Assembly: GCF_000186885.1 (NCBI RefSeq)
Contig: NC_014972.1
Coordinates: 2,070,001 to 2,102,000 of the forward strand
Length of the DNA stretch: 32,000 nucleotides
Origin: Desulfobulbus propionicus DSM 2032
GTDB lineage: Bacteria > Desulfobacterota > Desulfobulbia > Desulfobulbales > Desulfobulbaceae
Reading direction: 5' to 3'
The position numbers were made by a program, and so were the translations under genes. Below are positions 1 through 32,000 of this stretch, one piece after another (the stretch's first letter is position 1; every line of letters begins with the position of its first letter). The notes beneath the pieces are model-generated. The model saw nothing but the letters and a program-made list of their open reading frames with translations. It made no database searches and was not told the DNA's origin.

Positions 1-33
1 CGCGCTGTGGATGCGGATCGGTGCGGCACCCAT

Positions 34-1095
34 CTAGCAAACCGGGGTATAATCCATCAACCGCTGCTGCGGCTCAAAGCCGGCATCGCGGACCAATCGC
101 CTAATCTCCTCTTCTGAAAGGCGAAAATGGACGCCGGCCGCGGCCACCACATTTTCCTCGATCATGGTCGAGCCGAAGTCGTTGGCGCCAAAAAAGAGGG
201 AAAGCTGGGCGATCTTCGGTCCTTGCGTTACCCAAGAGGCTTGAATGTTGGCGATATTGTCGAGGAAGATACGGCTCAAGGCTAGCATGCGCAGATAGCT
301 GACCGCAGTGGTCTTCTCGATGCGGCGGGCCGCAGCCAATGGAGTGTGGTCGGGTTGAAAGGGCCAGGGAATGAAGGCGGTGAACCCACCGGTGCGGTCC
401 TGGAGGTCGCGGACCCGCTGCAGGTGCTCCAGCCGCTCTTCCATGGTTTCGATGTGGCCGAACATCATGGTGGCCGTGGTTCGCAAGCCCTGGCGATGCG
501 CTTGTTCCATGATCCCGATCCACTGGTCGGCGCTGCATTTTTTGGGCGCCAACTCCTGCCTGACCCGGTCGCACAGAATCTCGGCGCCGCCGCCGGGGAT
601 GGAATCAAGACCGGCAGCGATCAACCGCTCAAGGACCGTGGCGATTGGCAACCCGGACAGTTGGGCGAAATGGTGGATCTCGGGGGGGGAAAAACCGTGG
701 ACATGGATGCCGGTGGTTTTGATGAACCGCAGCATTTCCTCGTAAAACTCCAGCGGCTTGTCCGGATGCAATCCGCCCTGCAATAAAATTTGCGTGCCGC
801 CGAGAGCCTGGGTCTCGTGTATCTTGTCAGCCAATTGCTCTCGCGTCAGCACCTCGCCGTGCGGGTCGTCCGGAGCCTTGAAAAAGGCACAGAACTTACA
901 GGCCGAGATACAGACGTCGGTATAGTTGATATTGCGGTCAATCACATAGGTGACCACCGGCCGCGGATGGAGTCGGCGGCGCACACCATCGGCGAGCATG
1001 CCGAGCTGGTGCAGGTCAGCGTCACGCGTCAAACGGAGGAATGCCTCCCCTTCGATACGCTCCCCGGCTTCTATCTTGGCAATGAGGTTCCGCAT
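34..1095 (-). CDS. mqnC: Radical SAM enzyme of the futalosine menaquinone pathway, MqnC-like (cyclic dehypoxanthinyl futalosine synthase)
   Basis: 353-aa ORF. It has the Fe-S cluster motif CISACKFC and the motifs GGTQILLQGGLHP, HGFSPPEI, GGGAEIL and TAFIPWPFQP, typical of the CofH/MqnC/MqnE clade. The MqnC versus MqnE assignment rests only on remembered motif patterns. It is adjacent to a paralogue. Confidence 0.7.
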   Translation of the reverse strand: MRNLIAKIEAGERIEGEAFLRLTRDADLHQLGMLADGVRRRLHPRPVVTYVIDRNINYTDVCISACKFCAFFKAPDDPHGEVLTREQLADKIHETQALGGTQILLQGGLHPDKPLEFYEEMLRFIKTTGIHVHGFSPPEIHHFAQLSGLPIATVLERLIAAGLDSIPGGGAEILCDRVRQELAPKKCSADQWIGIMEQAHRQGLRTTATMMFGHIETMEERLEHLQRVRDLQDRTGGFTAFIPWPFQPDHTPLAAARRIEKTTAVSYLRMLALSRIFLDNIANIQASWVTQGPKIAQLSLFFGANDFGSTMIEENVVAAAGVHFRLSEEEIRRLVRDAGFEPQQRLMDYTPVC

Positions 1096-1100
1096 GGCGC

Positions 1101-2195
1101 TCAGAAGGTGGCAAGAACGTTATAGAGTGTGTCGCGCTGCACCGGTTGGCGACCGGCCTCGTGGATCAGCCGGATCAGGGTTTTGTGCCCCAGAGCCTGT
1201 TCGGTTTCCGCCCCGGCCATGTGGGTGATCACTTCTTCCTTGACCGTGCCGTCCATGTCGTCGGCGCCAAAGGCAAGGGCCACTTGAGCCAGCTTGGGAC
1301 CGACCATCACCCAATAGGCTTTGATGTGCGGAAAGTTGTCGAGCATCAGCCGACTGACCGCGATATTTTTCAGATCGTTGATGCCGCTGGTATTGGAATG
1401 CTCGGCCATCTCAGTGTTTTTTGGATGAAAGGCCAAGGGAATGAAGGCAAGGAAACCACCGGTTTCATCCTGGGTGTGACGCAGGGCATCAAGATGTTCC
1501 AGTCGTTCATCGATGGACTCGATATGGCCATACAGCATAGTGGCATTGGTGCGCAGTCCCAACCGGTGAGCGGTCCGCGCCACCTCAAGCCACCCTTCCC
1601 CGGAAAGCTTTCTCTCGCAGGTCAGGCGGCGGATACGCGGGCTGAACACTTCAGCCCCGCCGCCGGGCATTGACCCAAGGCCGGCCGCCATCAGCTCCTC
1701 AAGGGTCGTATCGACCGGTTTGCCGGCCAGCTGAGCCAGGTGGTGGATCTCCACACAGGTGAAAGCCTGGATGTGTACCTCGGGGCGAACGTCCTTGATA
1801 CCGCGCAACAAATCGAGATAATAGGAAAAAGGCAGATCGGGATGAATGCCGCCAACCACATGGATCTCGGTGATCGGTTCATCGAGCCGCTGCCGGACCT
1901 TCTCCTTGACCTCCTCGATGCTCATCTCATAGGCAAGGGCATGCCCCTTTTCCTTGCCAAAGGCGCAGAATTTACAGAGATTGGTGCAAATATTGGAATA
2001 GTTGATGTGCTGGTTGTAGATGAAAAACGCCTGATTGCCGTTTTTCCGCTCGCGGACGATATTGGCCAAATACCCCACGGCCAGGATGTTGGGATGCTGA
2101 TACAGTTGGCGCCCATCATCCAGGGAAAGCCGCTCTCCATTGCGAACCTTGGTGAGAATGCCGCCCAGACCAGCCTGTTCAATATATGCATCCAT
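1101..2195 (-). CDS. mqnE: Radical SAM enzyme of the futalosine menaquinone pathway, MqnE-like (aminofutalosine synthase)
   Basis: 364-aa ORF. It has the cluster motif CTNLCKFC and the motifs ITEIHVVGGIHP, AFTCVEIHH, GGGAEVF and AFIPLAFHPKNT. A GGAGGAAG Shine-Dalgarno lies upstream of the ATG at 2195. Confidence 0.7.
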   Translation of the reverse strand: MDAYIEQAGLGGILTKVRNGERLSLDDGRQLYQHPNILAVGYLANIVRERKNGNQAFFIYNQHINYSNICTNLCKFCAFGKEKGHALAYEMSIEEVKEKVRQRLDEPITEIHVVGGIHPDLPFSYYLDLLRGIKDVRPEVHIQAFTCVEIHHLAQLAGKPVDTTLEELMAAGLGSMPGGGAEVFSPRIRRLTCERKLSGEGWLEVARTAHRLGLRTNATMLYGHIESIDERLEHLDALRHTQDETGGFLAFIPLAFHPKNTEMAEHSNTSGINDLKNIAVSRLMLDNFPHIKAYWVMVGPKLAQVALAFGADDMDGTVKEEVITHMAGAETEQALGHKTLIRLIHEAGRQPVQRDTLYNVLATF

Positions 2196-2213
2196 ATTCT
2201 ACCAACTTCCTCC

Positions 2214-2251
2214 GAAAGAAAAAAAGAAGCCCCTTCAACAACAAGGGGCTT
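2214..2251 (-). terminator. Rho-independent terminator after the sigma factor gene
   Basis: On the minus strand the sequence is AAGCCCCTT-gttgttg-AAGGGGCTT, a 9-bp perfect stem at 2227..2251. It is followed by CTTTTTTTCTTTC (plus-strand A tract 2215..2226). It begins 26 nt after the stop at 2277. Confidence 0.7.
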
Positions 2252-2276
2252 GGATTCGTGGGGTGAAAAAACGATA

Positions 2277-3596
2277 TCAATCGAGGAAAAAGCGCAATTT
2301 TTCCCGACGGCTCGAATGGCGCAGGCGATTGAGGGCCTTCTTCTCGATCTGACGGATGCGTTCCCGCGACACATTAAACCGTTTGCCGATCTCTTCCAGG
2401 GTGTATTCGGCCTTTTCGCCGATCCCAAAGCGCAGACGGATAATTTTTTCCTCCCGATCGGTCAAGGTCGACAGCACCTCCGTCACCCGGTGGGCCAATT
2501 CCCGGTTCTGAACCGCATCGTAGGGTGATTCGGATTCCTGATTCTCGAGGAAATCACCCAAGGTAGAATCGTCGTCCCCCACGGGCGTCTCCAGGGAGAT
2601 CGGTTCACGCGAAGCCTCGAGGATGGCCAGGATCTTGTCCATCGGCAGATCGGTCATTTTGGAAATTTCCACCGGGGTCGGCTCGCGTCCCAGCTCCTTG
2701 AGTAGGGAGTAAAAAGCCTTGAAAAACTGACTACGCAGCTCGAGAAAATGCACCGGCAGGCGGATGGTCCGGGTCTTGTCGAGGATGGCGCGGGTAATGG
2801 CCTGCCGAATCCACCACGAGGCATAGGTGGAAAATTTATTGCCTTTTTTGTAGTCAAAACGGAAAACCGCCCGCATCAGACCGAGATTGCCTTCTTGGAT
2901 GAGGTCGGCCAAGGTCAACCCCTGGTGCATGTATCGCTTGGCAATGGACACCACCAGCCGTAAATTGGCACGGATCATCGAGTCCTTGGCAAACTCGATC
3001 GACCGGTTGTAGGCCTCGATCTTGGTCGACAACTCGAACAACTCCCGTTTGTCGGGATAGTTGCGGTTGGCAATGCTGACGCAATGCCGCATGTAGTTCA
3101 ACTGCTGTTTTTTGGGTTTGAGGGTCGGATCACGGCGCTGCCAGAGATCGATCCGATCGACCAGCATTTTGATTTCCGCCACTCCGGACGCATCCTGACG
3201 GATAGCCTCGATGATGGCGTCAAACCCTTCGCGGATGGTTTTGGAATACTTCGCCTCCTCCTCGGGGGTGAGCAGGTCGAACTGGCCCATCTCCCTCAGA
3301 TAGGTGGTGGTGGTTTCCTCGGATTCATGTTCTTCGCTGTCCGGCAAGGTATCGGAAGCGTTGTCTTCCTCACCGCTTTTCTTTCCGGTCCATTCTTCGC
3401 CGGACAGTGTCTTTCTCTTTCCCGATTCTTCCTGGGTGACGATCTCAATATTATTTTCCCCAAGAAAATCGAACAATTCTTCAATAGCTCCCGGATCTTT
3501 TACCTGCTCGGGGAGCAATTCGTTCAAGTGTTGAAATGTGATGCAGCCCTCATCTTTTCCGGCTTCAAGAAGGTCATTTTTTATACCTGCGAGCAC
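2277..3596 (-). CDS. RpoD-family sigma-70 factor (439 aa; group 1/2-like, with a region 1.1-like N-terminus)
   Basis: Region 1.2 reads [16 protein letters not shown]. Region 2 reads [41 protein letters not shown]. Region 4 reads [29 protein letters not shown]. The GTG start at 3596 is preceded by AAAGGAGAAGG. Confidence 0.85.
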   Translation of the reverse strand: [439 protein letters not shown]

Positions 3597-3795
3597 CTGC
3601 CTTCTCCTTTAGTCTGTGCATGAACGCACGAAATAAATTTTTTGGGCAAAAAAGAATAGTATAGTTTAAACCATCCAAAAGAAAATGCAATCAGAGAGTG
3701 TTTTCCATGTAAAAAAAGCGTATAAAGAAAACGCGTTAAAAGGAACGATCCATGAAAAGGCATCTGGCATTTCATTCCGACGGGAATAAACCATA

Positions 3796-5364
3796 ATGAA
3801 CAATGGTACATCGATAAACATTCTCCGGCAAAGATCAAGCGGAATTTTATTGCCGATTTTTTCCTTGCCCAGCCCCCAAGGAATCGGCGACCTGGGCACG
3901 TCGTCACGAAATTATATCGATTTTTTAAAAAACAGCGAGCAGCGCTGCTGGCAGTTGCTTCCCGTCGGACCGACCAGCCCGGTTTTCGGCAATTCGCCCT
4001 ACATGAGCAATTCGGCTTTTGCCGGCAATCCGCTGTTCATCGCCACCGAAGAGCTGGTTGAGCAAGGCCTGCTGTTGCGTGAGGAAATCCCCTGTTGCTC
4101 TTTTTCAGAATACCAGGTCGACTATCAATTAATTGCCGAATATAAACAGGGCATTTTCAAACTTGCCTGGAAACGCTTTGCCGCAACCCCCCGCCTTGTA
4201 CGACGCCTTGAGCAGTTTACCCATCAGCATCCCTGGGTGGCAAACCATGGGCTGTTCATGGCACTCAAGGAAACGTTTCGGCAGCGCCCCTGGTACGAAT
4301 GGCCACTCGCACTGCGACAACGGGAACCGGCCGCATTAAACCAAATGGGCCAAGAGCTCGCCGCCCCAATCGCCTACCATATTTTCCTCCAATATCTGTT
4401 TTTCAGTCAGTGGCAACAGCTTCGCGCCTATGCCAACCGGCAGGGAATTCAGCTCATCGGCGATTTGCCGATTTATGTTGCCTTGGACAGTGTCGATGTC
4501 TGGGCCCACCAATCGATCTTTCAAATGGATCGTGCCCAATGCCGTCCCACCCATGTGGCCGGGGTGCCGCCGGATTATTTCAGCGCCACCGGCCAGCGCT
4601 GGGGCAATCCGCTCTATTGCTGGGACACATCCACCCCGCAGGTGCGCGACCAGCTGTGGAACTGGTGGGAAGAACGGCTGCGGCTCAACTTTACCCTGGT
4701 TGACACCCTGCGAATCGATCACTTCCGTGGCTTTGAATCCTATTGGGCGGTTCCGGCCGAGGAAGAGACCGCGCTCCATGGGTGCTGGCAGCCTGGACCG
4801 GGCTTGCCATTTTTTGCAGAAATGACAAAACGTCTGGGGAGCATGAGCATTATTGCCGAAGATCTCGGGGTGATCACGCCCGAGGTTGACGTACTGCGCC
4901 GCAGTCTCGGTTATCCTGGGATGAAAATTCTGCTCTTTGCCTTTGACGGCGATCCATGCAACAGCTATCTTCCCTATAACAGTGAAAAAGAAAGCGTCAT
5001 GTACACCGGTACCCACGACAACGACACCGCCGTGGGCTGGTACCTCAGCCCTGACGTTGCCCCGGAGGCCAAGCGACGGGCCAAGCGCTTTGCCAACCGC
5101 CAGGACGACCAGGCAGGTTCCTTTCACCAGGAACTGATTCACCTCGCCCTCTCCTCGCCCTCAAATCTGGTGATACTGCCGTTGCAGGACGTGCTTGGGT
5201 TCGGCAATGACTGCCGGATGAACACTCCGGGAACAACGGAGAACAACTGGCGTTGGCGTTGTGCAGAGCGATTCATCAACAATGATGTGGCGGGCTGGCT
5301 TTCGGATCTCACCCACCTGTTCGGCCGCGTGCCCCCAACCGATCAATCCTGCCAACCCATTTGA
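3796..5364 (+). CDS. malQ: 4-alpha-glucanotransferase (amylomaltase, GH77)
   Basis: 522-aa ORF. The N-terminal motif is RSSGILLPIFSLPSPQGIGDLG, with further motifs GDLPIYVALDSVDVWA, LRIDHFRGF and YTGTHDNDT, all typical of MalQ. Confidence 0.9.
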   Translation: MNNGTSINILRQRSSGILLPIFSLPSPQGIGDLGTSSRNYIDFLKNSEQRCWQLLPVGPTSPVFGNSPYMSNSAFAGNPLFIATEELVEQGLLLREEIPCCSFSEYQVDYQLIAEYKQGIFKLAWKRFAATPRLVRRLEQFTHQHPWVANHGLFMALKETFRQRPWYEWPLALRQREPAALNQMGQELAAPIAYHIFLQYLFFSQWQQLRAYANRQGIQLIGDLPIYVALDSVDVWAHQSIFQMDRAQCRPTHVAGVPPDYFSATGQRWGNPLYCWDTSTPQVRDQLWNWWEERLRLNFTLVDTLRIDHFRGFESYWAVPAEEETALHGCWQPGPGLPFFAEMTKRLGSMSIIAEDLGVITPEVDVLRRSLGYPGMKILLFAFDGDPCNSYLPYNSEKESVMYTGTHDNDTAVGWYLSPDVAPEAKRRAKRFANRQDDQAGSFHQELIHLALSSPSNLVILPLQDVLGFGNDCRMNTPGTTENNWRWRCAERFINNDVAGWLSDLTHLFGRVPPTDQSCQPI

Positions 5365-5403
5365 ACAACAAGGCGGCATCAACGGACCGCACAGGCACCC
5401 CGC

Positions 5404-5676
5404 TCAGCTATAGATCAACACCAACGCATCACGGTTGAACGAAATTCTCAGACGTCCGCCGTGGGTGCGGCCATACACCTCCCACCCCGGTTCGCCCCTG
5501 ATCTCGCATTGTATCCCGTGGGGAGAATGGAGATTGTTCCGCGCATCGCTCCAGGCAATCAGGACGGCCTCCTCATTTTCTTTTCCGGCAATTTCCTGAC
5601 CGATGCGCTGCGCCAGTGAAAAATCCACGTCAATGCCATCGATGTGAAGCGCAATGCGCTGTACACCTACGACCAT
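5404..5676 (-). CDS. Small hypothetical protein (90 aa)
   Basis: This is the C-terminal part of ORF 5404..6084. The internal ATG at 5676 is preceded by GAGGGAAAAA. The longer N-terminal extension would overlap the rhodanese gene start. I recognise no family. Confidence 0.45.
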   Translation of the reverse strand: MVVGVQRIALHIDGIDVDFSLAQRIGQEIAGKENEEAVLIAWSDARNNLHSPHGIQCEIRGEPGWEVYGRTHGGRLRISFNRDALVLIYS

Positions 5677-5824
5677 TTTTCCCTCGCTTTCGTTTTTAAA
5701 TGATAATCGTTCTTCTTGTTTGCCTAAGCGCCGTCCCTTCGAGTATACTTGAACAAATTGCATGGTGCATGCATCAATTTGGGAGACTTCGGTCACCCGC
5801 AACCCATCACCAAGGAGGACTGCC

Positions 5825-7147
5825 GTGAACAAAAAAATGTTGCCACTGCTCCCGCTCTGCCTGATGCTCGGCTTGCTTGCCAGCGGCTGCGCGGGACCCA
5901 AGAATGCCGAGGTCGCCGAGACGCCCGCTGTCCAGCAGGAGATGCAAAAAAATGAACCACTGATGTATGAGGGCGAGATCGCCGGCGTTTCGGAACGGGC
6001 CAAAACCGTCTCCATCACGGTGGGCAAGGGAGAGCAGGCCAAGGTGATGATGGTCAAGTTTGACGACAAGACCAAAGGTGTCAATCAGGCCGCGAAGGGA
6101 CGCGCCGTGCAAATCACCTATGAAATGCGTGACAAGGATGCCTACGCCACCGACATTCAGTTGAAACTGGCCAAATTGCCCGCCGGGACCACTGAAATCA
6201 AAACACCTGAACTGCAACAATTGATCGACGAAAAAAAGCCATTTTTTCTGGTGGATTCCCGTCCGACGATTCGTTACGATCAGTCGCACCTGCCCGAGGC
6301 GCATTCCATCCCTGTACCCTTGCTGGAAAAGAAAGGCGCTGCAGTCTTACCAAAAGACAAAGACATGCCCATAGTTTTCTATTGCGGAGGGCCCACCTGA
6401 GGCATGTCCACTGCCTCCGCCGGTCTGGCGAAGAAATTGGGTTACAACAATGTCCGCGTTTATCTTGATGGCGAACCGGCCTGGTCCAAGGCCAATCTGC
6501 CCACCTATTCCACGACTGAGTTCATCAAGCATGGCAATGTGGTCCTGATTGACATCCGGCCGACCAACAAGGCCATCGCTGGGCGCATCAAGGGTGCCTA
6601 CAGCGTCCCCTACGATATGCTCGAAGACAGGCTCGATGATGTTCCTCGCAACGCCCCCATCGTGCTCTATGGCGACAAAGAAGTATTGCAGGCAATGAGC
6701 GACGTGCGCGAAGAAGGGTTCAATTTTGTTTCCTTGGTCAAAGGCGGCTACCAAGGATGGGTCAAAGCGGGCGGCGAAATTGAAAAGGGGCCGATCTTCA
6801 ACACCGAGATCAAATGGGTGAGGAAACTTGGCAAGGGAGAGGTTTCAGTGGCCGATTTCCGCAAGGCTGCGTCCGGCGAAGACAAGAACGCGATCATCGT
6901 CGACGCCCGCACCAAGGAAGAGGTGGCCGAACTGGGCATATTCAAGAATACAATCAATATCCCGCTGGACGAGATCCCCGCACGGATGAACGAACTTCCC
7001 AAGGACAAAAAGATTTATGTGCACTGCTCCACCGGTGCCCGTGCTGACATGGCTTATAACGAACTGGTCAAACACGGTTTTGACGTGAAGTTCCTCCTGC
7101 TCAATATCAAGGACGCTGAATGCGACTGTGAGATCATCAGGCCTTGA
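5825..7147 (+). CDS. Lipoprotein with three rhodanese-like domains; in-frame UGA (6398..6400) read as selenocysteine
   Basis: The GTG at 5825 lies 6 nt after AAGGAGG. The signal peptide plus lipobox reads MLPLLPLCLMLGLLASGC. ORFs 5762..6400 and 6404..7147 share a frame and are separated only by TGA-GGC. The stop sits inside the rhodanese loop FYCGGPT[TGA]GMSTASAGLAKKLGYNNVRVYLDGEPAW. The second rhodanese domain lacks Cys. The third carries the loop HCSTGAR. Confidence 0.75.
6398..6442 (+). promoter_or_regulatory. Candidate bacterial SECIS element downstream of the recoded UGA
   Basis: The hairpin at 6415..6433 is CUC-CGCC[GGUCU]GGCG-AAG (4 GC pairs, then 2 more pairs after a C.A mismatch). 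A possible lower stem pairs CCA 6408..6410 with UGG 6438..6440. The apical loop GGUCU starts about 25 nt from the U of UGA. As I recall it, this resembles the E. coli fdhF SECIS loop GGUC. Confidence 0.55.
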
Positions 7148-7193
7148 GATCGGAAACGATTGCAGGCGAATAATCTCCTCCGCGCACACATTT

Positions 7194-7223
7194 GGGGGGC
7201 CGTTCATACGTAAGCGGCCCCCC
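7194..7223. terminator. GC-rich hairpin between convergent genes (possible bidirectional terminator)
   Basis: GGGGGGCCG (7194..7202) pairs perfectly with CGGCCCCCC (7215..7223) around a 12-nt loop. TTT precedes it on the plus strand. It lies between the rhodanese gene stop (7147) and the Hpt gene stop (7248). No strong U tract is present. Confidence 0.45.
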
Positions 7224-7247
7224 ATATCACTTATTGCCCAGCGATCA

Positions 7248-7574
7248 TTACTCGATGTTCTTCAACTGATCAAGCAACTCGGCCATGAGGGAGAGCTTCT
7301 CCTGGGCAACGGCCAAGGATCCCTGGCGAGCGTCGGTCTCCATGGTCATCGCCAGCTGCCGAATCCCTTCAATGCCCAAACTGGCCGCAGCCCCCTTGAG
7401 GCTGTGCGCTGCCCGTACAACTTCTTCGGCATCACCAGCGCCCACCGCCCGCCGCAACTGTTCCAAGTCAGAGGCGGAAGAATCCTTGAACAATAGCAAC
7501 AGTTCTTCCAGCAACTCCTCATCACCCGCAGTTTGTTCCAAGGCGAATGCTTTATTCCAGTGCAAATCAGCCAT
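7248..7574 (-). CDS. Single-domain histidine phosphotransfer (HPt) protein
   Basis: 108-aa ORF. The HPt signature is AAHSLKGAAASLGI, with the phosphorylatable His. The ATG at 7574 is preceded by GGAGG. Confidence 0.8.
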   Translation of the reverse strand: MADLHWNKAFALEQTAGDEELLEELLLLFKDSSASDLEQLRRAVGAGDAEEVVRAAHSLKGAAASLGIEGIRQLAMTMETDARQGSLAVAQEKLSLMAELLDQLKNIE

Positions 7575-7594
7575 ACATGCCTCCGGCTTTTTGT

Positions 7595-8230
7595 TTATGA
7601 ATTGAGCAGAATCGACGCGACCCGGGATCGAACCGTGGCAAAGGCAAGTTTGCCTTCACGCAGGCAGGTGAGCGTGGCCCCGTGCAGCCCCACCAATGTC
7701 GAGCCACTGCCGCCCGGGGTGTGGCCACCGTCGAGAATCAGATCAACCTCAGTATCGAAAATTCGTTCCACCTCGTCGGCCGTGACTGCGGCGGGAGACC
7801 CGGAACGATTGGCGCTGGTGGCAGTGATCGGACCGCCAAAGACGTCAATCAAACGGTTGGCTGTTTCGTTGGGGGAGTGACGAATGCCGACGGTTCCGGT
7901 GTTGCCGGTCAAGCGATTGGGCACCGAGGAACGGGCCGGGTAGACAAGTGTCAGCGGTCCTGGCCAGAATGCCTCGATCAAGCAGTTGTAGATCGCCGGT
8001 ATCTCCTCGACCAGCCGGCGCACCTGTTCGTGCGAGGAAACCAATACCAGAATGGGCAGTTCCCTTGCCCGGCGCTTGATTTGAAAGAGACGTTCAAGCG
8101 CCTTTTGATTGAACGGATCGACGGCCAAGCCGTAATAGGTCTCGGTCGGAAAGGCGACCACTCCCCCGGATAGCAAGACGGCGGCGGCCCGATCAAGGTT
8201 TTCCGGGGTAACGGCAAGCGGTGGGTTCAC
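7595..8230 (-). CDS. tsaC: L-threonylcarbamoyladenylate synthase (YrdC/TsaC/Sua5 family)
   Basis: 211-aa ORF with the motifs VVAFPTETYYGLAVDP, WPGPLTLV and ATSANRSG. Its GTG start overlaps the purD-purE stop (GTGA at 8227..8230). Confidence 0.85.
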   Translation of the reverse strand: MNPPLAVTPENLDRAAAVLLSGGVVAFPTETYYGLAVDPFNQKALERLFQIKRRARELPILVLVSSHEQVRRLVEEIPAIYNCLIEAFWPGPLTLVYPARSSVPNRLTGNTGTVGIRHSPNETANRLIDVFGGPITATSANRSGSPAAVTADEVERIFDTEVDLILDGGHTPGGSGSTLVGLHGATLTCLREGKLAFATVRSRVASILLNS

Positions 8231-9993
8231 ACGCCCAAGGCCTTGTTCTTGGCGGCTACCTGCTCAGCCATCTCGCGCACATGCTGCTCAAGTTTGGCAT
8301 GCAGAGACGCATCCTCAAGAGCCAAGATCCGCACCGCCAGCACTGCGGCGTTCTTTGCTCCGGCTTTGCCGATTCCCATGGTGGCGACCGGAATGCCCGG
8401 AGGCATCTGCACCGTGGACAGCAATGCATCAAGGCCGTTGAGCGAGGAAGCATCGAGCGGTACCCCGATGACCGGCAAGTTGGTGTGAGCGGCAAGAACA
8501 CCTGCCAGATGGGCGGCCATGCCCGCACCAGCGATGATAATTTTCAAGCCACGTTCTCGGGCGGTTCTGGCATAGGTCGACGCCTGCTCCGGAGTGCGAT
8601 GAGCCGAGTTGACGCTCAGCTCAAACTCGACACCCATCGAGGCGAGAAAGTCGGCGGCGGCTCGCATCACCGGCAGATCGGAATCACTGCCCATCACGAT
8701 GCCCACCAGCGGCCGTTTGTTCAACCGCGCCAGGGCCCGATGCCCGATATCGCGGCGAAAATAGCACCCCTCCCACTTGATCAGATCAACCGCTTGGTAG
8801 GCCCGGTCCAACGCCTCTTTGATCGTTGCGCCGATGGCCGTGACGCCAAGCACCCTGCCGCCGCTGGTAATGACCTGCCGTCCTTTGGTGGCTGTTCCGG
8901 CATGAAAGACTTCGACCCCCCCAACCTTGGCGGCCTGCGCCAACCCGGCGATGGTTTTGCCGGTTACATACTTCCCTGGATATCCCTCAGAGGCCATGAC
9001 CACACAGACGGTCGGCCGAGGATCGATATCGAGCTGGATCCGATCAAGGGTACCATCGATGCAGCCATTGATGATCTCCACCAGGTCATTGTTCAGCCGC
9101 ATCAGCAGGGGCTGGCATTCCGGATCGCCGAAACGGCAGTTGAATTCGAGCACGTTGATCCGGTCGCCATCAATCATCAGTCCGGCATACAGCATTCCCT
9201 TGTACGGTCGTCCTTCAGACGCCATGCCGCGTATCGTTGGCAGCATTATTTCCTCCATCACCCGCGTGGTCAGGGCGTCCGTCATCACCGGAGCCGGAGA
9301 ATAGGCGCCCATGCCGCCGGTATTGGGCCCCAGATCGCCTTCAAAGATCGCTTTGTGATCCTGGGACGAGGGCAACGGCAAAACGGTGGTGCCATCGGTA
9401 AAGGCGATGAAAGACGCTTCCTCGCCCTGGAGAAATTCCTCGACAACCACCTGGTTGCCGGCCGCGCCAAAGGCTTTGTCCTTCATGATCAGGTCAATGG
9501 CCTGCTCTGCCTCGGCGATGGTCTGCACAATGATGACGCCCTTGCCGGCCGCTAAACCGTCGGCCTTGATCACGCAGGGCATGTCCATTGTTTTGAGAAA
9601 TTTTTTGGCCGCGCCCCTCTTGGTGAATGCACCGTATCGAGCTGTGGGAATGCGGTATTTCGCACAAAAATCTTTGGTGAACACCTTGCTTCCTTCGAGA
9701 ATCGCTCCCTTGCTATTCGGGCCGAAAATCCGCAAGCCGTTCTCCTCAAAAAGATCAACAATTCCTTTTGCCAGAGGCTCTTCAGGACCGACAATGGTCA
9801 GGTCGATCCGCTCCTTGACGGCAAAATCCAGCAACCCAGCAAGATCACCGGCGGCGATGTCCACACACTCGGCGATGGCCTTGATGCCGGCGTTCCCGGG
9901 CGCACAAACAACCGCTTTAACCGTTTTCGACTGCTTCAGTTTCCAAACGAGCGCATGTTCCCGGCCGCCGCTACCGATCACCAAAACCTTCAT
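8227..9993 (-). CDS. purD-purE: Fused phosphoribosylamine-glycine ligase (PurD) and N5-CAIR mutase (PurE, class I-like)
   Basis: The reading frame is continuous. The PurD part reads MKVLVIGSGGREHALVWKL ... FRRDIGHRALARL. It runs directly into the PurE part, NKRPLVGIVMGSDSDLPVM ... SAHRTPE ... IIAGAGMAAHLAGVLAAHTNLPVIGVP. The ATG at 9993 is preceded by GGAGGGAGGAG. Confidence 0.9.
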   Translation of the reverse strand: MKVLVIGSGGREHALVWKLKQSKTVKAVVCAPGNAGIKAIAECVDIAAGDLAGLLDFAVKERIDLTIVGPEEPLAKGIVDLFEENGLRIFGPNSKGAILEGSKVFTKDFCAKYRIPTARYGAFTKRGAAKKFLKTMDMPCVIKADGLAAGKGVIIVQTIAEAEQAIDLIMKDKAFGAAGNQVVVEEFLQGEEASFIAFTDGTTVLPLPSSQDHKAIFEGDLGPNTGGMGAYSPAPVMTDALTTRVMEEIMLPTIRGMASEGRPYKGMLYAGLMIDGDRINVLEFNCRFGDPECQPLLMRLNNDLVEIINGCIDGTLDRIQLDIDPRPTVCVVMASEGYPGKYVTGKTIAGLAQAAKVGGVEVFHAGTATKGRQVITSGGRVLGVTAIGATIKEALDRAYQAVDLIKWEGCYFRRDIGHRALARLNKRPLVGIVMGSDSDLPVMRAAADFLASMGVEFELSVNSAHRTPEQASTYARTARERGLKIIIAGAGMAAHLAGVLAAHTNLPVIGVPLDASSLNGLDALLSTVQMPPGIPVATMGIGKAGAKNAAVLAVRILALEDASLHAKLEQHVREMAEQVAAKNKALGV

Positions 9994-10143
9994 GCAACAC
10001 TCCTCCCTCCGAATTGTTTGATTGGGCACCCATCGATCTTAATGGCGCTCTTTCTAATAAATTATTTCTGTTCTCGTCCAGCAAAATCATCCGGATTTCA
10101 TGTATGTCTTCTCTGTCACCGCACCGGAAAACCGCCATTTTTC

Positions 10144-10193
10144 TTGACATGACGCCATAGGGGCTGGTAACATTCCCGGAATGAGGACTCATT
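10144..10193 (+). promoter_or_regulatory. Candidate sigma-70 promoter plus palindromic operator upstream of the TetR gene
   Basis: TTGACA (10144..10149), an 18-nt spacer, then TAACAT (10168..10173). The palindrome AATGAG-GA-CTCATT (10180..10193) lies just downstream, 37 nt before the tetR-family start. Confidence 0.35.
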
Positions 10194-10229
10194 CATTTTT
10201 TACAGCAATTGCCTGTTTAATCATAATAA

Positions 10230-10820
10230 ATGAAATCACCAGACAAGCATCGTAAGATTATACGTGCTGCCACCAAGGTGTTTGCCAAAAAAGGTTTTTT
10301 TAATGCCAGGATTTCCGACATTGCGAAAGAAGCCAAGGTGGCGGACGGTACTATCTATTTATATTTCAACAATAAATTCGACATTCTCCTCTCGGTTTTC
10401 GAACAGGAAATCGGCAAATTGATCGACCAGGTCAGCCTGTTGCTGAAGAAAGAGGATAATCCGAAGATAAAGCTCGAGATCTTCATCACCAACCATTTGG
10501 AAGAGATGAAGAAAAATCGCTATCTTGCCGAAGTCATTCACATTGAATTGCGGCAGACGAGCAAGCTTATTCGCGAATACCGCAAGAATACCTTCAATGA
10601 ATATCTCGCCATAATCGCTTCGATCATCGAGCAAGGTCAGGAAGCCGGGGTATTTCGCAAAGAAATCGAACCTGAAATAGCCCGACAAATGGTTTTTGGT
10701 GCGCTCGATGAAATTTCTCGATGCTGGCACATAGGCAATGACTGCCCCTTCACCACCGAGGAGGTGAGCCAGCAAATCACCTCCATTTTACAAGTCGGGA
10801 TTCTGGCGCCGAACAATTGA
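10230..10820 (+). CDS. TetR/AcrR-family transcriptional regulator
   Basis: 196-aa ORF with the N-terminal HTH region KIIRAATKVFAKKGFFNARISDIAKEAKVADGTIYLYFNNK, typical of TetR_N. Confidence 0.85.
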   Translation: MKSPDKHRKIIRAATKVFAKKGFFNARISDIAKEAKVADGTIYLYFNNKFDILLSVFEQEIGKLIDQVSLLLKKEDNPKIKLEIFITNHLEEMKKNRYLAEVIHIELRQTSKLIREYRKNTFNEYLAIIASIIEQGQEAGVFRKEIEPEIARQMVFGALDEISRCWHIGNDCPFTTEEVSQQITSILQVGILAPNN

Positions 10821-10931
10821 ACATTCGTTCGGCGTCGAGTTTAGTCCTTTTCCGCCCACGATTCTTTCGTTGTTTTTCTCTTCCAACCGGGCAGCGATCC
10901 ACCGCAGTTGGACAAACGCGTCTGATTCGTT

Positions 10932-11058
10932 TTTGCCTTCAAGATGAGGCTTTTTCTTGAGCGGGCAAACGGCAGTGTCGTTTGCCCGCTCAAGAATCGG
11001 TGGGCACGTCAAAAAAGCGCGTGCCCACCCTATGGATAGATGGCAACTTGAAGGCAAA
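10932..11058. repeat. 127-bp nested palindromic element (outer 12-bp stem enclosing two long hairpins)
   Basis: The outer inverted repeat is TTTGCCTTCAAG (10932..10943) with CTTGAAGGCAAA (11047..11058). Inner hairpin A is at 10954..10996 (18-bp perfect stem TTCTTGAGCGGGCAAACG, 7-nt loop). Inner hairpin B is at 10999..11029 (10-bp stem GGTGGGCACG, 11-nt loop). Confidence 0.6.
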
Positions 11059-11064
11059 TTGGGC

Positions 11065-11550
11065 TTATTTGATAGAGGAAGCGGTGATGTCGATGACTTC
11101 AAATTCCCGCATTCCCCCAGGTGTTTTTGTCACCACCTCGTCGCCGATCTCCTTGCCGAGAAGAGCTTGCCCCAGCGGCGAAAGCACGGAAATGGAACCT
11201 TTCTTGACATCCGCCTCCTCCGGGCCCAAGAGTTGATACGTTACCTCCACTTCGGTTGTCAAATCCATCAGGGTAACAACGGTGCCGAACACCGCCCGAT
11301 TGGTGGAGACCTTGGAGCAATCGATGACTTCCGCCCGCCCCAGTTTGTCCTTCAGCTCCAGGATTCTCCCCTCAACTAGGCTCTGTCGCTCCTTGGCGGC
11401 GTGGTATTCGGCGTTTTCACTTAAATCGCCATGTGCCCGTGCTACCTCGATTGCCTTGACAATTTCAGGCCGCTCCACCCGTTCAAGCCGCTCCAGCTCT
11501 TCACGAAGCTGCCGATTCCCTGTCAAGGACATCGGGATACGTACAACCAT
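11065..11550 (-). CDS. greA: Transcription elongation factor GreA
   Basis: 161-aa ORF. It aligns by eye to E. coli GreA along its length: IPMSLTG, RPEIVKAIEVARAHGDLSENAEYHAAKERQ and a C-terminal TPGGMREFEVIDI. AGGAGGAG lies upstream of the ATG. Confidence 0.95.
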   Translation of the reverse strand: MVVRIPMSLTGNRQLREELERLERVERPEIVKAIEVARAHGDLSENAEYHAAKERQSLVEGRILELKDKLGRAEVIDCSKVSTNRAVFGTVVTLMDLTTEVEVTYQLLGPEEADVKKGSISVLSPLGQALLGKEIGDEVVTKTPGGMREFEVIDITASSIK

Positions 11551-11611
11551 GTCAACTCCTCCTGATGTTAGTTAGCGTTATTCAATGCAATCGTGTGCAT
11601 TTAAATAGGAG

Positions 11612-11642
11612 AAAGCGTTGAGTCTGCTGTACTCAACGCTTT
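11612..11642 (-). terminator. Probable rho-independent terminator after the aminotransferase gene
   Basis: There is a 12-bp perfect stem, AAAGCGTTGAGT / ACTCAACGCTTT, with a 7-nt loop. On the minus strand it is followed by CTCCTATTT. It starts about 95 nt downstream of the stop at 11736. Confidence 0.5.
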
Positions 11643-11735
11643 CATGTTTTGGTACCATTAGTTTTGATGCCACTCCCGGCGAGCCTGTCGGCGTGGCGCA
11701 GGGACAGAGAGCACCCTCTCCCCTACTCCGGGTGA

Positions 11736-12923
11736 TTAGCCACCATGATAAAACCGCTTGATGGTCTCGACCACATAGGCCAGTTGATCGTGATGGAGTT
11801 CCGGAAAGATAGGCAAGGCCAGGGAGTTGGCCGCGGCCTGCTCCGCCACCGGAAACGATTGCGCCTTGAAAGTTTTGGATCGCAGACACTCCTGCTGATG
11901 CAAACAAAGCGGATAATAGATTTCGCAGCCGATGGAGTGCTCTTGCAGGAATTGGCGCAAGGCATCCCGCTGCGGCACATGGATGACAAATTGGTTGTAG
12001 ATGTGGTGGTTATGCTGTTCTGCCCCCGCCTTCCGCAGATACACCTCTGTTGGTAGCGTGACCGGGGCACCAATCAGTCCGGCATCCTCAAAGAGTTGCC
12101 GATAGCTGGCGGCGTTCCGCCTGCGGCCGGCGTGCCAATTTTCCAGATAATCCAACTTGATGGATAAAACAGCGGCCTGGATGGGATCGAGCCGAAAATT
12201 GCCGCCCACCCGGGAATGGTAGTATTTCGGTTCCGCGCCATGGTTGCGGTTAGATTTGAGGATATCGGCAAAAGCCTTGTCCGAGGTGGTGATCATCCCG
12301 CCATCGCCGATCCCCCCCAAATTCTTGCTGGGGAAAAAGGAAAAACAGCCGCACAAGCCCATGCTGCCGGCACGGCGCCAAGTGACGGCGCCATTTTCCT
12401 CAAAGGGAAATTCCGCGCCTATGGCCTGAGCGGCATCCTCGATCACCGGCACCTCGTACGTTCGGGATAGGTCCATGATTCGTTGCATATCGGCGCACTG
12501 GCCGTAGAGATGCACAGGAATCATGGCCTTGATTCGACTGCCCGCTTTGCGGTCTGCCTCCAGGGCCTCGGCCGCCCGTTGCGGATCCATGTTGAGGCTG
12601 TCGGGTTCAACATCGACAAAAACGGGCTGAGCACCGACCCGAAGCACCGTGCCCATGGTGGCAAAAAAGGTATAGGGAGTGGTCAGCACAAGATCGCCAG
12701 GACCTATATCCAGGGACATCAACGAGGCCAGCAAGGCGTCCGTCCCCGAGGATACGCCTACACCGTAGGCAGCCTCTGAGTAGCGGGCAATTTTTTCCTC
12801 GAGTTCGTTCACCTCTTTTCCGAGAATATAGCCGGTGGAATCAATGACCCGGGTAACAGCCTCCAGGATTTGAGGACGTAAGGACGCCAACTGCGGTTTC
12901 AAATCAAGCAAAGGTACATTCAT
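11736..12923 (-). CDS. DegT/DnrJ/EryC1/StrS-family PLP-dependent aminotransferase
   Basis: 395-aa ORF. The N-terminus VPLLDLKPQ and the motifs GVSSGTDALLASL, FPSKNLGGIGDGG and NHG are typical of sugar aminotransferases. Confidence 0.85.
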   Translation of the reverse strand: MNVPLLDLKPQLASLRPQILEAVTRVIDSTGYILGKEVNELEEKIARYSEAAYGVGVSSGTDALLASLMSLDIGPGDLVLTTPYTFFATMGTVLRVGAQPVFVDVEPDSLNMDPQRAAEALEADRKAGSRIKAMIPVHLYGQCADMQRIMDLSRTYEVPVIEDAAQAIGAEFPFEENGAVTWRRAGSMGLCGCFSFFPSKNLGGIGDGGMITTSDKAFADILKSNRNHGAEPKYYHSRVGGNFRLDPIQAAVLSIKLDYLENWHAGRRRNAASYRQLFEDAGLIGAPVTLPTEVYLRKAGAEQHNHHIYNQFVIHVPQRDALRQFLQEHSIGCEIYYPLCLHQQECLRSKTFKAQSFPVAEQAAANSLALPIFPELHHDQLAYVVETIKRFYHGG

Positions 12924-12979
12924 TGGAAGAACTAAGAATAAAAGGAATTGGGGGATGATGTTGAAAAAGAACGAGGCGA

Positions 12980-13966
12980 TCAGGAAAATTGATCTGTCGG
13001 TCCAGCAGCGAGGATGACGCCGTCACCACTGAGAAAATCCTGAATATCAGGCATTTCTTTTTCGAACTGTTTGCGTAGTTTCTTAAGAAGATTGGATTCG
13101 ATCTGCCGGACCCGCTCGCGGGAGATGTTGAATTCGTCGGCAATGGTCTGCAGGGTCTTCGGTTCATCGCTCAGCAACCGGGTCGTCAGGATGACCTGCT
13201 CTTTTTCGTTGAGCCGGGTACTGAGATCGGCGAGAATTCCGGCCAACCGTTCGCGCATCTCCTGACTGGCGACCATTTCTTCAATGCCTGGCCCCTCGTG
13301 CGGGAGAAAATTTTTCTGTTCATCCTCTGAATCGCTGCGTACAGGAGCCTCAAGCGAAACATCCCAGTTATCCATCCGCTGGCCCATCTCGATCACTTCG
13401 CTTTCCTTGACGTTCAAGCGCTCGGCCAGCAATTTGACTTCCGGTTTGAACCCCTGCGATTCAAGGAGCTTTTTCTCCTTGTTGAGGCTAAAAAACAGTT
13501 TGCGCTGGGCCTGCGTGGTGCCGATTTTCACCAGCCGCCAGTTGTCCATGATGAATTTGAGAATGTAGGCACGGATCCAGTAAGCGGCGTAGTACGAAAA
13601 CTTGACCCCGCGATACGGGTCGAACTTCTTGGTGGCCTGGACAAGGCCCACGTTGCCCTCCTGAATGAGATCCATGAAGTTTTGCATCCAGTATTTCTGG
13701 AAATCCATGGCCACCTTCACCACCAGACGCAGGTTGGACGACACCAACCGGTAGGCCGCATCCGGATCGCCAGTTTCTTGAAACCGAACCGCCAGTTCTT
13801 CGGTTTCCTCCCGACTCAACAGTTCGTACTGGCTGATTTCCTGGAGATAGCGATGGAGCGCCGGGTTGCTCAGTGCCGGCAGATTGTCGTCACTGCTGGT
13901 CAGCATCAAGGCGTGCTGGGGCGCCTCATTCAGATCCACGCTGTCGATTTCGCTCTGCTCTCTCAT
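12980..13966 (-). CDS. rpoH: RNA polymerase sigma-32 (heat-shock sigma factor RpoH-like)
   Basis: 328-aa ORF. Region 2 reads DLIQEGNVGLVQATKKFDPYRGVKFSYYAAYWIRAYI. An RpoH-box-like TTQAQRKLFFSLNKEK is present. Region 4 reads TLQTIADEFNISRERVRQIE. Confidence 0.85.
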   Translation of the reverse strand: MREQSEIDSVDLNEAPQHALMLTSSDDNLPALSNPALHRYLQEISQYELLSREETEELAVRFQETGDPDAAYRLVSSNLRLVVKVAMDFQKYWMQNFMDLIQEGNVGLVQATKKFDPYRGVKFSYYAAYWIRAYILKFIMDNWRLVKIGTTQAQRKLFFSLNKEKKLLESQGFKPEVKLLAERLNVKESEVIEMGQRMDNWDVSLEAPVRSDSEDEQKNFLPHEGPGIEEMVASQEMRERLAGILADLSTRLNEKEQVILTTRLLSDEPKTLQTIADEFNISRERVRQIESNLLKKLRKQFEKEMPDIQDFLSGDGVILAAGPTDQFS

Positions 13967-14012
13967 TCAACTCTGGTATATCGTTGGTCATTCAACTCTG
14001 GTATATCGTTGG
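13963..14012. repeat. Perfect tandem duplication, 2 x 25 bp (TCATTCAACTCTGGTATATCGTTGG)
   Basis: Copy 1 (13963..13987) contains the rpoH ATG (13966..13964, minus strand). Copy 2 (13988..14012) is identical and contributes a second ATG (13991..13989) in a different frame. Confidence 0.95.
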
Positions 14013-14198
14013 AAAACGTAACCCTGCAAGGAGAGGACTCGCATGCAGGGCTTTGGTGAAAACATTACTCGAAAATTTTGAAAAAAACACTTTAATACGA
14101 CAGTAAGCCCTTGAGGAGTTTTTTTTTCGCCGAATCTATGCTAAGGATACCCGGCTCGAACACCCCCTACTTTTTCCTTGTTCCTCTTTTCGCTCTTT

Positions 14199-15992
14199 AT
14201 GGATAAAATTAGAAATTTCAGCATAATAGCCCATATTGACCATGGCAAATCCACCTTGGCCGACCGAATGATCCAGTTGTGCGATATGGTCACCGATCGC
14301 GAGTTCAAGGACCAACTGCTTGACAGCATGGACATTGAGCGGGAACGGGGCATCACCATCAAATCGCAAACCATCTGCCTGCCGTTTCAGGCCGAGGACG
14401 GCACGACCTATACCCTGAATTTGGTCGATACGCCGGGGCATGTGGATTTCAGCTACGAGGTCTCCCGAGCGCTGTCCTCGTGCGAGGGCGCGTTGTTGCT
14501 TATTGACGCAGCCCAGGGTATCGAGGCGCAAACCTTGGCCAACTTGTATCTGGCCATGGAAAACAACCTGGAAATCATTCCAGTGATCAATAAGATCGAC
14601 CTGCCCGCCGCTGAACCGGACAAAGTGGCGGCGCAGATCGAGGAGGATTTGGGGTTGGATGGCGAAACCATCCAACGGTGTTCCGCCAAGACCGGCCAAG
14701 GGGTCAGGGAATTGCTCAATGCCATTGTCCGCCTCCTGCCGCCCCCCTTGGGGGACCCGACAAAACCCCTAGAAGCCTTGATCTTCGATGCCAATTACGA
14801 CCCATACCGCGGCACGGTCATTTCGGTGCGCATCGTCAATGGAACGGTAAAAACCGGCGACCAGATCGTGTTCATGTCCAATGGGGCGGAATACCGGGTG
14901 GAGGAACTGGGCATCTTTCGCCTGCGACGTGAACCGCGCCAACAACTTGCCGCCGGTGAGGTCGGCTACATCATTGCCGGGGTGAAAACCGTGTCCGATA
15001 CCCGGCCAGGCGACACCATCACCCATAAGGACCGCCCCTGCCCCACCCCCCTGCCCGGCTTCAAGGAAGTGCAACAGGTGGTCTTCTCCTCGCTCTATCC
15101 CATCTCCACCGACGATTACGAGGATCTGGCCAGCGCGCTGGAGAAACTCAAGCTCAACGACGCGGCCCTAACCTTTCAAAAGGATTCCTCAGCAGCGCTC
15201 GGCTTTGGGTTCCGCTGCGGCTTTCTCGGTCTGCTCCACCTGGAAGTGGTGCAGGAACGACTCGAGCGTGAATTCGATATTTCCCTGATTCTGACCGTAC
15301 CCACGGTTAAATATAAATTTTACCTGCAGAACAAGACTGTGGTCGAGGTCGACAACCCCACCTATTTCCCGGACCCTGGTTCGATCGCCCGGATCGAGGA
15401 ACCGTACATCAAGGCCACCATTCATATCCCCGAGCGCTACATGGGCGTGGTCATGACCCTGTGCATGGAACGACGCGGAGAAAACACCAAATACCATTAT
15501 CCCATGCCCGGACGGATCGAATTCACCTGTGAGCTACCCCTTGCCGAGGTGATCTACGATTTTTACGACAAACTCAAATCCATCACCCAGGGCTACGGTT
15601 CCTTTGACTACGAACTGATCGACTATCGTCCCAGCGATCTGGTCAAGCTCGACATTCTGGTCAACGGCGAGCAGGTCGATGCCCTGTCGCAGCTCACCCA
15701 CCGGACCAAGGCCAGGGAACGGGGGCTCAAGGCCTGCGAGCGGCTCAAGGAAGAGATTCCCCGCCAAATGTTCAAGATCGCTATTCAGGCAGCCATCGGC
15801 GGCAATATTATTGCCAGGGAAACCATTTCCGCCCTCCGCAAGGACGTGACCGCCAAATGCTATGGCGGCGACATTAGTCGGAAACGGAAATTATTGGAAA
15901 AACAGAAGGAAGGAAAAAAGCGGATGAAAACCGTGGGCAATGTCGACATTCCCCAGCGGGCCTTTTTGGCGGTGCTCAAATCGGAGCAATGA
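14199..15992 (+). CDS. lepA: Translation elongation factor 4 (LepA)
   Basis: The N-terminus reads MDKIRNFSIIAHIDHGKSTLADR, with the G-domain motifs DTPGH and NKID and a characteristic LepA C-terminus. The ATG at 14199 is preferred over the ORF-track TTG at 14178. Confidence 0.95.
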   Translation: MDKIRNFSIIAHIDHGKSTLADRMIQLCDMVTDREFKDQLLDSMDIERERGITIKSQTICLPFQAEDGTTYTLNLVDTPGHVDFSYEVSRALSSCEGALLLIDAAQGIEAQTLANLYLAMENNLEIIPVINKIDLPAAEPDKVAAQIEEDLGLDGETIQRCSAKTGQGVRELLNAIVRLLPPPLGDPTKPLEALIFDANYDPYRGTVISVRIVNGTVKTGDQIVFMSNGAEYRVEELGIFRLRREPRQQLAAGEVGYIIAGVKTVSDTRPGDTITHKDRPCPTPLPGFKEVQQVVFSSLYPISTDDYEDLASALEKLKLNDAALTFQKDSSAALGFGFRCGFLGLLHLEVVQERLEREFDISLILTVPTVKYKFYLQNKTVVEVDNPTYFPDPGSIARIEEPYIKATIHIPERYMGVVMTLCMERRGENTKYHYPMPGRIEFTCELPLAEVIYDFYDKLKSITQGYGSFDYELIDYRPSDLVKLDILVNGEQVDALSQLTHRTKARERGLKACERLKEEIPRQMFKIAIQAAIGGNIIARETISALRKDVTAKCYGGDISRKRKLLEKQKEGKKRMKTVGNVDIPQRAFLAVLKSEQ

Positions 15993-16605
15993 ACCCTTCC
16001 CCGGGAGGCGTAACGGAAATGGACCGGGCAAAGCCGCTCAACCGACTGCGCAGGCTGTCCAGCCCCTGACCGGTAGAGGAGGAAAAGATGATCCTGTCGT
16101 CCGCGGTCAGGGTGAGGCCGGCATCCAAGGCGGCCGCATTCTTCATCTGCTGGTTGCGGCTCAGCTTATCCGCCTTGGTGTAAACGGGCAGGTATGGTGT
16201 GTCGAGATAGCGCAACCAATCGACCAACTCCCTATCCAACTGCTTGAGCTCGTGCCGCAGGTCAATGATCACCACCACGCAGGCAAGGGTGGACCGGGTT
16301 GTGACATATTCAGTAATCAATCCCTGCCAACTCTGGCGGGTCTGCTGGGAGACCTGCGCATACCCGTATCCGGGCAAATCGACCAGATACAGCGATTCTT
16401 CAACCAAAAAATAGTTGAGACTCTGCGTTTTTCCGGGCTTGGAACTGGTCTTGACCAAGTTGGACCGATCGACCAGCCGGTTGAGCAAACTCGACTTGCC
16501 GACATTGGAGCGACCGGCAAAGGCGATGTCCGGATACACCGGTGCGGGCAACTGGCCGATGGCGTGGGCGGAGAGAAGAAACTGTACTTTCCTGAAGTCG
16601 ATCAT
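15976..16605 (-). CDS. engB: Ribosome biogenesis GTP-binding protein YsxC/EngB
   Basis: 209-aa ORF with the motifs GRSNVGKSSLLNRL (G1), DLPGYGYA (G3) and TKADK (G4). Its 3' end overlaps the lepA 3' end by 17 nt in convergent orientation. Confidence 0.9.
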   Translation of the reverse strand: MIDFRKVQFLLSAHAIGQLPAPVYPDIAFAGRSNVGKSSLLNRLVDRSNLVKTSSKPGKTQSLNYFLVEESLYLVDLPGYGYAQVSQQTRQSWQGLITEYVTTRSTLACVVVIIDLRHELKQLDRELVDWLRYLDTPYLPVYTKADKLSRNQQMKNAAALDAGLTLTADDRIIFSSSTGQGLDSLRSRLSGFARSISVTPPGEGFIAPI

Positions 16606-16649
16606 TGCCTGCCCCCGCCCATCGTACCGGATGCCCTATCAGTTATTGG

Positions 16650-17522
16650 TTAGATCACCTTGTTGAGCGAGTATTCGATGATGCCCTCGGCCCCTCTCTT
16701 TTTCAGGCAGGGCACCAGATCGCGCACCTGATGCTCGGAAATGACCGTTTCCACCGAAAACCATTCCTGTTTGTACAGTTGGGCCACAGTAGGCGCGTTG
16801 AGGCTAGGCAGCATGCCGATCACCTCGTCCAGCCGCTCCTTGGGAACGTTCATTTTCAGGCCGACAATGCGGTCGGCGCGGAGCGCCCCCTGCAACAACA
16901 TGGCGATGTTTTCGATTTTTTCCCGTTTCCAGGGATCGGCCAAGGCCGCCTTGCTGGCGATCAGCTGGGTGTTGGATTGCATCAGTTCGTGGATCACCCG
17001 CAATCCATGGGCGCGGATGGTGGACTCGGTCTCGGTGACCTCGACAATGGCATCGGCCAGGCCTGAAACTGCCTTGGCCTCGGTGGCTCCCCAGGAAAAA
17101 GTGATTTCGACCTTCAGTCCACGCTGCTCGAAAAATTTGCGGGTAACGTTGACCAACTCGGTGGCGATACGTTTGCCGTCCAGCTGTTCAACCCGAGTGA
17201 TGTTTGAGTCGCCCGGTACGGCAATCACCCAGCGGGTCGGTTTCTTGCTCACTTTGGAATACACCAGATCTTCCACTACCACGACATCCGATTCATTCTC
17301 CAAGGTCCAGTCTTTGCCGGTGATACCGGCGTCCAGCATGCCCGATTCGACATACCGCGACATTTCCTGCGGCCGGCAGATCGAACAGGACAGTTCGGGG
17401 TCGTCGACTTCCGGGAAATAGTTACGTGATGCCAGCTTGATCTGCCATCCCGACTTTTCGAACAGGGCGATGGTGGCATTCTCAAGACTGCCTTTGGGAA
17501 TTCCCATTTTCAGCACATTCAT
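16650..17522 (-). CDS. hisG: ATP phosphoribosyltransferase (long form)
   Basis: The motifs are GIPKGSLE, DAGITGKDW and a C-terminal regulatory-domain-like region. The ATG at 17522 is preceded by GAGGAT. The ORF-track start at 17528 is a TTG. Confidence 0.9.
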   Translation of the reverse strand: MNVLKMGIPKGSLENATIALFEKSGWQIKLASRNYFPEVDDPELSCSICRPQEMSRYVESGMLDAGITGKDWTLENESDVVVVEDLVYSKVSKKPTRWVIAVPGDSNITRVEQLDGKRIATELVNVTRKFFEQRGLKVEITFSWGATEAKAVSGLADAIVEVTETESTIRAHGLRVIHELMQSNTQLIASKAALADPWKREKIENIAMLLQGALRADRIVGLKMNVPKERLDEVIGMLPSLNAPTVAQLYKQEWFSVETVISEHQVRDLVPCLKKRGAEGIIEYSLNKVI

Positions 17523-17544
17523 TATCAATCCTCGATGCTATGAG

Positions 17545-17931
17545 TTATTTATCGCCATAAACGGCGGCAGGATCAAAAACCCGCTCCTGTTCATGAACAA
17601 CGAGCGTCCCATCACTCACCTTGCGGTAAAAGCAACTGCGATAACCGGTATGACAGGCCGCGCCACCCAACTGCTCGACCTTGTAGATCACCGTATCCTG
17701 ATCGCAATCCACTAAAATTTCCTTGACGAGCTGTACATGGCCGGAACTTTCCCCTTTCAGCCACAGACTTTTCCGCGACCGACTCCAGTAGTACGCCTTT
17801 CCGGTTTCCAGCGTTTTTTCCCAGGCAAGCTGGTTGATATAGGCGAGCATGAGGACCTCACCGGTCTGATGGTCCTGGACAATAGCCGGCAACAAGCCGT
17901 TGGCATCTTTGGCAAAAGCGAGTTCAATCAT
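17545..17931 (-). CDS. hisI: Phosphoribosyl-AMP cyclohydrolase
   Basis: The motifs are [38 protein letters not shown] and DCDQDT...[11 protein letters not shown]. The ATG at 17931 is chosen by alignment to typical HisI N-termini. The upstream TTG at 18012 is possible but less likely. Confidence 0.85.
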
Positions 17932-18143
17932 CGTTGGCCGTGGGGGTTGCAATAGGCTCCTGTCTTCGAGAGGAGCTGAGAGTATCAACGTGTACGGGAA
18001 CACAACGCTCAACGAAAAAATGCTTCACCCGACAAGGAGAAGGCGACGCTGGATCCCCGATTCATGCGGCATTGGCTGGGGCTTGCACATTTATGCCTTC
18101 ATTCCCACTTTGTCAAGTCTTCAGTCACTGACAATGCGCTGGC

Positions 18144-18172
18144 TTGTCAAACTGAAGAGCAGCGGCTATACT
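18144..18172 (+). promoter_or_regulatory. Candidate sigma-70 promoter for the PPIase gene
   Basis: TTGTCA (18144..18149), a 17-nt spacer, then TATACT (18167..18172). It lies 58 nt upstream of the ATG at 18230. Confidence 0.4.
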
Positions 18173-18229
18173 ATCCTACTTTATGTCAGTCTCCATTCTC
18201 AACCCCAACGCATCAAAGGACACATCCCC

Positions 18230-18670
18230 ATGAGCCCCGTGCAGTTGTTCGACACCGTTTCCGTCAGTTACACCGCCACCCTACCGTCAGGAGAAGTGAT
18301 CGAAAGCGTGCCGGAAAACAAACCAATCACCCTGACCATTGGATCGGGAAGAATCCTCAAGGCTGTTGAAGCCTCGCTCATGGGCCTGGAACCCGGTGAA
18401 AGCAAAACCGTTCATATTCAACCGGAAGACGCCTACGGCTCCTACTATAAATCCCTGGTCCATGAAGTGGATCGTGCCAACTTTGCCGATCGTATCGATC
18501 CCAAGCCAGGCATGATTCTTTCGCTGACCATCGAGAGAGAAGGCGTCACCCACCAGGTGCCGGCCACCGTCCTCGCTGCCGGCAAGGAAACCGTCACTCT
18601 TGATTACAACCATCCCCTGGCCGGACGGGTGATCACCTACACGGTCAAGGTCCACGCCATCGGCAACTAG
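18230..18670 (+). CDS. FKBP-type peptidyl-prolyl cis-trans isomerase (SlyD-like)
   Basis: 146-aa product starting MSPVQLFDTVSVSYTATLPSGEVIES. It has LMGLEPGESKTV and an insert-in-flap-like segment, and ends DYNHPLAGRVITYTVKVHAI. AAGGA lies 9 nt upstream. The ORF-track N-terminal extension (from 17900) overlaps hisI and is rejected. Confidence 0.8.
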   Translation: MSPVQLFDTVSVSYTATLPSGEVIESVPENKPITLTIGSGRILKAVEASLMGLEPGESKTVHIQPEDAYGSYYKSLVHEVDRANFADRIDPKPGMILSLTIEREGVTHQVPATVLAAGKETVTLDYNHPLAGRVITYTVKVHAIGN

Positions 18671-19002
18671 CAGCACTCTTCCTTTCTCCTTATTTCTCCG
18701 TATCAAGATTCTCTTGCCAGACAGAATACGGTTGATCGCGGCGGACTGCATGTTCGTTCCTTCGTGCCCGTTGCCTTGCACCTGCACCTACTGCCTGACC
18801 TTGCCCATTGAGTAGAAACTCAATGGTTCCAAAGAATAACCCTTCTCAGAAAAAATTCTGTACAATCACCTCCGGACACGTACAATACGACTAAGATCGG
18901 GGTTACTGGGAATTCCATCCCGGCTTTTTACATGCCCACCTTTCTCTTTTTTTTCGATCTTAACCGGAGAAGACGCACCATCCCAACGAAGGAGAACCGT
19001 TT

Positions 19003-21876
19003 ATGTCTATTGAAGATGATGAAATATTGCAGGGTTTTATAGAAGAATCGCTTGAGCATCTGGCTGATATCGAAAACGACCTCCTTGCCATCGAAGAAGG
19101 AGGCGCCGACATCGATGTCGAACTGGTGAACAAGGTTTTCCGCGCCGCCCACTCGATCAAGGGCGGGGCAGGTTTCATGGGGTTGACCGTTATTCAGGAT
19201 CTGGCCCACGCCGCCGAGAATGTGCTTGGTTTGATCCGCAGCGGCAAACTGGTGCCCAATCCGGATATCATCAACGTACTCCTGCTCGCGGCCGATGAGT
19301 TGCAGCACCTGATTGAAGATGTCGGCAACAGCAACAGTGTTGACATCTCCCGCCACACCGCGGCACTGAACGCCATCTTTGAAGGCGGCGAGGCACAACC
19401 GGCGGCGGCGAAATCCGAACAGGTCAATAAAGCGGTCTCGCCGTCCGAACCTGAACCGACTCAGCCGAGTGAATCTATCGAAGAGACGACCGTAAACTGT
19501 GAAGAAGAAAGCGGCGAAGAGGCGATGCTGGAAGTCGATGAAGACGGGAACGATGACCATGAGGGCGAGATGCCGGAAACAACGGCGGTGGAAGCCGGGC
19601 GCTCACGGGCTCGCAAGTCTTCAGCCAGCACCCAGAAACCCGACACCAGCATTCGGGTCACGGTCAGCCTGCTCGATCAACTGATGAATCTGGCTGGAGA
19701 ACTGGTTCTTTCCCGCAATCAACTCTTGCAGACCATCACCTCCGGCGATGTGCGCAACGCGGAAGCCGTCGGACAGCGGATCGACCTGGTCACCTCCGAA
19801 CTGCAAGAGGCGATCATGCTGACCCGCATGCAGCCCATCGGCAACGTCTTCAACAAATTTCCGAGAGTTGTACGCGATCTGTCGAAAAAATTGGGCAAAC
19901 AGATCGATCTGACCATCGTCGGCAAGGATGTCGAACTGGATAAGACCATCATCGAGGCGATCAACGATCCTCTCACCCATCTGGTCCGTAACTCGGTTGA
20001 CCATGGTATCGAGGCACCCGAAGAACGAATCCAAAAAGGCAAAGATGTCCGCGGTCTGATCGTTCTCAAAGCCTACCATGCCGCCGGACAGGTGGTGATC
20101 GAGATCAGTGATGACGGCAAGGGCATTGATGGCAACATGCTGGCTGAAACTGCGGTCAAGAAAGGGTTGATCACTGCGGACCAGGCCAAGGTCATGTCGG
20201 AAAAAGAGCGGATCAACCTTATCCTGTTGCCCGGTTTTTCCACCGCTAAGAAGGTGACCGACGTTTCCGGTCGGGGCGTGGGCATGGATGTGGTCAAAAC
20301 CAACCTCGACCAGTTGGGCGGTTCGATCGAGATCGAATCCGAGGTGGGCAAAGGTTCGACCATCAGCATCAAACTTCCGCTTACCCTGGCGATTATTCCC
20401 TGTCAAATCGTCATGACCGGCGGTGAGCGCTACGCCATTCCCCAGGTCAACCTGGAAGAACTGCTGCGCATTCCAGCCTCCAAGGTTAAGGAACGGGTGG
20501 AACGGGTGGGAGATGCCGAAGTTGTCCGCTTGCGTGGCAACCTGCTGCCCCTGATTCGCATGGCCGAGGTGTTCGATATTGATCGGACCTATTACGATCC
20601 GATTGAAGAACAAACCAAACCTGACCGCCGGCGCAATATCGCTGACCGGAGGTCCAAATCGACGCCGCTGTTCAGGGAAGAGGGGGCACCGCAGCCCCAA
20701 CCCAGAAGCGATGAGCAGGATCGAAAGCGAAAAGAGGAAGAGCGGCGGCAAAGCCCTTCAAGCGCCCTGAATATAGTGGTGGTGTCCACCGGTGCCATGA
20801 AATACGGCCTGATCGTTGACCGCTTGCACGACTCCGAAGAAATCGTCATCAAGCCCTTGGGTCGGCACCTGCAGCAATGCCAGGGTTATGCCGGCGCCAC
20901 CATCATGGGCGATGGCCGCATCGCCTTGATCCTTGATGTTTCCAATATTGCCCGCATGGCCGGCCTGACCTCGCTTGACGGTTCCGAACGGGCCACCGAA
21001 CTGGCCGAGGCCGCCAAGGAAGCCATTACCAAAACCCGCGACAAGCAGGCGCTACTGACCTTCTCCAGTTCCGCCATGGAGCAATTCGGTGTGCCGCTGA
21101 ATCAAGTTGAGCGGGTTGAGAAAATTAAACGCAACGATATCGAAGAAATCGGCGGCCGAAGGGTCATGCAGTATCGCGGCGGCAGTTTACCGCTGATCAG
21201 TATCGACGAGGTGGCGTCAGTGATGCCGTTGGATGATCGGGAAGATCTTTTGGTGATTGTTTTCCGCCTTGCGGGCAAGGATGTCGGTCTGCTGGCGATA
21301 GGCCCTATCGATGCCATTGAAATATCGGCTGAAATCGATGACGTTACCCTTAAGCAACCCGGCATCATGGGATCGGCGATCATTGGCGGCAAAACAACGA
21401 TGCTCGTCAATATCTTTGAAATCATGAAGATTTCCAATCCACAATGGTTCGAAGATCACGCCGCGTACGCGGAGATCGAAACCGACGAAACCCAGGCGCC
21501 GACCATTCTGATCGTTGAAGATTCCAATTTTTTTCGCAACCAGGTGAAAGGGTACATGGAGGAAGCGGGATTCAACATTCTTGAGGCGGAAGACGGTAAA
21601 ATTGCCTGGGACATCCTTCAGGAGCATGGCGACAGCGTCACAATGGTCGTCACCGATATCGAGATGCCCAACATGGATGGGTTCACCTTAACCGAAAAGA
21701 TCAAGGGCGATAAGCAGCTTAGACATACACCGGTCATCGCCCTGACCACGCTGGCCGCGGATGAGGATATTGCCCGGGGCAAAGCTGTCGGCGTCGATGA
21801 ATACCACATCAAACTCGACAAGGAACGGCTGATGGAAAGCGTGCACAGGTATGCAAAGGCCGCCATGGCCTCTTGA
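19003..21876 (+). CDS. cheA: Hybrid chemotaxis histidine kinase CheA (HPt - dimerisation - HATPase - split CheW-like P5 - second CheW-like domain - receiver)
   Basis: 957-aa ORF. P1 reads [17 protein letters not shown]4 contains [23 protein letters not shown] and GRGVGMDVV. The first CheW-like module starts [13 protein letters not shown] and the second starts [23 protein letters not shown]. The receiver reads [10 protein letters not shown]...[19 protein letters not shown] lies upstream of the ATG. Confidence 0.9.
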
Positions 21877-21910
21877 TCGGATTGCCGTCGGAGAACCAAG
21901 GCCAATCCGC

Positions 21911-23629
21911 ATGAACAATTCCAGTATCAGCATCAAGTGGAAAATCCTCATCTTGGCGCTTTTGGGTCCTCTGGTGATTGCCATTCTTCTCTCCTGGCAA
22001 CGGGTAAACGATATCCGTTCCGGTGCCGAGAAGGCCATCATCTCAAAAAGCGCGGGTATCGTTTTGATGGCCGAGGCAACTCGTGACGAGATGGCGAGAA
22101 AGTTGCAAAGCGGGGTGATCAAACCTTTTGAGCAACTCACCTCTGCCAATATCCTTGAGGCGGTTCCGGTGATCACCGCCATGCAGGGAGCGGCCGCCAA
22201 AGCCGAGGAGGCTGGGTACGTTTTCCGTACACCCAAGGCAATGCCGCGAAACCCGCAGAACACTCCGAGCGATTTGGAAAATGCGGTGTTGCAGGAACTG
22301 GCCAGCAAAAATCTCACCGAAAAGATCCTCATCGAGAAAGACCAGATACGCTATTTCAAGCCGGTACGGCTCACAGCCGAATGCCTCTATTGTCACGGCG
22401 ATCCAGCTGGCACTAAGGATGTCACGGGAGGCACCAAGGAAGGTTGGAAGGAAGGAGAAATCCACGGTGCCTTTGAAATCATTAGCTCCTTGGAAGAAAC
22501 AAACAAGGCGGTCGCCCGGGCCCGCTGGCATGTCGTCGTATCGGTCACGATTACGTTGTTTGTCGTTAGCGCTATCTGCATCTATCTGATTCAATCCGGG
22601 ATCATCAAACCGTTGCATGAGGTGAATGCGTTTATCGATCGCATGGCCAAGGGAGATCTTCAAGGAAAACTTGCAGCTCGAACCAAGGATGAAATCGGCA
22701 ACATGGTCAATCAGTTAAGCGGCATGACCGAAAAACTGAGCGGCATGATACGAGAAATTTCCCATGCAGGAGACACCCTGTTTACGTCTTCCGGGAAGCT
22801 CGGCTCTTCAGCTGATGACTTTGCCTTGACGGCGAACGACACGGCAATGCGGACAGTGTCCGTTGCCGCCGCAGCCGAGGAAATGAGCGCCAACATGTCG
22901 ACCGTTGCTGCGGCAACGGAACAAGCGGCAACAAATATCGCCGTGGTGTCGTCGGCCACCAAGGACATGACCTCAACCATCAATGGCATTGCCAAGTCGA
23001 CGGAAAAGGCGCAGGAAATTACCAAGACAGCGGTTCGCGAGGCGAGTTCCGCCTCTGAAAAAGTCGATGCGCTCGGTCGAGCAGCCGTGGAAATCGGCAA
23101 GGTAACCGAAGCCATCACGGAGATCTCAGAGCAAACCAATCTATTGGCGCTCAATGCGACCATCGAGGCGGCACGGGCCGGGGAAGCGGGAAAGGGGTTC
23201 GCCGTGGTCGCCAATGAAATCAAGGGACTCGCGCAGCAAACGGCCCTGGCGACAGGAGAGATCAAAAACCGCATTCATTCCATTCAGGAATCAACCGATG
23301 CAACCATTCAACAAATCCAACTGATCACTCAAGTGATTGACGAGATTAACACGATCGTTTCCTCCATCGTTGCCGCAGTTGACGAACAATCCGCGACCAC
23401 CAATGAAATAGCCGAGAATATCAATCAGGCCTCCATTGGCATCCAGGAAGTCACGGCAAATGTTGCGCAAGTTTCTCTGGTTTCAACCACCGTGGCGCAG
23501 GACATTGCCGAAGTCAGCCAAGCCAACGATTCCATCGCTCACGAGAGCATCGAAATAAAGACCAATGCGGCCAATCTCACCCTCATGGCCAACCGGTTGA
23601 AAGAACTGGTGCAACATTTCAAGGTGTAA
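21911..23629 (+). CDS. Methyl-accepting chemotaxis protein with a periplasmic c-type-heme (CxxCH) sensor domain
   Basis: TM1 is [20 protein letters not shown]. The periplasmic region contains [18 protein letters not shown] and [22 protein letters not shown] (CxxCH at 22382..22396), which resembles the DUF3365/Tll0287-like heme domain. TM2, a HAMP domain and the signalling tip [38 protein letters not shown] follow. Confidence 0.9.
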
Positions 23630-23688
23630 CCGGCTGAAGAACATCGACAATTCAGGACAATCTTTTCAATACAAGATGGAGACAACTC

Positions 23689-24168
23689 ATGTCTGAACCC
23701 AGCAACCTCACAAAGAACATTATTGAACTGGCCACGTTTTATGTCGGCCATGCCCTCTGCGGCATGGATATTCTCAAAGTGCAGGAAATCAACAAGTTGA
23801 TGGAGATGACCAAAGTCCCCCAGGCACCGGACTACATGGTTGGCATCCTCAACCTGCGCGGACAAATCGTCACGATCATTGATCTTGGCCAAAAACTTGG
23901 TCTTGGCAACGTGGAAATCACCAATGAATCGCGCAATATCATCATCAATGCCCCCGGCGAACACGTAGGTCTGCTGGTCAGCCGCATCAGCGACGTGGTC
24001 ATGGCCGATCCGGATCGGATCGAACCGGCACCCGCCAACATGAGTGGCATCCAGGGCTCTTTTTTCACTGGTGTCTACAAGACCGAAAATAAGCTAATCG
24101 GCATCCTTGACATCAAGGAGGTGTTGCGAATTGAATCGGACAACCTCAGTCGCGGGCTTGAACGGTAA
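23689..24168 (+). CDS. cheW: Chemotaxis coupling protein CheW
   Basis: 159-aa ORF made up of a single CheW-like domain (ELATFYVGHALCGMDILKVQEI...LNLRGQIVTIIDL). GGAGA lies upstream. Confidence 0.9.
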   Translation: MSEPSNLTKNIIELATFYVGHALCGMDILKVQEINKLMEMTKVPQAPDYMVGILNLRGQIVTIIDLGQKLGLGNVEITNESRNIIINAPGEHVGLLVSRISDVVMADPDRIEPAPANMSGIQGSFFTGVYKTENKLIGILDIKEVLRIESDNLSRGLER

Positions 24169-24218
24169 CCTGTATCAAGCGATCATCGGATCTTTCATCT
24201 CTTTCCCTGTTCAGTTGT

Positions 24219-25355
24219 ATGTTTGGAAAAAAAATCAAAGTATTGGTGGTTGACGACACCATTGTCTATCGCAAGGCGGTCAGCGACATCCTTGGCGAAA
24301 TGCCAGGCGTGGAAGTTGTCGGTGTCGCCCATAACGGAAAGATTGCTGTCTCGAAGATACAGACCCTCAAGCCCGATCTGCTGACGCTTGACATCGAGAT
24401 GCCGGAAATGAATGGTATCGAGGTCTTGCAATACCTGCAACAACACGCACCCCAGGTGTCCGCAATCATGGTTTCCACCCTGACCAGCGAGGGGGGGGAT
24501 ATGACCATGCGCGCCCTGGAACTCGGCGCCTATGATTTTATTCTGAAACCGACCGCAACCAACATCAATGACAGCAAGCAGCAACTGCGAACCTTGCTCA
24601 CGCCGCTGATCAAGACCTTCCAGACAGGTCGAACCACGGTTGGAGCCTTGCAACAAGGGGGGACGCGAAAAATAGCCGGGACAAGTCAAGGATACATACG
24701 GCTGCAAGCCACCCCTTCAACCGTTATCGGCAGTGGCAGATATACCGCGCCCTCAGTGGGGACAAGCCGGCGCCAAGGCAAATCAGAAATTGTCACCATC
24801 GGTATTTCCACCGGAGGCCCCAATGCCTTGGCAAGGATGATGCCGATGTTGCCCGGCGATCTTGGCGTGCCGATCGTCATTGTTCAGCACATGCCGCCGG
24901 TATTCACAAAATCTCTCGCCAACAGCCTGAATATAAAATGCGCCCTGACCGTGAAAGAGGCGCAGGATGGCGAGCCGTTACAAGCAAATGTTGCATATAT
25001 CGCTCCTGGTGGTAAACAAATGAAACTCGTCGCGTCGGCCGATGGAACGAATCGGTTGATCAAAATCACCAATGATCCTCCGGAAAATTCGTGCAAACCT
25101 TCGGCGGACTATTTATTCCGATCGGTTGCCGATTACTACGTTGGCCGGACAACCGCGGTGATCATGACCGGAATGGGCTCGGATGGCACCAAGGGATTGA
25201 AAATTCTCAAACAAAAAGGGGCATTGGTCATCGGCCAAGATGAGGAAAGCTGTGTGGTGTACGGCATGCCCAAAGCCCCGGCAGAGCTCGGTCTGACAGA
25301 CGTTGTCGCGCCGTTGGATAAAATTGCCGCTGAAATCATCAAATCGGTGAAATAA
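24219..25355 (+). CDS. cheB: Protein-glutamate methylesterase CheB (receiver + esterase)
   Basis: The receiver reads KVLVVDDTIVYRK...LTLDIEMPEMNG. The esterase motifs are GISTGGPNAL, IVQHMP and GMGSDG. Confidence 0.9.
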   Translation: MFGKKIKVLVVDDTIVYRKAVSDILGEMPGVEVVGVAHNGKIAVSKIQTLKPDLLTLDIEMPEMNGIEVLQYLQQHAPQVSAIMVSTLTSEGGDMTMRALELGAYDFILKPTATNINDSKQQLRTLLTPLIKTFQTGRTTVGALQQGGTRKIAGTSQGYIRLQATPSTVIGSGRYTAPSVGTSRRQGKSEIVTIGISTGGPNALARMMPMLPGDLGVPIVIVQHMPPVFTKSLANSLNIKCALTVKEAQDGEPLQANVAYIAPGGKQMKLVASADGTNRLIKITNDPPENSCKPSADYLFRSVADYYVGRTTAVIMTGMGSDGTKGLKILKQKGALVIGQDEESCVVYGMPKAPAELGLTDVVAPLDKIAAEIIKSVK

Positions 25356-26090
25356 CGGATTCCTTCACACAACGGTTCCCATGTTGAAAATTACCCCTGA
25401 AGAGATCAAGCTCATCACCAAATATATCTATGAAATCTCAGGGATATATCTTGACGAGAGCAAAAAATATCTTCTTGAAACCCGGCTGAATACGATCGCC
25501 GAGGAACAAGGATGCTCTAGCTATCAAGATTTTTATCAAAAGGCCAAGGCTGACGCGAGCAAGACCATCGAGCGAAGAATCATTGATGCCATCTCCACTA
25601 ATGAAACATTGTTTTTTCGTGACTCCGGTCCATTTCAACTGTTGCAGCATAAGATTTTCCCGGAACTCATTGATGCCCGCGCACCAAAGAGTCCCATGTT
25701 GAAGACAAATCTTAAAATATGGAGCGCCGCCAGTTCAACAGGACAGGAACTTTACTCGGTTGCCATCGTTCTCCAGGAACTCTTGGGCGACATGTCTAAA
25801 TATTCCATAAAATTACTTGGAACTGACATCAGCGATGCCGCAATATCGCAAGCAAGTAGCGGCAAATACAATAAATTCGAAATTGAACGAGGTTTATCCC
25901 GGGATAAACTTACGAGGTATTTCACCTCCATCGGTCAGACCTGGAAAGTCAGCGATCACCTTCGCGCCATGGTGAACTTTCGTAAGTTCAACCTCATGTC
26001 TCCATTCACCAGTTTAGGGAAATTTGATGTCATCCTCTGTCGAAATGTAGCCATCTATTTCACCTTGGAGGACAGAAAAAAGCTCTTTAA

Positions 26091-27407
26091 GGGTTTCTTG
26101 AAAATTAAATGCAGTAGCCTGCGACAAGTTTAACTATCAAATTGTTGATTTTGTGTAAATATGTTACATTCTTCATCGTTTTAAGGCCGCATCCGCCAAC
26201 CATCACCCGATGGAGATCAGCCATGATCCAGCCCGGCTTTTTTGATTTGCAGGACCGATTGCACAAAATCGACAAGAACGGCGACCCACTTGCCAAGATC
26301 AACGAGACGGTCAACTGGGAGATGTTTCGTCCTGCGCTCGAAAAGGCCAGGGACAAGGGCCGGCAGTCTACGGTCGGGCCGAAGGGGTACGACGTCATCC
26401 TGCTGTTTAAGATTCTCATCCTGCAGTCGTTGTACAATCTGTCGGATGACGCGACCGAGTTTCAGATTCTCGACCGGCACTCCTTTGGGCGCTTTCTTGG
26501 TCTGCACATCAGCCAGAAGGTTCCCGATGCCACCACCATCTGGCGTTTTCGGGAAGACCTCGTCAAGGCCGGCATTGTAGAGGAACTGTTTGCGACCTTC
26601 GATGCGCATCTCCGGGACAACGGCTTCATGGCGATGAAAGGGCAGATCGTGGATGCCAGCATTGTCAGCGTGCCCAAACAGCGGAACAGCCGGGAGGAAA
26701 ATGCCCGGATCAAAGAGGGCGACATCCCGGAGAACTGGTCCGAGAACAAGCGGCGTAGAAAAGACGCGGACGCGCGCTGGACCAAGAAGAACGGCAAGTC
26801 TTATTACGGCTACAAGAACCACATCTCGGTGGATGTGAAGCACAAGTTGATTCGCAGCTATGCCGTGACCGATGCGGCCCTGCACGACAGCAACGTGTTC
26901 GAGCAACTCCTTGCCGACAATACGAGCAAGGACGTCTGGGCGGATTCGGCCTATCGATCCGCGGATCGATTGGAGCGCCTCGGCCAGGATGGTTTTCGTG
27001 AACACATCCAACGCAAGGGGAGCCGCAATCGTCCCTTGACGCCCAGAGAACAGGAGGGCAACCGAACCAGATCCAAGGTCCGTTCGCGAATCGAGCATGT
27101 CTTTGGTGTACAGGCGCAGCGAGCGGGGAATGTACTGTTGCGCACGATCGGCATAGCCCGAGCCCGAGCAAAGATCGGCTTGCGCAACTTGGTGTATAAC
27201 ATTGACCGAATGGGGATGCTTCTGGCTGCAAGCAGGTGAAGTGTGCCCGGAGTGCGGCAAACTGGCAAAAGACCGCCATCGAGCACAGAGCGAGGCACCG
27301 CCAAGGTGCAAAACCGATCGGATTAAAAGCCAGAAGAGCATGGTCTTTGTGAATAAAATTGTCGGTGAATGGTGCCGGGGCTTGCTAAGCTAAATTTCAA
27401 GATTCCC
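26091..27407 (+). mobile_element. IS5-family insertion sequence (1317 bp) with imperfect terminal inverted repeats and a 4-bp TTAA target-site duplication
   Basis: The left end is GGGTTTCTTGAAAATTA. The reverse complement of the right end is GGGAATCTTGAAATTTA (14 of 17 identical). TTAA is present at 26087..26090 and at 27408..27411. The element carries a single DDE transposase gene. Confidence 0.85.
26223..27239 (+). CDS. IS5-family DDE transposase
   Basis: 338-aa product from the ATG at 26223 (GGAG upstream). Its layout matches E. coli IS5 transposase: an N-terminal DNA-binding region (LLFKILILQSLYNLSDDATEFQILDRHSFGRFLGL), then GQIVDASIV, YGYKNHISVD, VWADSAYRS and RSRIEHVFG, which are candidate D, D and E residues. 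Confidence 0.9.
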   Translation: MIQPGFFDLQDRLHKIDKNGDPLAKINETVNWEMFRPALEKARDKGRQSTVGPKGYDVILLFKILILQSLYNLSDDATEFQILDRHSFGRFLGLHISQKVPDATTIWRFREDLVKAGIVEELFATFDAHLRDNGFMAMKGQIVDASIVSVPKQRNSREENARIKEGDIPENWSENKRRRKDADARWTKKNGKSYYGYKNHISVDVKHKLIRSYAVTDAALHDSNVFEQLLADNTSKDVWADSAYRSADRLERLGQDGFREHIQRKGSRNRPLTPREQEGNRTRSKVRSRIEHVFGVQAQRAGNVLLRTIGIARARAKIGLRNLVYNIDRMGMLLAASR

Positions 27408-27586
27408 TTAACAAAATCGCTGACGCCCTTGAACCCGATGGGTATCTGATCATCGGCTCAACGGAATCGCTGACCGGTATTTGCCCGCGGTTCATACCCA
27501 AACGGCATCTTCGATCTATTTTTTACCAACTGAAATAACTGATTAAAGAATCAAAAAATCCGCTCTGAAAGCTTGATGGTGCATCT

Positions 27587-28162
27587 ATGAATAGCATGAC
27601 AATACTTGTTGCCGATGACGATCCGGTCATTCGTAAATTGTTTGAAAAACGGCTCGGCAAGGAAGGGTATACGGTAACCATCGCCGCGGACGGAGCGGAG
27701 GCGGCACGGTTGCTCGACACCCGGCCATTTGACGTGATTATCACTGATCTGGTCATGCCTGGCAAAATCGGCGGCATTGAACTGTTAAAATTGGCCAAGG
27801 AAAAAAGTGTTGAAATTGAAGTCATCGTTATCACCGCACATTCGTCCATTGATACCGCTGTCGACGCCATGAAGAAAGGCGCGGTTGATTATCTCGAAAA
27901 ACCAATTAATTTTGACGAACTGTTCCTTCGACTCGAAAAAATTTCGGAACGTAAGGCCTTGATGAAAAATGCCGGTGATCTACGGGAGGCGATGGAGGTC
28001 ACTGAGAGTTCAGCCGCTCAAACCATTCAAAATCTTGAAATCATCAACAGTAATCAGCAACAATTGCTAGACCAATTAGAAACGATCCTCACTAATGGCC
28101 GCCAGGAACAGGGAAAACGGATTGAACAGGCATTGCACCTTCTGACAAACAGATCACTTTGA
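27587..28162 (+). CDS. Response regulator receiver protein with a C-terminal coiled-coil-like tail
   Basis: The receiver reads ILVADDDPVIRKL...DVIITDLVMPGKIGG...DYLEKPINFDEL. The last 70 aa or so are Q/L/E-rich with no recognisable output domain. Confidence 0.85.
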   Translation: MNSMTILVADDDPVIRKLFEKRLGKEGYTVTIAADGAEAARLLDTRPFDVIITDLVMPGKIGGIELLKLAKEKSVEIEVIVITAHSSIDTAVDAMKKGAVDYLEKPINFDELFLRLEKISERKALMKNAGDLREAMEVTESSAAQTIQNLEIINSNQQQLLDQLETILTNGRQEQGKRIEQALHLLTNRSL

Positions 28163-28584
28163 TCATGGATGAATTGCCCCTGCACAACCAGAATCTGTCC
28201 TCGTTTGACCGCCTTCGGCACGTTGTCGCCACCCTGCGCGGCACCGGAGGGTGCCCCTGGGACATCAAGCAGACTCCGATGTCACTCAAAAAATATCTGC
28301 TGGAGGAATGCACCGAGTTGATCGAGGCTATCGACAAGGGCAGCGAAGCAGACGTTCGAGAAGAGATTGGCGACATTTTTTTCATCCTCACGCTGTTAAC
28401 ATCTATCTTTTCTGAACAACAACGCTTCACCATCGACGATGTCCTCGACGATGTCGCGGCCAAAATGGTGCGCCGCCATCCCCATGTCTTTGGCGATGCC
28501 GAAATTTCCGACGAGCAAGAACTGCGCGCCCAGTGGGAACGGATTAAACATCAAGAAAAGCATCCCTCCCCTCCCCTGCCCTAA
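28159..28584 (+). CDS. mazG: MazG-family nucleoside triphosphate pyrophosphohydrolase (single domain)
   Basis: 141-aa ORF with the motifs LRGTGGCPWDIKQT, LLEECTELIEAI, EEIGDIFFIL and MVRRHPHVFG. Its start overlaps the receiver gene stop (ATGA). Confidence 0.8.
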   Translation: MIMDELPLHNQNLSSFDRLRHVVATLRGTGGCPWDIKQTPMSLKKYLLEECTELIEAIDKGSEADVREEIGDIFFILTLLTSIFSEQQRFTIDDVLDDVAAKMVRRHPHVFGDAEISDEQELRAQWERIKHQEKHPSPPLP

Positions 28585-28596
28585 CCACCTTTTCGC

Positions 28597-28626
28597 TTGA
28601 CATTTTTTATCTTATTTTACTAATAT
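28597..28626 (+). promoter_or_regulatory. Candidate sigma-70 promoter of the S6 operon
   Basis: TTGACA (28597..28602), an 18-nt AT-rich spacer, then TAATAT (28621..28626). It lies about 80 nt upstream of rpsF. Confidence 0.45.
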
Positions 28627-28705
28627 ATTTATTTTATCCATTTTAACCTTCTCGCTCTCACCGCCAGGATTGAAGCGAGGGCCACCATGACCACGAGGAG
28701 GAATC

Positions 28706-29131
28706 ATGCGTCATTACGAAACCACGTTTATCCTTCGTCCGAACCTGGGCGAAGACCAATTCACTGAAATCATTGACCGAACCACCGCTATCATCAACGG
28801 TGACGAAGGATCAATCATCTGTCTCGACCGCTGGGGAATCAAGCGCCTGGCCTACGAGATCAACAAGGAAGTCCAAGGATATTACGTCTACCTGAACTAT
28901 GCCGCTCCTGGAAAAACCGTCGACGAAATTGAACGTATTTTCCGGATTGATGACAGGGTGCTTCGCTATCTGACAGTAAAACTCGGCGACTCGATGAACG
29001 CCGCCGCGATCGAAGCCGAGAAGCAACGTATTGCCGAGAAAGCTGCCGCCCGCGAGAAGGCGCTCTCCGAAGACGCGGAAAATGACGAGTTCGACAGTGA
29101 AGAACTGGAAGACGAAGCCAATCAAGAATAA
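28706..29131 (+). CDS. rpsF: 30S ribosomal protein S6
   Basis: The N-terminus reads [14 protein letters not shown], with [10 protein letters not shown] and an acidic C-terminal tail. GAGGAGG lies upstream. Confidence 0.95.
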
Positions 29132-29172
29132 ATCGTCTCAACATTATCCACCCACCTGTAAGGAGTAGCATC

Positions 29173-29412
29173 ATGTCGCAACCCAAAAAAGTTTTTTCAC
29201 GTCGTCGCGTTTGCCGATTTTGTACCGACAAGGACGTTACCATCGATTACAAAGATCCGAAAACCCTTAAAAATTTCGTCACGGAACGAGGAAAGATCAT
29301 TCCACGGCGAATTTATGGTACCTGCGCCAAACATCAGCGCGAGTTGACCGAAGCTGTTAAACGTGCGAGACAACTGGCATTGTTGCCCTACATGGGAACA
29401 GTACAACCATAA
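29173..29412 (+). CDS. rpsR: 30S ribosomal protein S18
   Basis: 79-aa ORF with CRFCTDK...[56 protein letters not shown] lies upstream. Confidence 0.95.
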
Positions 29413-29429
29413 CGGTTCGCCTGTACGGA

Positions 29430-30392
29430 ATGATCAACACCGGGCCTGGGTGGATGAAGGTGCCTTTCAGACCCGGCCAGCTCCTGTTTCTTGGCACCCT
29501 GTTTTTTTTGCCCGTGCTCAATCCGCAACTTTTCAGTTGGCTGCACGGATTGCTGGCTGTCCCTGTCTTCTTCGCCCTGACCACCAACGGGCGTCAAGCC
29601 GGAGCCGCCCTTATATGGGTTAGTCTCCTTTTGGCGGGATTAGGGGCTCTGTTGCTGCAGCGGGTCGAACTTTTCTTCTTTTCGCTGACGATGGTGCCCT
29701 TGGGCTATACCCTTTATCACAGTGCTGATAAAAGGGAATCCGTGGCGACCAGCGGCGGCAAGGGAGTAGCCATTCTCAGTCTGACTTGGTTGTTTTTTTG
29801 GGGACTGTATGGTGTCACCGCCGGCTTCAATCCCTACGTCAATCTGTTGAAGGTACTTGATTTTGGGTTCCAACAAACCCTTGAAGTGTACAGCTCCAAG
29901 GAGGCCGGATTATCTCCGGAGGTGATATACAACCTGCAGCAGATCACGAACAATTTGCGGGCCATCACCCCCAAGCTGCTTCCCGGACTGCTGGCCTCGA
30001 TGACCATTTTCACAGTGTGGGTCAATCTGGTCATCGCCAACGTTCTGGCAGGGCGTCAAAATAACGGGAGTCTGCCTTGGGGACGATATTCCTCCTGGAA
30101 ACTGCCGGACCAGCTGATATGGCTACCCATCGTCGCCGTTTCCCTGCTGATCGTCGGGCACGGTCCAATACAGTATGGAGGAGGCTGTCTGCTTCTTGTT
30201 TCCGGCCTACTCTATTTCTTTCAAGGCTTAGCTGTGGTGATCGCCTTGTTTGAACGGTGGAATGTTCCGGTGCTGGTTCGAATCATTCTTTATTTTGTTT
30301 TGCTCATCCAAAGCTACAGCGTGGTTTTTCTTGCCGTGCTCGGCTTAAGTGATGTTTGGTTCAACATGAGGCAAAAATCGGACGAGCGATGA
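29430..30392 (+). CDS. Polytopic membrane protein (DUF2232/YybS-like, by position and hydrophobicity)
   Basis: 320-aa ORF with multiple hydrophobic segments. It lies between rpsR and rplI, where DUF2232 proteins are often encoded. The family call comes from context, not a strong motif. The alternative start is the ATG at 29454. Confidence 0.6.
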   Translation: MINTGPGWMKVPFRPGQLLFLGTLFFLPVLNPQLFSWLHGLLAVPVFFALTTNGRQAGAALIWVSLLLAGLGALLLQRVELFFFSLTMVPLGYTLYHSADKRESVATSGGKGVAILSLTWLFFWGLYGVTAGFNPYVNLLKVLDFGFQQTLEVYSSKEAGLSPEVIYNLQQITNNLRAITPKLLPGLLASMTIFTVWVNLVIANVLAGRQNNGSLPWGRYSSWKLPDQLIWLPIVAVSLLIVGHGPIQYGGGCLLLVSGLLYFFQGLAVVIALFERWNVPVLVRIILYFVLLIQSYSVVFLAVLGLSDVWFNMRQKSDER

Positions 30393-30487
30393 ATCAGGTG
30401 CGTTATGCATGGTTTTACTTGCGGCATGCCTGACACCTCATCGGTGCTAATTGATATATAGACGATATAACGAAGAGGGTCTTATTC

Positions 30488-30946
30488 ATGGAAATCATAT
30501 TAAAAGAAACAATCGAAACGTTGGGCCAGGAAGGCGAAATCGTTAAAGTGCGTCCTGGGTACGCCCGCAATTTCCTTATCCCTAAACAGAAAGCAGTTCT
30601 GGTCAGTAAGGAATCGCTGGCTCGCTTGGAAAAGGAAAAACAGGCGATTGCCGCCCGGTTGGCCGAGCAGAAGAAGCAGGCAGAAGGCCTGGCTGCGCAG
30701 CTCGAGGGGAAGGTGGTGATCATCGCCAAACGCGTCGGCGATGAAAATCGTCTGTTTGGTTCCGTTACTGGCAACGATATTGCCGTCAGCTTACAAGCGG
30801 CCGGGGTAACGGTTGACAAAAAGAACATTGTTCTTCCGGATGCTATCAAGGCCATTGGCGAATACACCATCACCATCAAAACCGGTTATCAGACATCCGC
30901 CAACGTGCTTGTGCAGGTTGTCGCGGAAACACCCGGCGAGGCGTGA
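30488..30946 (+). CDS. rplI: 50S ribosomal protein L9
   Basis: The N-terminus reads MEIILKETIETLGQEGEIVKVRPGYARNFLIPKQKAV, the classic L9 N-terminal domain. Confidence 0.95.
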   Translation: MEIILKETIETLGQEGEIVKVRPGYARNFLIPKQKAVLVSKESLARLEKEKQAIAARLAEQKKQAEGLAAQLEGKVVIIAKRVGDENRLFGSVTGNDIAVSLQAAGVTVDKKNIVLPDAIKAIGEYTITIKTGYQTSANVLVQVVAETPGEA

Positions 30947-31077
30947 GCCCGACCCGATAACGTCCGTCTTTCTTCGCTAGGGAGCGGGGACATCGTCCTC
31001 CGTCCCCGGCCCGGCACAAGCTCTCCTCTCCCCTGGAACAGGGGCAGATGGAACTACTTATGCCGTTGGTGTGCCGT

Positions 31078-31117
31078 AACTGCCTTTTCTGCTCGCAGGA
31101 AAGGCAGTTCTATTTTC
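31078..31117 (+). terminator. Rho-independent terminator downstream of rplI
   Basis: A 10-bp perfect stem, AACTGCCTTT (31078..31087) with AAAGGCAGTT (31100..31109), is followed by CTATTTTC. Confidence 0.65.
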
Positions 31118-31195
31118 AACGTGCCATTCCCTGGCGGTGACGGTATAGTTGCGCTCGCGCACAAATTTTCCTTTCTTCGGCCCCGCAATCAACCT

Positions 31196-32000
31196 ATGCA
31201 GCACCTAGTTCCTTCAACCATGCCATCTCCCCGGGTTCTTCCTCCGCAAAACATCGAGGCCGAACAAGCGGTACTGGGAACGATTCTACTGCAGGACAAA
31301 GCCTTGCTGAAGATTGTCGAGGTGCTGGAACCGGAGGACTTCTATCGGGACGCCCACAAGACCATTTATGCGGCAATGCGCACCCTTTTCGAAAAACGGG
31401 AGCCGCATGACCTGATCACCGTCACCGGCCTGCTCGGCGATCAGAATAAACTGGAAGAGGTCGGCGGTGCCGCCTATCTGGCCTCGCTCACCGATATCAT
31501 TCCCTTTTCCGGAACGCTGGTCCACCATGCCCAGATTATTCGCAAGAAATCCATCCTCCGCAAACTGATCCAAACCACCTCCGAGGTGGCCGCCCGTTGC
31601 TATGACGCCCAGGATGATATTGAAACCCTGGTTGATCAGGCTGAAAAAACCATCTTCGAAATTGCTCATTCTAACAAGGGCCAAGGGTTTCAGCCCATGG
31701 GCACCATCGTGCCCCGTGCCTTTGAACGGATCACGAGATTGTTCGACAAACAGGAACACATCACCGGCGTGGCCACCGGCTATGATGAACTCGACCGCAT
31801 GACTGCCGGTCTGCAACCCGCGGAATTGATCATTCTCGCGGCCCGTCCCTCCATGGGCAAGACCGCCTTGGCGATGAACATCGTCCAGCACGCGGCCCTG
31901 ATCGGCAAGGTGGCGGTGGCGGTGTTCAGCCTGGAAATGTCCATGGAATCCCTGGCGCTGCGCATGCTCTGCTCGGTTGGCCGCATCGATTCCCAGCGGA
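31196..32000 (+). CDS. dnaB: Replicative DNA helicase DnaB (5' part; continues beyond the window)
   Basis: I translated this manually because it has no stop in the window and is absent from the ORF track. It reads MQHLVPSTMPSPRVLPPQNIEAEQAVLGTILL...YRDAHKTIYAAM...GYDELDRMTAGLQPAELIILAARPSMGKTALAMN...VFSLEMS. The alternative start is the ATG at 31220. Confidence 0.9.
   Translation, partial: MQHLVPSTMPSPRVLPPQNIEAEQAVLGTILLQDKALLKIVEVLEPEDFYRDAHKTIYAAMRTLFEKREPHDLITVTGLLGDQNKLEEVGGAAYLASLTDIIPFSGTLVHHAQIIRKKSILRKLIQTTSEVAARCYDAQDDIETLVDQAEKTIFEIAHSNKGQGFQPMGTIVPRAFERITRLFDKQEHITGVATGYDELDRMTAGLQPAELIILAARPSMGKTALAMNIVQHAALIGKVAVAVFSLEMSMESLALRMLCSVGRIDSQR

Follow-up and report, generated by a model that had tools for sequence, protein, structure and literature searches.

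The window analysed here, a stretch of 32,000 nucleotides of Desulfobulbus propionicus DSM 2032 (contig NC_014972.1, positions 2,070,001 to 2,102,000 of the forward strand), holds two open reading frames, 5762..6400 and 6404..7147, that had been described in the initial annotation as lying in one frame and being parted only by a stop codon and one further codon. Coordinates and translation agree with this description: both frames start at positions that are 2 mod 3, nothing stands between them other than TGA (6398..6400) and GGC (6401..6403), and the joined translation reads PIVFYCGGPT, the stop, and then GMSTASAGLAKKLGYNNVRVYLDGEPAW. The two frames are best described as a single gene of 440 codons (5825..7147, plus strand, as are all its parts given below), with a GTG start, a TGA at codon 192 as a predicted selenocysteine (Sec) codon, and the true stop TGA at 7145..7147. 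The GTG at 5825 follows a Shine-Dalgarno sequence, AAGGAGG (5812..5818), with a spacer of 6 nt, just as had been noted before, and close orthologues keep AGGAGG, the same spacing and the GTG start. Between this gene and the convergent Hpt gene, a G+C-rich inverted repeat (GGGGGGCCG...CGGCCCCCC, 7194..7223) was read directly and is a possible bidirectional terminator; a simple terminator scan made no call on it (12-nt loop, no T run).

In the public databases, the region 5825..7147 is divided into Despr_1804 (191 aa; ADW17954.1/WP_015724495.1) and Despr_1805 (247 aa; ADW17955.1/WP_015724496.1) by both GenBank and RefSeq. This two-gene annotation, suspected from the start to be a mistake, is still found in a relative's recent RefSeq entry (WP_459944181.1), and GenBank, RefSeq and metagenome catalogues likewise keep dozens of orthologues as two truncated proteins. 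No paper on Despr_1804/1805 turned up in literature searches, and no NCBIfam model captures the protein encoded by 5825..7147 or its orthologues.

The fate of the in-frame TGA has been followed in 79 orthologous genes, drawn from the window together with 80 genome loci of Desulfobulbales. TGA is found in 62 of them, and the other 17 carry TGC or TGT. In the orthologous loci, tblastn matches cross the stop and extend over residues 1-440, and in the protein alignment a Cys occupies the UGA position in 32/32 full-length homologues, as the initial annotation had expected of them. Conserved coding sequence of a single protein lies on either side of the UGA, as is expected of a selenoprotein gene. 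A single in-frame stop is also the commonest signature of a pseudogene or of a sequencing error in the D. propionicus genome; this explanation is refuted and its probability is close to nil, since the identical codon is TGA in 61 other independent assemblies belonging to several genera, and both halves of the gene are protein-like and conserved.

The stop lies within a rhodanese fold, as had been claimed: the Pfam Rhodanese stretch of residues 128-222 spans residue 192. If this TGA were nevertheless a true stop, the locus would encode a lipoprotein fragment of 191 residues and a protein of 247 residues re-initiated at ATG 6404 from a ribosome-binding site GGAGG (6386..6390). Such a pair of polypeptides is what the public annotation describes, the ATG at +6 is invariant in the TGA forms, and GGAGG is located 13 nt before it in 37/62 TGA forms versus 1/17 Cys forms. 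However, the split would fall in the active-site loop and leave neither product with a complete domain 1, the second product would have no signal peptide, and the Cys forms are single open reading frames of about 440 aa. Moreover, GGAGG is missing in 25/62 TGA forms, whereas the 13-mer described below is found in all 62, so that a separate ribosome-binding site before a second gene is not conserved among the orthologues. Termination at this codon is thus very improbable.

Downstream of the TGA, a hairpin had been described at 6415..6433, with a GGUCU loop about 25 nt from the UGA. The hairpin exists and its loop starts 24 nt from the U of UGA, but the conserved part is only a 13-nt core (6418..6430) formed by CGCC (6418-6421), GGUCU (6422-6426) and GGCG (6427-6430), with a stem of 4 bp. 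In D. propionicus this core is lengthened to 6415..6433 by the pairs C6415-G6433 and U6416-A6432, an extension present in 17/62 TGA forms. The 13-mer itself (CGCCGGTCTGGCG), which begins 17 nt after TGA, is conserved to the nucleotide in 62/62 TGA genes and occurs in 0/17 Cys genes. The same constraint is seen at synonymous sites: of 408 codon columns (mean third-position identity, 0.524), only the five of the hairpin hold degenerate codons whose third position never changes. A Cys form with TGC (locus L085) provides a control within the family: it encodes the same GMSTASAGLAKK peptide, and its stem is broken by three synonymous changes, GCC GGT CTG GCG having become GCG GGT CTT GCT.

The hairpin is significant because of this comparative evidence and not because of its fold energy, which alone does not reach significance. 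Folding of 6395..6460 by itself gives z = 0.06, no better than shuffled sequence, and the 42 nt from the UGA onward give z = -2.1, a value mostly due to a lineage-specific helix beside the UGA. In the RNAalifold consensus, the 4-bp core alone is common to the forms, and the element, being invariant, shows no covariation. Searches with Rfam gave no match, either over the whole window (gathering threshold) or over 6350..6500 (E-value mode). The core CGCC-GGUCU-GGCG agrees with the bSECISearch criteria, which we take to require a G in the apical loop and a distance of roughly 16-37 nt between this loop and the UGA.

A closer comparison can be made with the SECIS element of Escherichia coli fdhF, in which the bases of the GGUCU loop contact SelB. 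According to the fdhF sequence and numbering that we assume here, both elements are hairpins placed soon after the UGA with an apical GGUCU, and the fdhF loop stands one codon nearer to it, starting 21 nt from the U of UGA versus 24 nt in the window. The element in the window differs also in having an invariant stem of only 4 bp with no bulged U, and a lower helix in some lineages only. These features bear on another possible reading, in which translation would pass the UGA independently of the Sec machinery, a near-cognate tRNA inserting, for instance, Trp or Cys, and the 13-mer would have another RNA-level role. The inserted residue is not readable from sequence alone, and the hairpin is shorter than the classical bacterial SECIS, yet the UGA alternates with Cys codons only, the hairpin is present exactly where UGA is and decayed where UGC is, and its GGUCU loop is presumably shared with fdhF. 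In addition, Peng et al. (2016; PMC5029168 Table S2) list D. propionicus DSM 2032 as a Sec-utilizing organism having 8 known selenoproteins, and readthrough of this kind must be considered quite improbable. None of selA, selB, selC and selD lies within the 32-kb window. Altogether, the reading of 5825..7147 as a selenoprotein gene is strongly supported by comparison of sequences; in this gene, translation would start at GTG 5825 and the UGA at 6398 would be decoded as Sec by SelB-tRNA(Sec), presumably recruited by the CGCC-GGUCU-GGCG element.

The product would begin with a signal peptide (5825..5890) that ends in LLASGC and bears a lipoprotein lipobox (LLASG/C; MNKKMLPLLPLCLMLGLLASG followed by C), Cys22 (5888..5890) being the predicted lipidated residue. 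Among aligned homologues L18, G21 and C22 are nearly invariant, and a PROSITE-style lipobox pattern matches in 68/79 orthologous genes, most of the others having a Cys-containing variant or an AFA/AVA signal-peptidase-I site. The signal for export proposed in the initial annotation is thus conserved in the family, and the lipid anchor proposed along with it is predicted for most of its members, some relatives being of the signal-peptidase-I type. The signal peptide is followed by an all-beta domain (residues 46-113, 5960..6163), which in an AlphaFold2 model consists of five strands (pLDDT about 80-90) and is conserved in full-length relatives; it has no Pfam match, and NCBIfam gave only a weak match to lipo_LytA.

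The remainder of the protein matches Pfam Rhodanese (PF00581) with 140.1 bits (cut-off 22.2) in three stretches, the best of which is the one at residues 128-222. Rhodanese domain 1 (residues about 122-227, 6188..6505) contains the loop C187-G-G-P-T-U192. Cys187 (TGC, 6383..6385) is invariant in 33/33 aligned proteins and aligns with C401 of domain 3 and with C65 of GlpE, in the GlpE sequence that we take as reference; it is the canonical rhodanese catalytic cysteine. The predicted Sec192 is the sixth and last residue of the loop, aligned with Arg406 of domain 3 and, in GlpE, with the residue five positions after the catalytic Cys. Judging by these alignments, Sec192 is not the canonical catalytic residue, and because Cys187 is retained, the site of domain 1 would be a C-x4-U pair. 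Rhodanese domain 2 (residues about 237-320, 6533..6784) matches Alr3790 rhodanese structures and has no active-site cysteine (LYGDKE); with YGD in place of the catalytic Cys, it resembles a non-catalytic module. Rhodanese domain 3 (residues about 339-425, 6839..7099) has the loop H-C401-S-T-G-A-R (Cys codon 7025..7027), so that a catalytic Cys is found at loop position one in domains 1 (C187) and 3 (C401) and not in domain 2. The three modules are therefore those first proposed (one with Sec, one without Cys and one with Cys, HCSTGAR), with the correction that the Sec-containing domain also keeps its catalytic cysteine. The protein ends in a tail, DAECDCEIIRP, whose C433-D-C435 motif (7121..7129) is present in 79/79 orthologous genes; in distant relatives the tail contains C-x(3-4)-C or a terminal ...EGC. 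The model of this tail is of lower confidence (pLDDT about 58-66).

Rhodanese-type selenoproteins with Cys counterparts were held from the beginning to be a known family, and this has been confirmed: five rhodanese-like selenoprotein forms are already catalogued in a 2026 review (PMC13188914). The motif is UxxS in form 1, a PF00581 protein (Geobacter WP_010941598.1), UxxG in forms 2 and 4, and CxU in form 3 (NF041203); in form 5, TsoB (NF045694), a UxxxxU rhodanese domain is joined to a DsbD-like redox module (PMC13188914). The protein encoded at 5825..7147 shares with these forms a Sec in or beside the rhodanese active-site loop, the existence of Cys homologues and the occurrence in Deltaproteobacteria. 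Its U-G-M-S motif is compatible with the UxxS of form 1, a comparison made by motif description only, and the spacing of its C-x4-U pair is that of UxxxxU in TsoB. It is neither form 3 nor form 5: it scores 61.9 bits against rhodanese_LYCAU (NF041203; cut-off 115 bits), having C-x4-U and not CxU, and 55.1 bits against NF045694 (cut-off 805 bits), over the rhodanese part only, with one Sec and no DsbD-like region. The kind of selenoprotein is thus already known and the protein described here is a new member of it; the reviews consulted describe no exported three-rhodanese lipoprotein with a C-terminal CDC tail.

Among proteins of known structure, the best PDB sequence matches of domain 3 (E = 6e-11 to 1e-5) are the C-terminal rhodanese domains of Npsr (an NADH-dependent polysulfide reductase), of the CoA-disulfide reductase CoADR-RHD and of CoA-persulfide reductase (3nta, 4ocg, 3icr, 8a56). 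These enzymes handle persulfide or polysulfide and are the closest solved relatives of this domain, although they differ in being cytoplasmic flavoenzyme fusions in which one domain only matches. A Foldseek search of the PDB returned only generic multi-rhodanese matches with low TM-scores, YnjE (2wlr and 3ipo) among them. Rhodanese-fold proteins that take up sulfane sulfur and hand it on are exported by other bacteria. In Wolinella succinogenes, Sud is a periplasmic rhodanese-fold polysulfide-sulfur transferase that serves polysulfide reductase, and in E. coli, YnjE is a periplasmic sulfurtransferase with three rhodanese domains, like the protein in the window, whose domain arrangement is not superposable on that of YnjE (TM-score about 0.2). 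Both differ from it in carrying only Cys and in lacking the N-terminal beta domain and the CDC tail.

The gene neighbourhood gives a further indication of function. In 12 Desulfocapsaceae/Desulfofustis loci, the gene directly upstream, on the same strand, encodes a 5-haem selenoprotein homologous to MccSep (PDB 9wt8/9wt9; E = 1e-149), with its Sec aligned to U325; MccSep is a polysulfide reductase, a cytochrome that contains Sec. A homologue search with this neighbouring cytochrome returned only close fragments of 319 aa and no named Geobacter entry, and at one of the loci (L043) a terminator-like hairpin lies between mccSep and the rhodanese gene. In an ext/MccSep cluster of the Geotalea type, the first gene encodes a full-length homologue of the window protein (E = 3e-62, with 34% identity in 462 aligned positions). 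The link to MccSep therefore covers 12/80 loci and one Geotalea-type locus; it is absent at the D. propionicus locus, where, as at roughly half of all loci, the gene is surrounded by housekeeping genes (MalQ, Hpt, Sua5, PurD-PurE), and clustering of the gene neighbourhoods found no partner conserved across all loci.

Another rhodanese-family lipoprotein with a genomic link to MccSep is ExtH (GSU2940), a 49-kDa rhodanese-like outer-membrane lipoprotein from the extHIJKL/MccSep cluster of Geobacter (PMC5877670, PMC6148476). ExtH and the window protein are also alike in length (about 440-450 residues), but ExtH has not been reported as a selenoprotein and orthology was rejected: BLASTP against ExtH orthologues next to extI gave E = 2.2 and 0.59, and in the Geotalea-type cluster the true homologue is another gene, at the head of the cluster.

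The suggestion made at the outset, that the protein plays a part in periplasmic sulfur or polysulfide handling, is plausible and gains support because 12 sister loci place the gene directly after an MccSep homologue; the likeness of domain 3 to polysulfide and persulfide reductase domains points the same way. Taken as a whole, the region 5825..7147 very probably encodes one exported Sec-containing triple-rhodanese protein of 440 residues that would carry or transfer sulfane sulfur outside the cytoplasmic membrane, and Despr_1804 and Despr_1805 are almost certainly the two parts of a single sulfur-transfer protein, exported and lipid-anchored, with Sec at its in-frame UGA. In this protein, the order of parts would be a signal peptide with lipobox, the beta domain, the three rhodanese domains and the conserved CDC tail. 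The sulfane sulfur would be carried as persulfide or polysulfide; the Cys187/Sec192 pair might hold or resolve the chain in the form of a selenenylsulfide or selenopolysulfide, relay sites might be provided by domain 3 and the CDC tail, and the sulfur might be passed to, or taken from, respiratory enzymes such as MccSep. Such a hand-over would resemble the role of Sud for the polysulfide reductase of Wolinella.

Alternatively, the selenoprotein could have another role, not in respiratory sulfur transfer but in dealing with selenium or tellurium oxyanions or in general thiol-redox or detoxification reactions of the periplasm. [quoted passage not shown]

The transfer of sulfane sulfur can be placed tentatively in a wider frame. 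The periplasmic sulfur-transfer components that feed MccSep have been left open by the 2026 study of this enzyme (PMC13510729), and papers on sulfur disproportionation mention rhodaneses only generically. The lipid-anchored rhodanese could act in the periplasm or at the outer membrane as the sulfur shuttle still missing from a respiratory module of two selenoproteins, in which sulfur from polysulfide or S0 would move to Cys187-Sec192 (as selenopolysulfide), then to domain 3 and the CDC arm, and finally to MccSep; this proposal is speculative and its probability is low.

These results have consequences at different levels. For annotation, a family model combined with a SECIS pattern (TGA, 17 nt, CGCCGGTCTGGCG) would fix the split entries in bulk. 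For the study of Sec insertion, an invariant element of 13 nt across several genera, together with its Cys-form control, is a clean example of how short an RNA might suffice for SelB. Finally, a Sec-containing exported rhodanese beside mccSep in sister lineages is a concrete candidate for the reduction or disproportionation of S0 in Desulfobulbales, and if the protein does act as the sulfur shuttle of MccSep, selenium would be a structural requirement of S0 respiration or disproportionation in this order.

The ORFs at 5762..6400 and 6404..7147 share one frame and are separated only by a TGA (6398..6400) and a GGC codon. The start is a GTG (5825, plus strand) placed 6 nt after AAGGAGG (5812..5818), and the same start is used by GenBank for Despr_1804, a 191-residue product; Despr_1805 holds the remaining 247 residues, which are 100% identical to the 'Rhodanese domain protein' of Desulfobulbus propionicus DSM 2032. 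Read-through of the TGA gives a 440-residue protein in which the Pfam rhodanese model (140 bits; cut-off 22.2) matches three stretches, the strongest of them (residues 128–222) crossing the stop at residue 192. The shared frame, the short gap and the Pfam stretch spanning the stop thus confirm the initial annotation, at these coordinates, in placing the stop within a rhodanese domain. A search of 5.8 billion proteins returned relatives of two kinds, either about 440 residues long and covering the whole query or about 247 residues long and beginning exactly after the stop position. Orthologues are still stored split in recent RefSeq records. For example, the recent record of Desulfocastanea catecholica (WP_459944181.1, our related sequence P0539) annotates only the 251-residue fragment that follows the UGA, so mis-annotation is ongoing in current pipelines. 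The suspected division of this gene into two is real and systematic.

In the alignment of full-length relatives (46–81% identity), Cys occupies the stop position in 32 of 32, within the motif FYCGGxTC(P/G)xS, as had been anticipated for homologues. A locus scan that took a single genome from each species yielded 80 orthologous loci, each with a Desulfobulbales or unclassified delta/Proteobacteria label; the genera named among them are Desulfobulbus, Desulfogranum, Desulfofustis, Desulfopila, Desulfocapsa, Desulfoprunum, Desulfosediminicola, Desulforhopalus, and Desulfurivibrio. The active-site motif was located in 78 of these loci, giving 79 genes with the window included; the codon at the UGA position is TGA in 62 and TGC or TGT in 17. 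In 12 of the related loci, another gene also has a conserved in-frame TGA of its own and is homologous to a biochemically proven selenoprotein. Neither a tRNA nor a sel gene was found in the 32-kb window; D. propionicus DSM 2032 has been listed among Sec-utilizing organisms, with eight known selenoproteins (Peng et al., 2016; PMC5029168, Table S2). The selenoprotein assignment is considered solid, with only a small chance of being wrong.

The RNA downstream of the UGA is also conserved. An identical 13-nt sequence, CGCCGGTCTGGCG, lies 17 nt after the TGA in 62/62 TGA forms and in 0/17 Cys forms. Aligned by codon, the 62 TGA genes have a mean third-position identity of 0.524 over 408 columns, and invariance at the third position is confined to the TGA itself, a single Met codon, three Trp codons, and five consecutive hairpin codons. 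At the related locus L085 (3571–3606), a TGC Cys form, the peptide GMSTASAGLAKK is the same as in the Sec form, with the codons TCC GCG GGT CTT GCT in place of TCC GCC GGT CTG GCG, three synonymous differences that disrupt the stem; the locus looks like a recent Sec-to-Cys conversion. The distribution of the 13-mer, the synonymous invariance and the stem loss in L085 show that the constraint acts on the RNA and is confined to genes in which the codon is UGA, the behaviour expected of a SECIS element. Covariation is absent from the hairpin because its sequence never varies, the stem comprises only 4 base pairs, the folding energy is not unusual (z = 0.06), and no Rfam model matches. Of the hairpin as originally drawn, the core stands in every TGA form, but the extension over 6415..6433 is found in only 17/62. 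The proposed likeness to the E. coli fdhF SECIS holds for the loop string GGUCU, which is common to both elements and in fdhF sits nearer the UGA by one codon. As a separate observation, GGAGG (6386–6390, within Gly-Gly codons GGA GGN) precedes by 13 nt the invariant ATG of Met194 (6404–6406) in the window, and occurs before this ATG in 37/62 TGA forms versus 1/17 Cys forms. Either an internal pause site near the UGA that resembles a Shine-Dalgarno sequence, or chance codon bias, may account for it.

The predicted signal peptide (residues 1–22) ends in LLASG|C. Since the lipobox pattern matches 68/79 orthologous genes and a signal-peptidase-I site (AFA or AVA) replaces it in a few lineages, export is predicted to be general and lipidation usual, so that the proposed exported lipoprotein stands here but is not universal. 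The products of related loci L014, L020, L021, L022, and L032, with signal-peptidase-I type N-termini (…AFA|E/A, …AVA|A) and no lipobox Cys, would be soluble periplasmic variants. In an AlphaFold2 model (mean pLDDT 82), a beta domain of five strands (residues 46–113) precedes three rhodanese domains. When these three are aligned with GlpE, Cys187 falls at the canonical catalytic position; Sec192 lies five residues further on and closes the active-site loop, at the position of Arg406 in domain 3. For this reason the domain 1 site would be a Cys/Sec pair (C-x4-U) and not a simple Cys-to-Sec swap of the catalytic residue. Domain 2 lacks an active-site Cys and domain 3 carries HCSTGAR, which agrees with the three modules first described. 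Every orthologue also has a CDC motif (C433-D-C435, 7121–7129) in the C-terminal tail DAECDCEIIRP, which suggests a mobile Cys-bearing arm; distant relatives have C-x(3-4)-C or a terminal …EGC.

When a profile was run against 1.84 billion cluster representatives, 367 clusters fell below E = 1e-30. Many of them have 420–470 residues and the architecture just described, commonly with CGGxxCxxS. Several further 50%-identity clusters start at profile position 193 or stop at 190, which suggests more Sec forms. The family itself is not new, as already recognized: rhodanese-type selenoproteins have been catalogued since 2004–2008, and a 2026 review distinguishes five forms (UxxS, two UxxG, CxU, and, for TsoB, UxxxxU). 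By motif only (U-G-M-S), the protein is compatible with form 1 (UxxS); its scores fall short of the curated cut-offs for both forms that have an NCBIfam model, and the literature search found no mention of Despr_1804 or Despr_1805. Given also the RefSeq splits, the protein is rated as a new member of an already catalogued kind.

Among solved structures, domain 3 is most closely related to the rhodanese domains of NADH-dependent polysulfide reductase and CoA-disulfide/persulfide reductases; the model as a whole matches multi-rhodanese sulfurtransferases of a generic kind, YnjE among them, and the TM-scores are low. No partner is conserved over all loci. D. propionicus shares with about half of them a setting of MalQ or other housekeeping genes upstream and Hpt, Sua5, and PurD-PurE downstream. 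In the window, PurD (GARS) and PurE (AIR carboxylase) are fused in a single 600-aa ORF (8227–10029, minus strand), and this fusion is conserved, downstream of the rhodanese gene, at about half of the related loci. The convergent rhodanese and Hpt genes have between them a G+C-rich inverted repeat (7194–7223; 9-bp arms, 12-nt loop) without a T run and not called by the terminator scan. Elsewhere in the window, two neighbouring radical-SAM ORFs (34–2195, minus strand), whose C-terminal region is of the CofH/MqnC kind and which probably encode enzymes of the futalosine pathway to menaquinone, adjoin an rpoD-like sigma factor gene (2277–3596), and an IS-type DDE transposase ORF (26142–27239, plus strand) directly follows a chemotaxis cluster (CheA-CheW-receiver fusion at 19003–21876, MCP, CheB, and CheR).

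A possible functional link comes from 12 Desulfocapsaceae/Desulfofustis loci, in which a five-haem cytochrome c gene (5x CxxCH) lies directly upstream on the same strand (L043, 2415–3758, plus strand; also L044, L045, L051, L052, L057, L064, L066, L067, L072, L074, and L078). This gene has an in-frame TGA (…HxIPDG-U-PTPNRLVL…), and its product matches the selenocysteine cytochrome MccSep of Geobacter sulfurreducens (PDB 9wt8/9wt9) with E = 1e-149, the Sec aligned to U325. The homologue is held in databases as a 319-aa fragment, and a highly conserved sequence, TGACCGACTCCNAACNGGCTGGTCCTGGATGTGACC, follows its TGA. MccSep is the periplasmic polysulfide reductase shown to be essential for S0 respiration (2026 study), and the Geobacter mccSep (extKL) cluster starts with the rhodanese-like lipoprotein ExtH (PMC5877670, PMC6148476). 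Orthology with ExtH was rejected: both are rhodanese-family lipoproteins, but BLASTP similarity to two ExtH orthologues is absent (E > 0.5). A Geotalea daltonii-type cluster, however, opens with a gene (L081, 1927–3351, plus strand) that stands immediately before extH-extI-extJ-extKL and encodes a full-length, 474-aa homologue of the window protein, with 34% identity across 462 aligned positions (E = 3e-62). It is a Cys form (FYCSGPACNMS) with an N-terminal haem-binding CxxCH motif, CMNCH, at the place of the lipobox region in the window protein; a CxxCH near the N-terminus is also seen in other distant relatives (P0358, P0395, and P0397). With these clusters, the rhodanese family is found beside MccSep in two independent lineages. 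This adjacency speaks for, without proving, a role as an extracytoplasmic carrier or transferase of sulfane sulfur, in line with the periplasmic sulfur or polysulfide handling proposed at the outset; MccSep reduces selenite as well, so selenite handling or general periplasmic redox chemistry is a live alternative. The functional link with MccSep is the part that could raise the importance of this protein.
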